Shown here in pieces: positions 1 through 54,512 of a DNA stretch of 54,512 nt. The position numbers and the translations under genes were made by a program. Every line of letters begins with the position of its first letter. Position 1 is the stretch's first letter. Origin of the DNA: Candidatus Sericytochromatia bacterium. GTDB lineage: Bacteria > Cyanobacteriota > Sericytochromatia > S15B-MN24 > UBA4093. The stretch covers positions 1 to 54,512 of the forward strand of contig JAKFCT010000037.1 in the NCBI GenBank assembly GCA_036676495.1, in the 5' to 3' direction. The notes under the pieces were generated by a model. It worked only from the letters and a program-made list of their open reading frames with translations, had not been told where the DNA came from and did not search any database.

Positions 1-514
1 CATCCTCGCCCACTCCAAGGGCATGATCGCCGTCCTCGCCCCCACCGTGAACTCCTACAAGCGCCTGGTACCCGGCTACGAAGCCCCCGTCTACATCTCC
101 TGGGCCCGCAACAACCGCTCGGCGCTGGTGCGGATCCCCCGGATCAACCCCCGCCAGACCAAGGCCACCCGCGTCGAGCTGCGCTGCCCCGACCCCACCA
201 CCAACCCCTACCTCGCCTTCGCCGTCATGCTCGCGGCCGGCCTCGATGGCATCGAACGCAAGCTCCCGCTGCCCTCGCCGTCCGAAGAGGACCTCTACCA
301 CATGGACCTCGACACCCGTACCGAGCGCCAGGTCGACTCCCTGCCCGGCTCGCTGGGCGAGGCCCTCGAGTTCATGAAGCAGGACGAGGTGGTCAAGGAA
401 GCCATGGGCGAACACCTCTTCAACCGGTTCATCCAGGCCAAGACCCAGGAATGGGACGAGTACCGCATGCAGGTCACCGACTGGGAACGCCAGCGCTACC
501 TCGCCATTTTCTAA
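1..514 (+). CDS. glnA: Glutamine synthetase type I, C-terminal part (5' truncated by window)
   Basis: Motifs NSYKRLVPGYEAP, NRSALVRIP, RVELRCPDP, NPYLAFA; ends W-E-R-Q-R-Y. Confidence 0.95.
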   Translation, partial: ILAHSKGMIAVLAPTVNSYKRLVPGYEAPVYISWARNNRSALVRIPRINPRQTKATRVELRCPDPTTNPYLAFAVMLAAGLDGIERKLPLPSPSEEDLYHMDLDTRTERQVDSLPGSLGEALEFMKQDEVVKEAMGEHLFNRFIQAKTQEWDEYRMQVTDWERQRYLAIF

Positions 515-541
515 GCCGCGGTTCTCAGCCCACGCAAAGTC

Positions 542-566
542 GCCCCCTCTCCCCGCGAGAGGGGGC
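542..566 (+). terminator. Hairpin after glnA, probable intrinsic terminator
   Basis: gccccctctc-cccgc-gagagggggc followed by ttcccttt. Confidence 0.6.
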
Positions 567-587
567 TTCCCTTTGGGACGGCCGCCT

Positions 588-614
588 GCTAATATATCGA
601 GTCGATATATTAGC
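588..614. promoter_or_regulatory. Perfect 13-bp inverted repeat, probable PadR operator
   Basis: GCTAATATATCGA-G-TCGATATATTAGC, AT-rich, 17 nt upstream of the hydrolase-padR operon start. Confidence 0.75.
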
Positions 615-631
615 CCGTGAGAGGAGGCCCC

Positions 632-1909
632 ATGACCCCTGCCCGTGATCCCGCAACGCCCCGCCGGAAGGGCATCCTGTTGGCCGGTGGGCTCACCAGC
701 CTGATGACCGCTCTCTCGGCCTGCCTCCCCACGCTCGAGATCCCCATCCCCGAGCCCACGGGCCCCTACCCCGTCGGCATCACCCAGCGGACGCTTCCCG
801 CGATCCCCCCGAGAGTCCTCACGCTGGACATCTGGTATCCCGCCGCCAGCACGGCCGGCCATCCCCGAGCCCCCACCACCGAGAAAGCCCTCAACGAGGC
901 CCTGAGCAAGCATTTCGGCATGCCGTCCTTCCTGTTCTCGGAGACTCCCTCCTTCGCCCACCAGGACGCTCCCCCCGCGCCGGGACCGCATGCCGTCGTG
1001 ATCTTCAACCACGGCTACGCCTCCTTCTCCAAGCAGAACGCCGCCACCTTCCAGGAGCTCGCGAGCCACGGCAATATCGTCATCTCCCTCGCCCATCCGG
1101 GAGAGTCATTGATGGCCAAAGACGCCGACGGGAAGGCCGTCCTCTTCGATCCGAAAACCGAGACCAACGTCGCGATCCAACGGCTCCAGAAGGACCTCGA
1201 CTCCTACGCCAAGCGGCTCGCTCCCAAGCTATCCCAGCTACGGCAGGCTCCGACGCGGGAGGCCTACGCCCTCGCCAGCATGGAGCTCGCCCAAGATCCG
1301 CAGTTCGTGGCCCTGCAGCCCCAGATTCGGCGCTGGGTGGAGGACACCCGGACGGTCATCGCAGCCCTCCAAACCCCCGCGCGCGCAGGGGTCCTGAAGG
1401 AGGTCGATCCGCGCAATCTCACCGTCATGGGACACTCCCTGGGAGGCCTGGTCGCCATGCGTCTGGCCAGCGTGCCCGTGGAGGGGCTGCGGGGCATCAT
1501 CAACCTCGACGGCCCCTGGGTTCCCGGGGATTCGGAGGCGATCGCCCCCCCGCGGGTGCCCTCCCTGAACCTCCTCTCCACCCATTACAAGCTGGCCAAG
1601 CAGGACCTCTCCTCGGGGGGAACCCTCCATGGCCTCTACCGCGAAGGCACGGCCGTCGCCCATATCCTCGAAATGAAGGGCTCGGCGCATTACAACTTCA
1701 CCGACCTCAACTTCGTGCCTGCCCTGAAGTTCACCGGCATGGTCGGCCCCGTCGACCCCCGCCGGATGGCCGAGACCCAGAACCAGGCCATCCGCGAGTT
1801 CCTGGCGCGCACGACCCGCGGCGGAGGCGCGCCCCTCGAAGCCCCCCTCGTCCCCGAGCATCCGGACCTGGACCAGGTCGTCCTCCCGGATGCCAAGGCA
1901 GGAGTCTAG
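632..1909 (+). CDS. Alpha/beta hydrolase lipoprotein (PAF-acetylhydrolase/dienelactone hydrolase-like)
   Basis: GAGGAGG SD then ATG 632; lipobox-like LSAC; PTGPYPVG, HGY, GHSLGG nucleophile elbow, NLDG, HYNFTD. Confidence 0.85.
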   Translation: MTPARDPATPRRKGILLAGGLTSLMTALSACLPTLEIPIPEPTGPYPVGITQRTLPAIPPRVLTLDIWYPAASTAGHPRAPTTEKALNEALSKHFGMPSFLFSETPSFAHQDAPPAPGPHAVVIFNHGYASFSKQNAATFQELASHGNIVISLAHPGESLMAKDADGKAVLFDPKTETNVAIQRLQKDLDSYAKRLAPKLSQLRQAPTREAYALASMELAQDPQFVALQPQIRRWVEDTRTVIAALQTPARAGVLKEVDPRNLTVMGHSLGGLVAMRLASVPVEGLRGIINLDGPWVPGDSEAIAPPRVPSLNLLSTHYKLAKQDLSSGGTLHGLYREGTAVAHILEMKGSAHYNFTDLNFVPALKFTGMVGPVDPRRMAETQNQAIREFLARTTRGGGAPLEAPLVPEHPDLDQVVLPDAKAGV

Positions 1910-1912
1910 GCC

Positions 1913-2455
1913 ATGATGGACTTCGCCGCGCTCGGCTTCCTGATGTACCGCCCCCTCTCGATGTACGACCTCTCGAAGGCCATGGAGCGCTCCACCCGGC
2001 ACTTCCTCAGCGCCAGCTTCGGCAGCCTCCACCCCACCCTGCGCAAGCTCGAAAAGAACGGCCACGTCACGAGCGAGGAGCAGGTCTCGAACGGCCGGCG
2101 CAAGAAGATCTTCCGCATCACCGACTCCGGCCGGGATCACTTCGTCGCCTGGCTGGCAAAAGACATCGCCGCCGAACGCCTCTCCAATCCCGCTCTACTC
2201 CGCCTCTTCTTCCTGGGCCACCTCGATCAGCGGGATAGGGAGGGGCTCGTGATCCGCTTCCTGGGCGAGATGCGGCAGGCGGCGGCGGAGCTGGAGGCCC
2301 TCCAAGCCTCGCTTCAAGGAGTCCAGCCGCCGCCGGGCTTCGAGGATCACATGGCCTATCAACTCGCCACCTTGGAGTTCGGCATCGCGCACCACCGCTT
2401 CGTGGCCGACTGGTACCAGGCGAAGCTGGAGGCCCTACGGAGCGCGCGGGGCTAA
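1913..2455 (+). CDS. PadR family transcriptional regulator with C-terminal Vir_act_alpha-type domain
   Basis: YDL..., SFGSLHPTLRKLEKNG, RKKIFRITDSGR winged-helix pattern. Confidence 0.9.
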   Translation: MMDFAALGFLMYRPLSMYDLSKAMERSTRHFLSASFGSLHPTLRKLEKNGHVTSEEQVSNGRRKKIFRITDSGRDHFVAWLAKDIAAERLSNPALLRLFFLGHLDQRDREGLVIRFLGEMRQAAAELEALQASLQGVQPPPGFEDHMAYQLATLEFGIAHHRFVADWYQAKLEALRSARG

Positions 2456-2459
2456 CGCG

Positions 2460-2490
2460 AAGCGGGCCCCGGCAATGCCGGGGCCCGCTT
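2460..2490. terminator. Bidirectional terminator hairpin between convergent genes
   Basis: aagcgggccccggc-aat-gccggggcccgctt. Confidence 0.8.
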
Positions 2491-2500
2491 TCATGGGAGG

Positions 2501-4348
2501 CTACTGAACCTTGACGCTGAACGTGGCGACCCGGGTCGGATCGTCGACGTGCTCCACCTGGATCTCCGCGACTCCCGGCGCCTCGCCCGTGATCACCAGG
2601 TCGGTGTAGGAATTCGAACTATGATAGGAATAGGTCTTGGTGAGGCCCACCATCCCCTCAGCCGACTCCATGGTCCCGGGAAGCCGGCTCGACCAGCTGA
2701 GCTTGTCGCCAAAGACGGAATCCGTGAAGACGGACTTGGTGCTTCCGTTCGTCAGCGAGACGGACTTCACGCGCACCCGGGCCTGCCCGCCCAGAGGCAC
2801 GATCACGGGCTCGGTGAGCGCACCCGTCCAGGCCGTGTTCCATTGCTCGGGATTGGTGGAGGTGTCCAGGTTGAAGCCCGCGATCTTCACGTTATGCACC
2901 GTGAAATTAATCGTCTTGCTCCGATCGAAGCGGAGGGTTCCGGTCATGGTCGTCGAACCGGCCGTTTGCGTCGGGGTGACCCACAAGCGCCGGTAGTTGA
3001 GATCCCAATGACCGAGGTTCACCGCGGCGATGCCGGGGGTCCCGTAACTCCAGTCGAAGTCGTAAGGGGCGAAGTAGGCCGAGCCCCCCGGAACGGTCAG
3101 CGAATAACCCGCCAGATTGACTCCCTGCATGTAATTCGGGTTCTTCGGCGTCAGGTAGTCCGCAGAGATGTAGTACGGAGAGACCGTCAGCGACGGAACG
3201 GCCGCCGTGCTCCAGGTGAAGGTGCCGGCATCGACCTCGAAGCTGTTCGTCAGCTTCCCGGAGGTGAGCGTGAAGAGATAGGATCCCTCCGGAAGCGTGT
3301 ACTTGCCGTCCTTGAAGACCGCGGCCGTCACGTCTTCCTGGGTTTCTCGCTTCGTGACCTTCAGGGTATGGGCGAGGTGGGTGATCGTCTGGCCGTTCGA
3401 GCGGTTCACGTCGAAGCGGAAGGGCCGATCCGCGAGCACGCAGAACAGCTGGCTGTTGTCCTTGACCTTGAGTTGGTCTCCACCCGGCTGATCGAAGTAG
3501 TAGAGATGCGTCAAGGTCGCGTTGCCGCTCGCCTTGATGCCGTCGCGATGGATCGTGAGGGGACCCGAGTACCAGTTCCAGCCGGAATCCGGCATCTTGA
3601 CCTGGAGCGCGGTATCGGTCACCTGCACGATCTCGAGGGGGACGCGATCCCATGTGCTCCGGGCCCACTCGACCTGGAGCAGGGTCGGATCCGTGCCGAA
3701 GCCGGACCCCGTGAGGGTGACGATCGCGTCGCTCCCGGCCGCGTAGGAGGCGTCGGCCATGGTCGGGACGTAGTGGGGATCGAGGACGAGCTTCAGGGCC
3801 TTGTTCTCGTTCGCGCCCAGCGTCACCTCGGCGGGGGGCCGGGTCGAGGCGATCGCCTCGGAACTCGCGGTCACGTCCGCGACGCGCTCCCGGTAGACCG
3901 CGACTTCGACCTGGTAAGCGACATCCTTCTTGAGCATGTACTGCCGCGAGATCACCTGCGCATAGTAGGCATCCCCCGGCCCTGGGCGCCCGATGAGATC
4001 GTCGTAGACCACCTCCCCCCCGGCCCGGGGGGTGATGCGGACGCGCAGCGAGTTCGCACTCCAAGGGATCGCCTGGAGAGACTGCGGGCGATCCGGCCAT
4101 TTCACGGCAATCGTGACCGCCGCCTGGGCCTGTTCGGCCGCCGGCGGCGCGATCACCTCGACCTCGGGCAGGATCCCCGAAGCCGGAGCCACCTCCCGAA
4201 GGTCGGAAGCGCCCGCCTGATGACCCGAGGAAGGTGGGGACTGCTGCGCCGTCGGCACCAGCGAGGCCATTTGACAGCCCAGGAGGGTGGTGCTGGCCAG
4301 GAGGGCGGCCGCGAGCGTGAAGGTCTGGGAGAGCTTATGCGTCATCAT
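2501..4348 (-). CDS. Lipoprotein with IPT/TIG and Ig-like domains; putative terminal subunit of a lipoprotein chain
   Basis: Lipobox LLGC; VTIAVKWP motif; VTLTGSGFG IPT/TIG signature; beta-rich. Confidence 0.75.
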   Translation of the reverse strand: MMTHKLSQTFTLAAALLASTTLLGCQMASLVPTAQQSPPSSGHQAGASDLREVAPASGILPEVEVIAPPAAEQAQAAVTIAVKWPDRPQSLQAIPWSANSLRVRITPRAGGEVVYDDLIGRPGPGDAYYAQVISRQYMLKKDVAYQVEVAVYRERVADVTASSEAIASTRPPAEVTLGANENKALKLVLDPHYVPTMADASYAAGSDAIVTLTGSGFGTDPTLLQVEWARSTWDRVPLEIVQVTDTALQVKMPDSGWNWYSGPLTIHRDGIKASGNATLTHLYYFDQPGGDQLKVKDNSQLFCVLADRPFRFDVNRSNGQTITHLAHTLKVTKRETQEDVTAAVFKDGKYTLPEGSYLFTLTSGKLTNSFEVDAGTFTWSTAAVPSLTVSPYYISADYLTPKNPNYMQGVNLAGYSLTVPGGSAYFAPYDFDWSYGTPGIAAVNLGHWDLNYRRLWVTPTQTAGSTTMTGTLRFDRSKTINFTVHNVKIAGFNLDTSTNPEQWNTAWTGALTEPVIVPLGGQARVRVKSVSLTNGSTKSVFTDSVFGDKLSWSSRLPGTMESAEGMVGLTKTYSYHSSNSYTDLVITGEAPGVAEIQVEHVDDPTRVATFSVKVQ

Positions 4349-4361
4349 GTCCTTTCCCCCC

Positions 4362-6116
4362 CTACTCGATCGTCAGATCCAGGCGGCCGTCGTCGGTCAC
4401 CTCGATGGGGATCGTGGTCTGAGCGGTGCTGTTGCCCACCCACATGAGCGTGATCGTGCCAGAGCCCACCTGGGAGCCCGCCGTGACGACGCCGACGCCG
4501 TACGTGGAGCTGTCCCATTGCGAGCCGGATTTCTTCGTCACGGTGGCGAGGGAGGGAAGGTCGATGGTCCAGTGGAACTTCGACTGAAGATCGGACTTCT
4601 CCCTCGGATTGACGAGGGTGCCGTCGGTGAGCTTCACGCTCGCGGCGACCTCGGTCGTCTCGTTGGCCCGAAGCTTGATCACGGGCGTGGGGAAGGTGAA
4701 GCCCTGGATCCCCACGTTCATCAGGGTGAAGCTGAAGGACTTGGTCGGATCGAGCTTGAGGGTGCCCGTGACGGTGGTCTGTCCGGGGATTCCCGTCCCG
4801 TACAGCTGGATGTTGGGCTGGTTCTGGTTCCAGTCGCTCGAGAGGTAAGGAATCGTGCCGATCGACGGGTTCGAGAAGGTCCAGGTGTAGTCCGAGGGGC
4901 GCAGCCAGACGGACGACACGCCCCCATCGACGATCATCTGGGCGGGAAGCGAGACGTCGACGGATTGGTAGTGCCCCGTCAACTCGTAGAAGTTCGAGAC
5001 CTTGACCATGGCCGGGGCGGTGTTGAACCAGTTCAGGGTCCCGGCGACGATCGGGAACTCGGACTTCCACTGGGTCCCCGCGCTGACCTCCAGGGTGTAG
5101 TTGCCGATGCTCGGAAGCGTGATCCGACCGTCGCTCCCCACGGCGCCCGGCACCTCGAGGCCGTCCTTGAGGACCTTGATGCGGTGCTCGAAGCTCTCCA
5201 CGCGACGCGCCTCTCCGGTCTGCGGGTCGGAGTACTCGCCCTTCATGAGCAGCGGAAACGGCTTGCCGGCCAGGGCATGGTAGTAGGTCGCCCAGTTCGA
5301 CGGATTCTGCCTGGTCGGCAGGGCGGGGAGCTCCACCGAGAGGCCGCCGAGGTAGCAGAAGTCCAACTCGTTGGCCGAGATACCGTCCACGTAGAGGCGA
5401 AGCTTCACGAGACCGCCCGTATAGGCGTCCGGCATGACCACGGTGACCTCGGTGCCCTCGGAGTTGAGCGCCTCGATCGTGGCCGGGAACGGGGCATAGC
5501 CCTCCCGGAGAACGACGGCGCGAATCTTGCTGCGATCGGTTCCAAAGTTGACGCCCGTGATCCGGATCCGGCTGCCCACGGCGCCTGCGGCATGACTGAG
5601 GGCCGTGGCCTGCGGGCCGTTCGGCACGGCGAGGCTGATCCGCACCGGAGTCCGGTAGCCGGAGCGCACCTCGAAGGGGCTGGACGTGCCCGCGGCGACC
5701 TGGGTCGCCTCGCTGAGGTCGGTCTCGCTGCTGAAGGCCTTGACCTCCAGGGAATACCCCGTGCCCGGAGGCAGGTCGAAGCGGACCACGCTGGTCGCAA
5801 TCCCGTTCCCATCTTCGTGCCAGGTCGCTTCGCTGCGCTTGAGCACCTTCTCCTCCACCGGATCCGAGCCCTTCTTCAGCGTCAACTTGAAGGCCCGGGT
5901 GCTCAAGGGCAAGGCGGCGAGGTTATAGCCCTGGCGCATGCCATCCGGCCAGCGAATGGTCAGCGAGACGGTTCCCGTGGCCTGGGGGATCTTTGCTCCT
6001 TCGGTCTGCGCTCCTCCGGTCTCCGGCGTCGACGGCTGAATGGGGGCCAGGCTCTGGCAGCCCAAAAGGCTCAAGGAAAGGCAGGTGGCCAATACGAGGC
6101 GGTTAGAATTCGTCAT
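4362..6116 (-). CDS. Lipoprotein with IPT/TIG and Ig-like domains; paralog of 2501-4348
   Basis: Lipobox LLGC; GTVSLTIRWP; IRITGVNFG; C-terminal GRLDLTIE; start chosen from GAAGGTGA SD. Confidence 0.75.
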   Translation of the reverse strand: MTNSNRLVLATCLSLSLLGCQSLAPIQPSTPETGGAQTEGAKIPQATGTVSLTIRWPDGMRQGYNLAALPLSTRAFKLTLKKGSDPVEEKVLKRSEATWHEDGNGIATSVVRFDLPPGTGYSLEVKAFSSETDLSEATQVAAGTSSPFEVRSGYRTPVRISLAVPNGPQATALSHAAGAVGSRIRITGVNFGTDRSKIRAVVLREGYAPFPATIEALNSEGTEVTVVMPDAYTGGLVKLRLYVDGISANELDFCYLGGLSVELPALPTRQNPSNWATYYHALAGKPFPLLMKGEYSDPQTGEARRVESFEHRIKVLKDGLEVPGAVGSDGRITLPSIGNYTLEVSAGTQWKSEFPIVAGTLNWFNTAPAMVKVSNFYELTGHYQSVDVSLPAQMIVDGGVSSVWLRPSDYTWTFSNPSIGTIPYLSSDWNQNQPNIQLYGTGIPGQTTVTGTLKLDPTKSFSFTLMNVGIQGFTFPTPVIKLRANETTEVAASVKLTDGTLVNPREKSDLQSKFHWTIDLPSLATVTKKSGSQWDSSTYGVGVVTAGSQVGSGTITLMWVGNSTAQTTIPIEVTDDGRLDLTIE

Positions 6117-6127
6117 CATGCTCACCT

Positions 6128-6796
6128 TCACTCGATCACGACGTCAACGGATCCGAAGTCCAGGACCTCGATGGTGGCCGTCGCGACGAGGTTGGGGTCC
6201 TTGGTGGACTCCACCTTGAGCGCATAGGATCCGGGCACTGCGTCGGGCTTGGTGACCAGCATGAAGCCGGACTGGTGATACGGGTAGGGGGCCAGCTCGA
6301 GCCCCGCGGGGATCGTCCATTTCCACTCGGAACTCTCAGGCGTCACGTTGTAGTTCGCCCCCCAGCGGTAGGAGGCATAGACCATGACCGTGGCCTCGTC
6401 CAGGGCCTGGAGATCGGGAATAGGCACGCCCTCGGGGTAGCCGTCCGCAGAGGGGTGAAACACGCTCGGAGAGGCGGTCCGCGGGTCAAAGCCCAGCCTG
6501 ACGCGGTACGTGGAGCGATTCAAGCTCACCGACACGGGATCGTTGTAGTCCGAGGTCGAGGTAGGGCCGGGGTACGGGTAGTAGCTGGAGGGGGATGGGC
6601 CGGGATTGTAGTAGGAGGACGGTGAAGTGCTCGGGTACGGGTAGGGGCCTCCGACCTTCACGTCGGCGCCGAGTTTGGCATCCACGTTGTTGCCGTTACC
6701 GATGTTCGAGAAGTTGACGTCCGACAAGTTCAAATTGCAGCCCGCCATCACGCTGGCCAACATGACCGCTTGAAGCGCCCAGAGCCTCTTCCTCAT
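6128..6796 (-). CDS. Lipoprotein with Pro/Tyr/Ser linker and one Ig-like domain
   Basis: ATG 6796 after GAAGGGAGA; lipobox MAGC; PYPYPSTSPSSYY linker; C-terminal GSVDVVIE. Confidence 0.75.
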   Translation of the reverse strand: MRKRLWALQAVMLASVMAGCNLNLSDVNFSNIGNGNNVDAKLGADVKVGGPYPYPSTSPSSYYNPGPSPSSYYPYPGPTSTSDYNDPVSVSLNRSTYRVRLGFDPRTASPSVFHPSADGYPEGVPIPDLQALDEATVMVYASYRWGANYNVTPESSEWKWTIPAGLELAPYPYHQSGFMLVTKPDAVPGSYALKVESTKDPNLVATATIEVLDFGSVDVVIE

Positions 6797-6967
6797 GCCT
6801 GTCGAATCTCCCTTCGGGCCGGTAACGGTCCTTCGCCTGTGCGACGCGATATAGCAACCTAGGGTTATAGCATATTTTTGATTGAAAACGAATGACCATC
6901 GGGCATCGCCTCCCTTCTTCAGGCAAGCGACGCGCATGCGCCGGCAGGGGGTCGCGGAGCGGGGGCG

Positions 6968-7750
6968 TCAGGCCTCTTTGCGGGCGGATCGCAGCGGGAT
7001 CAGGCCCTCCGGCAGCGGGAGATCGTGGGCCCAAGCGCGGACGAGGGCGTTGAAGCGGTCGGGAGCTTCGAGGTTCCAGACATGGCCGACTCCGGGGACG
7101 GTCACGCCGCGGGCGCCCGGGATCGCCCGGACCAGGTCGCGGGCGGAGCGCTTCGCGGGGAGGGTCTCCGCGGATCCCACGGCCACCAGCACCGGGACCT
7201 GGGTCTCGCGGGGCGGCTCGAACCGGCGCAGGGCCGTGACGAGTTGCTGGTTGGCCTCCGCGTTCATCACCCGGCGCATGTCCTCGCGGAAGGCGTCGTG
7301 GAAGGCCGGGGGAATCCGGAACTGCTTGAGGCCGGAGGCGATCAGCCAGTCCGGGGGGCAGGTGCGGTAGAGGGCGCCGCTGCGTTCCATGAGCCAGGCC
7401 ATGCGGGGGCCGAGCGTGAAGGAGGTCCCGCTGACCAGGACCCGCTCCACCCGTTCGGGGAAGCGGCGCAGGAGGCTCAGGGCGACCGTGCCTCCGAAGG
7501 AGTTTCCGACCAGGACGGCTTTCCCGGAAGGGAGGCGGTCGCGGAGGGCGTCGGCGATCGCCGCGACCGTGGCGTCCAGGTCGATCGGGCCGGGGCTGCG
7601 GCCGTTGCCGGGCAGGTCGGGGGCCAGGCAATGGAACTCGCCCAGGGCGTCGAGCTGGGGCGCCCATTGGCGGGCGCTCAGCCCCGCTCCATGCAGGAGG
7701 ACGAGGGTCTTGGCTTGGGGGTTCCCGGATTCGGTCCAGATCATGGGCAT
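6968..7750 (-). CDS. Alpha/beta fold hydrolase
   Basis: LLHGAG, PDLPGNG, GNSFGG, GHVWNLE; SD GGAAGGAGA before ATG 7750. Confidence 0.9.
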   Translation of the reverse strand: MPMIWTESGNPQAKTLVLLHGAGLSARQWAPQLDALGEFHCLAPDLPGNGRSPGPIDLDATVAAIADALRDRLPSGKAVLVGNSFGGTVALSLLRRFPERVERVLVSGTSFTLGPRMAWLMERSGALYRTCPPDWLIASGLKQFRIPPAFHDAFREDMRRVMNAEANQQLVTALRRFEPPRETQVPVLVAVGSAETLPAKRSARDLVRAIPGARGVTVPGVGHVWNLEAPDRFNALVRAWAHDLPLPEGLIPLRSARKEA

Positions 7751-7987
7751 CACGCGGTCTCCTTCCGCCTCCATGGTAGCGCAAATCCTGTGATTGTGCC
7801 GCTCCGGGGGCCCGCGGCTCAAAGTGAAGGAGCGTAAAGTTGTGCGTTCCGTTACGGTCCGGGGGGGAAAGCTTGTCCTAGAGTAGCTTCGAGTCGTTGT
7901 GTGCCCGCGGCAGCGGGAAAGTGCTGGCAGGTGCGGCGGGACCGACCGCCGGGACGGCAGTGACTCGGATGTTTAGGAGAGATTAGG

Positions 7988-8848
7988 ATGAGCGCAAAGA
8001 CCAAGCGATCGGCCACGCGCGACCTCCGCGAGAGCCTCGTTCGGATGGTCCTCGACCAGATGCTGTCCGAGGGGAACACTCCCGTCACCATCGTGGAGGT
8101 GGCGCGACGGACGGAGATCCCCCGTTCCACCCTCAGCAACACGCACGAGTGGCGCCAGATGATCCTGGAGGCCGAGACCCAGCGACTGCGGAAGCGGACC
8201 GAGCGCCTGATGCAGATGCGCGAGGACTTCACCAAGACCGAGCTGCGGCGGACGCCGCTGTTTCAGCTGGGCAGCCCGCAGGGCATCGTTCAGGACGGCA
8301 TGTACGTGCCGGCGGTGGGCACCGTTTCCTTCGAGGGGCTCTTGAGCGATCTCCAGGCCCTGGCCGAGCAGTGCATGCGCGAGCTTCAGGATGCCTACCA
8401 GACCGGCCTGCGGGAAGGGATGGAGCGCGGGGGCGCGGCTTCGGTCGTCGAGGCGGAGCCCGAGAGCGCTTCCGAGCCCACGGTCGTCGGGGTTCCCTAC
8501 GAGGAGCATGAGCGTCTGATCAAGGAGGCCTATGCCAAGGGCCGGGATGTGGCCCTTCAGGAGGCCCGCACGGATCTCATGCAGGCTTACGAGCGGGGCC
8601 GCCAGGACGGGATCGACGAGGGCCGGCGGCAAAGCAACCAGGGCGGCGGGTTCGGCTGGACCATCAACCGGGGGCAGGACAAGGAATGGGCGCTGGCCGT
8701 GCTGCATGCGGGGCGGACCACGCCCGCGGATCAGCTTCGCCAGGCGTACCGTTTGTTGACCAAGGCCTTCCACACGGATCGCAACCCGGACATGCCTCCG
8801 GAGTACATCCGGAACCTGAACCGGGCCAAGGAGATTCTGGGCCTGTAG
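7988..8848 (+). CDS. Protein with N-terminal HTH-like region, helical GxxxG segment and C-terminal J-domain-like region
   Basis: TIVEVARRTEIPRSTL; AYERGRQDGIDEG; LRQAYRLLTKAFHTDRNP...LNRAKEIL. Confidence 0.7.
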   Translation: MSAKTKRSATRDLRESLVRMVLDQMLSEGNTPVTIVEVARRTEIPRSTLSNTHEWRQMILEAETQRLRKRTERLMQMREDFTKTELRRTPLFQLGSPQGIVQDGMYVPAVGTVSFEGLLSDLQALAEQCMRELQDAYQTGLREGMERGGAASVVEAEPESASEPTVVGVPYEEHERLIKEAYAKGRDVALQEARTDLMQAYERGRQDGIDEGRRQSNQGGGFGWTINRGQDKEWALAVLHAGRTTPADQLRQAYRLLTKAFHTDRNPDMPPEYIRNLNRAKEILGL

Positions 8849-9124
8849 CCGCAAACGCAGGGTTGCAGCCGCACGGCAAGAGACCCATCGGGCGGGGGAG
8901 CGAGAGCTTCCCCGCCCACTTTCAATTCGCCCAGTTCCGCTCTCCCTCCCGCACAAGGCTTGGCATTGCCCTCCCCTCTCGGGGATGCTATGCTGGCACT
9001 CGACACAAAACTTCACCAAGTAATTTAACAAGACCGATGACACGCGTTTGACGAGCGTTGGGAACGGACTCCCGGCAAGGGCGGCCGTGTGGCCTTCCTG
9101 GGAGCAGCCGCAGAGGAGGCGGGG

Positions 9125-10312
9125 ATGAAGCGCGCAGCGAGCGGGAAGAGCCTCCGGCCGAGACGGTCGGAGTTCCTGGTTTTCGGGGCTCCCCTGATCA
9201 CGGAGGCGGAGATCCGCGAGGTGGAGGACACCCTGCGCTCGGGCTGGCTGGGGACGGGTCCCAAGACCAAGCGTTTCGAGCAGGACTTCGCGGCCTACAC
9301 GGGGGCCCGCCACGCGATCGCCCTCAACTCCTGCACGGCGGGGCTGCACCTGGCCCTCGACGCGGCGGGCATCGGGCCCGGCGACGAGGTGATCACGACC
9401 CCGATGACCTTCTGCGCCACCGCCAACGTGATCATGCACGTCGGCGCCACGCCCGTCTTCGCCGACGTCTCGCGGCAAACGTTCAATTTGGATCCCGACG
9501 CCGTGGCCAAGGCCATCACGCCCCGGACCAAGGCCATCCTGCCGGTGCACTTCGCGGGGCGCCCCTGCGACATGGAGCCCCTGCTCGATCTGGCCGCCAA
9601 GCACGGCCTGCTGGTGATCGAGGACGCCGCCCATGCCACCGAGGCCCGCTACCACGGCCTCAAGGTGGGCGCCATCGGCGACATGACGGCCTTCTCGTTC
9701 TACGCCACCAAGAACGTGGTCACGGGCGAGGGCGGCATGCTGACCACGCATTCCGACCACTGGGCCGAGCGCATCCGAATTCGCAGCCTGCACGGCCTTT
9801 CCAAGGACGCCTGGAAGCGCTACTCCTCGGAGGGCTTCCAGCCCTACGACACGCTCTACCCCGGCTACAAGTACAACATGATGGATCTCCAGGCCTCCCT
9901 CGGCATCCACCAGCTCGCGCGGGTCGCGGAGAATCACCGCCGCCGCACGGAGATCTGGGAGCGCTACGACGCCGCCTTCGCGGGCCGCTTCCACCTCCCC
10001 GCGCCGGCCGAGCCCGAGACCGTCCATGCCCGCCACCTCTACACCCTCCTGCTCGAGCCCGAGACCCTCGGCATGGGCCAGGTCGAGTTCCTGGAGGCCC
10101 TCAAGGCCGAGAACATCGGAGCGGGCATCCACTTCATCGCCCTGCACCTCCACAGCTTCTACCGCGAGCGCCTGGGCACCAAGCGCGGAGACTTCCCGAA
10201 CGCCGAGTGGATCTCGGATCGGACCGTCTCCTTGCCCCTGTCGCCCAAGCTCACGGACGAGGACGTCGAAGACGTGATCGCCGCCGTCCTCCGGATCTCC
10301 GATCGCCGATGA
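9125..10312 (+). CDS. DegT/DnrJ/EryC1/StrS PLP-dependent sugar aminotransferase
   Basis: NSCTAGLHLAL, IEDAAHA, FSFYATKN..TGEGG, GYKYNM. Confidence 0.95.
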   Translation: MKRAASGKSLRPRRSEFLVFGAPLITEAEIREVEDTLRSGWLGTGPKTKRFEQDFAAYTGARHAIALNSCTAGLHLALDAAGIGPGDEVITTPMTFCATANVIMHVGATPVFADVSRQTFNLDPDAVAKAITPRTKAILPVHFAGRPCDMEPLLDLAAKHGLLVIEDAAHATEARYHGLKVGAIGDMTAFSFYATKNVVTGEGGMLTTHSDHWAERIRIRSLHGLSKDAWKRYSSEGFQPYDTLYPGYKYNMMDLQASLGIHQLARVAENHRRRTEIWERYDAAFAGRFHLPAPAEPETVHARHLYTLLLEPETLGMGQVEFLEALKAENIGAGIHFIALHLHSFYRERLGTKRGDFPNAEWISDRTVSLPLSPKLTDEDVEDVIAAVLRISDRR

Positions 10313-11511
10313 AGCCCCTGGTCCTTCACTCGGTCTACCGCTACCTGCCCCTGACCGAGACCTGGATCTACGGCCAAATTCAGGCCGTCTCGGAATTCCG
10401 GCAGGCGGTCATCTGCGTCGACCAAGAGCACCCCGAGCGCTTCCCCTTCACTCCGATCGTGAGCATGGCCGATCACCCGATCGTGAAGCCCGTTTTGCGC
10501 GCGGCGCGGGCGCTCTCCCCCCTCATGGGGACGCCCGCGCGCCGCTACGACCGCTTGCTCGCCCCCTGGTACCGCTACGCATGGCCGCTGCTCGCCACCA
10601 CCCCCCTCCAGGCCTGGGCTCCGCGCCTGATCCACGCCCATTTCGGCGATCAGGCCACCCGGACGCTCGGCCTCAAAGCCGCCACCAACGCCCCCATGGT
10701 CACCACCTTCTACGGCTACGACCTGGCCCTCGCCCGCGAGCCCTTCTGGAGAACGGCCTACGCCCGCTTGTTCCAGGCAGGCGAGCTCTTCCTGGTCGAA
10801 GGCCATGCCATGGCGCGCACGCTCGCCGAGATCGGCTGCCCCCCCTCCAAGATCCACGTCCAGCACCTCGGCGTCGACCTCGACGCCATCCCCTTCTGCC
10901 CGCGAGCGCCCGAAGACGTCTGCCGCGTGCTGATCGCCGCCTCCTTCCGCGAAAAGAAAGGCATCCCCCAGGCCCTGGAAGCCTACGCCAGGGTCCTCTC
11001 CCGACATCCCGGCAAGCTCTCCCTCACCCTCATCGGGGACGGGCCCATGCGCGACGCCATCCACGCCCAGGCCCGCTCGCTCGGCCTCTATGACTCCATC
11101 CGCTGGCTGGGCTACCAGCCCCACGCGGTCTTCCTCGAAGAAGCCCGCCGCTCCCACGTCTTCCTCCACCCCTCGATCACGGCCTCGGACGGCGACACCG
11201 AAGGAGGCGCCCCCGTCTCCATCCTGGAAGCCCAGGCCACCGGCCTGCCCGTGGTGGCGACCCGGCACGCGGACATCCCCGAGGTGACCCACCCCGACTC
11301 CGCCGAACTGGTGCCCGAACGCGACGTCGACGCCCTCGCCGATGCCCTCGCCCGCGTCGCCCTCCATCCCCAGCGCTGGGCCGCCATGGGCGAGGCCGGC
11401 CGGCGCCACGTCGAAGCCGAGTACGACGTTCGCCAGCAAGGACTCCGGCTCGAAGGCCTCTACCACTCCCTCATCCGCCAAAAAGCCGCCGGCCGCCTCG
11501 CCTTCGACTGA
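10309..11511 (+). CDS. GT4 glycosyltransferase (WcaL-like)
   Basis: ATGA overlap with upstream gene; HAHFG, EKKG, DGDTEGGAPVSILEAQATGLPVV. Confidence 0.9.
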   Translation: MKPLVLHSVYRYLPLTETWIYGQIQAVSEFRQAVICVDQEHPERFPFTPIVSMADHPIVKPVLRAARALSPLMGTPARRYDRLLAPWYRYAWPLLATTPLQAWAPRLIHAHFGDQATRTLGLKAATNAPMVTTFYGYDLALAREPFWRTAYARLFQAGELFLVEGHAMARTLAEIGCPPSKIHVQHLGVDLDAIPFCPRAPEDVCRVLIAASFREKKGIPQALEAYARVLSRHPGKLSLTLIGDGPMRDAIHAQARSLGLYDSIRWLGYQPHAVFLEEARRSHVFLHPSITASDGDTEGGAPVSILEAQATGLPVVATRHADIPEVTHPDSAELVPERDVDALADALARVALHPQRWAAMGEAGRRHVEAEYDVRQQGLRLEGLYHSLIRQKAAGRLAFD

Positions 11512-11680
11512 CGCCGCGCGCCTTCCCAAAAAACCCCGCTCCGCGCGCCGTTTCCCGGGTTTCGGAGCGCGCGGACGGGGGAATTGACTTCTTCACGATC
11601 CTTTACATCCCTTGTCATCGGCATGATACCCTCCCGCATGTCACATCCCGCAGCATCGCCACCTGGCGAAGGAGGTTCTC

Positions 11681-12565
11681 ATGCTCACCCGTTTGCAGGA
11701 TGCCCCTGACTACCAACTCGCTGAAGGCGAACCCGACGTGAGAGGCTGGAAGGTCTTCGACGCGAGCTGCAAATCCCTGGGATCCATCGACAACCTGATC
11801 CTGGACACCGAGGCGGACGAGATTCGCTACCTGAGCGTCACGGGTGACGGTCAGAAGCGCATGGTCCCCGTCGGCATGGTCGATATCGACACGGCGGATC
11901 GGCAGGTCCTGCTGAAGTCGAACGCCAACTTCGAGACGTTCCCCACCGATACCGGCGGCCCCATCACCGCCGAGCGCGAGCGCCAGTACTACAGCACCTT
12001 CATCCCCGAGGGCAAAACCACGGGCATGAGCTACCAGCGCCCCGAGTTCAAGCATGAGAGCGACCACCTCACGCTGCTCGAGGAACGCCTCCGGATCGGC
12101 AAGCGGCAGGAGCAAAGAGGCGAGGCCGTGGCGCGCAAGCGCGTCGAGCAACACCCCGTCGAAGAGCAGGTCCAGCTCCGCCGCGAGCACGTCGAGATCG
12201 AACGGCGCGCCATCAACAAACCCCTGGCCCAGACCGATTTCGCGAGCACCCAGGGCAAGGCCTTCCAGGAGGGCGAGGAAATCCACGTCCCCCTCATGGC
12301 CGAAGAGGCCGTGGTCTCCAAGGAACCCTTCGTCAAGGAAGAGATCATCCTGCGCAAGACCGCGGACATGCGCACGGAGACCATCCGTGAGAACGTCCGC
12401 GAGGAAGTGGTCGAGTTCACGGGTACCGAGCCCGAGGGCCGCAGCATGCCCCAGGGCCGCCGCATGACCGAAGGCACGGTGACCGGGGAAACCGACGTCA
12501 GCCAGCGCCGGGAGCACAAGCCCGGCCTCGGCGAGAAGATCAAGCGGAACCTCGGCATGGACTAA
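11681..12565 (+). CDS. PRC-barrel plus DUF2382 (YsnF/AvaK-like) protein
   Basis: DVRGWKV..G.IDNL PRC barrel; LLEERLRIGK, LRREHVEIERR, EEAVVSK, VREEVVE; AAGGAGG SD. Confidence 0.9.
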   Translation: MLTRLQDAPDYQLAEGEPDVRGWKVFDASCKSLGSIDNLILDTEADEIRYLSVTGDGQKRMVPVGMVDIDTADRQVLLKSNANFETFPTDTGGPITAERERQYYSTFIPEGKTTGMSYQRPEFKHESDHLTLLEERLRIGKRQEQRGEAVARKRVEQHPVEEQVQLRREHVEIERRAINKPLAQTDFASTQGKAFQEGEEIHVPLMAEEAVVSKEPFVKEEIILRKTADMRTETIRENVREEVVEFTGTEPEGRSMPQGRRMTEGTVTGETDVSQRREHKPGLGEKIKRNLGMD

Positions 12566-12603
12566 GCACGTGGCGCGGGCCTCTGCGCCCGTGCTAGCTA
12601 AGA

Positions 12604-13260
12604 CTAGGGATGGGCGAAGGTGGCCCGCTGGAAGCTGAGAAGCTCGGTCTCGGTCACCTTCCCGTCCTGCTGGGAGCGCGTCTTGATGATGCCGATCTCC
12701 GGCTTCACCCAGAAGGTCAGCTCCGCGGGAGCCCCCGGCATGGCACCCGCCAGGTTCGTGCGGTAGGTGATGCGCGCGCAGTCCTCGAATCTGCCGGCCG
12801 AAACCGTGATCGTCTCGAGACCCTGCAGCTCGGCGGTCAGCTCGTAGGCGACTTCCCGGCCGCTGGCGTCACGGTACGATCCCTTCTGCGCCACCCAGGA
12901 GTCCTGGGGCTCCACGTCCTTGAGGTAGTAGACCAGCGGCGAGAACTGCATGCCCTCCGCGGTCGGCGTCACCTGGATGGCCATGCCCTCTGCCGTCCGG
13001 ATGACGGTGAAGCGGGAGGTCTGCGGATCGGCGCCCCTGCGATGCAGCGTCTGAACCACCTGGGCATAGGTGCGCTCCCCTTGGCCGCGCGTGCGGATCA
13101 CCCGGGTGATCGCCACGTCCCCGTTGGAGATGCCGTAGCGCAGCTCGTCGCCCACCTGGGGCAGGTACGGCGTCGCCGTGGCCGGTGCCGCAAAAAGGGC
13201 CCCGAGCAGCCCCAAAACGATGCCGAGCTTCCCGATTCCCGGTTTCTCGAAAGCGCCCAT
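12604..13260 (-). CDS. Secreted hypothetical protein (DUF3108-like beta-sheet)
   Basis: Signal peptide; ETITVSAGRFEDC and W.KPEIGIIK motifs. Confidence 0.65.
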   Translation of the reverse strand: MGAFEKPGIGKLGIVLGLLGALFAAPATATPYLPQVGDELRYGISNGDVAITRVIRTRGQGERTYAQVVQTLHRRGADPQTSRFTVIRTAEGMAIQVTPTAEGMQFSPLVYYLKDVEPQDSWVAQKGSYRDASGREVAYELTAELQGLETITVSAGRFEDCARITYRTNLAGAMPGAPAELTFWVKPEIGIIKTRSQQDGKVTETELLSFQRATFAHP

Positions 13261-13392
13261 GGCCCCCTCCTCTCCCGGCGGTCGCGGAGCAAGGCCGAAG
13301 GGCGTCCATCAGGCCTGCCGCTCAGGCCCTAGCTTAGAAGAGGAGCGCTTGGCTGGCTTCGGCAGAGACGGAGAAGGGATTGGGAGCGCCCG

Positions 13393-14076
13393 TCAGCGCG
13401 CGGCGGGCGGAACGGTCACGTCCCGTTCGCGGGCCAGGCGCAAGAGCCAGAGCGGCAAAGGCGCCACCTCCCCGCCGGGATTGAGGCGGGAGAGCCGTTC
13501 CTGGACGGGATTCCAGGGAGCCATCAGCATGGCCTCATGGCCCTGCTCTCCGAGCCCCCGGACGAAGTCTTGGCCGTGCTCCTGGCACATGAGGAAGACC
13601 TCCCGCTCCGCGACCTTGGCCCCGAACGCACCGTATGCGCGGCAGATGGCGGGCCGCACGTCGTAGTACCCGCAGCGATCGCCCTCCAGCAAGGGACATG
13701 CCCGGGGCACGCCCTCCAGGACAGCGGTCGGAACGTCCGGAGAATGCGCGCTCCAGTGCTGGGCCGCGGCTTCCAGGGCCGCTTCATGGGGGCCGTAGTC
13801 CCGGAGCACCTGAGCGAGCAGCGCGTCCAGGCGGGGATCGGCCCGGAGGGCCGCGCGCATGGGCTCCCACTCGGCGCGGGTGACCCGGAAGAGCTGCGTG
13901 CGGCAACAATGCGCGCAGCCGTCCCGGCATGGCAAGCTGGGATAGGCCTTGGCGAAGGCGAAGGCCATGTACTCGATCGGCGTGTAGAGATCCGTCCAAT
14001 CCCCCTGGCCGAGGCCCGTGGAGGCTTCGAGCATGGAGGGAAGTTCCCGGATGGTTCGGCGCAGCAACTCGGACAT
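13393..14076 (-). CDS. YkgJ family cysteine-cluster (CxxCxxCC) protein
   Basis: CRDGCAHCC, CPLL...CGYYDVRPAICRAYG. Confidence 0.85.
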   Translation of the reverse strand: MSELLRRTIRELPSMLEASTGLGQGDWTDLYTPIEYMAFAFAKAYPSLPCRDGCAHCCRTQLFRVTRAEWEPMRAALRADPRLDALLAQVLRDYGPHEAALEAAAQHWSAHSPDVPTAVLEGVPRACPLLEGDRCGYYDVRPAICRAYGAFGAKVAEREVFLMCQEHGQDFVRGLGEQGHEAMLMAPWNPVQERLSRLNPGGEVAPLPLWLLRLARERDVTVPPAAR

Positions 14077-14181
14077 GACGGAGGCATCGTACCCGGTTTC
14101 CGGGATTGCGACGCAAGATCTCCGCCCGCGCCTCGGATAAGAACCGGTACATGGACGGTTAACGGAAGGAGGACGCCCCGC

Positions 14182-14331
14182 ATGGCACGGACCTGGAGCT
14201 GGATCTTGCTCGGGATCATGGTGGTGATGCTGTCGGGTTGCGGTCGGACGCCCACGGCGGCGGAGGGGACCGGCAAGAAGAAGCCGGCTCCGGTGCATAC
14301 CCGTAGCGCGACGCTTCCGAGCGTCCATTAG
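14182..14331 (+). CDS. Small 49-aa lipoprotein
   Basis: AAGGAGG SD, MARTWSWILLGIMVVMLSGC lipobox. Confidence 0.65.
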   Translation: MARTWSWILLGIMVVMLSGCGRTPTAAEGTGKKKPAPVHTRSATLPSVH

Positions 14332-14429
14332 CGCGGGCTGACGTCCGCTCCCTCTTCCGCCTTCGTCTTCGCGCCCCTTTCTCCCTCCCGCACGATGTCC
14401 CCGGAGGCTCCATGGCCTAAGCTGGGGCC

Positions 14430-15374
14430 ATGGAGCAGCGCGTAACGGGCTGGGGCCTGGCTCCAGCGAGTCCCTACCATTGGCTAGCCCAGGCGTTGGC
14501 GACGGTTTTCGCCTATGACCTGGACCCTAGCCGGCCGCTTTTGGCCCCCTCCGGGGAGGCTTCCCACCGCGTGGAGGCCCTGGAACTGGATCTGGGGAGC
14601 CGCTTCATCCCCGCCATCCGCTTCAAACCCGAGCCCTCCAACGGGGCGGCGATCTGCTTCACGCATGCGGCGGGGGCTCCGCAGGTGCTCCCGTATTTCC
14701 GGCTGATCCGGGAGATGCTGGCGGCGGGTTACACGGTCCTCTTCTACGAGCTGGACGGCCATGGCCGCAACCCGTATCCGCTCTCGGCGTCGGAGGTGCT
14801 TTCCATCGTTCCGGCGGCGATCCGGCAGCTGCGCCGGGAGTTCTATCGGGTCGGGCTGGTGGGAATGAGCCTGGGGTCGGTGCTCTCGCTGCGGGCGGCG
14901 GCGCAGGACCCGGATCTCGCGGCCATGGTGCTGCTGAGCCCACCCTTGCGGGTCGTGCTCTCCGACTGGGAGCTGATCGGTGAAACGCTGGGCACCTTCT
15001 TCGTGGAGAATGCGCCGATCCTGCTGGAGACCTCCCTCGAGCACATGCTGGCTCCGTGCCTGGGGCCGGTTCGCTTCGCGGAGCATGGCCATCACGCCAT
15101 GGTCGATCGGGGGTTCATCGATGCCATGGCCCAGCTGATCGCCGAGCTGGATCCGCTGGGGCATGCTCCGCGGGTCCAGGGAGTGCCCACCCGGATCCTG
15201 CATGGGGACTGGGACCGGATCGTCCCGCCCCGCAGCTCGCTGGAGCTGCTCTCCGCGCTCGCGGCCCCGGCGGATCGGCTGATCCTACCCCGGCGCACCC
15301 ATTTCACCCTGCTCTTCGAGCCCCGCGCCGCCCAGGAGACCGTCGCGTGGCTGAACCAGCACATGATCCGCTAG
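14430..15374 (+). CDS. Alpha/beta hydrolase
   Basis: ELDGHG, GMSLG, HGDWDRIVP, THF catalytic-triad pattern. Confidence 0.85.
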   Translation: MEQRVTGWGLAPASPYHWLAQALATVFAYDLDPSRPLLAPSGEASHRVEALELDLGSRFIPAIRFKPEPSNGAAICFTHAAGAPQVLPYFRLIREMLAAGYTVLFYELDGHGRNPYPLSASEVLSIVPAAIRQLRREFYRVGLVGMSLGSVLSLRAAAQDPDLAAMVLLSPPLRVVLSDWELIGETLGTFFVENAPILLETSLEHMLAPCLGPVRFAEHGHHAMVDRGFIDAMAQLIAELDPLGHAPRVQGVPTRILHGDWDRIVPPRSSLELLSALAAPADRLILPRRTHFTLLFEPRAAQETVAWLNQHMIR

Positions 15375-15401
15375 AGCGATCTTCGTGGCTGCAGGCCAAC
15401 G

Positions 15402-15435
15402 TGCGGAAGCCCCCTCGTACGAGGGGGCTTCCGCA
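15402..15435. terminator. Perfect palindrome between convergent genes
   Basis: tgcggaagccccctcg-ta-cgagggggcttccgca. Confidence 0.7.
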
Positions 15436-15448
15436 TCTCCGGGAAGAT

Positions 15449-15817
15449 CTAGGGGGCGCCACCGCCAGACTGATCGGGGCCCGGGGGCGTGCCCTGCTCG
15501 TTGCCGCCCATGCCGGGCGAGGGCGTCGCCATGCCGCCTCCGCCACCACCACGGGTGCCCGGGCTGGGGCTGGCCATGGTGCCCCCACCGCCGCCACCAC
15601 GGGTGCCCGGGCTGGGGCTGGCCATGGTGCCCCCACCGCCGCCACCTCCGGTGCCCGGGCTGGGGCTGGCCATGGTGCCACCACCGCCGCCACCTCCGGT
15701 GCCGCCGGGTTCGCGCTGCTCCATGCCGCCGCCGCCGCCCTCCTCGGCCGGTTGGCAACCGACCATCAGCGCTCCGAGCGACAGGGCCATCATCAAGACG
15801 ACTCCGCGTTTCAGCAT
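15449..15817 (-). CDS. Gly/Pro-rich low-complexity lipoprotein
   Basis: Lipobox LMVGC; three GGGGGG(G)TMASPSPGT repeats. Confidence 0.7.
   Translation of the reverse strand: MLKRGVVLMMALSLGALMVGCQPAEEGGGGGMEQREPGGTGGGGGGGTMASPSPGTGGGGGGGTMASPSPGTRGGGGGGTMASPSPGTRGGGGGGMATPSPGMGGNEQGTPPGPDQSGGGAP
15554..15703. repeat. 48-bp tandem repeat x3 inside lipoprotein gene
   Basis: Units begin 15554, 15602, 15650 (ggtgcccgggctggggctggccatggtgcc...). Confidence 0.9.
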
Positions 15818-16016
15818 CTCTCTCCCTCCATGGATCGTCCCCCGCGACGTCAGCTGGCCTGAGGCAGGATGCCTCCCACGACCTCGGGGACCTCCTCATG
15901 ATCAAGGCGGCTCGCGAGCCGGTCATTGGTCAAAAACGCCCCCATCGTCGGAAGGCATCCTGCATCATGCACGTTTCATCGCGAGGGGAGACCGTCGTGA
16001 CGGAACGGGGTTCGTT

Positions 16017-16763
16017 CTAGGGAGAGGGAGGGATCGGATAGGCGGCGATCGCCGCGATCAAGCCTTCCATCGTGTAGGGATCCGCTTCCACGGCGGCCTG
16101 GAGCCCGCGCCGCCGGATGGCCGCCGAGCTGACCGGCCCGATCGACGCCAGGCGCGTTCGGGCCCAGACCGACGCGTCGACGCGGTCGATCAGCGCCTCG
16201 AGGGTCGAGGGGCTGGTCACCAGCACCCAGTCGATCATTCCGCTTCGCAAGGCCTCGAGCGCCTCCCCTTCTTCGAGGGTCGTGAGGCTGCGGTAGGCGA
16301 TGGGATCGTCGACCTGGATGCCGGCCGCGCGAAGCTCTCCCGGCAGCACGTCCCGGGCCCGGTTCGCCTTGGGGAAGAGCACGCGGCGGATCCCTTTGAT
16401 TTTCAACAGCGCTTCCGCCAGGGATTCGGCGGTCGCCGCGGGAGGGATCAGTTCCGGCGTCACTCCCCGCTGTTCCAGGGCTTCGGCGGTCTTGGGGCCG
16501 ACGGCGGCGACGCGGAGGCCGCGCGGCAGCCGCTCGAGGCGATCGAAGACGGCCTTCACGCCGTTGGCGCTGGTCAAGACGAGCCAGTCGTAGTCCTCGA
16601 GGTGGGCGAGGGCTTGCTCCAAAGGAGCCGGGTCCTCGGGGGGCACGATCTCGAGGGTGGGCAGGAGGATCGGCACGGCCCCGAGGCGCGAGAGCTCCGT
16701 GGCCACGCCCTCGGCCTGGTCAATCGGACGCAGGACGAGGATGCGCTGGCCGCTGAGACTCAT
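16017..16763 (-). CDS. hemD: Uroporphyrinogen-III synthase
   Basis: YDWLVLTSANGV, AVGPKTA, TSPST, SIGPVS; overlaps hemC end. Confidence 0.92.
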   Translation of the reverse strand: MSLSGQRILVLRPIDQAEGVATELSRLGAVPILLPTLEIVPPEDPAPLEQALAHLEDYDWLVLTSANGVKAVFDRLERLPRGLRVAAVGPKTAEALEQRGVTPELIPPAATAESLAEALLKIKGIRRVLFPKANRARDVLPGELRAAGIQVDDPIAYRSLTTLEEGEALEALRSGMIDWVLVTSPSTLEALIDRVDASVWARTRLASIGPVSSAAIRRRGLQAAVEADPYTMEGLIAAIAAYPIPPSP

Positions 16764-17689
16764 GGGAGGCGGGGTTTGGCCAGGAGCTCGCGAGCTCCCA
16801 GGCCGAGCAGCTCCTGGGCGAGCGCCGTGCCCAGCTCTTCGGGCTTGGCCTGGGGGCCTTCCATGGAGCGCCGGAGGACCTGGGACCCGTCCATGGCCGC
16901 CACCATGGCCTCGAGGATGAGGTGATCGCCCTGGAGGAAGGCATGGGCCCCCACGGGAGCCTGGCAGCCGCCCTGGACCTGGCGGAGGAAGGCGCGCTCG
17001 GCGAGCACCGCCACGCGGGTGGAGGCATGATCCACCTTGGCGAGCAGCTCGTGCATGGCGGTGTCAGCCTCGCGGATCTCGAGGGCCACCGCTCCCTGGC
17101 CGACCGCAGGCAGGCAGACGGACATCGGGAGGGCCTCGGTGATGCGATCGCCCCATCCCAGGCGCTTCAGACCGGCCGCCGCCAGGATGATGGCGTCCAG
17201 ATCCTCGCTCTCCAGCTTCTTCAGGCGGGTATCGAGGTTGCCGCGGATCTCCGAGAACTGCCAGGTCGGGTTGTAGGCCTTGAGCTGGGACTGACGGCGG
17301 AAGGAGCCGGTGCCGATGCGCGCCCCGTCGGGAAGCTCGGAGAGGGTCTTCCACTTCAGCGAGATGAAGGCGTCATGCACGTCCTCGCGGGGAAGGAAGG
17401 CCGCCAGCGTCAGGCCCGGATGCAGGACGGAGGGCAGATCCTTCGATGAATGGACCGCCATGTCAACTGTTCCATCCTCGAGCGCCAGCTCCAGCTCCTT
17501 GACGAACATGCCCTGCGCGCCCACGGCAGGCAGGGGAATATCCTGGCGCTGATCGCCGGTGGTCTTGATGACGACCGGCTCGAAGGTCAACTCGGGAGCC
17601 GCTTCGCGAAGCAGCGAGAGGGTCCAGTTGGTCTGCCAGAGGGCGAGCGCGCTGCCGCGGGTTCCCAGGCGGATGGTCTTTTGGCTCAT
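16760..17689 (-). CDS. hemC: Porphobilinogen deaminase
   Basis: IRLGTRGSALALWQ, AVHSSKD, IRGNLDTRL, GGCQAPVG. Confidence 0.97.
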   Translation of the reverse strand: MSQKTIRLGTRGSALALWQTNWTLSLLREAAPELTFEPVVIKTTGDQRQDIPLPAVGAQGMFVKELELALEDGTVDMAVHSSKDLPSVLHPGLTLAAFLPREDVHDAFISLKWKTLSELPDGARIGTGSFRRQSQLKAYNPTWQFSEIRGNLDTRLKKLESEDLDAIILAAAGLKRLGWGDRITEALPMSVCLPAVGQGAVALEIREADTAMHELLAKVDHASTRVAVLAERAFLRQVQGGCQAPVGAHAFLQGDHLILEAMVAAMDGSQVLRRSMEGPQAKPEELGTALAQELLGLGARELLAKPRLP

Positions 17690-17786
17690 GGTGGGTTCCT
17701 TACTCAAATACAGGCCCCTCAGTCTAGCAAATGCCCCCGTTCACCGCAACGGAGGGCCCGACGCGCAATCAATCTTCGTTGACCTT

Positions 17787-17805
17787 GATAATAATGATCG
17801 TTTAC
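17787..17805. promoter_or_regulatory. Fur-box-like site in divergent hemC / secreted-protein intergenic region
   Basis: GATAATAATGATCGTTTAC, 14/19 match to GATAATGATAATCATTATC. Confidence 0.4.
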
Positions 17806-17861
17806 AGGGCATGTGCATGCATGACGAAGTATCATTCGGTTGTCATAGAAAGGAGGGCCCC

Positions 17862-19424
17862 ATGTCCCGACCCCCCCTCTTGCGCGCCCTATCCTTGATC
17901 GTCTCCGGCGGGCTCGCCTTGGGCGCCTTACCCGCACGGGCCGGAACCACCACCCACATTCCGCAGGGAAGCAGCCAGTACACGCAGATTGAATTGCGAA
18001 CCGTCGCGACGACCCAGAGCGAGGACGTCCCCGGGGCCAAGCAACTCACGAAAGCGACGCCGTCCACCACGGAGGTGATCACCGGGCCGACCACCAAGCT
18101 CATCCAGGACTGGGAGACCCGCGACTACCAGGTTCAGGTGACGAACTACCCACTGCGGCGCGAGGAGAAGAGCGAGGTGGCGGTCACCAAGAACGACTTT
18201 ATCAACCGCTACACCTATGAGGTCCCCGACAAGACCTGGAAGACATGGGCCTTCGGTGGCCCCACCACTACCGGCATGGACGTTCGATCGCTCCCTGAGT
18301 ATTACGTCCCTACTTTCCCCAAGGTCTATGGCGGAGGGGGCTATACCCCTCACGGGATCACGGAGTACGATGCCGAACGCTGGGCGATGACCCAAAGCAT
18401 CCTTGTCATGGTCTCCCCGAGCGGCTGGGATAGCAATCATCTCAGGGCATACCTCTGGTTTACCAAAGACCTCAAGTTCCTCGGGGGATACTTCAATGAC
18501 GGGCATGGAGGCACGAGTATCGGGACGGCGAGGATCATACGATACTGGGATCACGACGCCGTCGAGTACCACATGAACTGCACCCTCAATGATGATTGGT
18601 GGCGGTGGCAACCCGCGTGCGGCACCAACGGGACCGTCACCTATCATCTGACGGGAAGACTCCTCGAAGAGAAGACGTATACCTCCATGCGAACCGAGAC
18701 GAAAGATACGCCCTACAGCACCTTCGAAAAGATTTACGGCCCCTGGGAGCCCACTGGACGCATGGTGCGCGACGGTCGACGGAGCACGGTGCGCACCATA
18801 ACGGCCTCGGAGAAGGTGCTGGTCAGCCAGCGCACCGTTCCTCACAATCCCGGCGCCGCCAGGACGCTCGCTGTCGGCACGGCCGACCCGCGCCGCGCCT
18901 TCACGTCGGATTCGAGTTCCGGGAAGAGCAGTGCCTCCCTGAGCGGTAGCAAAGTTCGCAAGACCCTCGGCGCCAACCGCGTCACGGCCTCCCGCGTCGC
19001 GGGATCCAGCCAAGGATCCGGTGCACCCCGCCAAGGCAACGGAAACGGTCAGGGGGTCGGAGCGGGTCTCAGCCAGCTTATCCCGACTCCCAAGCCGACC
19101 CCGACCGCGACTCCCAAGCCGACCCCGACCGCAACTCCCAAGCCGGCCCCGACCGCGACTCCCAAACCGGTCCCGACTGCAACTCCCAAACCGGTCCCGA
19201 CCGCGACGCCCACGCCGATGCCGACGCCGAGCCCCGTGCCCACGAGGAAACCCCGTCAAAACGATACCGGCGGGCAACGCGGCCACCTGCCTTTCCTCCC
19301 GTGGGCGCAGGCGCTCGCAGCGGTCAACAAGGCCCCGCTCATCGACACCTGGTGGTTCCCCCGAAATCCCCAGCAGCCCCCGATGCGGGTGACCTACGAC
19401 TCCTACCGCATCCCCTCTCCCTAG
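17862..19424 (+). CDS. Secreted hypothetical protein with Pro/Thr repeat linker
   Basis: AAAGGAGG SD; signal peptide ending ARA; (TPKPTPTA)n near C-terminus. Confidence 0.75.
   Translation: MSRPPLLRALSLIVSGGLALGALPARAGTTTHIPQGSSQYTQIELRTVATTQSEDVPGAKQLTKATPSTTEVITGPTTKLIQDWETRDYQVQVTNYPLRREEKSEVAVTKNDFINRYTYEVPDKTWKTWAFGGPTTTGMDVRSLPEYYVPTFPKVYGGGGYTPHGITEYDAERWAMTQSILVMVSPSGWDSNHLRAYLWFTKDLKFLGGYFNDGHGGTSIGTARIIRYWDHDAVEYHMNCTLNDDWWRWQPACGTNGTVTYHLTGRLLEEKTYTSMRTETKDTPYSTFEKIYGPWEPTGRMVRDGRRSTVRTITASEKVLVSQRTVPHNPGAARTLAVGTADPRRAFTSDSSSGKSSASLSGSKVRKTLGANRVTASRVAGSSQGSGAPRQGNGNGQGVGAGLSQLIPTPKPTPTATPKPTPTATPKPAPTATPKPVPTATPKPVPTATPTPMPTPSPVPTRKPRQNDTGGQRGHLPFLPWAQALAAVNKAPLIDTWWFPRNPQQPPMRVTYDSYRIPSP
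19082..19240. repeat. 24-bp tandem repeat encoding TPKP(T/A/V)PTA
   Basis: actcccaagccgaccccgaccgc(g/a) about 5 copies then degenerate. Confidence 0.85.
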
Positions 19425-19447
19425 AGCGAGAAACGTTGCTACAGGTC

Positions 19448-19500
19448 AGCCAAAAGACTGCCGGGGGCCCGCAATGCGGGCCCCCGGCAGTCTTTTGGCT
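19448..19500. terminator. Bidirectional terminator, 25-bp perfect stem
   Basis: agccaaaagactgccgggggcccgc-aat-gcgggcccccggcagtcttttggct. Confidence 0.9.
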
Positions 19501-19506
19501 GGAAGG

Positions 19507-20481
19507 CTAGCAGGAAGGAGCGCCGGCTCCGAAGGCCCTCAGGGGCAAGGTCCGGGCATGGTCGACGTCCTGACGGATCTGGGCGACCAGCTCGTCCACC
19601 GAGCCGAAGGCCATCTCGGAGCGCAGGCGGTGCTGAAGCGAGACCGTGAGCAGCTTGCCGTAGAGATCTCCGGACCAGCCGATCAGGTGCGCTTCGATCC
19701 GGAGCTGGGGCGGGTCGAACGTCGGCCGCATGCCGAGGTTGACCACGCAGGGCTCCTGGAACGGCTGAGCCTCTTCGCTCCAGAGGGCCTGGCCCGCGTA
19801 GACGCCGTAGGCGGGAAGCAGCTTGCCCTCGTCGACGGAGAGGTTGGCGGTCGGGAAGCCCAGAAGGCGGCCGCGCTGATCGCCGGTGATGACCGTTCCC
19901 GTGAGCGTGTAGGGTCGTCCCAAGAGCGCGTTGGCCTCCCCGACATGGCCGGTAGCCAAGAGCTTGCGGATGCGCGAGCTGGAGACCGAGGCGCCGTTGA
20001 GCTCGAAGGGAGCGACGACGGTGACCGCGAAGCCGTACTCGGCTCCCAGGGCCTTGAGCATCTCGCCGTTGCCCTCCTGGCCATGGCCGAAGGCGAAGTT
20101 ATAGCCCACCACGACGTGCTTGGCCCGCATCTGGCCCACGAGAATCCGCTCGACGAATTCCCGGGCGGAAAGTTCGGACAAGGCCGGGGTGAATTGGGCT
20201 CCCACCACGGTGTCCACCCCCCGTTCGGCCAGGAAGCAGCGCTTCTCGTCCCAGGTGGTGAGCAGGGGCACGGGATAATCGGGGCGCAGCACCTTCCGGG
20301 GGTGGGAGACGAAGGTGAAGACCGTGCATGGCAGGTTCCGCTCGGACGCAATCATGCGCGCCTCGCGGATCACCGCTTGATGGCCCAGATGGACGCCGTC
20401 GAACATGCCGATCGCGACGACAGACGGAGGCCACGGGCTGCTGACGGTGAGGTTGGGGTAATGCAGGGAAAGGGTTTCCAA
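19507..20481 (-). CDS. ribF: Bifunctional riboflavin kinase / FAD synthetase
   Basis: GMFDGVHLGHQ, VSSSRIR, GRLLGFPTAN, EAHL. Confidence 0.97.
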   Translation of the reverse strand: METLSLHYPNLTVSSPWPPSVVAIGMFDGVHLGHQAVIREARMIASERNLPCTVFTFVSHPRKVLRPDYPVPLLTTWDEKRCFLAERGVDTVVGAQFTPALSELSAREFVERILVGQMRAKHVVVGYNFAFGHGQEGNGEMLKALGAEYGFAVTVVAPFELNGASVSSSRIRKLLATGHVGEANALLGRPYTLTGTVITGDQRGRLLGFPTANLSVDEGKLLPAYGVYAGQALWSEEAQPFQEPCVVNLGMRPTFDPPQLRIEAHLIGWSGDLYGKLLTVSLQHRLRSEMAFGSVDELVAQIRQDVDHARTLPLRAFGAGAPSC

Positions 20482-20495
20482 CGGTTCCTCCGGTG

Positions 20496-21353
20496 TTAGC
20501 GCTCCATTATACCGTGTAATGCATCTTGCCAGGCGCTTTCAGGGGCCTGCCGTCCCGTCCAGATCGAGAAAGCGGCGGCAGCCTGGGCGATCAGCATGGG
20601 CAGGCCGTTTCGGGCTGCCAGGCCGCGCGCTTGGGCGAGACGCATCAATCGGGTTTCGGAGGGATTGTAGATCAGATCGAGCACCGCCGCTCCGGCAGGC
20701 AGCCGCGCGAGGTCGGCTCCCTCGAGGGGGGTCGCGTCGCGCTCGGGGGCCATGCCCACGGGGGTGGTGTTGATGACCAGACCGGCCTCTTCGAGGGCCG
20801 CCGTCAGGTCGCTCGAGCCAAAGGCCGCTTCCTGCCAGCGGACATGGGGGGCGTCCATGGCCGCGACCACCTCCTGGCTCGCCCCGGGGCGGCGCACGGC
20901 GAAGGTGATCGTTCGGAGGCCCGCGGAGACGAGAGCGAAGGCGACGGCCCGGCTGGATCCGCCGGCCCCCAGGATCACGGCCCGCTCGGGAACCGGAAGG
21001 CCTTCGAGCATGGCCAGGAAGCCCAGGTGATCGGTGTTATGGCCGATGAGGCGATCGCCATCCCGAGCAATCGTGTTCACCGCCCCGATCCGCTGAGCGT
21101 CCGGCGTGATCGCGTCCAGCAGCGGCATGACGGCCACTTTGTGGGGGACCGTGACGTTGAGGCCCCCGATGGGCCAGGAGCGCATGGCGGCGACGGCGCC
21201 CGCGAGCCCCTCCGGCGGGGTCGGTAGGGCGAGGTAGACCCCATTGAGGCCCGCTGCGGCCAGGGCGGCATTGTGGAGCGGGGGAGAAAGGGTATGTCCC
21301 AGGGGGTAGCCGATCAGGCCGAAGAGCTGGGTGCGTGCGTCGATTCCGGGCAT
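20496..21353 (-). CDS. aroE: Shikimate dehydrogenase
   Basis: HTLSPPLHN, NVTVPHK, GAVNT, NTD, GAGG, DLIYNP. Confidence 0.96.
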   Translation of the reverse strand: MPGIDARTQLFGLIGYPLGHTLSPPLHNAALAAAGLNGVYLALPTPPEGLAGAVAAMRSWPIGGLNVTVPHKVAVMPLLDAITPDAQRIGAVNTIARDGDRLIGHNTDHLGFLAMLEGLPVPERAVILGAGGSSRAVAFALVSAGLRTITFAVRRPGASQEVVAAMDAPHVRWQEAAFGSSDLTAALEEAGLVINTTPVGMAPERDATPLEGADLARLPAGAAVLDLIYNPSETRLMRLAQARGLAARNGLPMLIAQAAAAFSIWTGRQAPESAWQDALHGIMER

Positions 21354-21379
21354 GCCCCCATTCTATCACCTTCCTTGCT

Positions 21380-21451
21380 TTGTCCCCCCTTGCTCACGCA
21401 ATGCGCAACTGCGCCCGCAGGCGCAAGGGGGGACAATTAGAGGAAGATTAG
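21380..21451. repeat. Solo/degenerate end of the palindromic element family (copy C)
   Basis: ttgtccccccttgc...gcaaggggggacaa hairpin; caaggggggacaattagaggaagatt identical to 30374-30399. Confidence 0.8.
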
Positions 21452-21726
21452 AAGGGGAAGACGATGGTCGCGATGAACATCCCCACGGCCAGCGTGGAGA
21501 GGATCCGGTACTGGACCTGTTTCTCCGGCTTGATCATGGGCTTGTCGAAGAGCCACTGGTAGATCGGAGGCCCGATCAGGAGCACGGTGGTCACCCCGAT
21601 GAGGGCGGTCTGCTCCAGAGAGAGGTCGGGATGGGCCATGCCCAGCACGATCCGGATCAGCATCGTGGCGAGCAGAATCGAGATGATGTAGGCTTGGCCG
21701 CGCGCCTTTTCGTCGAACATAAACAT
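21448..21726 (-). CDS. Small membrane protein (about 3 TM helices)
   Basis: Three hydrophobic stretches in 92 aa. Confidence 0.7.
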   Translation of the reverse strand: MFMFDEKARGQAYIISILLATMLIRIVLGMAHPDLSLEQTALIGVTTVLLIGPPIYQWLFDKPMIKPEKQVQYRILSTLAVGMFIATIVFPF

Positions 21727-21882
21727 GGGGGCTCAGGCTCCTTCCGAATGGGTCCGAAGTACCCTACCCGCGCCGCTTACGGGCATCACCGGGGACCATG
21801 CGGCCCGCATGGCGCTCCGTCGCGGTTTTCTGAGGAGAGACCTGGGTTTCGGGGAGATCAAACTTTCCTAAAGGCTCGCTCG

Positions 21883-23496
21883 CTAGGCCATGCCCAGGAG
21901 GCGGCCGCCCGGGATGGAGGCCGGAAGCGGCGGGGCGGAAACCGCCGGGGCGGGAGCCGCCGGGGCGGGAGCCGCGCCGAACTTGCGGCGGATCGTCATG
22001 ATCCCCTCACCGGCCTTGCGATCCACCAGGCGCGCCGCCTCGGTGAGGGTGCCGGCCACCTGGCGGCCCCCCTCGACGAAGCCCTCGACCTTTTCCTTGG
22101 CTCCGGAAAGCGACTCGAGCGGATGGGTCACGACGTTCCAGACGGCGGCGGCGGCCGCCTTCACCCCGCGAGCGACCGTCATCACGCCTTCCTCGGCCGC
22201 GTTGGCGACCTTCCGCAGAGCCGCCTTGGGATCCATGACCGCCTCGACGAAGGCCGTGCCCAGCTTCTTGGCGGTGGGGGCGATCTGATGGCCGAAGTCC
22301 CAGAGCGAGAGGCTCATGGAGGCGATGGAGGCGCCCAGGTAGGCCATGCGGAGGCCCTGGGTCATGGGCAGGAGGTAGGTGGCCAGCTTCAGGCCGTCGA
22401 GGCCGACGGCCAGAACGGAGCGGGCCTTGGCTCCGAAGCCGGCGTTGGGATCCTTGAAGGTCTGCCAGGCTTTCACGCCGTTGGCGGCGAACATGCCGAC
22501 GTCGGCGATCGGCATCAAGACGCCCATGGCCTTGCCGAGGGCGGTGCTGGAAAAACGGATGAGGCGGGTGCTGGCGACCTTGGTGGCGGCAGGTCCCAGG
22601 AGGCGGGACTCCTGAGCCACGCGCCCCAGGGTCGAGAAGGAGAGGCGCATGCCTTCGACCGCATGGATGGAGCTGGCGGTCGCGCGGCCGAGGTCGGCGA
22701 CGGCGCCGAGGCGCTCTTCCTCGGTGGCGGTCTCGTCCTGGAAGGAGGCGTGAAGCTTCTGGTAGCTGGTGCCGACGGCGCTGATCATCTTGGGAAAGGC
22801 GATCGCCGACAAGGTGAGTCCCGCGGCCGATCCTCCGACCTCGGCGGCCTTCATCAGCCGGCTCATGGTGGTCGAGCTCATCCGCCCGATGGCCTGCACG
22901 GCCTTCATCTGCCGGGTGTCCTGGGTGAGCTTGGCGTACGCGGGGTTCTTGGCCAGGAGCGCGCTGTCGGCGGCGCTCAGGCTCTTGAGCAGGGCGTCCT
23001 GCTTGCGGATGAAGTCCGAGGCGCTCTGCGTGGCGCGGGCCGTGGCCGCGATGCGCAACGCCGAGCTGGAGGCGGGATCGGTGAGCACCCGCTGCATCTC
23101 GGTGAAGTCGTTGAGGGCCCGGGTCTGAGCGCGGGCGACGTCGGCCATGGCGCCGGCGGCGTCGGTGAAGGGCACGACCGAGCTGGTGGCGGCCTGGCCG
23201 GCGCGCAACATGCCGCCGGGAAGCTTGCCTCCCACGAGCTCGTTGAGCGACGTCTGAAGCTGGTTGGCCCCCCGCAAGGTGTTGCCGAGGTTGCGGGCGG
23301 AGTCTCCCACCGCCACGACCGGGCTGGCCACGGAGTTCCCGGCCAGCAGCTGCGAGGTGAGCGTCAGGGAGTCCTGGGTCATGCGGACCTGCGACTGGAG
23401 CTTCTGGCCCGCGTTGGCCACGGCCGCCGCCTGCTCGAGGCGCTGCAACATCGGCTGGCTATTCGATTGCGGGCGGGGGGTCACCGGGCTCGTCAT
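21883..23496 (-). CDS. Ala-rich helical hypothetical protein with internal hydrophobic segments
   Basis: Long ORF with typical codon usage; GGAGAGGG SD before ATG 23496; no signal peptide. Confidence 0.7.
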   Translation of the reverse strand: MTSPVTPRPQSNSQPMLQRLEQAAAVANAGQKLQSQVRMTQDSLTLTSQLLAGNSVASPVVAVGDSARNLGNTLRGANQLQTSLNELVGGKLPGGMLRAGQAATSSVVPFTDAAGAMADVARAQTRALNDFTEMQRVLTDPASSSALRIAATARATQSASDFIRKQDALLKSLSAADSALLAKNPAYAKLTQDTRQMKAVQAIGRMSSTTMSRLMKAAEVGGSAAGLTLSAIAFPKMISAVGTSYQKLHASFQDETATEEERLGAVADLGRATASSIHAVEGMRLSFSTLGRVAQESRLLGPAATKVASTRLIRFSSTALGKAMGVLMPIADVGMFAANGVKAWQTFKDPNAGFGAKARSVLAVGLDGLKLATYLLPMTQGLRMAYLGASIASMSLSLWDFGHQIAPTAKKLGTAFVEAVMDPKAALRKVANAAEEGVMTVARGVKAAAAAVWNVVTHPLESLSGAKEKVEGFVEGGRQVAGTLTEAARLVDRKAGEGIMTIRRKFGAAPAPAAPAPAVSAPPLPASIPGGRLLGMA

Positions 23497-23739
23497 CGCT
23501 CCCTCTCCAAGGATCATCCCGAGGCGCCATGGGCCTCTCTCTCTCTATCCGCCCGTCCCGGCCCGGACTTGGTAAGCGGGACTTTAAGGCTTCGCTAAGC
23601 TTTGGCCTCTCGGGCGGGGCCGAGGAGAAAATGGCGACTCCGCCCGGGAATAACGCGCGAATTATCCTTGCTTGCCGGGTACGATCTCCTAGGCTTCCAC
23701 TTTCGCCCCGCAAAATCGACCCTCTGAGGAGCCTTTTCC

Positions 23740-25338
23740 ATGCCGACTCCACGAACGCTGGCTGCACGCACCCTCCTCCTGCTCCTGGGCATCAGCCTCG
23801 TGGTCGCTTGCGACGCGACCCCGTTCGACGTGGGCAATCAGGCCCCCAGGTCCAGCACGGCGCAGGCGCGCGGGATCCGGGGCACGGTCCTCGACACGAC
23901 GGGCGCTCCCGCCGGGGGAGTCGTGGTCCGCGGCACGCTCATCAGCAACAACGCCGGGGGGCTCATCAGCAACAACGGAGGCGGCCTCATCAGCAACAAC
24001 GCCGGGGGCCTCATCAGCAACGGCTCGGGGCTCTACCGCACCCAGAGCGGAGGCTTCGAGACCAAGACCGCATCGGACGGCTCGTTCTCCTTCAACACCT
24101 CGGACGATCAGGTCCTCACCCTCGAAGCCATCCAGCGCGAGAACATCAAGGCCATCCAGCTGGGAGCCGGGGCCTCCAGCGAGCCCTTCACCCTGCGGCT
24201 CGCTCCCACGGGCCATATCCGGGGCAAGGTCGTTCCCGCGGACGCCGCCGTCACCGATCTCCTCAACATCGACGTCTTCATCCCCGGCACCTCCTACGTC
24301 GCCAAGACGGACGCCCAAGGGAACTTCACCCTCTCGAACGTGCCTCAGGGTCGCTTCACCCTGGTGGCCGACCACCGGGATCTGGGGCGCGCCGTCCTCA
24401 ACGGCCTGACGGTCGTCTCGGGCGAGACCGCCACGCCTCCCGCCCTGGCGCTCAGCACGCGCACGCCCGTGCTGACGTCCCTGGCGCCTGCAAACGGCGC
24501 TCCGGGCGCACTCGTCACCCTGAAGGGAGAGCACTTCGGCGTCTCCTCCGGCAAGCGGCCCGACGTCTACTTCAACGGCCTCGCCGCGCAGATCGTCTCG
24601 GCCTCGGAAACCCAGATCACGGCCACGGTTCCTTTGGGAGCCATCTCCGGGACGATCCGGGTCTCGGTGAGCGGGCTCGAATCCGCCACCCTGCCCTTCC
24701 GGGTCCTGCGCAGCCTCGCGCTCTTCCCCGATTACCAGGAAGCCGATTTCCAGGATCCGACGGCCCAGCCGCCAGCCTCCGACGTGATCGCGCTCGGCGC
24801 CACGCGCAGCTACCGCGTCAGGGCCTTCGACACCGAGGGCCGCCCCATCAGCGCTCCCGCCGTCTCCTGGAGCACGCTCGGAACCGTCGCCTCCGAACTC
24901 TCCAACGGCGAGTTCAAGCCCCTGGCTCCGGGCCGCCTGGCGATCGCCGCCATCTCCGGCAGCGTGAGCACCCCCCCGCTCGCCATCGAGATCCTCTCCG
25001 CCATCACCCGCGTGGACGTCCTCCCCAACCCGCTCAAGCCGCTCAACCCCCCGCCCCTCATCCCCGTGCCGGAGGCCGAGCGCAGCCAGATCCCCGACTG
25101 GGTCCAGCTCCAGCCCAAGGTGGTCCTGGACACCCACGAAACCCGCGAGATCCCCTTCCGCTACGAGTCGCTCCACCCGGATCTCACGATCTCCCCGACC
25201 GGCCGGGTCACGGTCATGCCGGGAGCCGCCGACGGCTCGCCCTCGGTCAAGCTCATCCCGATCGCCAATCCGGCCAAGTTCCGGGTGCTGGAGATTCCCG
25301 TGCAGCAGCAGGGCGATCTCAGCTTCGTCATCCAGTAG
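23740..25338 (+). CDS. Lipoprotein with carboxypeptidase-regulatory-like domains, LISNN repeats and IPT/TIG domain
   Basis: Lipobox VVAC; IRGTVLD, KTDAQGNFTLSNVPQG, VTLKGEHFG; C-terminal GDLSFVIQ. Confidence 0.8.
   Translation: MPTPRTLAARTLLLLLGISLVVACDATPFDVGNQAPRSSTAQARGIRGTVLDTTGAPAGGVVVRGTLISNNAGGLISNNGGGLISNNAGGLISNGSGLYRTQSGGFETKTASDGSFSFNTSDDQVLTLEAIQRENIKAIQLGAGASSEPFTLRLAPTGHIRGKVVPADAAVTDLLNIDVFIPGTSYVAKTDAQGNFTLSNVPQGRFTLVADHRDLGRAVLNGLTVVSGETATPPALALSTRTPVLTSLAPANGAPGALVTLKGEHFGVSSGKRPDVYFNGLAAQIVSASETQITATVPLGAISGTIRVSVSGLESATLPFRVLRSLALFPDYQEADFQDPTAQPPASDVIALGATRSYRVRAFDTEGRPISAPAVSWSTLGTVASELSNGEFKPLAPGRLAIAAISGSVSTPPLAIEILSAITRVDVLPNPLKPLNPPPLIPVPEAERSQIPDWVQLQPKVVLDTHETREIPFRYESLHPDLTISPTGRVTVMPGAADGSPSVKLIPIANPAKFRVLEIPVQQQGDLSFVIQ
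23938..24030 (+). repeat. 24-bp tandem repeat encoding LISNN(A/G)GG x3 plus LISNGSG
   Basis: ctcatcagcaacaac repeated at 24-nt spacing. Confidence 0.9.
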
Positions 25339-25347
25339 GAGACCGCC

Positions 25348-27570
25348 ATGCGTCACTTTCGCCTCATCACCCTGAGCCTGGCCTTCACCCTCCTGGGCTG
25401 CCAAGTGCCCCTGAACCTCCCCCATGCGATCACTCCCGCCACGCAAGGCCCGGACGGAAGCGCCATGGGCCCCGAGGACGAGGCCGCCCCGCGCATGGGA
25501 ACCCTCCGCTTCGCCATCCGCTGGCCCGAGCGCGACCTTCCCGGCTTCTCGGCCCAGGTGATCCCCCTCAGCACCGAGACGATCGTCTTCGAACTCTGGA
25601 AACCCGGCGACACGACCGATCAGCCGCCCCTGGAAAGCCAGACCATCCGGCGCACGACGGGAAGCGCCATCTCCAGCACCACCCTCAGCCTGCCGGTCGG
25701 AACCGGGTACACGGCCCGCGCCCGGGCCTACGACGCCGCGGGCAACGAGATCGCCAGCGCCGTCAAGCCGGGCTGCGAGGTCGTCTGGGGCAAGTCCTCG
25801 GCCGTCGCCATCACCCTCGGGGCCGCCTTCGCTCCCCAGATCACGGGCCTTCACGTCAAGGACGGCTTGCTCACCCAGGCCCATGGCACCCCCGGCCAGG
25901 CCCTGACGATCACCGGGATCAACCTCGATCGTGCCCCCAACCCCATCGTCATCTTCCCCTCGGGCGTCGAGGCCGCGGCCACTTATCACGCCCCGGAACT
26001 CACCGTCACCATCCCCCCCGGGGCCGGCTCGGGCGACCTGCACCTCAAGGTGGACGGCGTCAAAAGCGAAAACGGAGCGCCGTTCCAGGAAGTGCGAAGC
26101 CTCGAACTCAGTGCCGACGGCGAAGGCCAGGGCGGAGAGCGCGACGGAGACGGCGCCATCGCCACATGGCTGGGCGATTCCTTCCCGATCCGGATCACGG
26201 GCACGGATACGGCCGGAATGGACGTCGCAAAGCCCGCCGTGACGGGATGGAACCTCCCCGGAGACGGCGTCGGAGAGATGCTGGCCGGCGACGTCTACCA
26301 GGCCCTCAAGCTGGGCAAGAGCACGCTGACCGTCCGCATGCACGAGCTTTCGAGCTCGCGCGCGATCGTCGTCGCCCCCCCGGCAGGCACCATCCACCGG
26401 CCCGCCGACTTCGTCCAGGGCCTCACCGATCACAGCCTGACCCCCATCGGCGAGAACTGGCTCGTCGCCTGGCATGATCCCGCCCGCTCGAAGGTCTACT
26501 GGCGCCTCATCGACAAGAACGGCCTCCCGCAGGGAGCCGCCCACGAGACCACCGCCATCGGCAGCGGAGCCGAGCGCGCCGTCCGCGTCGCCGCGGTTCC
26601 CGCCCATCCCGATCCCGCCGATCCCGGCAAGACCGTTCCCGCCACCGCCTTCCTCGCCTACCGCGCCGTGATCGGGAACCGCAACATGGTCGTCTTCCAG
26701 CCCCTCGATCCTCTCACCGGGGCCGAGCGCGGCGGCGGCAAGGCGCTCGTCTTCGATACCGCCTACGACTCCGACGGCCTCGTCGACCTGGTCGCCAACG
26801 ACGAGGGGTACGCGCTCGCCATGCAGCGCTTCACCGGCACGCATTACGTCCAGATGCTCCACACCTTCCGCTACCGCCCCGAGACCCCGACCGCGTCGGA
26901 GTCCTACCCCTTGTCCAAGACCCGCACGTACACCCGGGGCGCAGGCAACGAGTTCATGTACTACCCTCCCTCGGAAGACACCTTCTCGGTGGCCCCGAGC
27001 GGCAAGCAGTTCGTCGTCGCCCGCCACTTCGGCACCAGCGGCGGAGCCGGGCCCACCGCCCTCGAGATCGAGCACATGAACCTCGATCTGACGGCCGTGA
27101 AACCCGCGAAGGCCTTCCTCCACGATCGAAACCGCGTCGTCTCCGTCGCCACCGACGGCAATCTCATCCTCGCAGCCGCCATGGAGGTCCTGCCCTCGGG
27201 AACGATCATCAAGCTCTACCGCTACGACATGAACCTCGATCAGCAAAACATGGGAGAGACCATCGCCACGCTGGGCATCGCCGGGAGCGATCCCGTGAAC
27301 TGGCCGCTGAAGCTCGTCTGGGACGGCACGCAGTTCCTCTTGAGCTATGCCCGGCAGGTCGGGACCCTCGAGGAGGGCCAGCTCGTCCAGCGGCCTCAGG
27401 CCATGATCCAGGCGATCAACAAGGACGGCACGCTGAGCGGGCCCGCCTATCCCATGGCCAAGGTCAGCCAGGTCCCGGCCCTCTTCCCGACCGCGGAAGG
27501 CGGCATGGCCCTCTGGCTGGACTCCGCCCGCGCGCTGCACATGCGCCGGATGAAGTTCCGCAAGCCCTAG
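25348..27570 (+). CDS. Lipoprotein with IPT/TIG domain and probable C-terminal beta-propeller-like domain
   Basis: Lipobox LLGC; GTLRFAIRWP; LTITGINL; repeated strand motifs (WLVAW, LVWDGTQFLLSY, GGMALW). Confidence 0.75.
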   Translation: MRHFRLITLSLAFTLLGCQVPLNLPHAITPATQGPDGSAMGPEDEAAPRMGTLRFAIRWPERDLPGFSAQVIPLSTETIVFELWKPGDTTDQPPLESQTIRRTTGSAISSTTLSLPVGTGYTARARAYDAAGNEIASAVKPGCEVVWGKSSAVAITLGAAFAPQITGLHVKDGLLTQAHGTPGQALTITGINLDRAPNPIVIFPSGVEAAATYHAPELTVTIPPGAGSGDLHLKVDGVKSENGAPFQEVRSLELSADGEGQGGERDGDGAIATWLGDSFPIRITGTDTAGMDVAKPAVTGWNLPGDGVGEMLAGDVYQALKLGKSTLTVRMHELSSSRAIVVAPPAGTIHRPADFVQGLTDHSLTPIGENWLVAWHDPARSKVYWRLIDKNGLPQGAAHETTAIGSGAERAVRVAAVPAHPDPADPGKTVPATAFLAYRAVIGNRNMVVFQPLDPLTGAERGGGKALVFDTAYDSDGLVDLVANDEGYALAMQRFTGTHYVQMLHTFRYRPETPTASESYPLSKTRTYTRGAGNEFMYYPPSEDTFSVAPSGKQFVVARHFGTSGGAGPTALEIEHMNLDLTAVKPAKAFLHDRNRVVSVATDGNLILAAAMEVLPSGTIIKLYRYDMNLDQQNMGETIATLGIAGSDPVNWPLKLVWDGTQFLLSYARQVGTLEEGQLVQRPQAMIQAINKDGTLSGPAYPMAKVSQVPALFPTAEGGMALWLDSARALHMRRMKFRKP

Positions 27571-27573
27571 ACC

Positions 27574-28491
27574 ATGCTTCCGCTCGTCATCCATCCCGAG
27601 GTCCGCGAAGCCCTGGACTCCGGGAAGGCCGTGGTGGCCCTGGAATCCACCCTCATCACGCACGGCATGCCCTATCCCCAGAATGCCTCCACCGCCCTCG
27701 CCGTGGAGGCCCTGATCCGGGAGGCGGGCGCCGTCCCCGCCACGATCGCCGTCCTCGACGGCCGGATCACGGTCGGGCTCGAGCGCGCGCAGATCGAGGC
27801 CCTGGCCCGGCGGAAGGACGCGGTGAAGTGCAGCCGGCGGGACCTTCCGGTCATCGTCGCCAAGGGCCTGACCGGGGCCACCACGGTCGCCGGCACCATG
27901 ATCGTGGCCGCCATGGCCGGCATCCGGATCTTCGTCACCGGCGGGATCGGAGGCGTGCACCGCGGCGCCGCTCAGACCATGGACGTCTCGGCGGATCTCG
28001 TCGAGCTCGCCAGGACCTCGGTGGCGGTCGTCTGCGCCGGGGCAAAGTCCATCCTCGACCTGGGCCTCACCCTGGAGGTCCTGGAAACACAAGGCGTCCC
28101 GGTGATCGGCTACGGCACGGATCGCTTCCCGGCCTTCTACGTCCGGGACTCGGGCTTCGACGTGCCCCACCGGGCCGATAGCGCCGAGGAAGTGGCCGCG
28201 ATCCTCGCGTGCAAGTGGTCGCTAGGGCTGGAAGGCGGGGTCGTGATCGCCAACCCCATCCCCGACGCGCATGCCCTCCCAGCCGAGGCCATCGAGGCGG
28301 CCATCCAGGAAGCCCTGCGGGAGGCCGATGCCCGCGGGATCTGCGGCAAGGACGTCACTCCCTTCCTCCTGGGGCGGCTCGGGACGATCACCGAGGGCCG
28401 GAGCCTGGAGGCGAACATCGCCCTGCTCAAGGCGAACGCCTCGGCCGGCGCGGCGATCGCCAACGCCCACGCCCGCAAGCGCCAGATTTAA
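27574..28491 (+). CDS. psuG: Pseudouridine-5'-phosphate glycosidase
   Basis: VVALESTLITHGMPYP, KCSRRDL, TGGIGGVHRG, SADL, GKDVTPFLL. Confidence 0.96.
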   Translation: MLPLVIHPEVREALDSGKAVVALESTLITHGMPYPQNASTALAVEALIREAGAVPATIAVLDGRITVGLERAQIEALARRKDAVKCSRRDLPVIVAKGLTGATTVAGTMIVAAMAGIRIFVTGGIGGVHRGAAQTMDVSADLVELARTSVAVVCAGAKSILDLGLTLEVLETQGVPVIGYGTDRFPAFYVRDSGFDVPHRADSAEEVAAILACKWSLGLEGGVVIANPIPDAHALPAEAIEAAIQEALREADARGICGKDVTPFLLGRLGTITEGRSLEANIALLKANASAGAAIANAHARKRQI

Positions 28492-28703
28492 CTATTTCTT
28501 AGCCTCATGACAGCCCTTCCTTAGCAAACAAGGCCCTCAACCGACGTAGAGTAAGGCCATGGGCCGCTGAGAGGCGCCTGAAACCCGAAAAACCGGGTCC
28601 CACGCCACTCGCCCCCCTTAACGACCACCATGACGCGGCCAAAAGCCGCTCCAGCCCGCGCCGAACGCGCTCATGGCTGTATAACGTTGAATCGAGGCTA
28701 TCG

Positions 28704-28790
28704 ATGAACTTCCTGAACCTGATCTCCTACTTCCCGCAGTACAGCCGCACGACCCCGTCGGAACTCGACATCGCGTCGCTGACCCGCTAA
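28704..28790 (+). CDS. Putative 28-aa small protein MNFLNLISYFPQYSRTTPSELDIASLTR
   Basis: GAGG SD, TATAAC upstream, almost all G/C third positions, hairpin downstream. Confidence 0.5.
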   Translation: MNFLNLISYFPQYSRTTPSELDIASLTR

Positions 28791-28810
28791 ACCGGGAAAA
28801 CCCATACGAC

Positions 28811-28845
28811 GAAAGGTCCGGTGAGCATGGCTCGCCGGACCTTTC
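28811..28845 (+). terminator. Hairpin after small ORF
   Basis: gaaaggtccggtgagc-atg-gctcgccggacctttc. Confidence 0.65.
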
Positions 28846-28947
28846 CGCTTGAAGGTGGTCGCCGGGAGAGCGGCCGTTGACGACCCTCGCCGCCGGCCGC
28901 GAGGATCCTCGCGCGCGGACCGCGCGGAGATCGCGAAGGAGGGACGC

Positions 28948-29859
28948 ATGGCCAGCAAGAAACCGAGCCAGCATGGTCTGATCGGAGCGGCGAACCCGCT
29001 TGCCGAGACGCGAGCGGCGGGCGAGAAGCCTCCCCAGCAGCAGCCTTGGCCGGGGAGCGAGGCGGGGATGCGTCCCGCGGCGGATCACGGAGAGCAGACG
29101 TACCAGGGAGCGAACAAGCTCCTGGGGAAGAAGGCCCTGATCACGGGGGGAGATTCGGGCATCGGGCGGGCCGTGGCGATCGCCTTCGCCCGGGAAGGCG
29201 CAGACGTGGCGATCGCCTACTATGACGAGCGCGAGGACGCCCAGGAGACCATGCGCTGGGTCGAAGAGGCCGGCCGCAAGGGCCTCGCCATCCAGGGAGA
29301 CCTGGGCAACCGCGACCATTGCCGGGAAGTCATTCGCCAGGTCGTCGAGGACCTCGGTGGGATCGACATCCTGGTCAACAACGCCGGCCGGCAGACGGAA
29401 ACCGAGCGCCTCGCCGAAATCATGCCGGAGCAGCTGGAGCGGACGTTTCGGACCAACTTCTTCGCGCTCGTCTGGCTCACCCAGGCGGCCCTCGAGCACA
29501 TGCCGGAGGGCGGCGTCATCCTGAACACGGGCTCGGTGCAAGGCTTCAGCCCCGATCCCAGCCTGATCGACTACGCCGCCACCAAGGCGGCCATCCACAA
29601 CTTCACCAAGGCCCTGGCCCCGCAGGTCGCCGAGCGGGGGATCCGGGTCAACTGCGTCGCCCCCGGGCCGGTCTGGACGCCCCTGATCGTCTCGACGATG
29701 GACGATGCGACGATCACGCGCTTCGGATCGTCGAGCGTCTGGAAGCGTCCCGCCCAACCCGCCGAAATTGCCCCCAGCTACGTCTTCCTGGCCTCGAACG
29801 ACGGGCGCTACTACACCGGCGAGATCCTGGCCCCGACGGGAGAGGAGACCACCCGATAG
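28948..29859 (+). CDS. SDR family oxidoreductase (YhdF/YghA-like)
   Basis: TGGDSGIGRA, NNAG, YAATK, VAPGPVWTP. Confidence 0.93.
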   Translation: MASKKPSQHGLIGAANPLAETRAAGEKPPQQQPWPGSEAGMRPAADHGEQTYQGANKLLGKKALITGGDSGIGRAVAIAFAREGADVAIAYYDEREDAQETMRWVEEAGRKGLAIQGDLGNRDHCREVIRQVVEDLGGIDILVNNAGRQTETERLAEIMPEQLERTFRTNFFALVWLTQAALEHMPEGGVILNTGSVQGFSPDPSLIDYAATKAAIHNFTKALAPQVAERGIRVNCVAPGPVWTPLIVSTMDDATITRFGSSSVWKRPAQPAEIAPSYVFLASNDGRYYTGEILAPTGEETTR

Positions 29860-29898
29860 GCAGGAGTCGCAGGTTGGCATGCGGAAGGCGGTGCGAGC

Positions 29899-30228
29899 TC
29901 ACCACTTCTTGAAGACGAAGAAGACCGCCAGCATGATGCAGGCGAAGCCCGCCAGGTAGTTCCAGCGCAGCTCTTCCTTGAGGAAGGTCACCGAGAAGAC
30001 GCAGAAGACCACCAGGGTGATGGCCTCCTGCATGGTCTTGAGCTGCGCGGCCGTGAACTGCCCATGGCCGATCCGGTTGGCGGGCACCATCAGCATGTAT
30101 TCGAACAGGGCAATGCCCCAGCTGACCAGGATCACGGTCAGCAGCGGCAGGTGCTTGTACTTCAGGTGCCCGTACCACGCGAACGTCATGAAGACGTTCG
30201 AAAGCAGGAGCAGGATCAGGGTTTGCAT
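29899..30228 (-). CDS. DMT family small membrane protein (DUF486)
   Basis: SNVFMTFAWYGHLK, WGIALFEY, PANRIG, QLK.MQE. Confidence 0.9.
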   Translation of the reverse strand: MQTLILLLLSNVFMTFAWYGHLKYKHLPLLTVILVSWGIALFEYMLMVPANRIGHGQFTAAQLKTMQEAITLVVFCVFSVTFLKEELRWNYLAGFACIMLAVFFVFKKW

Positions 30229-30229
30229 C

Positions 30230-30401
30230 TAATCTTCCCTATCTTGCCCCCCTCGACGGGGGGGCGGGGCGAAGCCCCGGGGGGTGTTTGCCGGCGAAGC
30301 CATGGTGTTCCTCGTTATTAGGAACCTGGGAGCAGTAACACCCCCCTGCCGGCTACGCCGGCCGTCCCCCCGTCAAGGGGGGACAATTAGAGGAAGATTT
30401 A
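30230..30401 (-). mobile_element. Gene-less MITE/REPIN-like copy (B) of the DUF559 element
   Basis: Reverse complement aligns with both arms at 46212-46290 and 46665-46750; terminal ATCTTCC/GGAAGAT inverted repeats flanked by TA. Confidence 0.85.
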
Positions 30402-31802
30402 GGGGTGCTCGTGCCTCAGGTGCAGCAGCAGCTCGTCGGTATCCGTCAGGACGATCTCGGTGAGCTGCGGCGCCAACCCGATGTACCCGGCCGGAGTCAG
30501 GGCTAACAGGCGATCGCGAGTCTCGGCATCGACGTCGAGGCCCCGCACGAAGGCATGCAGGGACTCCAAGGTCACCTGCTGACCCCGGGTCAGCGCCGAC
30601 AGCGCCTCGTAAGGCATGGCGTAGCCCTTGGAGCGAAGCACGGTCTGGTAGGCCTCGGCCAGCACCTCGGGATGCGCGTCGAGATCGGCGCGCATGCGCG
30701 CGGCGTCCGGATCCAGGCGGCGGATCCCCTGGACCGTGCTCTTGTAGGCCAGGAGCGCGTGGCCGAAGGCGACGCCCAGGTTGCGCAGGACGGTCGAGTC
30801 GGAGAGATCGCGCTGCAAGCGGCTCTTGGTCAGCTTCTCGCCGAAGAAGACGAAGAGGGCGTTGGCCAGGCCGAGGTTGCCCTCGGAGTTCTCGAAGTCG
30901 ATGGGGTTGACCTTGTGGGGCATGGCCGAGGAGCCGATCTCGCCCGCGACGGGCTTCTGGCGGAAGTAGCCGTCCGAGACGTAGCGCCACATGTCCTGAT
31001 CGAAGTCGAGCAGGACGTGGTTGAGGCGCCGGAAGTGGTCGCAAAGAGCCGCCAGGCGGTCATGGGGCTCGATCTGGGTGGTGACGAGGTTGGGGATCAG
31101 GTCCAGGCGGCGGATCACTTGCTCGGAGAAGGCGATCCAGTCGGCGTCGGGATAGGCGATCGCCAGCGCCCCGAAGGTGCCGGTGGCGCCGTTGAGCTTG
31201 CCCGTCAGCTGGAAGCGATGGAGGGCCCTGAGCTCAGGCAGGAGACGATGCGCGAAGACGGCCATCTCCTTGCCGAGCGTGGTGGGAGTGGCGCTCTGGC
31301 CGTGGGTCCGCGAGAGCATCGGGACGGTCTTGTTGCGGGCGGCGAGGTCGCGCACGGCCTGCAGCACGTCGAGCAGGGCCGGCAGCATGACGTCGCGGGT
31401 GGCGTCGCGCAGCATGCACGCGTAGGCGAGGTTGGAGACGTCCTCGGAGGTGAGGCCGAAGTGGACCAGCTCCACCTCGGAGGCCAGCCCCGGAATCTGG
31501 CGGATCCGCTCCTTGAGGTAGTATTCGACCGCCTTCATGTCGTGGTTGGTCTTGCGCTCGATCTGCTTGATCTCCTCGGCGTCGACCGCGTCGAACTCCT
31601 CGTAGAGCTTGCGCAGGCGGGCGAAGGCATCGGGGCCGAAGCGGTTCAGGTCCTGGTGGACCACCCCCAGGAGGGCCGTGAAGACCTCGACTTCGACCAT
31701 GACCCGGTAGCGGTTCAGCGCGAACTCCGAGAAATAGTCACCCAGGGGTTGAACCTTGGTGCGGTAACGTCCGTCGAGCGGGGAAATGGCAGTCAAACTC
31801 AT
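30399..31802 (-). CDS. purB: Adenylosuccinate lyase
   Basis: LTAISPLDGRY, TNHDMKAVEY, GSSAMPHKVNPIDFENSEGN, SRLQRDL. Confidence 0.98.
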   Translation of the reverse strand: MSLTAISPLDGRYRTKVQPLGDYFSEFALNRYRVMVEVEVFTALLGVVHQDLNRFGPDAFARLRKLYEEFDAVDAEEIKQIERKTNHDMKAVEYYLKERIRQIPGLASEVELVHFGLTSEDVSNLAYACMLRDATRDVMLPALLDVLQAVRDLAARNKTVPMLSRTHGQSATPTTLGKEMAVFAHRLLPELRALHRFQLTGKLNGATGTFGALAIAYPDADWIAFSEQVIRRLDLIPNLVTTQIEPHDRLAALCDHFRRLNHVLLDFDQDMWRYVSDGYFRQKPVAGEIGSSAMPHKVNPIDFENSEGNLGLANALFVFFGEKLTKSRLQRDLSDSTVLRNLGVAFGHALLAYKSTVQGIRRLDPDAARMRADLDAHPEVLAEAYQTVLRSKGYAMPYEALSALTRGQQVTLESLHAFVRGLDVDAETRDRLLALTPAGYIGLAPQLTEIVLTDTDELLLHLRHEHP

Positions 31803-31939
31803 GGGGTATCCTTGTGCTAGAGTGGGGCCTGAGGGTTATCATGGTAAGGCCTGTCGCCTGGGGCCGAAAGCCCCTCCCCGGAGGAATCTTGCATGGCCCC
31901 GGAACGACCCCCGTCGCCACGCCTCGCGGATCGCCCGCG

Positions 31940-33730
31940 ATGACCCAGGAAACGCGCTTCCGATCGGATCTTATGCCTCAAAAAGCCCAGCTCTCCTTTC
32001 TGGTCGAGACCAGCCAAATCGTCCACTCCACCCACGACTACGAGGGCATCATCGCCCAGGTGGTCCGCAAGGCCACGGAGGTGCTGGGCAACTGCGCGGT
32101 GCTGTTCTCGATCGAGGAAGGCAAGCCCCGGCTGCTCCCGCAGGCCGTCTACGCCACCGAGCAGCATCTCATGGAAGCGCTCATGCAGCTCATTTACGCC
32201 GAGCCGCCCGCCCTCGCCCGGAGCGCCACGGGCCGCGCGGCCCGGCTCGGGGAGTCCGTGCTGATCCCGGATACCCGGCAGCATCCGGATTTCGACCCCG
32301 CCTACCGGGAGGTCGCCGGGATCCTCTCCTACCTCGCCGTCCCCGTCCGGAGCGGCGGCCAGCTGCTGGGCTACCTCGCCTCGGGAAGCATGGATGCCAG
32401 GCGGATCTTCACCGAGGACGACCGGGCCATGGCCCAGGCGATCGCCGACCTGACGGGAATCGCCATGGCCAATTCGCGCTTCATGTCGAAGGAAGTCCGG
32501 CTCCGCCAGAAGACCGAGGTGCTCCTCAAGGTGGCCAAGGCCATCCGCTCCGAGCGTAACCTGGCCGCCGTCCTGCAGGAGATCGCCGACGTCACCTGGC
32601 AGTTCGTCCAGCCCGACACCGCCGCCATCCTGCTGATCGACGAGGGAAGCAGCGCCTTCCGACTGGCCGCCATCACCAGCCTCCATCACTTCCCCAGCGG
32701 CGAAGGGCTCACCTCCCCCGTTCAAGAGGGCGTGCTCTCCGAAGTGCTGCTCGAACGCAGCCCCATGTTCATCCAGGATCTCCGAGAGTCCCCCCTCACC
32801 CCCTCCGAGGCCAGCATCCTGGGCATGGACGACCAGTCGGCCTCCTTCCTCGGAGTCCCGATCCTGCTCGAAGGCACGGCCTGCGGCATGCTGGTGCTGC
32901 TCTGGGACGGAGCCCGTCATCCCCTCCAGGAAGAGGAAAACGAGCTCTCGCTGGGCGTCGCCGAGCTGGTGGCCCTCGCCATCGACAACCAGCGCCTGAT
33001 CAAGCAGGAAGCCGCCGCCCACTCCGAGCGGATCCTGGCCGAAGAGGTCGCCAAGGAGCGCGAGGCGCTGATCCGTCAGATCGTCCATGACCTCCGCAAC
33101 TCCACCCAGGCCATCAGCCTGATCAACGAGGAGATCGAGTCGGTGGGCGCCGACCGTCCCGAAATCCTGCTCGGGGTCTCCGCCATCGACCGCCAGATCT
33201 CGTTCATTTCGAACTTCCTCAAGGAGAAGCTGGCCTGGGTGAAGAACTCGCAGGGCCGGCCGGCCCTGATCCCCACGGAGCTCGACGCGGCCCTGGCCCA
33301 GATCGAGGCGCAGTTCGGCCCCTTGTTCGCAAGCCACGGCCAGACGCTCGACATCGAGCCGGTCCCCAAGGGAGAACAGCTCACCATCTCGGAGGTCCAG
33401 CTCGATCAGATCCTCGGCAACCTCCTCGACAACGCCCAGAAGTACACGCCTCCCGGCTCCAAGATCCGGCTCTGGGTGGCCCTCTCCGACGGCTGGGCGA
33501 CCCTTTACGTCTCCGACGACGGGCCGGGCATCCCCCTTGAACTCCAGCCCAAGATCGGTCAGCTGGGCTTCCGGGGCTCGGATTCGACCGAGGGATCCGG
33601 GATCGGCCTCGCCAACGTCAAGAAGCTGGTCAACTCGGCCGGCGGCCTCTTCGGCTTCACGAGCCGGCCCGGCAAGGGTTCGACCTTCTTCGTCTCGCTA
33701 CCGACCACCCGCTGGGGCGTGCCCAACTGA
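31940..33730 (+). CDS. GAF-GAF sensor histidine kinase (cytoplasmic, no adjacent regulator)
   Basis: Two GAF-like regions; H-box HDLRN; NLLDNAQKY, DDGPGI, GSGIGL, GSTF. Confidence 0.9.
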   Translation: MTQETRFRSDLMPQKAQLSFLVETSQIVHSTHDYEGIIAQVVRKATEVLGNCAVLFSIEEGKPRLLPQAVYATEQHLMEALMQLIYAEPPALARSATGRAARLGESVLIPDTRQHPDFDPAYREVAGILSYLAVPVRSGGQLLGYLASGSMDARRIFTEDDRAMAQAIADLTGIAMANSRFMSKEVRLRQKTEVLLKVAKAIRSERNLAAVLQEIADVTWQFVQPDTAAILLIDEGSSAFRLAAITSLHHFPSGEGLTSPVQEGVLSEVLLERSPMFIQDLRESPLTPSEASILGMDDQSASFLGVPILLEGTACGMLVLLWDGARHPLQEEENELSLGVAELVALAIDNQRLIKQEAAAHSERILAEEVAKEREALIRQIVHDLRNSTQAISLINEEIESVGADRPEILLGVSAIDRQISFISNFLKEKLAWVKNSQGRPALIPTELDAALAQIEAQFGPLFASHGQTLDIEPVPKGEQLTISEVQLDQILGNLLDNAQKYTPPGSKIRLWVALSDGWATLYVSDDGPGIPLELQPKIGQLGFRGSDSTEGSGIGLANVKKLVNSAGGLFGFTSRPGKGSTFFVSLPTTRWGVPN

Positions 33731-33878
33731 TTCCGCCGTATCGGCCATCCATCGATCTGTCCTGAAGCGGGACGGGTTCTTCGTGAATGCCTGCGATTCC
33801 CTCCGGGATGCGGGGCGCTACCATGACGCTCTCGAGGAGGGCCGTGGCCGGTCCTCGTTTCGAATGAAGGAGGTCGAC

Positions 33879-34133
33879 GTGGCTGCGCATCCCGAGGAGG
33901 CTCAGGTCGTGACCCTGGTCGATGAGGCCGGCAACAAGCAGGACTTCACCCTGCTTCAGGTCGTGAAAATCCATTCCAGCGCCTACGCGCTGCTCTCACC
34001 GGGAGAGGAGGCCGCGGCCGAGCCCGGCACGGTCGTCATCCTCCGGGTGGAAGACAATACCCTCATGTCCATCGAGGACGAGGGAGAGTTCAACCACGTG
34101 GTGGCTCACCTGCAAGGCCAGGCCGAGCACTAG
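33879..34133 (+). CDS. DUF1292-like small acidic protein
   Basis: AAGGAGG SD then GTG; VTLVDEAG, YALL, SIEDEGEFNHV. Confidence 0.75.
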   Translation: MAAHPEEAQVVTLVDEAGNKQDFTLLQVVKIHSSAYALLSPGEEAAAEPGTVVILRVEDNTLMSIEDEGEFNHVVAHLQGQAEH

Positions 34134-34167
34134 CGCCTGCGGCCGGTAGGACCGATAGGCTCGAGAC

Positions 34168-34203
34168 AAAGGGCGAGGGACCTCACGGCCCCTCGCCCTT
34201 TTC
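34168..34203. terminator. Bidirectional terminator
   Basis: aaagggcgaggg...ccctcgccctttt between convergent genes. Confidence 0.75.
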
Positions 34204-34213
34204 ATGCGCGTGG

Positions 34214-34744
34214 TTACAGGATGGCCCGGACCGCTTCCGTCAACGTCTGGGCATCGATGGGCCCGATGTACTTCTCGACGATCCGACCCTCGCGATCCAC
34301 CAGGAACGAGGTCGGAATCCCCCGGATGCCTCCGTAGCTCTGGGTCACCGCTTGATTTCCCATCATCAGCGGATAGGAAATCGCGTACTCCTGGGCGAAG
34401 GGCACGACCACGCCCGGCCCCCCTTCGTCCAGCGAGATGCCGAGGATCTCGAAGCCCTGGTCGTGCAGGGAATTGCGAACCTGGTTGAAGGCCGGAATCT
34501 CTTCCTTGCACGGCGGGCACCAGGTCGCCCAGAAGTTGACCAGCACCACGTTCCCCTTGTACTCGGACAGGGAGATCGTTCCCTCCCCGCGGACGGCCGG
34601 CAGGGCGAAATCCGGAGCCATGGCCGCGTTGGCGGCCCCACCCGCCTGCCGGGAAGCGTTTCCGGGGAAGAAGAAGAACGTTGCCCCGGCCCCCAGCGCA
34701 ATCACGGCGAGCAGGGCCACGAGGATCCACTTGGTCTTTGACAT
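34214..34744 (-). CDS. TlpA/ResA family thiol-disulfide oxidoreductase (copy 1)
   Basis: N-terminal TM; APDF; NFWATWCPPC; GIPTSFLVD. Confidence 0.93.
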   Translation of the reverse strand: MSKTKWILVALLAVIALGAGATFFFFPGNASRQAGGAANAAMAPDFALPAVRGEGTISLSEYKGNVVLVNFWATWCPPCKEEIPAFNQVRNSLHDQGFEILGISLDEGGPGVVVPFAQEYAISYPLMMGNQAVTQSYGGIRGIPTSFLVDREGRIVEKYIGPIDAQTLTEAVRAIL

Positions 34745-34750
34745 GAGAGG

Positions 34751-35359
34751 CTAGTCCTTTCGACGCGCGATGAAACGAACGACCGATCCCAGGCCCTGGT
34801 GGAAGGGCCCCTCGTCGAGGGTCACGACCTCCTCCTCGGCCAGGACGATCTCGAAACCCTCGAAGGCATGGAGCAGCTCGTCGCGCGTGACCAGCATGTC
34901 CGGGTCCTTGGGGCCGCCACTCGTGTACTCCAGCTGCGCGGGGGTGAACAGCTCGCTCAGGAAGATGCCGCCCGGCTTCAAGGCCTGCCGGATCCGGGCG
35001 TAGAGGGCCTGGCGATCGCCGGAAGGCAAGTGGCAGAAGATGCTCACGATCCCGTTCCAGCGCGACGTCCCCAGATCCGCAGCCGTCACGTCCTCGAGGC
35101 GCTGAGAGACCAGCACCCCGCGTTCGGGGGCCAGGCGCGAGAGCTTGCGCATGCCTTCCTCGGAGGAGTCGACGGCCGTCACGTCATAGCCATACCGCGC
35201 GAGGAAGACCGCGTTGCGGCCCTCTCCCTCGCCCAGGCTCAGCACCCGCGCGCCCTTCGGAAAGACCAGATGGTGCTCCGCCAGGAAGGCGTTCGGCTCG
35301 CGGCCGTAGACATACTCCTCCTGGCCGAAGCGGGTATCCCAAAAATTCGTGTTGCTCAT
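34751..35359 (-). CDS. Class I SAM-dependent methyltransferase
   Basis: FWD.RF...YVYGREPN, LGEGEGRNA, SGGP. Confidence 0.9.
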   Translation of the reverse strand: MSNTNFWDTRFGQEEYVYGREPNAFLAEHHLVFPKGARVLSLGEGEGRNAVFLARYGYDVTAVDSSEEGMRKLSRLAPERGVLVSQRLEDVTAADLGTSRWNGIVSIFCHLPSGDRQALYARIRQALKPGGIFLSELFTPAQLEYTSGGPKDPDMLVTRDELLHAFEGFEIVLAEEEVVTLDEGPFHQGLGSVVRFIARRKD

Positions 35360-35450
35360 GGTCCTCCTCCTCTTTGCATCAGGGTACCAAGAAAGCCAAA
35401 AAGCGGCGAGGCCCAAGCCCAACCTCGAAAAGCGCTCCAGGAAGCGAGCG

Positions 35451-35480
35451 TTGACTTACCATACCCCCCTAGGGTATAAA
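35451..35480 (+). promoter_or_regulatory. Sigma70-type promoter overlapping a CsoR/CstR-type operator
   Basis: TTGACT-18nt-TATAAA with ATACCCCCCTAGGGTAT at 35461-35477. Confidence 0.8.
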
Positions 35481-35597
35481 AATAGCCAACCGAGATCCGT
35501 AGGAACTACGGAGAGCGAATCCTCCGCTCCTGGCGCCCGCAGCGTTTGCTCAGCCGCTGCCCTGAAACCCCGTCACCCGTTTTAAGGAGTTTTCAGT

Positions 35598-36737
35598 ATG
35601 TCCCCGATCTCAACCGAACTCGACGCCCGCTCGCTCTACGCCCGCCTCAACCGCGGCGACGACATCGTGATCCTCGATGTCCGCAATGCGGAGGAGTTCA
35701 AGCTCGGCGCGATCGAAGGCCGTCACGCCGTCCCCCAGGTCAACGTCCCCTACTTCGACTTCATCGAGGACGAAGACGCCGCCCTCGCCAAGCTCCCCTT
35801 CACCCGCGAGCAGGAGATCGTCGTCGTCTGCGCCAAGGGCGGATCCTCGGAGTTCGTCTCCGAGCTGCTGCGCGACGCCGGCTACCGCACCCTCAACCTG
35901 ATCGGCGGCATGCGCGACTGGAAGGACTTCTACGCCATCGAGGACCTCGTGCCTCCTACCGAGGACCTCCAGCTCGTCCAGTTCAACCGCCCCGCCAAGG
36001 CCTCGCTTTCCTACCTCGTCGCCTCCAAGGGCGAGGCGCTGATCGTCGACCCCAACCGCAACATCCAGCCCTACCTCGACGAGGCCGGGCGCCGGGGCCT
36101 CACGATCCGCCACGTCATGGACACCCACGTCCACGCCGACTACATCTCCGGCGGCGGCGCCCTCGCCCGGGCCACCGGCGCCCCCTATCACCTGAGCGGC
36201 AGTTGCGGCTTCGAGGGAGACCTGTCCACCGATGGACAGCCCGGCATGATCCCCCTGGGATCCGCCGCAGCCCTCAAGATCGCCACCCCCGGCCATACCC
36301 CCGGCTCCATGAGCCTCCTGGTCAACGAGACCTTCCTCCTCACCGGAGACACCGTCTTCGTCCACTCGGTCGGACGTCCTGACCTCGGAGGCCAGGCCGA
36401 GCCCTGGGCCAAGCAGCTCTACCACACCCTCATGATCAAGCTCGCCGGGTTGCCCGACGAAACCGTCGTCCTTCCCTCCCATTACTCCTGCCATCAGGAG
36501 ATGCGCGACGACTTCACCATCGCCGGCACGCTCGGCGAGATCCGCCGGCACAACGACGGCATGCAGGCCAAGAGCGAGGAGGAGTTCATCGCTTACATCA
36601 AGCGGAACATGCGCCCCTCCCCCGAGACCTACGCCCGCATCCGCCAGGTCAACCTCGCCGTCCTCCGCGTCGACGAGGCCGAGCTCTCCGAGCTGGACCT
36701 CGGCAAGAACGAGTGCGCCGCGAGCCAGAACCGTTAA
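35598..36737 (+). CDS. Rhodanese plus metallo-beta-lactamase fusion (persulfide dioxygenase/YrkH-like)
   Basis: LDVRN..EF, CAKGGSS; THVHAD, TPGHTPGS, GDTVF..GRPDL, LGKNECAA. Confidence 0.88.
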   Translation: MSPISTELDARSLYARLNRGDDIVILDVRNAEEFKLGAIEGRHAVPQVNVPYFDFIEDEDAALAKLPFTREQEIVVVCAKGGSSEFVSELLRDAGYRTLNLIGGMRDWKDFYAIEDLVPPTEDLQLVQFNRPAKASLSYLVASKGEALIVDPNRNIQPYLDEAGRRGLTIRHVMDTHVHADYISGGGALARATGAPYHLSGSCGFEGDLSTDGQPGMIPLGSAAALKIATPGHTPGSMSLLVNETFLLTGDTVFVHSVGRPDLGGQAEPWAKQLYHTLMIKLAGLPDETVVLPSHYSCHQEMRDDFTIAGTLGEIRRHNDGMQAKSEEEFIAYIKRNMRPSPETYARIRQVNLAVLRVDEAELSELDLGKNECAASQNR

Positions 36738-36766
36738 CGCTTCCCATCGATCGAAAGGATACCCCC

Positions 36767-37018
36767 ATGGCCAACGTCACCGAAACCAAGACCCTCGACG
36801 CCCAGGGCCTGAAGTGCCCCATGCCCATCGTCAAGGCCAAGAAGGAGCTCGACACCCTGAGCGCCGGCGAGATCCTCAAGGTCGTCGCCACCGACAAGGG
36901 CTCTTTGCTCGACTTCCAGGGCTGGGCCAAAACGGCCAAGACCGCCAAGCTGCTCGGGCAGGAAACCCTCAATGAAAATGGCCGCGAGCTCTACGTTCAC
37001 TACGTCGAGCGGGTATAA
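36767..37018 (+). CDS. tusA: Sulfurtransferase TusA family
   Basis: LDAQGLKCPMPIV, ATDKGS..D. Confidence 0.9.
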   Translation: MANVTETKTLDAQGLKCPMPIVKAKKELDTLSAGEILKVVATDKGSLLDFQGWAKTAKTAKLLGQETLNENGRELYVHYVERV

Positions 37019-37028
37019 GGAGGAGGAG

Positions 37029-37628
37029 ATGAGCGAGATGACCACCGCTCCGGCGGATCTGAACGCCCTCAAGGACATGCTCGCCGGCCTCGATCGCCGC
37101 ATGAGCACCCTCGAGGCCACCATGGAGCGCGAGCTCTCCGCGATCAAGGAGCAGCTGCCCGAGGACAAGGCCGCGATCATCGTCTTCTCCGGAGACCTCG
37201 ACAAGATGATCGCCGCCCACATCATCGCGACCGGGGCGGCTGCCATGGGGCTGGAGACCACCTTGTTCTTCACCTTCTGGGGGCTCAACGCCCTCAAGGA
37301 GCGCCGGACGCTGGAAGGCAAGAACCTCTTCGAGCGGATGATGGCCCTCATGACGCCCACCGGCTCCAAGGAGCTCCATCCCTCCCAGATGGCCTTCATG
37401 GGGGCCGGCGCCGCCATGCTCCGCATGATGATGAAGGAGAAGGAGATCGCCTCCCTCGAGGACCTCATGGCCCTCGCCCAGGAGATGGGCGTGCGGACCG
37501 TGGCCTGCGACATGAGCATGGACGTCATGGGCATTCGCCAGGACGAGCTGCGCGCGGGCGTCGAACTGGGAGGAGTCGCCTCCTTCCTCGCCGAGGCCTC
37601 CAGAGCGCGCGTCTCCCTGTTCATCTAG
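37029..37628 (+). CDS. DsrE/DsrF/DrsH-like (DrsE_2) protein
   Basis: IIVFSGDLDK, LFFTFWGL, ACDMSMDVMG. Confidence 0.9.
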   Translation: MSEMTTAPADLNALKDMLAGLDRRMSTLEATMERELSAIKEQLPEDKAAIIVFSGDLDKMIAAHIIATGAAAMGLETTLFFTFWGLNALKERRTLEGKNLFERMMALMTPTGSKELHPSQMAFMGAGAAMLRMMMKEKEIASLEDLMALAQEMGVRTVACDMSMDVMGIRQDELRAGVELGGVASFLAEASRARVSLFI

Positions 37629-37658
37629 CGTTCCCGGCAATCGGTAAAGGAAACCCAC

Positions 37659-38672
37659 ATGGCCACCCAAACCCTGAAACCCTCCGTCACCCTCCAGCGC
37701 CTGCCGGGAACCGTCCTGGCTCTCGTCTTGGCCGTCGCGAGCTACTGGCTCGCGACCCTCCCGGGACTGAAGATCATGGGGGCCCTCACGGTGGCCCTCG
37801 TGATCGGGATCCTCTGGAGAGCCACGGCGGGACTGCCGGCCGTGGCGATTCCCGGCACCAGGTTCACCTCGCGCACCCTCCTGCGGCTCGGCATCGTGCT
37901 CATGGGCGCCCGGCTCGACTTCGGGCTGGTCGCCCAGGCGGGCCCCAAGATCCTCTTCCTGGACATCGTGATGATCACCGTGGGCATCGCCGGGATCTAC
38001 GCGATCGCCAAGCGCTTCGGAGTGCCCGCCAAGCTCGGCATGCTCATGGCCGTGGGCACGTCCATCTGCGGAGCCTCCGCGGTGGCCGCCGCGTCCTCGG
38101 TCACCAAGGCCGACGAGGACGAGGTGACGCTCGCGGTCGCCTTGATGGGCATCCTCGGCACCCTGGGAGTCCTCTTCTACGTCTTCGCAGGCCCCTTCCT
38201 GGGGCTGACGACCATGCAGCTGGCCGTGCTCTCGGGCTCCACCCTCCACGAGGTGGCCCAGGTCATGGCCGCCGCCTTCACCTGGGGCAACGAAACCGGC
38301 GACATGGGCACCCTCGTCAAGCTGACGCGCGTGGTGCTGCTCGCTCCTGCCCTGATCGCCCTCGGCCTGATCAGTGGAGGGGGAGCGAAGATGTCGTACA
38401 CTTGGAAGGAGCCTCCCATTCCCTGGTTCGTGATCGGTTTCCTGGCCGTTGGCGTGATCGGGTCGATCGGCCTGATCCCTGGCGACGCCAAGACCTGGCT
38501 CTCCAACGCTTCCGTCTTTTTGATGGTCATGGCCATGGCGGCCATGGGGCTCAACACCCAGCTGGGGATGATCCGCAAGGCCGGCATGCGCGTGATCTAC
38601 GCGGGGCTCGCAGGCTTTGGCATGCTGGCCGCGACCAGCTACGCGATCATCCGGATCCTGAACATCCAGTAG
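37659..38672 (+). CDS. YeiH/UPF0324 putative sulfur-compound exporter
   Basis: LLRLGIVLMG, GTSICGASA, TLHEVAQV, VKLTRV, AMAAMGL. Confidence 0.92.
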   Translation: MATQTLKPSVTLQRLPGTVLALVLAVASYWLATLPGLKIMGALTVALVIGILWRATAGLPAVAIPGTRFTSRTLLRLGIVLMGARLDFGLVAQAGPKILFLDIVMITVGIAGIYAIAKRFGVPAKLGMLMAVGTSICGASAVAAASSVTKADEDEVTLAVALMGILGTLGVLFYVFAGPFLGLTTMQLAVLSGSTLHEVAQVMAAAFTWGNETGDMGTLVKLTRVVLLAPALIALGLISGGGAKMSYTWKEPPIPWFVIGFLAVGVIGSIGLIPGDAKTWLSNASVFLMVMAMAAMGLNTQLGMIRKAGMRVIYAGLAGFGMLAATSYAIIRILNIQ

Positions 38673-38728
38673 AGTGCCTGCGGACCGTCTGGGGCGGCCA
38701 CCGGGGCGACCTCGGAAAGGAGTCCCGA

Positions 38729-39526
38729 ATGCGCTGGCCCTTCCTCGTCCCGGTCCTCTTCCTGCTCGCCGCCTGCCGGCCGGATGCCGAGCCTTCGACC
38801 GGCGTCCCCTTCTCGCCTCCGTCCGAGGCAAACATTCCCCAGGATGCGCGCGGCGAGGAAATCCGCCACGGCATGCAGCTGGTGAAAGCGACCCGAGCCC
38901 ACCTCCCCGAGCACGTCGGCAACGCGCTGAGCTGTACGAGCTGCCACCTGGAGGCGGGCCGGAAACCCAAGGCGGCTCCCTTCGTGGGCGTCTATGCCGC
39001 CTTTCCGCAGTACCGCGCCCGCAACGCGCGGGTCGACACCCTCGAGGATCGCATCAACGATTGCTTCCAGCGCAGCCTCGACGGCAAGCCGCTCTCCAGG
39101 GACTCCCGCGACATGCGCGCCATGGTCGCCTACATGGCCTGGCTCTCGGAGGGCGTGCCTGTCGGCAAGCAGCCGGAGGGAAGCGGGATTCCCCGGATCA
39201 AGTCCCGCCGGAAGCCCGACCCGGAAGCCGGAAAAACGCTCTACGCCCGCTCTTGCGCGCAGTGCCACGGCCAGGATGGGCAGGGCATGGGCGCTTTCCC
39301 TCCGCTCTGGGGAGCGGAGTCCTTCAACCTGGGGGCCGGCATGGCCCGCTTGAACACGGCGGCGGCGTTCATCAAGTGGAACATGCCGCTCGGCCAGGGC
39401 GGAAGCCTCAGCAACGAGGAGGCTTACGACGTCGCGGCCTTCGTCCTCTCGCATGAGCGGCCGGACTATGCCGGCAAGCAGCTCGATTGGCCCAAGGGAG
39501 GCAAGCCGGGGGACGCTCCCTACTGA
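38729..39526 (+). CDS. tsdA: Diheme cytochrome c thiosulfate dehydrogenase (lipoprotein)
   Basis: CTSCH and CAQCH; active-site RINDCFQRS; PPLWG..SFNLGAGMAR; NMP; lipobox LAAC. Confidence 0.85.
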   Translation: MRWPFLVPVLFLLAACRPDAEPSTGVPFSPPSEANIPQDARGEEIRHGMQLVKATRAHLPEHVGNALSCTSCHLEAGRKPKAAPFVGVYAAFPQYRARNARVDTLEDRINDCFQRSLDGKPLSRDSRDMRAMVAYMAWLSEGVPVGKQPEGSGIPRIKSRRKPDPEAGKTLYARSCAQCHGQDGQGMGAFPPLWGAESFNLGAGMARLNTAAAFIKWNMPLGQGGSLSNEEAYDVAAFVLSHERPDYAGKQLDWPKGGKPGDAPY

Positions 39527-39610
39527 TCGCTAGATGGGCAAGCCGGAACAGGGGGCAGCCAGAAAAGAAGGGGCCGTCTCACGGTCGTGAGACGGCCCCG
39601 GAATCATCCT

Positions 39611-39856
39611 CTAGCGCTTGCAGAGCAGCTGGATGGTCTTGGTCATCTGCGTCTTGATCTCTTCGGGAGGAAGCTTGGTGAAGCAGTGCTCCATCTGAGA
39701 CTCGACCAGATCGCTGGTCACCCGATCCAAGGCGGCCTTCGCGGCCATGATCTGCGTCAGGATCTCATCGCACTGCCGCTCTTCGGTGATCATGCGCTGC
39801 AAACCCTTGACCTGTCCCTCGATCCGGCGCAGGTTCTGGAGAATTTTTTCGCTCAT
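39611..39856 (-). CDS. CsoR/RcnR family regulator, CstR-like
   Basis: LRRIEGQVKGLQRM...CDEILTQIMA...ESQMEHC. Confidence 0.88.
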   Translation of the reverse strand: MSEKILQNLRRIEGQVKGLQRMITEERQCDEILTQIMAAKAALDRVTSDLVESQMEHCFTKLPPEEIKTQMTKTIQLLCKR

Positions 39857-39903
39857 CAGGGTGGCCCTCCTTTCCGAAGTATACCCCCTGACCTTGGCCG
39901 TGC

Positions 39904-40224
39904 CTAGCGCTCGACGGGGCCCCGCCAGCCGATCATGCCGCCCGTCAGGTTCTTCACGCGGTAGCCGGCGGCCTGCAGCTGCTGGCATGCCGCCGTGCTC
40001 CGGCCCCCGCTGCGGCAGACCACGATGACCTCGCCCTCCGAGGGAATCTCCGCCATCCGTCCCGGCAGCGTGCCCAAGGGGATGAGGCGCGACCCCGGGA
40101 TATGCCCCTCGGCATACTCGTCCGGCTCGCGCACGTCGACGATCACCGGCGCTTCCGACTTGCCGAGCAGCTCGGCCACTTCCAGCGACGAAACCTGGGC
40201 AACCTGAGGACCCAATCCAAACAT
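39904..40224 (-). CDS. Single-domain rhodanese
   Basis: VDVREPDEY..GHIPG, CRSGGRS, NLTGGMIGW. Confidence 0.93.
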   Translation of the reverse strand: MFGLGPQVAQVSSLEVAELLGKSEAPVIVDVREPDEYAEGHIPGSRLIPLGTLPGRMAEIPSEGEVIVVCRSGGRSTAACQQLQAAGYRVKNLTGGMIGWRGPVER

Positions 40225-40319
40225 CTGACTCTCCTTTGCGGTCCAGGACCGCCGAAACGCCTTCACGTCGAGCCGAGGCCGATCTGCGGGTCGACATGCC
40301 CCGCATGCAGTGGGAGGCC

Positions 40320-40365
40320 ATATACCCCCTAGGGGTATATTAGAGGGCCGTCCCCCTTCCGTCAA
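40320..40365 (-). promoter_or_regulatory. Promoter with CsoR/CstR-type operator for rhodanese-cstR
   Basis: ATATACCCCCTAGGGGTATAT palindrome 40320-40340; TTGACG-17nt-TAATAT on minus strand. Confidence 0.85.
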
Positions 40366-40451
40366 GCCCCCGGCGATCCGGGCGAAGGCTCGCAAAAACG
40401 AAGGCCCTCGGTGGCTGTTCCACCGAAGGCCTCCGCGTTGGCGGCGTCTAT

Positions 40452-40982
40452 TTAGAGGACGGCCTTGACGGCCTTCTCCAGGGTTTCCTCGCTGATCATG
40501 CCGACCCACTTCTGGGAGATCCGGCCGTCCCGGTCAATCAGGAAGGAGGTCGGAATCCCGCGGATTCCCCCGTAGCTCTTGGTCACGTCCCGGTTGCCCA
40601 GGACCAGGGGATACGAGATGCCGTACTCCTTGGCGAACGGAGCCACCACCTTCGCGCCGCCCTCGTCCATCGCGATGCCGATGATCTCGAAGCCCTTGGC
40701 GTTCAGGGAGTTGCGGACCTTGATAAAGTCGGGAATCTCCTCCCGGCACGGCGGGCACCAGGTCGCCCAGAAGTTCACGAGGACGACCTTGCCCTTGTAA
40801 TCCGAGAGCTTCAGCGACGAGCCCCCCGCCAAAGTGGGAAGGGTGAAGTCCGGGGCGCTGGGACCGGTCGCCGCGAAGGCCGCCTCGCCCTGCGAGAGCG
40901 GATTGCCCGAGAAGGTGAGGTACGCGGTGGTTCCCGCGGCGGCCACGAGCGCGGCCATGATCCATGCGGTCGGCTTTTTCAT
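40452..40982 (-). CDS. TlpA/ResA family thiol-disulfide oxidoreductase (copy 2)
   Basis: NFWATWCPPCREEIP; YGGIRGIPTSFLID. Confidence 0.93.
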   Translation of the reverse strand: MKKPTAWIMAALVAAAGTTAYLTFSGNPLSQGEAAFAATGPSAPDFTLPTLAGGSSLKLSDYKGKVVLVNFWATWCPPCREEIPDFIKVRNSLNAKGFEIIGIAMDEGGAKVVAPFAKEYGISYPLVLGNRDVTKSYGGIRGIPTSFLIDRDGRISQKWVGMISEETLEKAVKAVL

Positions 40983-41206
40983 CCGTGATCCTTTCCATCA
41001 GCGAGTCGTCAGCACGCTGTGTTTGCTCAGACGAGGCCACGCCGAAATGACGAAGGCGATTCCTATCTTACCCCAAGGACGTGGCCCCTTTCACGGGCCG
41101 CCGGCATGGAAGCCGGATCGCCCGCCCCCTCTAGAAGCGATTCGCCAGGCGGTTTGCCGGGTATGGGATCAAGAGCAATCTCTCGCTTCCTTCCCGGAGG
41201 GCTCCC

Positions 41207-42373
41207 ATGCGCATCTCGAACGTCGGCGATTGGCTTCCCAAGCCCACGCAGCCCAACTCCACGCAACCTGCGATCAAGACGGGTGAGCTGCGGGTCGCCG
41301 AGTCCCGGATCTTCAAGCCCAAGCTCGATCAGCTGCGCGTCGCCATGGAGATGCCGGAGATCCTCAACGGGCCCGGGATCGCGCTCGGGATCATGGACAA
41401 CAAGTCCCGCCTTTCGGAGTTCCGCGCCCTCTCCGACGTGAAGCTCTCGACCGGCATCACCTTCGACAAGGACGGCGCCCCCCAGATCGCGGACGTGCCC
41501 CACCCGGCCAGCACGCCGGAAAAACCCGTCAACTGGGACCCCTTCACCTACATGCCGCGCTTCGTCTTCGAGCAAGGCGAGGATGCGCTTCCGGTCTCGC
41601 CGTCCTTCGACGGCGATGCCGACGTGAACAACGACGCCCCCAAGGAAGCCAACGGCACGGGCGGCAGCTACCGGGACGGCGTGATCGGCGGCAAGCAAGC
41701 CCTCAACGGCGGCTTTGCGGTCTCCGAGAAGGGCGAGTACACGGTCCTCACCTACAGCTTCTACTTCGCCACCAACAAGGCGGGCCACTACCACGGCAAG
41801 GACTGGAGCCACGCGCAGGTCTACCTCAAGCCGGACGAGAAGGGCGAGCTCAAGCCCGAGTTCGTCTACAGCTCCTGGCATCACGGAGGCATCCTGACGC
41901 CCTGGGACGACATCAAGAAGGACGCGCAGGGCAAACCCGTCCTCGAGGTCCAGCTCGGCAGCCACGCGGTCGCTCCGCTGGGCAAGAACCAGCCCATCCC
42001 GACGAAGGGATTGCAGATCCAAGGGGACGGTCAGGCCCTCATGGACGGCAAGGCCATCCCGCATGCGCTCACCTGGGACACCTTCCAGGGGAACGTGACC
42101 AACGCCAAGCAGCTAGAGCCCGGCACCGACGCGTTCACGGCGCGCATGCTGACGATGCGCTACGGCCGGGTGGCGTTCGACCCGATCATGCCGGAGGTCT
42201 TCTTCCAGGAAGGCGGGATCGGCAAGGCCATGCTATCGAAGGCCGAGCCGGTCGTGGACGCCGTCACGGACAAGGTGAAGGGCCTGGGGCAGAAGGTGGC
42301 GGAAACCGTCAGCAACCTGACGAAAGACCTCACGACGTCCGCCAAGTCGCTCTGGCAGTCGGTCTTCAACTAA
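41207..42373 (+). CDS. Hypothetical protein with Vps62/NPP1-like domain
   Basis: YSFYF..N...H.HGKDWSH..VYL, VYSSWHHGG, W, P.LEV.LGSHA. Confidence 0.6.
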   Translation: MRISNVGDWLPKPTQPNSTQPAIKTGELRVAESRIFKPKLDQLRVAMEMPEILNGPGIALGIMDNKSRLSEFRALSDVKLSTGITFDKDGAPQIADVPHPASTPEKPVNWDPFTYMPRFVFEQGEDALPVSPSFDGDADVNNDAPKEANGTGGSYRDGVIGGKQALNGGFAVSEKGEYTVLTYSFYFATNKAGHYHGKDWSHAQVYLKPDEKGELKPEFVYSSWHHGGILTPWDDIKKDAQGKPVLEVQLGSHAVAPLGKNQPIPTKGLQIQGDGQALMDGKAIPHALTWDTFQGNVTNAKQLEPGTDAFTARMLTMRYGRVAFDPIMPEVFFQEGGIGKAMLSKAEPVVDAVTDKVKGLGQKVAETVSNLTKDLTTSAKSLWQSVFN

Positions 42374-42417
42374 CCCGCTTAGCCTCCAAAACCCGCTTAG
42401 CCTCCAAAACCTGCTTA
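42373..42417. repeat. 18-bp tandem repeat x2.5 between convergent stops
   Basis: acccgcttagcctccaaa twice plus acctgctta. Confidence 0.85.
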
Positions 42418-43206
42418 TTCTCCCACCTTGCTCAAGAGGCCCCGCTGCTTCACCTGGGCGAAGGTCGCGTAGAAGAACCCCACCGATCCGAGAACATAGA
42501 CCAGATTGAGGCCCGTCGCCCAGGCGAGATGGGCCGTTGAAAGGCCGTGGCCGCCGATCACGGCGCGCATGCCCTCGAAGACATGGGAGGAGGGGATGAG
42601 CTTGGCGATCGCCTGCATCCAGGGCGGCAGCACCGAGACGGGATAGAAGACCGCCGAAAAGGGCTGGAAGAGGAAGGCCAGGACCCAGGCCAGGCTTTCG
42701 GCTGCTTGGCCGAAGCGAAGCACCAGGGCCGTGGTGAAGACTCCCAGAGACCAGCCGAACAAGAGCAAGTTCGCGACGAAGGGAAAGAGGTTGGCTCCCA
42801 GCGACAGGATGTTGAACTGGTAGAAGATGATGGCGAGCCCGGCCATGGTGAAGGCGGCCACGGTGAGCTTGCCGAGGCTGATGATCACGGTGGCGAGCAG
42901 GAACTCGGCGACGGTCAGGGGGCTCACGAAGAGGTTCATGAGGTTGCGGCTCCAGACCTCCTCGAGGTAGGTGACCGAGATGCCCTGCTGCGCGCGGAAG
43001 AGGATGTCCCAGAGGATCAAGGCCCCGATGAAGAAGGCGACGAAGTTGGGGACGGAGGTTCCGAATCGCTGGAGGTAGACCGAGACGAAGCCCCAGACCA
43101 GGAGATCGAGCAGCGGCCAGTAGATCAGCTCCATCAGGCGCATGGGGCTGCGCCGGTAGGTGTAGAGGTGGCGGGTGATGAGGGCGAGGACGCGATGCGC
43201 TTTCAT
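42415..43206 (-). CDS. ABC-2 type transporter permease
   Basis: Six hydrophobic segments; FSAVFYPVSVLPPWMQ. Confidence 0.92.
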   Translation of the reverse strand: MKAHRVLALITRHLYTYRRSPMRLMELIYWPLLDLLVWGFVSVYLQRFGTSVPNFVAFFIGALILWDILFRAQQGISVTYLEEVWSRNLMNLFVSPLTVAEFLLATVIISLGKLTVAAFTMAGLAIIFYQFNILSLGANLFPFVANLLLFGWSLGVFTTALVLRFGQAAESLAWVLAFLFQPFSAVFYPVSVLPPWMQAIAKLIPSSHVFEGMRAVIGGHGLSTAHLAWATGLNLVYVLGSVGFFYATFAQVKQRGLLSKVGE

Positions 43207-43211
43207 GGGGG

Positions 43212-43952
43212 CTAGCCTTCCAGGTGGCCGCGGGCGATCTTGAGGAAGAGCTCCTCGAGGTCCTCGGCCTGGAAGCGGGCGATCAGCTCATCGGGAGTGC
43301 CGATGGCGAGAACGCGGCCGCGGCTGAGGAAGACGACGCGGTCGGACATCTCTTGCATCTCGGCCATGTTATGGGAGGTGTAAAGGATCGAGAGCTGGCG
43401 TTCGGCTCGAAGGCGCTTGAGGAGTTGGCGGATCTGGTCGGCGGTGTCGGGGTCGAGGCTGGCGGTGGGCTCGTCGAGGAAGAGCAGCTCGGGGTCGTTG
43501 AGGAGGGCCTTGGCGAGGTGGAGGCGGGTGAGCTGCCCCGAGGAGAGCTGTTTGGTCGGGCGGTTGGCGAGGTCCTGGAGGTTGAGCAGCTCCATGACGG
43601 CGTCGACGCGGGAGACGCGGGGGTTGACTCCGTAGAGGCGGGCGAAGACGTCGAGGTTTTCGCGGACGCTCAGGGTGTAGGGCAAGGAGACGTAGGTCGA
43701 GGAGAAGTTGACGCGCTGGAGGATGGCCTCGCGGTGGGGGGCGAAGGCCATGCCGAAGATCCGGATCGTGCCGGCGGTGGGCGTGATGAGGCCCAGGAGC
43801 ATCTGGAGGGTGGTGGTCTTGCCGGCCCCGTTGGGGCCCAGCAAGCCCAGGATCTCGCCGCGATCGAGGGTGAAGCTGACGTCATCGACGGCGAGGAACT
43901 CGCCGAAGGCCTTGCGTAAGTGCTGGACCTCGAGAACCGGGCGCGAGGCCAT
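43212..43952 (-). CDS. ABC transporter ATP-binding protein
   Basis: GPNGAGKTT, LSSGQ, LFLDEPT, SHNM. Confidence 0.96.
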   Translation of the reverse strand: MASRPVLEVQHLRKAFGEFLAVDDVSFTLDRGEILGLLGPNGAGKTTTLQMLLGLITPTAGTIRIFGMAFAPHREAILQRVNFSSTYVSLPYTLSVRENLDVFARLYGVNPRVSRVDAVMELLNLQDLANRPTKQLSSGQLTRLHLAKALLNDPELLFLDEPTASLDPDTADQIRQLLKRLRAERQLSILYTSHNMAEMQEMSDRVVFLSRGRVLAIGTPDELIARFQAEDLEELFLKIARGHLEG

Positions 43953-43973
43953 CCCCGTCTCGGCCCCCTCCGG

Positions 43974-44570
43974 CTACTCGCCTCCCTGGTCGTACTGGGC
44001 GAACCCGTACGAATCCAGCGATTGCCGGTCGATCTTGGTGTAGACCAAGGCCGCGATCGACTTGCATCCCGCTTTGCGAAGCGCCTTCGAGGCCGCCTGA
44101 AGCGTCGAGCCCGAGCAGTAGATGCCGTCGATCAAGAGCACGTTCTTGTCCTTGATCGCATCCGGGCTCACGACCGTCATGCCCCCCCGCGCGAAGTCCA
44201 GCCCCCGCTCCGAGTACTCCGAGATCAAGCCGTAGCGGTTGAGAATCCCGATCGCCCGCGGAATGTTGGTCAGCTGGCTGATCCAGTCCACCAGCAGCGA
44301 GCTCGGATCGTAATCCGACAGCACCCGGCTCGACGGCACCGGGATCAAGAGATCGACGTTCTTCACCGCGGGAGTCGCCGTGATGAACGCCTGCGCCCAG
44401 CGCGCCAACGAGTCCACCAGGTACCACTGCTTGCGGTACTGGTAGCGGTAAATCGCCTCCCCCAAGAGCGTACGAGCCCCGTCCGGCTGGTTGTAGGCAT
44501 GGATGGCGTATCCGGCGTCCCAATCCCCGTTTAGTGCGATTCCGGCCGGTGCATTCCTCGGTGCATTCAT
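43974..44570 (-). CDS. ComF-like phosphoribosyltransferase-fold protein
   Basis: LIPVPSS; NVLLIDGIYCSGSTL PRPP loop variant. Confidence 0.75.
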   Translation of the reverse strand: MNAPRNAPAGIALNGDWDAGYAIHAYNQPDGARTLLGEAIYRYQYRKQWYLVDSLARWAQAFITATPAVKNVDLLIPVPSSRVLSDYDPSSLLVDWISQLTNIPRAIGILNRYGLISEYSERGLDFARGGMTVVSPDAIKDKNVLLIDGIYCSGSTLQAASKALRKAGCKSIAALVYTKIDRQSLDSYGFAQYDQGGE

Positions 44571-44695
44571 GGGGGGGCTCCTCCTTACATGCGGAAGCGA
44601 TCGTCACCCCCAGCGTACGGGGAGCCTGCCCAGCGAAATAGGAAACTCTCGACGAAAAGCTTCTCCCTTATCAAGAAACCCCTTACACTAAAGTC

Positions 44696-45655
44696 ATGAC
44701 GACCTGGCAACCCTCATCCGTCACCGGATCCATGCTCGCCCTCGCCTGCGGAGACGCCCTCGGCGCCGCCGTCAGCGGCATGTCCCATGCCCAGATTGCC
44801 CAGGCCTTCCCCCTCGGACTCTCCCAGTACCAGCCCGGACACGCCCTCGGCGCCCTTCCCGACCATCCCCCCGGCCTGCCCACCGACGACACCGAGATGA
44901 CCCTCGGCCTCGCCGAAGCCTACATGCTCGAAGCCGGCCTGCTCCGCCTCCCCACCCTCATCCGCACCTGGGTCCGCTGGTACCAGGACGGCCCCTACTG
45001 GGAGCTGGGGCCCGACAAAGCCTGCCACCAGGCCCTCATGAAGCTCGCCAACGGCGTCTCCTTCCTCAAGAGCGCCAGCCCCTCAGACGGCTGCGGCTCC
45101 GCCATGCGCGTCGCCCCCGTCGGCCTGATCTTCGCCCTCGAAGCCCCCGCCCGCCAAAGCGACGCCCTCCTCCAGTCCGCCCTCACCCACGACCACCCGG
45201 ACGCCACCGCCGCCGCCCTGGGCATGGCCGAAGCCGTCGCCTTCCTCGTCCGCACGCACCAGCGCCCCTTCTCCCGCGACTCCTTCCTCGAGACCCTCGT
45301 CGACGCCACCCTGCCCCACTCCCCGGCCTTCGCCCAGGCCCTGCGCTCGCTGCCCAGGAACCCCCGGGACGTCGCGGAAGCCGCCACGGAAGCCGTCCCC
45401 GCCGCGCTTTCCCTCTTCCTCCAGCACCGGGACGACCTGCCCTCCGCCGTCATGGCCGCCGCCGCCGCCGGCGGCCGCACCGATACCCTCGCCTCCATGG
45501 TCGGCGCCCTCTCCGGGGCCTACCTGGGCCCCGACGCCATCCCCGCCCCATGGATCGAGGGCCTATCGAACCTAGAGCGCGTCGAGCGAGCCTCCCAGGG
45601 AGTCAGCATCCTGGCGATCGCCCGCCGGGCATGCCTCGGAGACGCGGAAAGGTAA
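44696..45655 (+). CDS. ADP-ribosylglycohydrolase family protein
   Basis: GDALG, TDDTE, GSAMRVAP, THD, GGRTDT.ASM.GAL.GA. Confidence 0.9.
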   Translation: MTTWQPSSVTGSMLALACGDALGAAVSGMSHAQIAQAFPLGLSQYQPGHALGALPDHPPGLPTDDTEMTLGLAEAYMLEAGLLRLPTLIRTWVRWYQDGPYWELGPDKACHQALMKLANGVSFLKSASPSDGCGSAMRVAPVGLIFALEAPARQSDALLQSALTHDHPDATAAALGMAEAVAFLVRTHQRPFSRDSFLETLVDATLPHSPAFAQALRSLPRNPRDVAEAATEAVPAALSLFLQHRDDLPSAVMAAAAAGGRTDTLASMVGALSGAYLGPDAIPAPWIEGLSNLERVERASQGVSILAIARRACLGDAER

Positions 45656-45700
45656 TCCCCCCGCGCCTCCGGGTAGAATGCTCCCGGAGGTGATGCCCAC

Positions 45701-46225
45701 ATGCTGAAGAAGCCCAACCCGTTCAAAGCCAAGCAGGAACTCGCCAAGGCCAAGCCCGCGGCTAAAGAAGAAGGAAACGTCATCGACCTGACGACGGCTC
45801 CTCCCCGCAGCCCCTTCGAGATGCTCAACGGCTACGTCTTCCTGCCCCGCCTCATCGACAAGGCCCGCGCCCACCTCAGCGAGAAACTGGGAAGCTACAC
45901 CTACGGCAAGCCCGGCAGCCTGGACGCCTTCTTCTTCACCCAGCACGGCCTCAGCGCCGACGAGTTCGCCAAGGCCGTCCGCGCCGCCGGATCCGACCAG
46001 GAGGTCGTGACCTGGTTCAGCATGCGGACCAAGATCAAGACCCCCAACGCCATCAAGGAATACAACCGGAAGTTCGCCTCGCTCGCCCCGTCGAGCGCCG
46101 AGTCGGTCAAGGCCTTCATGGTGCACGTGAAGCAGGTCGTGCCGCCGGAGCAGGCGGATCGGATCAAGACCTGGTTCCAGCTGCTGGACGCCGACGAAGG
46201 CCGCCTGGATCTGATCGTCCGCTAA
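45701..46225 (+). CDS. DUF5069-like protein
   Basis: DLT..PPRSP...L.GYVFLPRLIDKARA...LG.Y; TWF.LLDADEGR. Confidence 0.75.
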   Translation: MLKKPNPFKAKQELAKAKPAAKEEGNVIDLTTAPPRSPFEMLNGYVFLPRLIDKARAHLSEKLGSYTYGKPGSLDAFFFTQHGLSADEFAKAVRAAGSDQEVVTWFSMRTKIKTPNAIKEYNRKFASLAPSSAESVKAFMVHVKQVVPPEQADRIKTWFQLLDADEGRLDLIVR

Positions 46226-46750
46226 ATGTCCCCCCTCGATGGGGGGACCGGCGAAGCCGAGGGGGGTGTTACTGCTCCCAGGTTCCTTATGAAAGGAGGC
46301 CTCCCTTGCGCTTTCATCAAAGAACCAGCCGAAACACCACCAAGTTACGAAACACCATGACCGATGCCGAGCAAAAGCTCTGGTACTTCCTTCAACGCGA
46401 GAACCTGGGGTGCAAATTCCGGCGCCAGGTCCCCCTTGGTCGCTACATCGTGGACTTTGCATCCCTGGAGAACGGTCTCATCATCGAAGTGGATGGTGGG
46501 CAGCATGCCGGAAATACCCAGGATATGCAGAGGGATTCCTGGCTCCAGGAACAAGGCTACCGCGTGCTGAGATTCTGGAATCATGACGTGCTTCAGAATA
46601 CCGAAGGTGTCTTAACACGCATCCGAGAAACGCTACAGGGCCAGGAATAAGCTCACGCATTCGACAAGGAACGCCATGGCTGCGCCGGCTAACACCCCCC
46701 GGGGCTTCGCCCCGCCCCCCCATCGAGGGGGGGCAAGATAGGGAAGATTA
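46212..46750 (+). mobile_element. Palindromic-armed element (copy A) carrying a DUF559 nuclease gene
   Basis: Both arms match the gene-less copy at 30230-30401; ggggggtgtt/aacacccccc and gttcctt/aaggaac pair across the gene. Confidence 0.75.
46306..46650 (+). CDS. DUF559 / Vsr-like endonuclease domain protein
   Basis: AAAGGAGG SD then TTG; LR..MTDAE.KLW..L, KFRRQ, YIVDF, IIEVDGGQH, RD.WL...GY.VLRFWN; visibly more AT-rich than neighbours. Confidence 0.93.
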   Translation: MRFHQRTSRNTTKLRNTMTDAEQKLWYFLQRENLGCKFRRQVPLGRYIVDFASLENGLIIEVDGGQHAGNTQDMQRDSWLQEQGYRVLRFWNHDVLQNTEGVLTRIRETLQGQE

Positions 46751-47863
46751 GAAGGCCTTGGAGAACGGCCTCACCGATCCCCGATGCACCGAGAAGATCT
46801 CGGCGGCGTCGATCCAGTCGGCGGTGAAATCGCTGAGGTGCGTCGAGGTCACGAAGGTCTGAACCTCCCCCCCGATGGCCGCCAGAAGCGCGTTCTGGCG
46901 GCGGATGTCCAGCTCGGCCAGGACGTCGTCCAACAAGAGCAACGGCGACTCGCCGGACTCCTGGCGAAAGACGTCGAGCTCGGCGAGCTTCAAGGCCAGG
47001 ACCACCGTCCGCTGCTGGCCCTGAGAGGCGAAGGCCTTCGCCTCATGCCCGTCGATCGCCAGGTCCAAATCGTCCCGGTGCGGGCCGGCCAGGGTCTGCC
47101 CCCGCGCGATCTCCTTGCCCCTGCCTTCCTGCAGCTGCATGAGCAGCGATCGCTCCCAGTCCTCTCCCTCCAGCCGCTCCAGAGCCGGCAAGAGCCGCAT
47201 CGAGAGGGTCTCGTGCCCGGAGGAGATCTCCGCATGCCAGAAGCGCGCCCGCTCCGCGAGCGCCTCCACCAGCGCGCGCCGCTTGCGCCAGATCTCGGCG
47301 CCGTAGCGTGCCAGCTGCATGTCCCAGATCTCCAGGCTCTCCGGGGAAACTCCCTCGGAGATCGCCCGCAGCGCGTTGTTGCGCTGCAAGAGCACCCGCT
47401 GGTAGTTCTGGTGGGCCTGGTAATAGGTCGGAGAGAGCTGGACCAAGATGCCGTCCATGTAGCGCCGCCGATGCGCGGGCGAGCCCTTCACGAGCTGGAG
47501 ATCCTCCCCCGAGAAGAGCACGATCATGACCGTCCCCAGCAGGTCCGCGAAGCGGCGCTGGTAGATCCCGTTGATCCGGATGGCCCGCCGGCCGCCGGCG
47601 CGGAAGAGCAGATCCACGGCCGTCGTCCCCAGCTCGCGCTCCACCTCGCTCCGGATGATGGCCTGCTCGGTGTTCCAGCGGATCAGCTCCGCCTCCTTCG
47701 CGGCGAAGGGCGACTGGCCCGTGGCCAGGATCGCGATCGCCTCCAACAAGTTGGTCTTCCCCTGGGCGTTATCCCCGAGGAAGATCACCGATTGGCGATG
47801 GAACTGCACGTCGAGTTCCGCGTAGGATCGGAAGTTGCTGAGGTTTAGCGAACGTAGAAACAC
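46748..47863 (-). CDS. recF: DNA replication/repair protein RecF
   Basis: NFRSY, GDNAQGKTNLLEAI, GPHRDDL, SQGQQR, LLLDDVLAELD. Confidence 0.97.
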   Translation of the reverse strand: MFLRSLNLSNFRSYAELDVQFHRQSVIFLGDNAQGKTNLLEAIAILATGQSPFAAKEAELIRWNTEQAIIRSEVERELGTTAVDLLFRAGGRRAIRINGIYQRRFADLLGTVMIVLFSGEDLQLVKGSPAHRRRYMDGILVQLSPTYYQAHQNYQRVLLQRNNALRAISEGVSPESLEIWDMQLARYGAEIWRKRRALVEALAERARFWHAEISSGHETLSMRLLPALERLEGEDWERSLLMQLQEGRGKEIARGQTLAGPHRDDLDLAIDGHEAKAFASQGQQRTVVLALKLAELDVFRQESGESPLLLLDDVLAELDIRRQNALLAAIGGEVQTFVTSTHLSDFTADWIDAAEIFSVHRGSVRPFSKAF

Positions 47864-48056
47864 CTCATGATTATCTCACAGCCCTCCGGCACCTTCCAGA
47901 GCCCGTCGCCTTCCGGCCGGAGGGCCTATGGGCCCGATCCGCGCCTCCGGCATGGGACGCGCGAGATTGCGTTTTTTGAAGGCGAGCGCAATAATAGAGA
48001 CTCGCTTGCTCAAGATTCTTGACCGCCTCCTTATGGACGCATGAAGGGAGAATCCG

Positions 48057-48845
48057 ATGGCGCCCACCACCCTGATCACCGGTGCCTCGAGCGGTATCGG
48101 AAAAGTGTTCGCCGAGCGCTTCGCCCGGGAGCGCCACGATCTCATCGTGGTCGCCCGCCGAGAAACCGAACTCGCGACCCTCGCCGAGCATCTGACCCGC
48201 GCCCATGGCGTCACGGTCCACGTCATCCCCGCCGATCTCTCCCTCCCCGGCGCCGCCCCGCGCCTCTACGACGAGGTCCAGGCGCGGGGTCTGCAAGTCG
48301 ACGGGCTGATCAACAACGCGGGCTTCGGCATCCACGGCGCCCACGCCGAGATGGATCCCGCGGCCCTGGAGCGCATGCTGACGGTGAACGTCACGGTCCT
48401 GACCATGCTGACGCGGATCTTCCTGCCGGACATGATCGCGCGCCGCTCCGGCACGATCGTCAACATCGCCTCCACCGCCGCCTTCCAGCCGATCCCGTAC
48501 TTCGCGGCCTACGCGGCCTCCAAGGCCTACGTGCTCTCGCTGACCGAGGGACTCGCCGAGGAAGTGAAGGAATACGGCATCAAGGTGGTGGCGCTCTGCC
48601 CCGGCCCCACGCGCACGGGGTTCATGGAGAGCGCGGGGCTCCAGCTGGGGGGAGTCAAGTACGCGGACGCCGCCTTCATGGATGCCCATGACGTCGTCGA
48701 GGCCTGCATGCAGGCCTTGGGCACGCGCGAGGTCGTGCGGATCCCCGGTGTCCTGAACGCCCTCATGGCCCGCTCGCTGCCCTTCCTTCCCCGGCAGCTG
48801 GTCGCCAAGGTCTCCGGGAAGCTCATGCGCGACAGCCAGCACTGA
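48057..48845 (+). CDS. SDR family oxidoreductase
   Basis: TGASSGIG, NNAGFG, YAASKA, LCPGPT. Confidence 0.93.
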   Translation: MAPTTLITGASSGIGKVFAERFARERHDLIVVARRETELATLAEHLTRAHGVTVHVIPADLSLPGAAPRLYDEVQARGLQVDGLINNAGFGIHGAHAEMDPAALERMLTVNVTVLTMLTRIFLPDMIARRSGTIVNIASTAAFQPIPYFAAYAASKAYVLSLTEGLAEEVKEYGIKVVALCPGPTRTGFMESAGLQLGGVKYADAAFMDAHDVVEACMQALGTREVVRIPGVLNALMARSLPFLPRQLVAKVSGKLMRDSQH

Positions 48846-49000
48846 ACGCGTCTACAAGCCCTTTGGACCGAGTGGCGGGCGCTTCGCTTCCTCGCGCATC
48901 GGCGTCCCAGGCCCCAGGCTGAGCGGAAGAACCCCCGCGGCCTCCCCCGGAGCGAGGAGCGGGCCCGAGGCTAGGGGCCGAACGGGGGAACGCGACTCGT

Positions 49001-49077
49001 CCATGGTTTGCCCTCCTACATGGCTTGCCTTTCATGGCTCGCCGTCCATGGCTTCCCCGCCATGGCCTGCCCTCCTG
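49001..49077 (-). repeat. Five imperfect 14-17 bp repeats each ending in ATG on the minus strand
   Basis: catgg at 49002, 49019, 49033, 49047, 49061. Confidence 0.75.
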
Positions 49078-49182
49078 ACACACAACCAGTTCCAGGAGGG
49101 ATCGTAGGGCGAAACGTTCCTGCAAGCTAGGGAGCGTTCTCCAAAGAAATTCCATGATCGCGCGACGCCCGAACGTCACAAA

Positions 49183-49214
49183 GCCGAGCGCCCGTCGCGT
49201 GACGGGCGCTCGGC
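49183..49214 (-). terminator. Hairpin downstream of dnaN
   Basis: gccgagcgcccgtc-gcgt-gacgggcgctcggc followed by TTT on minus strand. Confidence 0.75.
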
Positions 49215-49233
49215 GTGATCGGGGCGTGAGGCG

Positions 49234-50337
49234 CTAGCTGCGGATGGGCATCAGCAGGCAGGAGTAGGTCTCGTCGTCGACGCTCTGCACCAGCGCGGGC
49301 ATCAGGGAGCCGTTGAGCTTGATGGTCGCGGTCTCGCCTTCCAGGGCCTTGAGGGCGTCGAGCAGGTAGGTGGCGTTGAAGGCGATGGTCATCGTCTCGC
49401 CCACGTACTCGATGGGAAGGTGCTCGTCGCCCTCTCCCAGGTCGATGGCGTTGGCCTGGAGGTGCAGATCGCCGTCGGTGAAGGTGAGCTTGACGACCTT
49501 GGCTTCCCGCTCGGAGGCCATGATCGAGACGCGCTCGACGGCGCTCTGCAGGAGGGCGCGGTCGACCAGGACCTGGCAGGAGAACGACGCCGGGATGATC
49601 TGGCCGTAGTTGGGGAAGGTGCCGTCGATGAGGCGGCTGGTCATGAAGCGATCGCCCAGGGTGAAGAGGATCTGGTTCTGGGCGTTGGCGACGACCAGGG
49701 AGTCGTCCTCGCTGGAGCCCAGCAGGCGGGCGAGCTCGTTCATGGCGCGGGCCGGGACGATCACCGCGAGGCTGCCCTCGGAATCGACCGCCCAGCGGCG
49801 CCAGGCGAGGCGGTAGCCGTCGGTGGCAACCACCTCGAGGTGGCCGTCCTTGACCTGGAGGAAGATGCCGCTGATGACCGACTTGTCGTCCTTGGCGGCG
49901 GCGAAGCCGGTCTGACGGATGCCCTTGAGCAGTTCGGCCGACGCGAGCTTGAGGCTGGTCGCGTTGGAGGCCAGCTGGGGCAGCTTGGGGAACTCGTCGG
50001 AAGGCAGGCCCGGAAGGACGAAGCGCGAGCGCTCGCACTGCACCGTGGCCCGGGATCCGGCATCCCCGACCGAAAGCGCCACGTCGGCGTTGGGAAGCTT
50101 GTTGATGATCTCCGCCAGCTGACGGGCGGCGATCGTCACGGCTCCCGAGGCTTTCACGGTGGCCGGAACGGTGGCCTCGATGCCGACCTCGAGGTCGGTC
50201 GCCGTGATGCGGAGGCGATCGCCGTCGGTCGCGATGAGGACGTTGCTCAGAATCGGCAGGGGACCGCGGTTGGCGACGACGCGCTGGACGGCCTGGATCC
50301 CTTTCGAGAGCTCTTCCCGGGCACAGGTGAATTCCAT
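49234..50337 (-). CDS. dnaN: DNA polymerase III beta clamp
   Basis: LPILSNVLI, ATDLE, ATDGYRL, SRLIDGTFPNY, FNATYL, LLMPIR. Confidence 0.98.
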   Translation of the reverse strand: MEFTCAREELSKGIQAVQRVVANRGPLPILSNVLIATDGDRLRITATDLEVGIEATVPATVKASGAVTIAARQLAEIINKLPNADVALSVGDAGSRATVQCERSRFVLPGLPSDEFPKLPQLASNATSLKLASAELLKGIRQTGFAAAKDDKSVISGIFLQVKDGHLEVVATDGYRLAWRRWAVDSEGSLAVIVPARAMNELARLLGSSEDDSLVVANAQNQILFTLGDRFMTSRLIDGTFPNYGQIIPASFSCQVLVDRALLQSAVERVSIMASEREAKVVKLTFTDGDLHLQANAIDLGEGDEHLPIEYVGETMTIAFNATYLLDALKALEGETATIKLNGSLMPALVQSVDDETYSCLLMPIRS

Positions 50338-50619
50338 CGAGGGCTTCTCCTATTCGAGCGGATGTACCGCGAACGCTTGTTCGACTGCTGCGAGTCGGAC
50401 CGTGACGAGGGCAATTTTCCGGATCACTTTCCGGGGAGTTTCCGGGACGGGACGGTGAGTCGGGCCGCATGAGCCGCTTGCCATCGAGTTATTCTAGCAG
50501 GCCTTCAGGACCGATCGCAACTGCCTTTCAGGCTACCCTCGGAGAAGATCCCCGGGCCTTTCGGATGCTCCCTTTTTTCTCCTTAACGGGGGATCTCGGG
50601 GAGAAAGATCTTGATCCCG

Positions 50620-51273
50620 TAATAGTAGGGGGAGTGGATCATGGGGATAACTGCCCATGATCGCGTGACGAGGCGGATTCCAGGAGTCGATAAGCCTGGG
50701 GATAACCAGGCGGAGTTATCCACAGTTCGGGAGGGATTTTTTTCATCCCCTCCTTGTCCACAGGTTTTGCTCCCGGTTATCCACCGGGTTGTGCACAACC
50801 GCGTCGAAGCCTCCAAACCCGCGTGGCGCCTCCGTTTGGAGCAGATGTCAACATTTCTCCATGGAGCGAGTTATCCCCAAGGACCCTGAACCGCTGGAGC
50901 GGCGGGCGATCATGCCCCGGAGGGGCGGTGGATAACTGCGCGCCTTTCCACAGAGTTATCCACAAGGCGCGCTGGAGATCGCCGATCCGTCCACATGCTT
51001 TCCCCTCCTCATGCCGAGTTATCCACAACTTTTCCGCTCCCCGGCCGTGCGGGTTATCCACAGCATGGGGATGAATTGTCCACAAGCTCCCCGGGAGGGG
51101 AGGGATAACTCCGGCGCCGTTTAATACTTGTTTAAAAAAGGCTGGAATCACCTAGGCATGCGCCTTAGAGGCCTATATCGAACAGAGGTTTTAATTTGGG
51201 ATCTTGCCGGGCAACCCCTTGACATTCGGTTCTTCCCCTCCCTGTCCCCAAGTTGTCCACAGGGTTATCCCCA
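50620..51273. other. Chromosomal replication origin oriC
   Basis: Perfect TTATCCACA at 50716, 50956, 51019, 51054; near matches at 50642, 50697, 50754, 50777, 50871, 50927, 51076, 51253, 51265; TAATAGTAG trios at 50620; AT-rich tract 51120-51140. Confidence 0.92.
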
Positions 51274-51371
51274 GGAAATCGAACAGGTGATCGACCTCAC
51301 TTTTCCCCAGCTGAAAAAAAATTTTCCCCCTCCCGGGAGCGGGAAGGGGAAAAAATCGACCGCGCGAGGCG

Positions 51372-52457
51372 CTAGAGACCCAGGAGCTCCGAGGAGCCGT
51401 CGGCGTAGGTGATCGTGGGGGCCTTCTCCCCCTTGCGGGAATCGAAGCTGACCGAGGCCAGCTGCCGCTGGTCCAGCGTCGAGACGAACTGGCCATTGAA
51501 GCTGGTGTGCCGCTCGTCGACGGGAAGCAGCTTGCCATTGAAGGTGAACTGCTGGGTCGTGTTCGTGAGCGCGACGGTCACGACGTCCGGGACGGGCTTG
51601 GCGATGCCCCCCTGGGCGGAGACGTGGACCTGCCAGTCCTGGCGGCCGTGCTTCGGGGTCTCGAGACTGATGGGGCCCGACCAGGTGACGGTGATCAGGT
51701 CGGATCCGCCCTTCTGGATCGTGACCTTCTGATCGAAGGTCATCCGGGGAAGCGAGCCCTTCCAGAAGATCTCCGTGGGGATCCGCTGCACCTGGGTGGC
51801 GAGGAGCCGGTAGGCGTCGGTCTCGTCGTAGAGCTCGCCCATGGGGTACTCGAAGGGCTGGAAGTGCTTGGCGCCGACGGTCACGTCCAGGGCCTCGGAG
51901 GCCTTGCCCTGGGGCTTGAGGGCGAGGTGCAGGGAGGCCTCGTCGATGTCTCCGTCGGGCTGCTGGTTGAAGGCGAACTCGTAGGGCTCTCCTCCCATGG
52001 AAAGGGGCTTGTTCCAGGAGGGGGCGGCGACCTCGAGCGTGACGGATCCCGTGGTGCCGTCGGGAAGCTGCGCCAGGGAGATCGTGGCTTGGCGGCGGGC
52101 CTGGCCCCGGCCGGTGAAGGCGAAGCTCAGATCCGTGGCGGGACCGACCATGCGGGAGATCTGCCGGTCGTCGTCATAGGTAAGGGTGTAGTCTCCGCGG
52201 GTCGCCGTGCCCAGGATCCGGTAGGCGTGGGCGGCGTTGAAGGCGCTGACGGTCTTCAGGCCGGAGTCGGCGGTCTGGCCGAGGGCTTTCACGGTGTCCT
52301 TGAGGGAGGAGAGGCTTTCCTTGAGGGATTCGGTCTGGGACTGGGAGGAGACGCCGGTCCCGCCGAGGGGGATCGAGCAGCCGCCGGCGAGCACCGCGGC
52401 GCCGAGACCGGAGAGGACGAGGATCTGGAGGAGAGGCGGCTTCGTGAGGGGCTTCAT
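51372..52457 (-). CDS. Hypothetical beta-rich lipoprotein
   Basis: AAAGGA SD; lipobox LAGGC; AYRILG motif. Confidence 0.75.
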   Translation of the reverse strand: MKPLTKPPLLQILVLSGLGAAVLAGGCSIPLGGTGVSSQSQTESLKESLSSLKDTVKALGQTADSGLKTVSAFNAAHAYRILGTATRGDYTLTYDDDRQISRMVGPATDLSFAFTGRGQARRQATISLAQLPDGTTGSVTLEVAAPSWNKPLSMGGEPYEFAFNQQPDGDIDEASLHLALKPQGKASEALDVTVGAKHFQPFEYPMGELYDETDAYRLLATQVQRIPTEIFWKGSLPRMTFDQKVTIQKGGSDLITVTWSGPISLETPKHGRQDWQVHVSAQGGIAKPVPDVVTVALTNTTQQFTFNGKLLPVDERHTSFNGQFVSTLDQRQLASVSFDSRKGEKAPTITYADGSSELLGL

Positions 52458-52553
52458 GGCCGATCCTTTCGGTTGCGCGAGCGGGCCTCCGGGGGCGGGA
52501 TCGCGGGGCTTGGACGAGACTTCCTCCAGGATACGCAGGCGGGGTAAAACGAG

Positions 52554-52596
52554 CAAGCGACCCCGCTCACAGGTCACCTGTGAGCGGGGTCGCTTG
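52554..52596. terminator. 21-bp perfect inverted repeat downstream of dnaA
   Basis: caagcgaccccgctcacaggt-c-acctgtgagcggggtcgcttg. Confidence 0.7.
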
Positions 52597-52626
52597 TCCA
52601 GTCAGTGGACGCGGAGGGGCCTTGCG

Positions 52627-53997
52627 CTAGCCCTTGATCTGGTGGGTCAGCTGCTGGAGGAGACCGGCGAGCGCGGTATCGGTGGCCAGGAGCTTGTGGA
52701 CCTTGTCCCAGGCGTGAAGGACCGTGGTGTGGTCGCGGCCTCCGAACTCGGCGCCGATGGTGGGCAGGGAGGAGTCGGTGAGCTCGCGCGAGAGGTACAT
52801 GGCGATCTGGCGGGCCCAGGAGACTTCCTTGGTGCGGCGCTGGCCGACCAGCTCGGCTTCCGAGAGGTGGAAGTGGTCGCCGACGATCTCGCGGATCCGG
52901 GCGATGGTGACGGGCTTGCGCTGGGCGACGCCCAGGACCTGCATGGCGAGATCGACCGTGGGCGTGACTCCCGTGAGGGAGGCGTAGGCCATGACGCGGA
53001 TGAAGGCTCCTTCGAGCTCGCGGACGTTGTTCTGGTAGGCGGTCGCGATGTAGGCGATCACCTGGTCGTCGACGTCGAGCATGTCGGAGTCGGCCTTCTT
53101 CTTGAGAATGGCCATGCGGGTCTCGAGGTCGGGGGTCTGGATGTCGGAAAGCAGGCCCCACTCGAAGCGGCTGCGCAGGCGGTCTTCGAGGGCCTTGAGA
53201 TCCTTGGGGGGGCGATCGCTCGAGAGCACGATCTGCTTGCCGGCCTCGTAGAGGGCGTTGAAGGTGTGGAAGAACTCCTCTTCGGTCCGGCCCTTGCCCT
53301 CGATGAACTGGATATCGTCGATCAAGAGGAGATCGATGTTCCGGTAGCGGGTCCGGAACTCGGGCATGCGGTCTTCCTTGATGGAGTTGATCAGCTCGTT
53401 GGTGAACTTCTCGCTCGACAGGTAGGCGACCTTGGTATGGGGGTTGCGGGCGAGCATGTGATGGCCGATGGCATGCATGAGGTGGGTCTTGCCGAGGCCG
53501 ACGCCGCCGTAGATGAAGAGGGGGTTGTAGGCCTTGGCGGGGTTCTCGGCGACGGCGATCGCCGCGGCATGGGCGAAGCGGCTGTGGTTGCCGACCACGA
53601 AGGTCTCGAAGGTGTACTTGGGGTTGAGGATCCCGTAGGTGGGGCTGGGCGGCGGGCCGGAGGGGATGGGGGCCGTCGCGTAGCCGGCCGGGCCGTCGGG
53701 GGTGTCCCGGCGGGTCCCGGCGGCCTGCAGTTCGGCGCTGCGCGTTTCGGCGCTGGCGGTTCGCAGCGCGACGCGCAGGCCCGCTCCGCCGGCCTCGTTG
53801 AGGGCATGGTGGACGTCCGGGAGGTTCTTGGTGATCCAGTCGCGGGCGAACTCGTTGGGGGTCTCGACGGTGAGGGTCTGATCTCCCGGATCGATCGCGA
53901 TCGCGCGGGAGGGCTTCACCCAGGTCTCGAAGGAGGGCGGACTCATCCGGGTGCGGAGGATGGTCTTCGTACGCTGCCAGAGGTCTTCGGCTTGCAT
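52627..53997 (-). CDS. dnaA: Chromosomal replication initiator DnaA
   Basis: NPKYTFETFVVG, YGGVGLGKTHL, LLIDDIQF, NVRELEG, GGRDHTTV. Confidence 0.99.
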   Translation of the reverse strand: MQAEDLWQRTKTILRTRMSPPSFETWVKPSRAIAIDPGDQTLTVETPNEFARDWITKNLPDVHHALNEAGGAGLRVALRTASAETRSAELQAAGTRRDTPDGPAGYATAPIPSGPPPSPTYGILNPKYTFETFVVGNHSRFAHAAAIAVAENPAKAYNPLFIYGGVGLGKTHLMHAIGHHMLARNPHTKVAYLSSEKFTNELINSIKEDRMPEFRTRYRNIDLLLIDDIQFIEGKGRTEEEFFHTFNALYEAGKQIVLSSDRPPKDLKALEDRLRSRFEWGLLSDIQTPDLETRMAILKKKADSDMLDVDDQVIAYIATAYQNNVRELEGAFIRVMAYASLTGVTPTVDLAMQVLGVAQRKPVTIARIREIVGDHFHLSEAELVGQRRTKEVSWARQIAMYLSRELTDSSLPTIGAEFGGRDHTTVLHAWDKVHKLLATDTALAGLLQQLTHQIKG

Positions 53998-54389
53998 GGG
54001 AACTCCTCGGATCACGGGGCGACTTCCACGCTTCTCACGAGGCGGGAACACGGGTTGCAGCCGCTTGCCAGTCTAAAAGGTCGGCGACGGGCGCCTCGGA
54101 AGGGGTTGGCGATCGCAAATCGGCTAGGGGAGGCCCGCGGCTGCGAAAGCAAGGCAGGAAACCCCCTGGGATCGATCAGTCTACCTCCGAAACGCCCTTC
54201 AAGCTAGGGTTATCTCCCGCGTTTTTCGGATCGCATCCTGTAAAGTTTTCTGATCCAGCGAGGGAGCGATTGAAACCAGGTAAAATCCATGCTAAGCTTT
54301 CGGATCTTGACTGGGCCGGATTCTGCCCCGTCGCCTGATTTCAACAATTAGACGCCCCCCTGGGGCGGCCACAGGGAGGTGAACCCAAC

Positions 54390-54512
54390 ATGGCTCAGCA
54401 AGCATTGACGTTCCGTCACGGCGGCAAGAAGCGCAAGCGCGCGAAGACCCACGGCTTCCTCGTCCGCATGAGCACCAAGAACGGCCGGCGCGTGATCAAG
54501 GCCCGCCGCGCG
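54390..54512 (+). CDS. rpmH: 50S ribosomal protein L34 (3' truncated by window)
   Basis: GGAGGT SD; MAQQALTFRHGGKKRKRAKTHGFLVRMSTKNGRRVIKARRA; divergent from dnaA. Confidence 0.93.
   Translation, partial: MAQQALTFRHGGKKRKRAKTHGFLVRMSTKNGRRVIKARRA

Follow-up and report, generated by a model that had tools for sequence, protein, structure and literature searches.

The window analyzed here, a 54,512-nucleotide contig from a Candidatus Sericytochromatia bacterium (contig C37 of assembly G000, which spans 4.14 Mb in 106 contigs at 66% GC and is 91.9% complete), holds a 172-bp near-perfect palindrome without a gene at positions 30230-30401, between purB and DMT_6 and in minus-strand orientation relative to a gene-bearing relative, copy A. 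The purB gene (30399-31802, minus strand) encodes adenylosuccinate lyase with Pfam Lyase_1 and ASL_C matches, and its C-terminus, ...HEHP*, is one residue longer than the ...HEH* of the two same-genus genomes, G001 and G002. DMT_6 (29899-30228, minus strand) encodes a 109-residue DUF486 membrane protein (Pfam DMT_6, E = 4e-47). Read on the minus strand from the end of purB through the element to the start of DMT_6, the sequence is ...CAC CCC TAA ATCTTCC...GGGAAGATTAG ATG CAA.... The purB stop codon TAA (30399-30401) is one end of the element and the DMT_6 ATG (30226-30228) lies 1 nt from the other, in agreement with the letters given in the original prediction.

The element is bounded by 16-nt terminal inverted repeats (AATCTTCCCTATCTTG / CAAGATAGGGAAGATT), and all of its parts are given here as minus-strand features. 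The outer terminus next to DMT_6 (30231-30246) is the reverse complement of CAAGATAGGGAAGATT, one of 29 such termini genome-wide, and carries an SD-like GGGAAG together with the TAG that abuts the DMT_6 ATG. Beside it lies an arm module (30246-30285) consisting of a C-run/G-run hairpin, the mini-hairpin GGGGCGAAGCCCC and a free G6 run, an arrangement resembling a triplex motif with its second loop enlarged. The central stem-loop GTTCCT-(7 nt)-AGGAAC (30307-30325) separates this module from a second one (30340-30385), which is built from a C6 run, the mini-hairpin GCCGGCTACGCCGGC and the 8-bp hairpin GTCCCCCC-GTCAA-GGGGGGAC (-17.5 kcal/mol, z = -4.2). The other outer terminus, AATTAGAGGAAGATT plus TA (30385-30401), gives purB its stop codon TAA. 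Folded as single-stranded DNA with Watson-Crick pairs only, a 181-nt stretch adopts one long hairpin at -60.4 kcal/mol, compared with -34.1 +/- 3.4 for 200 shuffles, none of which equals it (z = -7.78). No Rfam family matched the window at gathering thresholds, and a scan of 29900-30700 returned neither a promoter nor a terminator.

The reverse complement of the element aligns with the right arm of copy A at 93% over 89 nt (E = 4e-31) and with the left arm at 86% over 79 nt (E = 4e-16). The almost base-for-base match to both arms that had been proposed holds for the inner arms and the right terminus but does not extend to the outer left terminus (AATCTTCCTCTAATT), which copy A lacks. The accompanying proposal that the gene is replaced by a loop of about 7 nt is borne out, as the GTTCCT/AGGAAC stem closes a 7-nt loop at the very position where copy A has its DUF559 gene.

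The DMT_6 side of the element also contains a 24-codon mini-ORF (30229-30303, minus strand; MASPANTPRGFAPPPRRGGQDRED*), which starts at the conserved GAGGAAC-N4-ATG of inner-arm type B and ends with the TAG that adjoins the DMT_6 ATG. Throughout this genome a start-type codon follows the SD-like GAGGAAC in all 18 arm-B copies (13 ATG, 2 GTG and 3 TTG), opening mini-ORFs of 21-47+ codons that begin MA[AS]PANTP.... Five copies encode a 24-residue peptide of the same length and frame, a sixth 24-residue frame differs in sequence, and at C33:20301 the arm-B frame continues in frame into the downstream gene. The purB stop is not overlapped by any start. Judging from these reading frames, the supply of the purB stop by one terminus, together with the mini-ORF, may explain how an insert is tolerated inside a co-directional gene pair.

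Filled and empty sites

The occupancy of the purB-DMT_6 junction varies among relatives, in line with the original prediction of a real insertion: the element is present in G000 and absent from both G001 and G002 as well as from three environmental contigs. The environmental evidence comes from Logan contigs of soil and sediment runs, with the junction bridged in three of the four runs (X1, X3 and X4; none for X2). Four distinct empty alleles were recovered, namely CAC TAG CGGAAGATTCGTC TTG in G002 and identically in X1, CAT TGA GCGAGCGGGCCTGAGGCG ATG in G001, CAC TAG CGGAAAACCGGAAACCCC ATG in X3 and TAG GGCCGGCGAGAAGCG ATG in X4. Each has a spacer of 13-18 nt and none reads TAGATG, and the CCC TAG ATG empty site of the original prediction is contradicted by relatives whose intergenic sequence is a different one. 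The TA duplication proposed with it fares no better, as it could be reconstructed neither from these four alleles nor from three empty sites matching copies on contig C82, although the diverged spacers make this a weak test. The C82 copies (52712, 70695 and 79102) are all absent from G002 and two of them from G001; no target duplication was seen at these sites, where the empty spacers of 6-13 nt (stop codon to next gene) are too diverged to show one.

By sequence comparison, the element at purB-DMT_6 is either a lineage-specific gain or has been lost in every relative examined, and its absence from four different empty alleles indicates that it is dispensable there. The G002 spacer contains GGAAGATT, an octamer identical to one in the element terminus, which may be a remnant, a sign of target preference or an SD-like sequence common to both.

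The repeat family and its gene-bearing unit

Searches of this genome by blastn with the 172-bp copy, copy A and a short relative at 21365-21450 returned 29 merged loci, about 26 of them convincing. The DUF559 gene has a single tblastn match in the genome, and its interior has no other blastn match. The arms follow a common order of an 8-bp C-run/G-run hairpin, a mini-hairpin, a free G6 (or C6) run and an inner arm, the last of which occurs in two types, A (ACTGCTCCCAGG) and B (GCCATGGCTGCGCCGGCT). Most gene-less copies carry the outer 16-nt terminus, and the base following it is A (..TTA) for 19 of the 29 termini. Relative to the consensus, family copies other than the arms of copy A have identities of 69-98%. 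Every one of the 26 loci is located between predicted genes, with a spanning ORF absent at 24 and present at 2 by a crude ORF call. A predicted stop codon falls within -9 to +3 nt of an element end at 13 of the 26 loci (18 of 52 sides), and several element ends have a start codon no more than 11 nt away.

The short relative (21365-21450, plus strand) shares the C6/G6 hairpin and an identical 26-nt outer terminus with the family and holds a different 40-nt module in the hairpin loop, a composition that suggests a mosaic, nested construction. The 40-nt module recurs at C34:3745-3800 and C67:15628-15683. Across 41 genomes (this one and 40 relatives), a 173-nt query found 45 matches in G000, 43 in G001 and 9 in G002; outside the genus it gave only four weak matches, all in G005.

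Copy A (46223-46752, plus strand) consists of a left arm (46225-46290), a DUF559 ORF and a right arm (46664-46752), and a stop codon lies at either end, one belonging to a DUF5069 gene and the other to recF. As a domain of unknown function, DUF559 is very widespread. The gene at 46306-46650 (plus strand) is single-copy in the genome, begins with TTG after GAAAGGAGG and encodes a 114-residue Vsr-like PD-(D/E)XK nuclease, which matches Pfam DUF559 (PF04480) with E = 1.8e-37 and 128 bits against a cut-off of 20.6. Its closest solved structure is 3hrl_A from N. gonorrhoeae (E = 1.1e-24, residues 16-112), and E61, D63 and H67 are invariant among 11 DUF559 sequences. The two arms of copy A are close to the family consensus, at 95.5% (tied second of 21) and 93.3% (second of 18). 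Comparison of the gene with its G001 counterpart gave dN/dS = 0.087 with dS near saturation, and on this codon-level evidence the gene is under purifying selection. In the literature, Vsr, DUF559 and DUF2726 are grouped together with a group I intron homing endonuclease in one source (PMC3424549), and a DUF559 gene is placed in the EDxHD homing endonuclease family in another (PMC9403480). In a table of a third (PMC9881135), 'DUF559 domain-containing protein' shows 14-fold enrichment among predicted targets of programmed inversion, as one would expect if these genes lie within inverted repeats.

The DUF5069-recF site that contains copy A presents an allelic series. Arms and gene are both present in G000; in G001 the element is gene-less, measures about 150 nt and closes the same stem with a loop of 18 nt; in G002 there is only one arm. 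The recF stop lies in the terminus ...GAAGATTA in all three genomes, indicating that an element at this site predates the three species. Inspection of the 18-nt G001 loop for remnants of the DUF559 gene gave nothing convincing. G001 has a DUF559 homologue with 78% amino acid identity at a locus other than recF, in a unit laid out as hairpin-GGGGGGTGTT...GTTCCTTAT-AAAGGAGG-gene-ATAAGGAAC...AACACCCCCC-hairpin. This layout is that of copy A, the unit contains the canonical C7-TTGAT-G8-TA-G7, and no such element occupies the corresponding locus in G000 or G002. From this distribution, the gene-bearing unit appears to move, or to be gained and lost, within the genus. Of the outer termini found on gene-less copies, one or both are missing from the gene-bearing units in G000 and G001. 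No DUF559 match was found in the 85% complete G002 assembly, a weak negative since the PF04480 genome search is not fully sensitive and missed an E. coli control, ycjD, that RefSeq annotates as DUF559.

Other repeats were observed around the G001 unit and its counterpart loci. Three tandem copies of TTTCGCTCACGCTGC directly follow the right arm of the unit in G001 (L018 1905-1960). A different hairpin repeat (GATTCCCGC...GCGGGAATGACGG), accompanied by direct 26-nt repeats, occurs in G000 (C27:16180-16440) and G002 (C67:23850-24100), filling the intergenic space where G001 has its DUF559 unit.

DUF559 genes, their arms and known repeat systems

A profile built from 11 homologues retrieved 80 DUF559 loci from Proteobacteria, Chlamydiae, Omnitrophota, Elusimicrobia, Chloroflexi, Nitrospirota and other groups, among them a locus of Candidatus Sericytochromatia LC003 identical to that of a same-family relative, G003. 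For each gene the two 200-nt flanks were compared for their best inverted repeat, which could be scored at 76 loci, and the scores were set against those of 284 controls shifted by 700-900 nt. The flanking inverted repeat exceeded the control maximum (14.5) at 62 of the 76 loci, with medians of 24.5 for the loci and 9 for the controls, and the remaining 14 loci had no flanking repeat above control. Left arms across phyla share CCCTCTCCC-loop-GGGAGAGGG-TTA/CCG-GGGTGAGGG, and right arms carry its complement. When six genomes were each searched with their own element or gene-plus-arms query, the arms were multi-copy in all six and the full length with the gene was matched once. The match counts were 45 in G000, 44 in G001, 117 in G005, 50 in Pseudoxanthomonas mexicana, 86 in a Dehalococcoidia MAG and 15 in Neisseria oralis, and each gene is flanked by the repeat variant of its own genome.

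In E. coli, the 3' end of ycjD carries a degenerate C-rich hairpin, a full TMECO repeat follows about 170 nt downstream, and no arm was found upstream of the gene. E. coli K-12 also has a partial duplicate of the ycjD 3' end (ggagacggtgctggagaatattc...) between the gene and the full TMECO (L192 4205-4430). A search of the open-access literature turned up no publication that connects DUF559 or ycjD with these repeats, and RAYT, nuclease and triplex do not occur in RepRanger (PMC12306157).

TMECO, together with BoxC and PIT, belongs to the 'intrastrand triplex motif' repeats of Holder et al. (2015, PMC4666352). That paper describes these repeats as known in E. coli since the 1990s and as abundant in many phyla, including pathogens and cyanobacteria. 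E. coli MG1655 is given 23 TMECO, five of them as inverted pairs of type A and type B; the sites are always intergenic, with between-strain variability exceeding that of control sites; transposase or integrase remnants, or any mobility function, are said never to have been found near them; and PIT elements are stated, from earlier work, to have no promoter or terminator activity. The DUF559 arms of other phyla reproduce this motif, as given there, almost letter for letter. The 172-bp element shows the same order within a single strand, in which a C-run is followed by its complementary G-run and then by another G-run, and the three blocks of the motif (pyrimidine, complementary purine and mirroring purine) are present as C6-8 / G6-8 / G6 in both arms. 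The family is likewise intergenic, occurs singly or in inverted pairs, varies between close relatives and has counterparts in many phyla. The published rule of 1-6 nt loops is broken by the second loop, which is a 13-17 nt mini-hairpin in both the 172-bp element and copy A; the first loop is 5 nt, and the G001 gene-bearing copy, with TA in place of the mini-hairpin, obeys the rule. This genus differs further in adding inner arms, a central stem and 16-nt outer termini to reach 172 bp, and its arms bracket a nuclease gene, whereas the authors of that paper report finding no mobility function beside TMECO sites.

The organization of the family resembles that of the REPIN/RAYT systems, or REPtrons, as far as the cited accounts describe them (Bertels & Rainey 2011, PMC3116915; Nunvar 2010, PMC2817692; PMC5581495). 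The two share an inverted palindromic doublet in tens of gene-less copies and one flanked single-copy gene surrounded by the genome's own repeat variant. They differ in the enzyme, an IS200/IS605-like HUH Y1 transposase in those systems and a Vsr-like DUF559 PD-(D/E)XK nuclease here, and in that the gene-bearing unit occupies different loci in two congeners. A RAYT was considered as the partner here and rejected: G000 has a single partial Y1_Tnp match (C48:6110-6346, profile positions 37-120) with no family copy beside it, and no Y1_Tnp match was found in G005, with its 117 arm matches, or in G003. Orthologous-looking Y1_Tnp matches occur in G001, at full length, and in G002. The repeats described here are BoxC/triplex-motif repeats that are organized like REPINs but with a different enzyme, and that are elaborated in this genus.

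Candidate explanations: partner enzyme, homing gene, host element or MITE

Architecture, copy numbers, presence and absence among congeners, the cross-phylum linkage of gene and arms and purifying selection are matters of direct observation. Weighing them together, we give about an even chance to the proposition that this is a non-autonomous, REPIN-like palindromic family for which the DUF559 nuclease serves as partner enzyme in the place of a RAYT. The nuclease would recognize an arm folded into its hairpin plus G-run, in DNA that is single-stranded or extruded, and nick it, and host replication or repair would then copy or remove the nicked unit. At purB-DMT_6 the element would have entered or been rebuilt in this lineage, and it would be tolerated there through termini that supply the purB stop as well as the SD-like GGAAG and the stop-start junction for DMT_6.

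Several results argue for such a partnership. About 26 arm loci stand against one DUF559 gene in this genome, the arms of copy A are near the consensus, and the arms are multi-copy with the full unit present once in six of six genomes. The G001 unit has the same layout at a locus that is empty in G000 and G002, the recF site offers its series of gene-bearing, gene-less and half elements, and the dN/dS of 0.087 points the same way. So do the arms at 62 of 76 cross-phylum loci, the 3' hairpin and downstream TMECO of ycjD, and the 117 arm matches of G005 without a Y1_Tnp match, together with the distance of the G000 Y1_Tnp match from the family. Other results argue against it. A PD-(D/E)XK nuclease on its own represents incomplete transposition chemistry, no target-site duplication is established, and the gene-bearing units lack outer termini. 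G002 keeps 9-11 element matches without a DUF559 match (in an 85% complete assembly), the 69-98% identity of the G000 copies to the consensus gives no sign of recent activity, 14 of the 76 loci are without arms, and E. coli has 23 TMECO while ycjD has no upstream arm. Cleavage, binding or transposition by any DUF559 protein was not found in the literature examined.

The same linkage of gene and arms would also be expected if DUF559 were a selfish endonuclease gene of the homing type that recognizes repeats already present and inserts into their apical loop; the repeats would then spread by other means, and the 172-bp copy would represent an uninvaded target. We regard this as an unlikely though substantial alternative. 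The gene is always in the central loop, and at recF the arms predate three species while the gene is found there only in G000; the published assignment of a DUF559 gene to the EDxHD homing endonucleases (PMC9403480) and the grouping of Vsr and DUF559 with a group I intron homing endonuclease (PMC3424549), as far as those sources go, point in the same direction. A homing gene would, however, find tens of potential targets per genome, yet there is one full-length match in each of six genomes. The site of the G001 unit has no element in G000 or G002, so that arms and gene came or went together, and the spread of the repeats themselves would be left unexplained.

Two further explanations fit the data less well. 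It is improbable that the element is a host structural or regulatory feature (an mRNA 3'-end or intercistronic hairpin, a translational coupling device or a protein-binding site) kept by selection, with the DUF559 association incidental. The position of 26 of 26 loci between predicted genes, the stop codons near element ends at 13 of them (18 of 52 sides) and the start-type codon with SD-like GAGGAAC in 18 of 18 arm-B copies would suit such a role, as would a mini-ORF ending in TAG|ATG of DMT_6. Against it, four different empty alleles at the same junction show that the element is dispensable there, 29900-30700 contains no terminator-like or promoter-like site, PIT elements are described in the cited text as without promoter or terminator activity (PMC4666352), and an incidental association cannot account for 62 of 76 loci across phyla. 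The last explanation starts from the ends of the element and from its MITE-like description in the original prediction. The 16-nt terminal inverted repeats, the A that follows 19 of 29 termini (..TTA) and the plausibility of TA as a target in a 66% GC genome recall an ordinary MITE of a TA-targeting DDE transposon (IS630/Tc1-mariner type, Correia-like) mobilized in trans. MITEs with TA target duplication, such as Correia elements or IS630-derived MITEs, are 100-200 bp long and intergenic, with terminal inverted repeats, TA at both ends and termini touching genes, and the element has their size, inverted repeats, intergenic position, TA ends and gene-touching termini in common with them. It differs in that no TA duplication could be reconstructed from the empty alleles (a weak test with spacers so diverged) and in that no transposase partner with these termini was found: the 91.9% complete assembly has no pair of termini 0.5-3 kb apart that could enclose a transposase. 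As TA is self-complementary, it may equally belong to the inverted terminus, and we consider mobilization by a DDE transposon very improbable. Of the original label of a non-autonomous MITE/REPIN-like derivative, what is supported is a layout like that of the DUF559-bearing unit with the gene missing.

Extended beyond this genus, the partner-enzyme reading would make DUF559 proteins the missing partner enzymes of BoxC/PIT/triplex-motif repeats throughout bacteria, a second, HUH-independent class of REPtron-like systems, with the 172-bp compound element of this genus using its termini as gene-boundary adaptors (stop codon, SD-like site and relay mini-ORF); we hold this wider proposal tentatively, at somewhat less than an even chance. 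If the nuclease acts on the repeats, there would be a testable answer for both the BoxC/PIT/TM repeats and DUF559, and REP/RAYT would no longer be the only case known in which a dedicated single-copy enzyme accompanies a bacterial repeat family. The window contributes an allelic series within one genus, in which the element at one site occurs with the gene, without it and as a half element and five sites are seen both filled and empty, and an example of an insert between a stop and a start codon that leaves the operon unbroken.

Elsewhere in the window, further repeats were noted. Six tandem 24-nt units (ACTCCCAAGCCGACCCCGACCGCG) at 19062-19240 have a length that is a multiple of three and so may be a coding repeat, a 48-nt unit is repeated in tandem three times at 15532-15703, and four tandem copies of a 24-nt unit (23938-24042) lie within a 1493-residue ORF (23689-28170, minus strand). 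At 19447-19501 the halves of a perfect 27-nt inverted repeat (CAGCCAAAAGACTGCCGGGGGCCCGCA / complement) are separated by 1 nt, and a 300-nt direct repeat with 73% identity (34214-34513 and 40452-40751), its copies 6.2 kb apart, possibly represents paralogous genes.

What the first reader, a model, noticed from the sequence alone, without database searches (positions are those of the whole stretch)
46212..46750. Minimal mobile element whose only gene is a DUF559/Vsr-like nuclease
Seen: a 114-aa, AT-richer DUF559 gene with its own SD sits in the loop of a large foldback: terminal ATCTTCC-like/GGAAGAT repeats, sub-terminal C6-N5-G6 hairpins, GCGAAGC mini-hairpins, and stems ggggggtgtt/aacacccccc and gttcctt/aaggaac that close exactly around the gene. 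The same arms occur without the gene at 30230-30401. Known: autonomous/non-autonomous pairs define IS-MITE and RAYT-REPIN systems, but those use DDE or HUH enzymes; GCGAAGC is an exceptionally stable ssDNA hairpin. Inferred: a PD-(D/E)XK Vsr-like nuclease acts as mobiliser of a REP-like family. Palindromes near DUF559 genes may have been noticed before; I know of no demonstrated mechanism.
Basis: partly seen in the sequence, partly recalled or inferred. Interest (0 to 1): 0.9.

Follow-up and report, generated by a model that had tools for sequence, protein, structure and literature searches.

The report
DUF559 nuclease inside triplex-motif palindromic repeat
A small Vsr-like nuclease gene sits in the middle of one copy of a folded DNA repeat that occurs about 25 more times without the gene, and the same pairing of this nuclease family with "BoxC/triplex-motif" repeats recurs across many bacteria, which may give these long-unexplained repeats a partner enzyme.

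Summary
A 114-aa DUF559 gene (46306-46650) lies in the centre of a composite palindrome (about 46212-46752). Both arms recur without the gene at 30230-30401. The genome holds 27 loci of this repeat but one DUF559 gene. Its only RAYT-like gene carries a different repeat, and no larger element shares the termini.

The pattern is general. In 65 of 76 DUF559 loci from many phyla the gene is bracketed by inverted repeats (controls 5 of 144). The arms share one plan: pyrimidine arm, loop, purine arm, then a mirror purine block. That plan is the published BoxC/PIT/"TM" intrastrand-triplex motif. The one paper on that motif that I read names no enzyme partner.

The arms flanking the gene were a genome-wide repeat family in 6 of 6 cases tested. 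In 401 Gammaproteobacteria-class genomes DUF559 was found in 28 of 33 repeat-rich, 38 of 71 repeat-poor and 55 of 296 repeat-free genomes.

Gene-less copies are insertion-polymorphic between congeners (3 of 3 sites), and the gene sits at different loci in two congeners.

My best reading is a RAYT/REPIN-like nuclease-plus-repeat system. That the nuclease is the mobiliser is inferred, not shown. A homing-type reading remains open.

The parts
46212..46227 (+). Degenerate left terminus of the gene-bearing element. It overlaps the last codons and the TAA stop (46223-46225) of the upstream DUF5069 gene (45701-46225).
   Evidence: (I1); compared with the termini of other copies
46228..46270 (+). Left arm triplex-type module: C-arm 46228-46235, loop 46236-40, G-arm 46241-46248, GCGAAGC-type mini-hairpin spacer 46249-46259, second G block plus TGTT 46260-46270.
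   Evidence: I12, I2; motif detector positive
46271..46288 (+). Inner left arm, ending in GTTCCTT (46282-46288), the word that abuts the gene cassette. The 17-nt inner-arm word recurs 22 times in the genome.
   Evidence: (I24)
46292..46650 (+). DUF559 / EDxHD Vsr-like nuclease gene with its own Shine-Dalgarno (46292-46299), TTG start at 46306 and TAA stop at 46648-46650. 114 aa, GC 0.533.
46666..46690 (+). Inner right arm, beginning with AAGGAAC (46666-46672). The 23-nt word recurs 20 times in the genome.
   Evidence: (I24)
46691..46734 (+). Right arm triplex-type module in mirror order: AACACCCCCC 46691-46700, mini-hairpin 46701-46713, C-arm 46714-46721, loop, G-arm 46727-46734.
   Evidence: (I13, I2)
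46735..46752 (+). Right terminus (...GGAAGATTA). Its last three bases are the stop codon of recF (46748-47863, minus strand). It is conserved at this site in both congeners.
30230..30401 (-). Gene-less copy of the same element in the opposite orientation, with a 7-nt loop (30313-30319) in place of the gene. It is absent at the orthologous site of both congeneric genomes.
21409..21452 (+). Fragment: the right terminus and G-arm of the element fused to a different short palindromic repeat.

Best explanation
The locus is the single gene-bearing ("master") copy of a two-component system: a small DUF559/EDxHD Vsr-like nuclease plus a family of composite palindromic repeats. Each repeat arm is a BoxC/PIT/TM-type module made of a pyrimidine arm, a loop, a purine arm and a second mirror purine block.

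Proposed working (inferred):
1. When an arm is single-stranded or extruded, it folds into a hairpin that can take up the third block, as published in vitro work shows for the E. coli motif.
2. The nuclease recognises this folded arm and nicks or cuts it.
3. Repair that uses other copies as template copies arms, as singlets or doublets, into new intergenic sites. Those sites lie next to stop or start codons and already resemble the termini.
4. The same repair keeps the family homogeneous.
5. Rarely the gene cassette is copied too, or is lost from the centre of a doublet.

In architecture it works like RAYT/REPIN, but with a different enzyme class and a different DNA fold.

Shown: the anatomy, the copy numbers, the insertion polymorphism, the cross-phylum association and the co-occurrence. 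Inferred: every enzymatic step.
For: 1. Anatomy and folding at the stated coordinates.

2. Copy numbers in this genome. There are 27 loci: 1 with the gene, 20 of 110 nt or more, and 6 fragments. DUF559 is found once.

3. No other mobiliser shares the ends. The only Y1_Tnp hit is flanked by a different repeat with 38 hits. Of 21 matches to the 17-nt terminus, 18 adjoin the hairpin and none bounds a larger unit.

4. Generality.
- A bracketing inverted repeat scoring 30 or more is present in 65 of 76 DUF559 loci, against 5 of 144 displaced controls.
- The three-block motif lies on both sides in 46 of 74 loci, on one side in 20 and on neither in 8, against 2 of 138 controls.
- Orientation is biased: 52 against 13 upstream and 53 against 24 downstream, of 76.
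- The mirror copy fits better than a direct copy in 35 loci against 7.

5. The arms flanking the gene are a genome-wide family in 6 of 6 gene copies tested: G000, G001 43 matches (25), G005 117 (26), G003 78 (72), a Gemmatales genome 103 (41) and an Arenicellales genome 113 (42). The arm sequences differ between genomes.

6. Co-occurrence.
- Among 41 relatives, 8 genomes have 5 or more matches to the C6-type pattern and 6 of these have DUF559; the GC-rich kin without the gene otherwise have 0-2 matches.
- Among 401 class-level genomes, DUF559 is found in 28 of 33 with 10 or more pattern copies, 38 of 71 with 1-9 and 55 of 296 with none.

7. Mobility. Three of 3 gene-less copies are missing at the orthologous sites of G002 (3 of 3) and of G001 (2 clean). 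The gene-bearing copy lies at different loci in G000 and G001.

8. In G005, singlet arms end exactly at the word that abuts the gene, as REP units flank a RAYT.

9. The invariant E61, D63, H67 and D73 residues are present, and a solved homologue, 3HRL, matches at E 1.1e-24.
Against: - No enzymatic step was tested. A single-domain PD-(D/E)XK nuclease cannot by itself join DNA.
- No direct target duplication or clean insertion junction was seen. At the 3 empty sites, 4-21 nt differ from the filled allele.
- Repeat-rich genomes without a stand-alone DUF559 exist. G006 has 71 pattern matches, with only a weak partial domain inside a 1666-aa ORF (87% complete, 610 contigs). G002 has 6 matches (85% complete). 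Five of 33 repeat-rich Gammaproteobacteria-class genomes also lack it.
- In E. coli, ycjD is in 3378 of 5426 complete genomes, but one BoxC variant is in 5148. The repeats therefore persist without the gene.
- DUF559 also occurs in 55 of 296 genomes without this pattern. Other arm types were not counted.
- Kin are not independent, and no phylogenetic correction was made.
- Arm class follows the protein tree (11 changes against 18.6 in shuffles, 0 of 500 shuffles as low), but host class does too. Within Alphaproteobacteria the signal is weak (5 against 7.0; 45 of 500).
- At the recF site the element is old and only the gene content varies. That fits gene homing or gene loss as well as it fits this reading.
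Confidence: 0.5

Rival explanations
1. Free-standing homing endonuclease. The DUF559 gene is a selfish cassette that colonises the central loop of pre-existing palindromic doublets. Its product cuts gene-less doublets, and repair from the occupied copy, with the arms as homology, copies the gene in. The repeats themselves spread by some other, unknown route.
For: - The gene occupies exactly the loop between GTTCCT and AGGAAC that is 5-8 nt long in gene-less copies.
- At the orthologous DUF5069-recF site the outer element is conserved in three congeners, but only G000 has the gene.
- The gene is at another locus in G001.
- DUF559 is placed in the EDxHD homing-endonuclease family in a passage of PMC9403480, and it shares a table row with a group I intron homing endonuclease in PMC3424549.
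- Distribution is patchy: 11 of 41 relatives.
Against: - Only 1 of 21 doublet-size copies is occupied in this genome. Copy number is 1-2 in most genomes. Efficient homing would fill the targets.
- The G001 gene-less copy keeps about 28 nt identical to the 3' end region of G001's own cassette. That points to gene loss rather than a never-occupied target.
- Singlet arms that end at the gene junction, and repeat abundance that rises with gene presence, need a further explanation under this reading.
- No other mobiliser for the repeats was found.
Confidence: 0.22
2. The arms serve the gene or the host rather than mobility. In one version the inverted arms make the cassette an invertible or structurally gated switch; the purine block often lies where a Shine-Dalgarno would be. 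In the other version DUF559 is a host nuclease that processes hairpin or triplex structures which block replication, and it merely co-evolves with repeats that spread independently.
For: - The end of the second purine block lies a median 9 nt from the approximate ORF start in 57 loci.
- DUF559 proteins are enriched among predicted inversion targets, odds ratio 14.3, in a table of PMC9881135.
- PIT elements block DNA polymerase in vitro, as stated in the introduction of PMC4666352.
- A Caulobacter DUF559 protein causes an SOS response when a methyltransferase is missing (PMC12907096 passage). A chromosomal housekeeping role is therefore possible.
Against: - It does not explain why the flanking arms are near-identical to dozens of gene-less copies in 6 of 6 cases.
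- It does not explain why gene-less copies are insertion-polymorphic.
- In this window the gene has its own Shine-Dalgarno 40 nt inside the purine block.
- The same paper reports no promoter, terminator or expression effect of PIT elements.
Confidence: 0.15
3. Ordinary MITE with cargo. The repeats are non-autonomous derivatives of a DDE or HUH transposon, and DUF559 is an occasional passenger.
For: Terminal inverted repeats and a foldback shape resemble MITEs. A RAYT-like gene exists in the genome. The assembly is 91.9% complete in 106 contigs, so a transposase could be unassembled.
Against: - The RAYT-like gene has different flanking repeats.
- No larger unit carries the termini.
- No target duplication was seen.
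- The gene is bracketed in the same oriented way in 46 of 74 loci from many phyla, with differing arm sequences. That is not occasional cargo.
Confidence: 0.04

Closest known systems
RAYT / REPIN (REP-associated tyrosine transposase with its repetitive extragenic palindromes)
   Same: A single-copy enzyme gene is flanked by inverted copies of a short palindromic repeat that also occurs as dispersed gene-less singlets and inverted doublets. Repeat sequences are specific to each genome. There is no target duplication. This genome has such a RAYT system in parallel.
   Different: The enzyme is a DUF559/EDxHD PD-(D/E)XK nuclease, not an HUH Y1 transposase. The repeat unit is a three-block pyrimidine/purine/purine module, not a GTAG- or CGTC-tagged hairpin. 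Distribution is patchy. The mechanism is unknown.
BoxC / PIT elements / TM (TM_ECO) intrastrand triplex motifs (Holder et al. 2015, PMC4666352; I read the abstract, sections 15 and 18, and find-passages)
   Same: The block order is the same (class II C-G-G on one strand, C-C-G on the other). The copies are intergenic, multi-copy and found as inverted pairs. The motif occurs in more than 260 genomes. The arms of 66 of 74 DUF559 loci fit this plan on at least one side. E. coli K-12 ycjD (DUF559) ends in such an arm and has a TM_ECO copy about 170 nt downstream.
   Different: That paper's main text reports that no mobility activity was found near the motifs. It has no occurrence of endonuclease, DUF or ycjD. 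I could not see its supplementary gene tables. In this window the second spacer is an 11-13-nt mini-hairpin, longer than the 1-6-nt loops of their definition, and the blocks are plain C6/G6 runs.
EDxHD / Vsr-like homing endonucleases (I-Bth0305I type), and Vsr itself
   Same: They share the nuclease fold family and conserved residues. The homing enzymes are also selfish genes with patchy distribution.
   Different: The known members sit in introns or inteins and carry extra DNA-binding regions (recalled, not tested here). This gene is free-standing, 114 aa, and embedded in a repeat family. Vsr is a T:G mismatch repair nickase linked to a cytosine methyltransferase; I examined only the two flanking genes.
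IS/MITE pairs and IS200/IS605 peel-and-paste elements
   Same: They are autonomous/non-autonomous pairs with foldback ends. IS200/IS605 elements also recognise subterminal hairpins and make no target duplication.
   Different: No DDE or HUH enzyme carries these ends. The nuclease class here has no known covalent intermediate.

Membership tests
DUF559 / EDxHD Vsr-like PD-(D/E)XK nuclease | Full-length match to Pfam PF04480 above the curated cut-off | tested here: met
   E 1.8e-37, 128 bits against a cut-off of 20.6, residues 7-110 of 114
DUF559 / EDxHD Vsr-like PD-(D/E)XK nuclease | Conserved E, D, H, D residues of the family | tested here: met
   E61, D63, H67 and D73 are invariant in an alignment of 25 homologues that includes the window protein. 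The motif name comes from a passage in PMC9403480. Catalytic roles were not tested.
DUF559 / EDxHD Vsr-like PD-(D/E)XK nuclease | Sequence relation to a solved member | tested here: met
   3HRL 'endonuclease-like protein', E 1.1e-24, query 16-112. No fold was predicted here.
RAYT / REPIN system | The enzyme is an HUH Y1 (tyrosine) transposase | tested here: not met
   The gene is DUF559. The genome's one Y1_Tnp hit lies on another contig with a different repeat.
RAYT / REPIN system | A single-copy gene flanked by inverted copies of a repeat that is dispersed gene-less as singlets and doublets | tested here: met
   1 gene-bearing copy among 27 loci. The same holds in 5 other genomes.
RAYT / REPIN system | Long vertical persistence of gene and repeats in a lineage | tested here: inconclusive
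   The G000 and G001 genes are 78% identical in DNA, close to the flanking genes at 80-82%, but they lie at different loci. The gene is found in 11 of 41 relatives.
BoxC / PIT / TM intrastrand triplex motif | Three consecutive blocks: pyrimidine arm, complementary purine arm, then a mirror purine block | tested here: met
   Window 46228-46270 and 46691-46734. Among 77 other DUF559 loci, 68 have a pyrimidine/purine hairpin upstream and 46 of these 68 have a mirror block at 85% or more.
BoxC / PIT / TM intrastrand triplex motif | Loops of 1-6 nt, the ITxF search definition in PMC4666352 section 15 | tested here: not met
   In the window the second spacer is an 11-13-nt mini-hairpin. The same-genus G001 copy has a 2-nt spacer.
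BoxC / PIT / TM intrastrand triplex motif | The strand actually folds into a triplex | not testable with these tools
   ViennaRNA has no triplex terms. In vitro evidence exists only for the E. coli motif.
IS / MITE pair | A transposase-bearing element with the same terminal inverted repeats | tested here: not met
   Of 21 matches to the 17-nt terminus, none bounds a larger unit. The assembly is 91.9% complete.
IS / MITE pair | Direct target-site duplication | tested here: not met
   None is evident at the 3 filled/empty site comparisons.
Free-standing homing endonuclease gene | Gene present or absent within otherwise conserved flanks at one orthologous site | tested here: met
   DUF5069-recF site: G000 has the gene, G001 has a gene-less full element, G002 has a half element.
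Free-standing homing endonuclease gene | The product cuts the empty allele, and occupancy spreads among targets | tested here: inconclusive
   1 of 21 doublet-size copies is occupied. Cleavage is not testable here.

The most novel reading that the evidence does not exclude
DUF559/YcjD-type nucleases are the missing partner enzymes of the BoxC/PIT/TM intrastrand-triplex repeats found in hundreds of bacterial genomes, E. coli K-12 included. On this reading a Vsr-like nuclease recognises a folded hairpin-plus-third-strand DNA and spreads that fold, and occasionally its own gene, by break-induced copying. That would be a transposase-free class of mobile DNA defined by a non-B DNA structure.
Probability: 0.35. 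Interest if true: 0.9.

Novelty: new variant of a known kind. Interest (0 to 1): 0.8.

Why it matters
BoxC/PIT/TM repeats have been catalogued since the 1990s without a function or a mobilising enzyme. The 2015 survey states that no transposase or integrase was ever found near them.

DUF559 is a very large family: 1768 relatives at E 1e-10 or better in one search. Apart from one Caulobacter Vsr-like protein and the intron/intein homing enzymes, I found no assigned role.

If the two belong together, several things follow. Both puzzles are addressed at once. RAYT/REPIN gains an independent analogue with a different enzyme and a non-B DNA fold. The idea also becomes directly testable in E. coli K-12 through ycjD and its 23 TM_ECO copies.

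There is a practical side as well. Many homologues sit on contigs of about 1 kb and repeat matches lie at contig ends, so these repeats probably break assemblies.

Tried and rejected
- Rfam: nothing reached threshold. There were only weak Whalefall-1 matches on both arms (18.9 and 17.5 bits against a gathering score of 37) and none at 13 related loci. I did not pursue an RNA-family reading.

- Arm/protein co-phylogeny: arm class clusters on the protein tree, but so does host class, and within Alphaproteobacteria the signal is weak. In one search I mislabelled the main class and repeated the count. I treat the result as inconclusive.

- Target duplication: none was found. G002's empty sites carry pyrimidine words like the element's terminus next to stop or start codons. 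I could not decide whether these are preferred targets or footprints.

- G-quadruplex reading of the purine blocks: considered. The published NMR favours a triplex for the E. coli motif. The window's two G6 runs are poor quadruplex formers.

- RNA evidence: no RNA holder was listed for the locus.

- Literature. Searches for DUF559, 'very short patch repair' with 'repetitive extragenic palindromic' (34, 0 papers), COG2852 (44), REPIN+RAYT+endonuclease (45), mirror repeat/triplex terms (47) and ycjD (55) turned up no paper that links DUF559 to these repeats.
  - Read as find-passages: PMC3424549, PMC12907096, PMC3733652, PMC12817139, PMC1189080, PMC9403480, PMC9881135.
  - PMC4666352: outline and abstract, sections 15 and 18, and passages.
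  - Other papers were seen only as search listings. Hoyne and Maher 2000/2002, Taylor 2011 and the 1990s BoxC papers were not read; I know them from citations or recall.
Subscription journals are not covered.

- E. coli: a hint that strains differ in BoxC places per genome (1 against 3-5) could not be cross-tabulated with ycjD presence.
Full report
**1. The observation**

The window holds a 114-aa ORF at 46306-46650. It has a TTG start and AAAGGAGG seven bases upstream. It matches Pfam DUF559 at E 1.8e-37. The same-genus homologue has ATG at the same place, which supports this start over the internal ATG used by a gene caller. The gene has GC 0.533 in a window of GC 0.664.

The gene lies between a DUF5069 gene (45701-46225) and recF (46748-47863, minus strand).
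- C6-N5-G6 hairpins at 46228-46248 and 46714-46734;
- GCGAAGC-type mini-hairpins at 46249-46259 and 46701-46713;
- GGGGGGTGTT pairing with AACACCCCCC;
- GTTCCTT pairing with AAGGAAC, 17 nt before the start and 15 nt after the stop;
- a clear right terminus ending in GGAAGATTA, whose last three bases are the recF stop codon.

The left terminus is degenerate where it overlaps the end of the DUF5069 gene.

The copy at 30230-30401 is the same element in the other orientation, with a 7-nt loop instead of the gene. Folded as single-stranded DNA, both copies beat all shuffles (z -7.41 and -7.37).

**2. The family in this genome**

The assembly is 4.14 Mb in 106 contigs, GC 0.659 and 91.9% complete. 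BLAST with the arms gives 27 merged loci: the gene-bearing one, 20 of 110 nt or more, and 6 fragments. DUF559 is found once, both by tblastn and by the Pfam profile.

The only Y1_Tnp (RAYT-like) hit is a 160-aa ORF on another contig. It is flanked by a different hairpin repeat that has 38 hits of its own, against 0 for the reversed control.

Of 21 matches to the 17-nt terminus (3 mismatches or fewer; reversed control 2), 18 adjoin the C6-N5-G6 hairpin, 3 look like chance, and none bounds a larger unit. This genome therefore carries two parallel enzyme-plus-repeat systems, one of them the known RAYT kind.

**3. Relatives**

The protein is found in 11 of 41 related genomes, counting the window's own. 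The element's DNA is found in 4 of the 41: G000, G001, G002 and G005. In the relatives' loci, even in AT-rich genomes, the gene is again bracketed by C-run/G-run hairpins.

The arms that flank the gene were then used to search the genome they came from. They recur genome-wide in G001 (43 matches), G005 (117, a different arm sequence, many as doublets about 75 nt apart), G003 (78, second paralogue), a Gemmatales genome (103) and an Arenicellales genome (113). These match counts include the query's own locus and both-strand double counts.

With G000, that is 6 of 6 gene copies tested. In G005, singlet arms end exactly at the inner word that abuts the gene.

**4. The general pattern**

A profile scan of one genome per species returned 568 confirmed relatives among 600 candidate stretches, and 80 loci were kept. 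They come from Alpha-, Beta-, Gamma- and Deltaproteobacteria, candidate phyla radiation lineages, Chlamydiota, Omnitrophota, Planctomycetota, Sericytochromatia and others.
- A local alignment of the upstream flank against the reverse complement of the downstream flank scores 30 or more in 65 of 76 usable loci, against 5 of 144 displaced controls.
- Reading the flanks shows one plan. Upstream lies a pyrimidine arm, a short loop, the complementary purine arm, a spacer and a second purine block, and the mirror order follows the gene. The spacer is either 1-3 nt or a GAA-loop mini-hairpin.
- Sixty-eight of 77 loci have the hairpin upstream, and in 46 of these 68 the next block matches the mirror image of the purine arm at 85% or more. 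Among arms that are not self-symmetric, the mirror fits better in 35 and a direct copy in 7.
- With a stricter detector the motif lies on both sides in 46 of 74 loci, upstream only in 11, downstream only in 9 and on neither side in 8. Displaced controls give 2 of 138.
- Orientation is biased as the plan predicts: 52 against 13 upstream and 53 against 24 downstream, of 76.
- Many homologues have C-terminal tails that are simply the translated arm.

**5. What is known**

A mirror purine repeat next to its own hairpin is the signature of an intrastrand triplex. A literature search on those terms found Holder et al. 2015 (PMC4666352).

That paper describes these as BoxC / PIT / "TM" motifs: class II C-G-G on one strand and C-C-G on the other. 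The 37-nt E. coli motif occurs 23 times in K-12, with five inverted pairs, and related motifs occur in more than 260 genomes. CD and NMR show a triplex for the isolated strand, while the duplex form stays B-DNA.

The authors state that they never found transposases or integrases nearby. The main text has no occurrence of endonuclease, DUF or ycjD. I could not see its supplements.

In E. coli K-12 the DUF559 gene ycjD lies between sapF and fabI. Its 3' end runs into a degenerate pyrimidine arm. A duplicated fragment of its 3' end and an intact TM_ECO copy follow within about 170 nt. The upstream side has an unrelated hairpin.

A 2026 paper notes that ycjD occupies, in phylogroups A, B1 and C, the place where other E. 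coli carry the eef operon. A survey of predicted inversions lists DUF559 proteins as enriched targets with an odds ratio of 14.3, which fits genes bracketed by inverted repeats. Another paper's passage places DUF559 in the EDxHD homing-endonuclease family.

None of the seven searches found a paper that links DUF559 to these repeats.

**6. Co-occurrence**

Among the 41 relatives, the pattern C6-N3-8-G6-N1-20-G6 gives the following match counts:

| Genome | Matches |
|---|---|
| G000 | 38 |
| G001 | 134 |
| G003 | 170 |
| G006 | 71 |
| G027 | 34 |
| G005 | 10 |
| G002 | 6 |
| G010 | 5 |
| G008 | 2 |
| G019 | 1 |
| the other 31 genomes | 0 |

The reversed control is about 0 except in G018. Six of the 8 genomes with 5 or more matches have DUF559. 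The exceptions are G006 and G002, assemblies that are 87% and 85% complete. There the Pfam profile finds only a weak partial domain inside ORFs of about 1600 aa. Five DUF559-positive relatives have other arm types and no match.

In an independent sample of 401 genomes of the class of the Arenicellales genome, I searched a TCT-type three-block pattern, whose reversed control gave 0 everywhere, and the Pfam family. My hand count of the two tables agrees with the tools' tallies of 104 and 121.

| Pattern copies | Genomes | With DUF559 |
|---|---|---|
| 10 or more | 33 | 28 |
| 1-9 | 71 | 38 |
| 0 | 296 | 55 |

One genome was unscored. Three unpublished genomes are inside these counts, and leaving them out changes little. 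Kin are not independent and I made no phylogenetic correction.

Against a strict dependence: in E. coli, ycjD is in 3378 of 5426 complete genomes, while one BoxC variant is found in 5148.

**7. Mobility**

Three gene-less copies of G000 were compared with the two congeners. These were window 30230-30401 and two copies on another contig. All three are missing at the orthologous site in G002. Two are cleanly missing in G001, and the third site holds 71 nt of other sequence.

G002 is the closer genome by flank identity. Insertion in the G000 lineage is therefore the simplest reading.

The junctions show no direct duplication. Instead, 4-21 nt differ, and the G002 empty sites carry terminus-like pyrimidine words next to stop or start codons.

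At the DUF5069-recF site the story differs. The right terminus, including the recF stop, is conserved in all three genomes. G000 has the gene. G001 has a full gene-less element whose inner right arm is the same about 28 nt that end G001's own cassette. G002 has one arm only.

G001's gene lies on another contig, at a site that carries no such element in G000. The two genes are 78% identical in DNA, like their neighbours at 80-82%. The gene has thus stayed in the genus while changing place.

**8. How it most likely works**

The data show a gene and a repeat family that travel together, with recent turnover of gene-less copies and slower relocation or loss of the gene. I favour a RAYT/REPIN-like two-component system. 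In it the nuclease acts on folded arms, and repair copies arms, and rarely the cassette, to new sites (confidence 0.5). Every enzymatic step is inferred.

The main rival is a free-standing homing gene that colonises doublet centres (0.22). It has a precedent in the same enzyme family and fits the recF site. It does not explain single occupancy among about 20 doublets, nor the rise of repeat number with gene presence.

A switch or structure-processing role (0.15) and an ordinary MITE with cargo (0.04) fit less of the evidence. The remainder is left open.

The arm-versus-protein tree test could not separate co-evolution from host phylogeny.

**9. Verdict**

The mobiliser claim is plausible but unproven. 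The association is testable in E. coli K-12.

Noticed in passing
G000 contig C48 about 5933-6415 (L001 1324-1806): A 160-aa RAYT-like Y1_Tnp ORF, also AT-richer to the eye. It is flanked on both sides by its own hairpin repeat, which has 38 hits in the genome. This is a classical RAYT/REPIN system running in parallel with the DUF559 one.
   Followed up: partly
G000 contig C67 15674-15881 (L162): One copy of the element carries about 70 nt of other sequence in the same central loop where the DUF559 gene sits. The insert includes a hairpin whose start resembles the gene's 5' leader. It may be a decayed cassette or a second cargo.
   Followed up: no
window 21409-21452; also G000 C34, C67, C28, C33, C76: A second short palindromic repeat (a GCGCC..GGCGC-type hairpin) is fused to pieces of the element, giving BIME-like mosaics. 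Its word count was no higher than the reversed control (5 against 6), so the family is not established.
   Followed up: partly
L145 (E. coli K-12 NC_000913 1351040-1351830): The ycjD 3' end runs into a degenerate pyrimidine arm. It is followed by a duplicated fragment of the ycjD 3' end and an intact BoxC/TM_ECO copy. ycjD is in 3378 of 5426 complete E. coli genomes, and the BoxC variant is in 5148.
   Followed up: partly
L052, L064, L065, L084, L086 and E. coli (L145): In TCT-type arms the pyrimidine arm often reads TCG where the purine arm reads AGA. This gives a recurrent G-A mismatch in the hairpin. It may be relevant for a nuclease family related to a mismatch nickase.
   Followed up: no
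window 46226-46268 (+) and 46703-46736 (-): There are weak Rfam Whalefall-1 matches on both arms (18.9 and 17.5 bits; gathering score 37). That orphan motif might be a relative of these arms.
   Followed up: no
L017 596-882 (G036): A DUF559 gene lies about 450 nt from a CRISPR-like array: five repeats at 30.6-33.8 bits for CRISPR-DR43, just under the gathering score of 35.
   Followed up: no
L035 about 1380-1560 and 2030-2090 (G001 contig C30): The gene-bearing element of G001 is flanked by two other tandem repeat families: a roughly 22-nt unit upstream and a 15-nt unit (3.5 copies) downstream.
   Followed up: no
G003: This genome has two DUF559 paralogues and at least two abundant three-block repeat families with different loops. 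Many doublets are in the outward-facing order (mirror blocks outside), unlike the window's family.
   Followed up: partly
G002 C108, G006 C608, G004 C11 (L185, L182, L183): Weak partial DUF559 matches (profile positions 55-108) lie at the end of ORFs of about 1600 aa. This is a fused form of the domain in relatives that lack the small gene.
   Followed up: no
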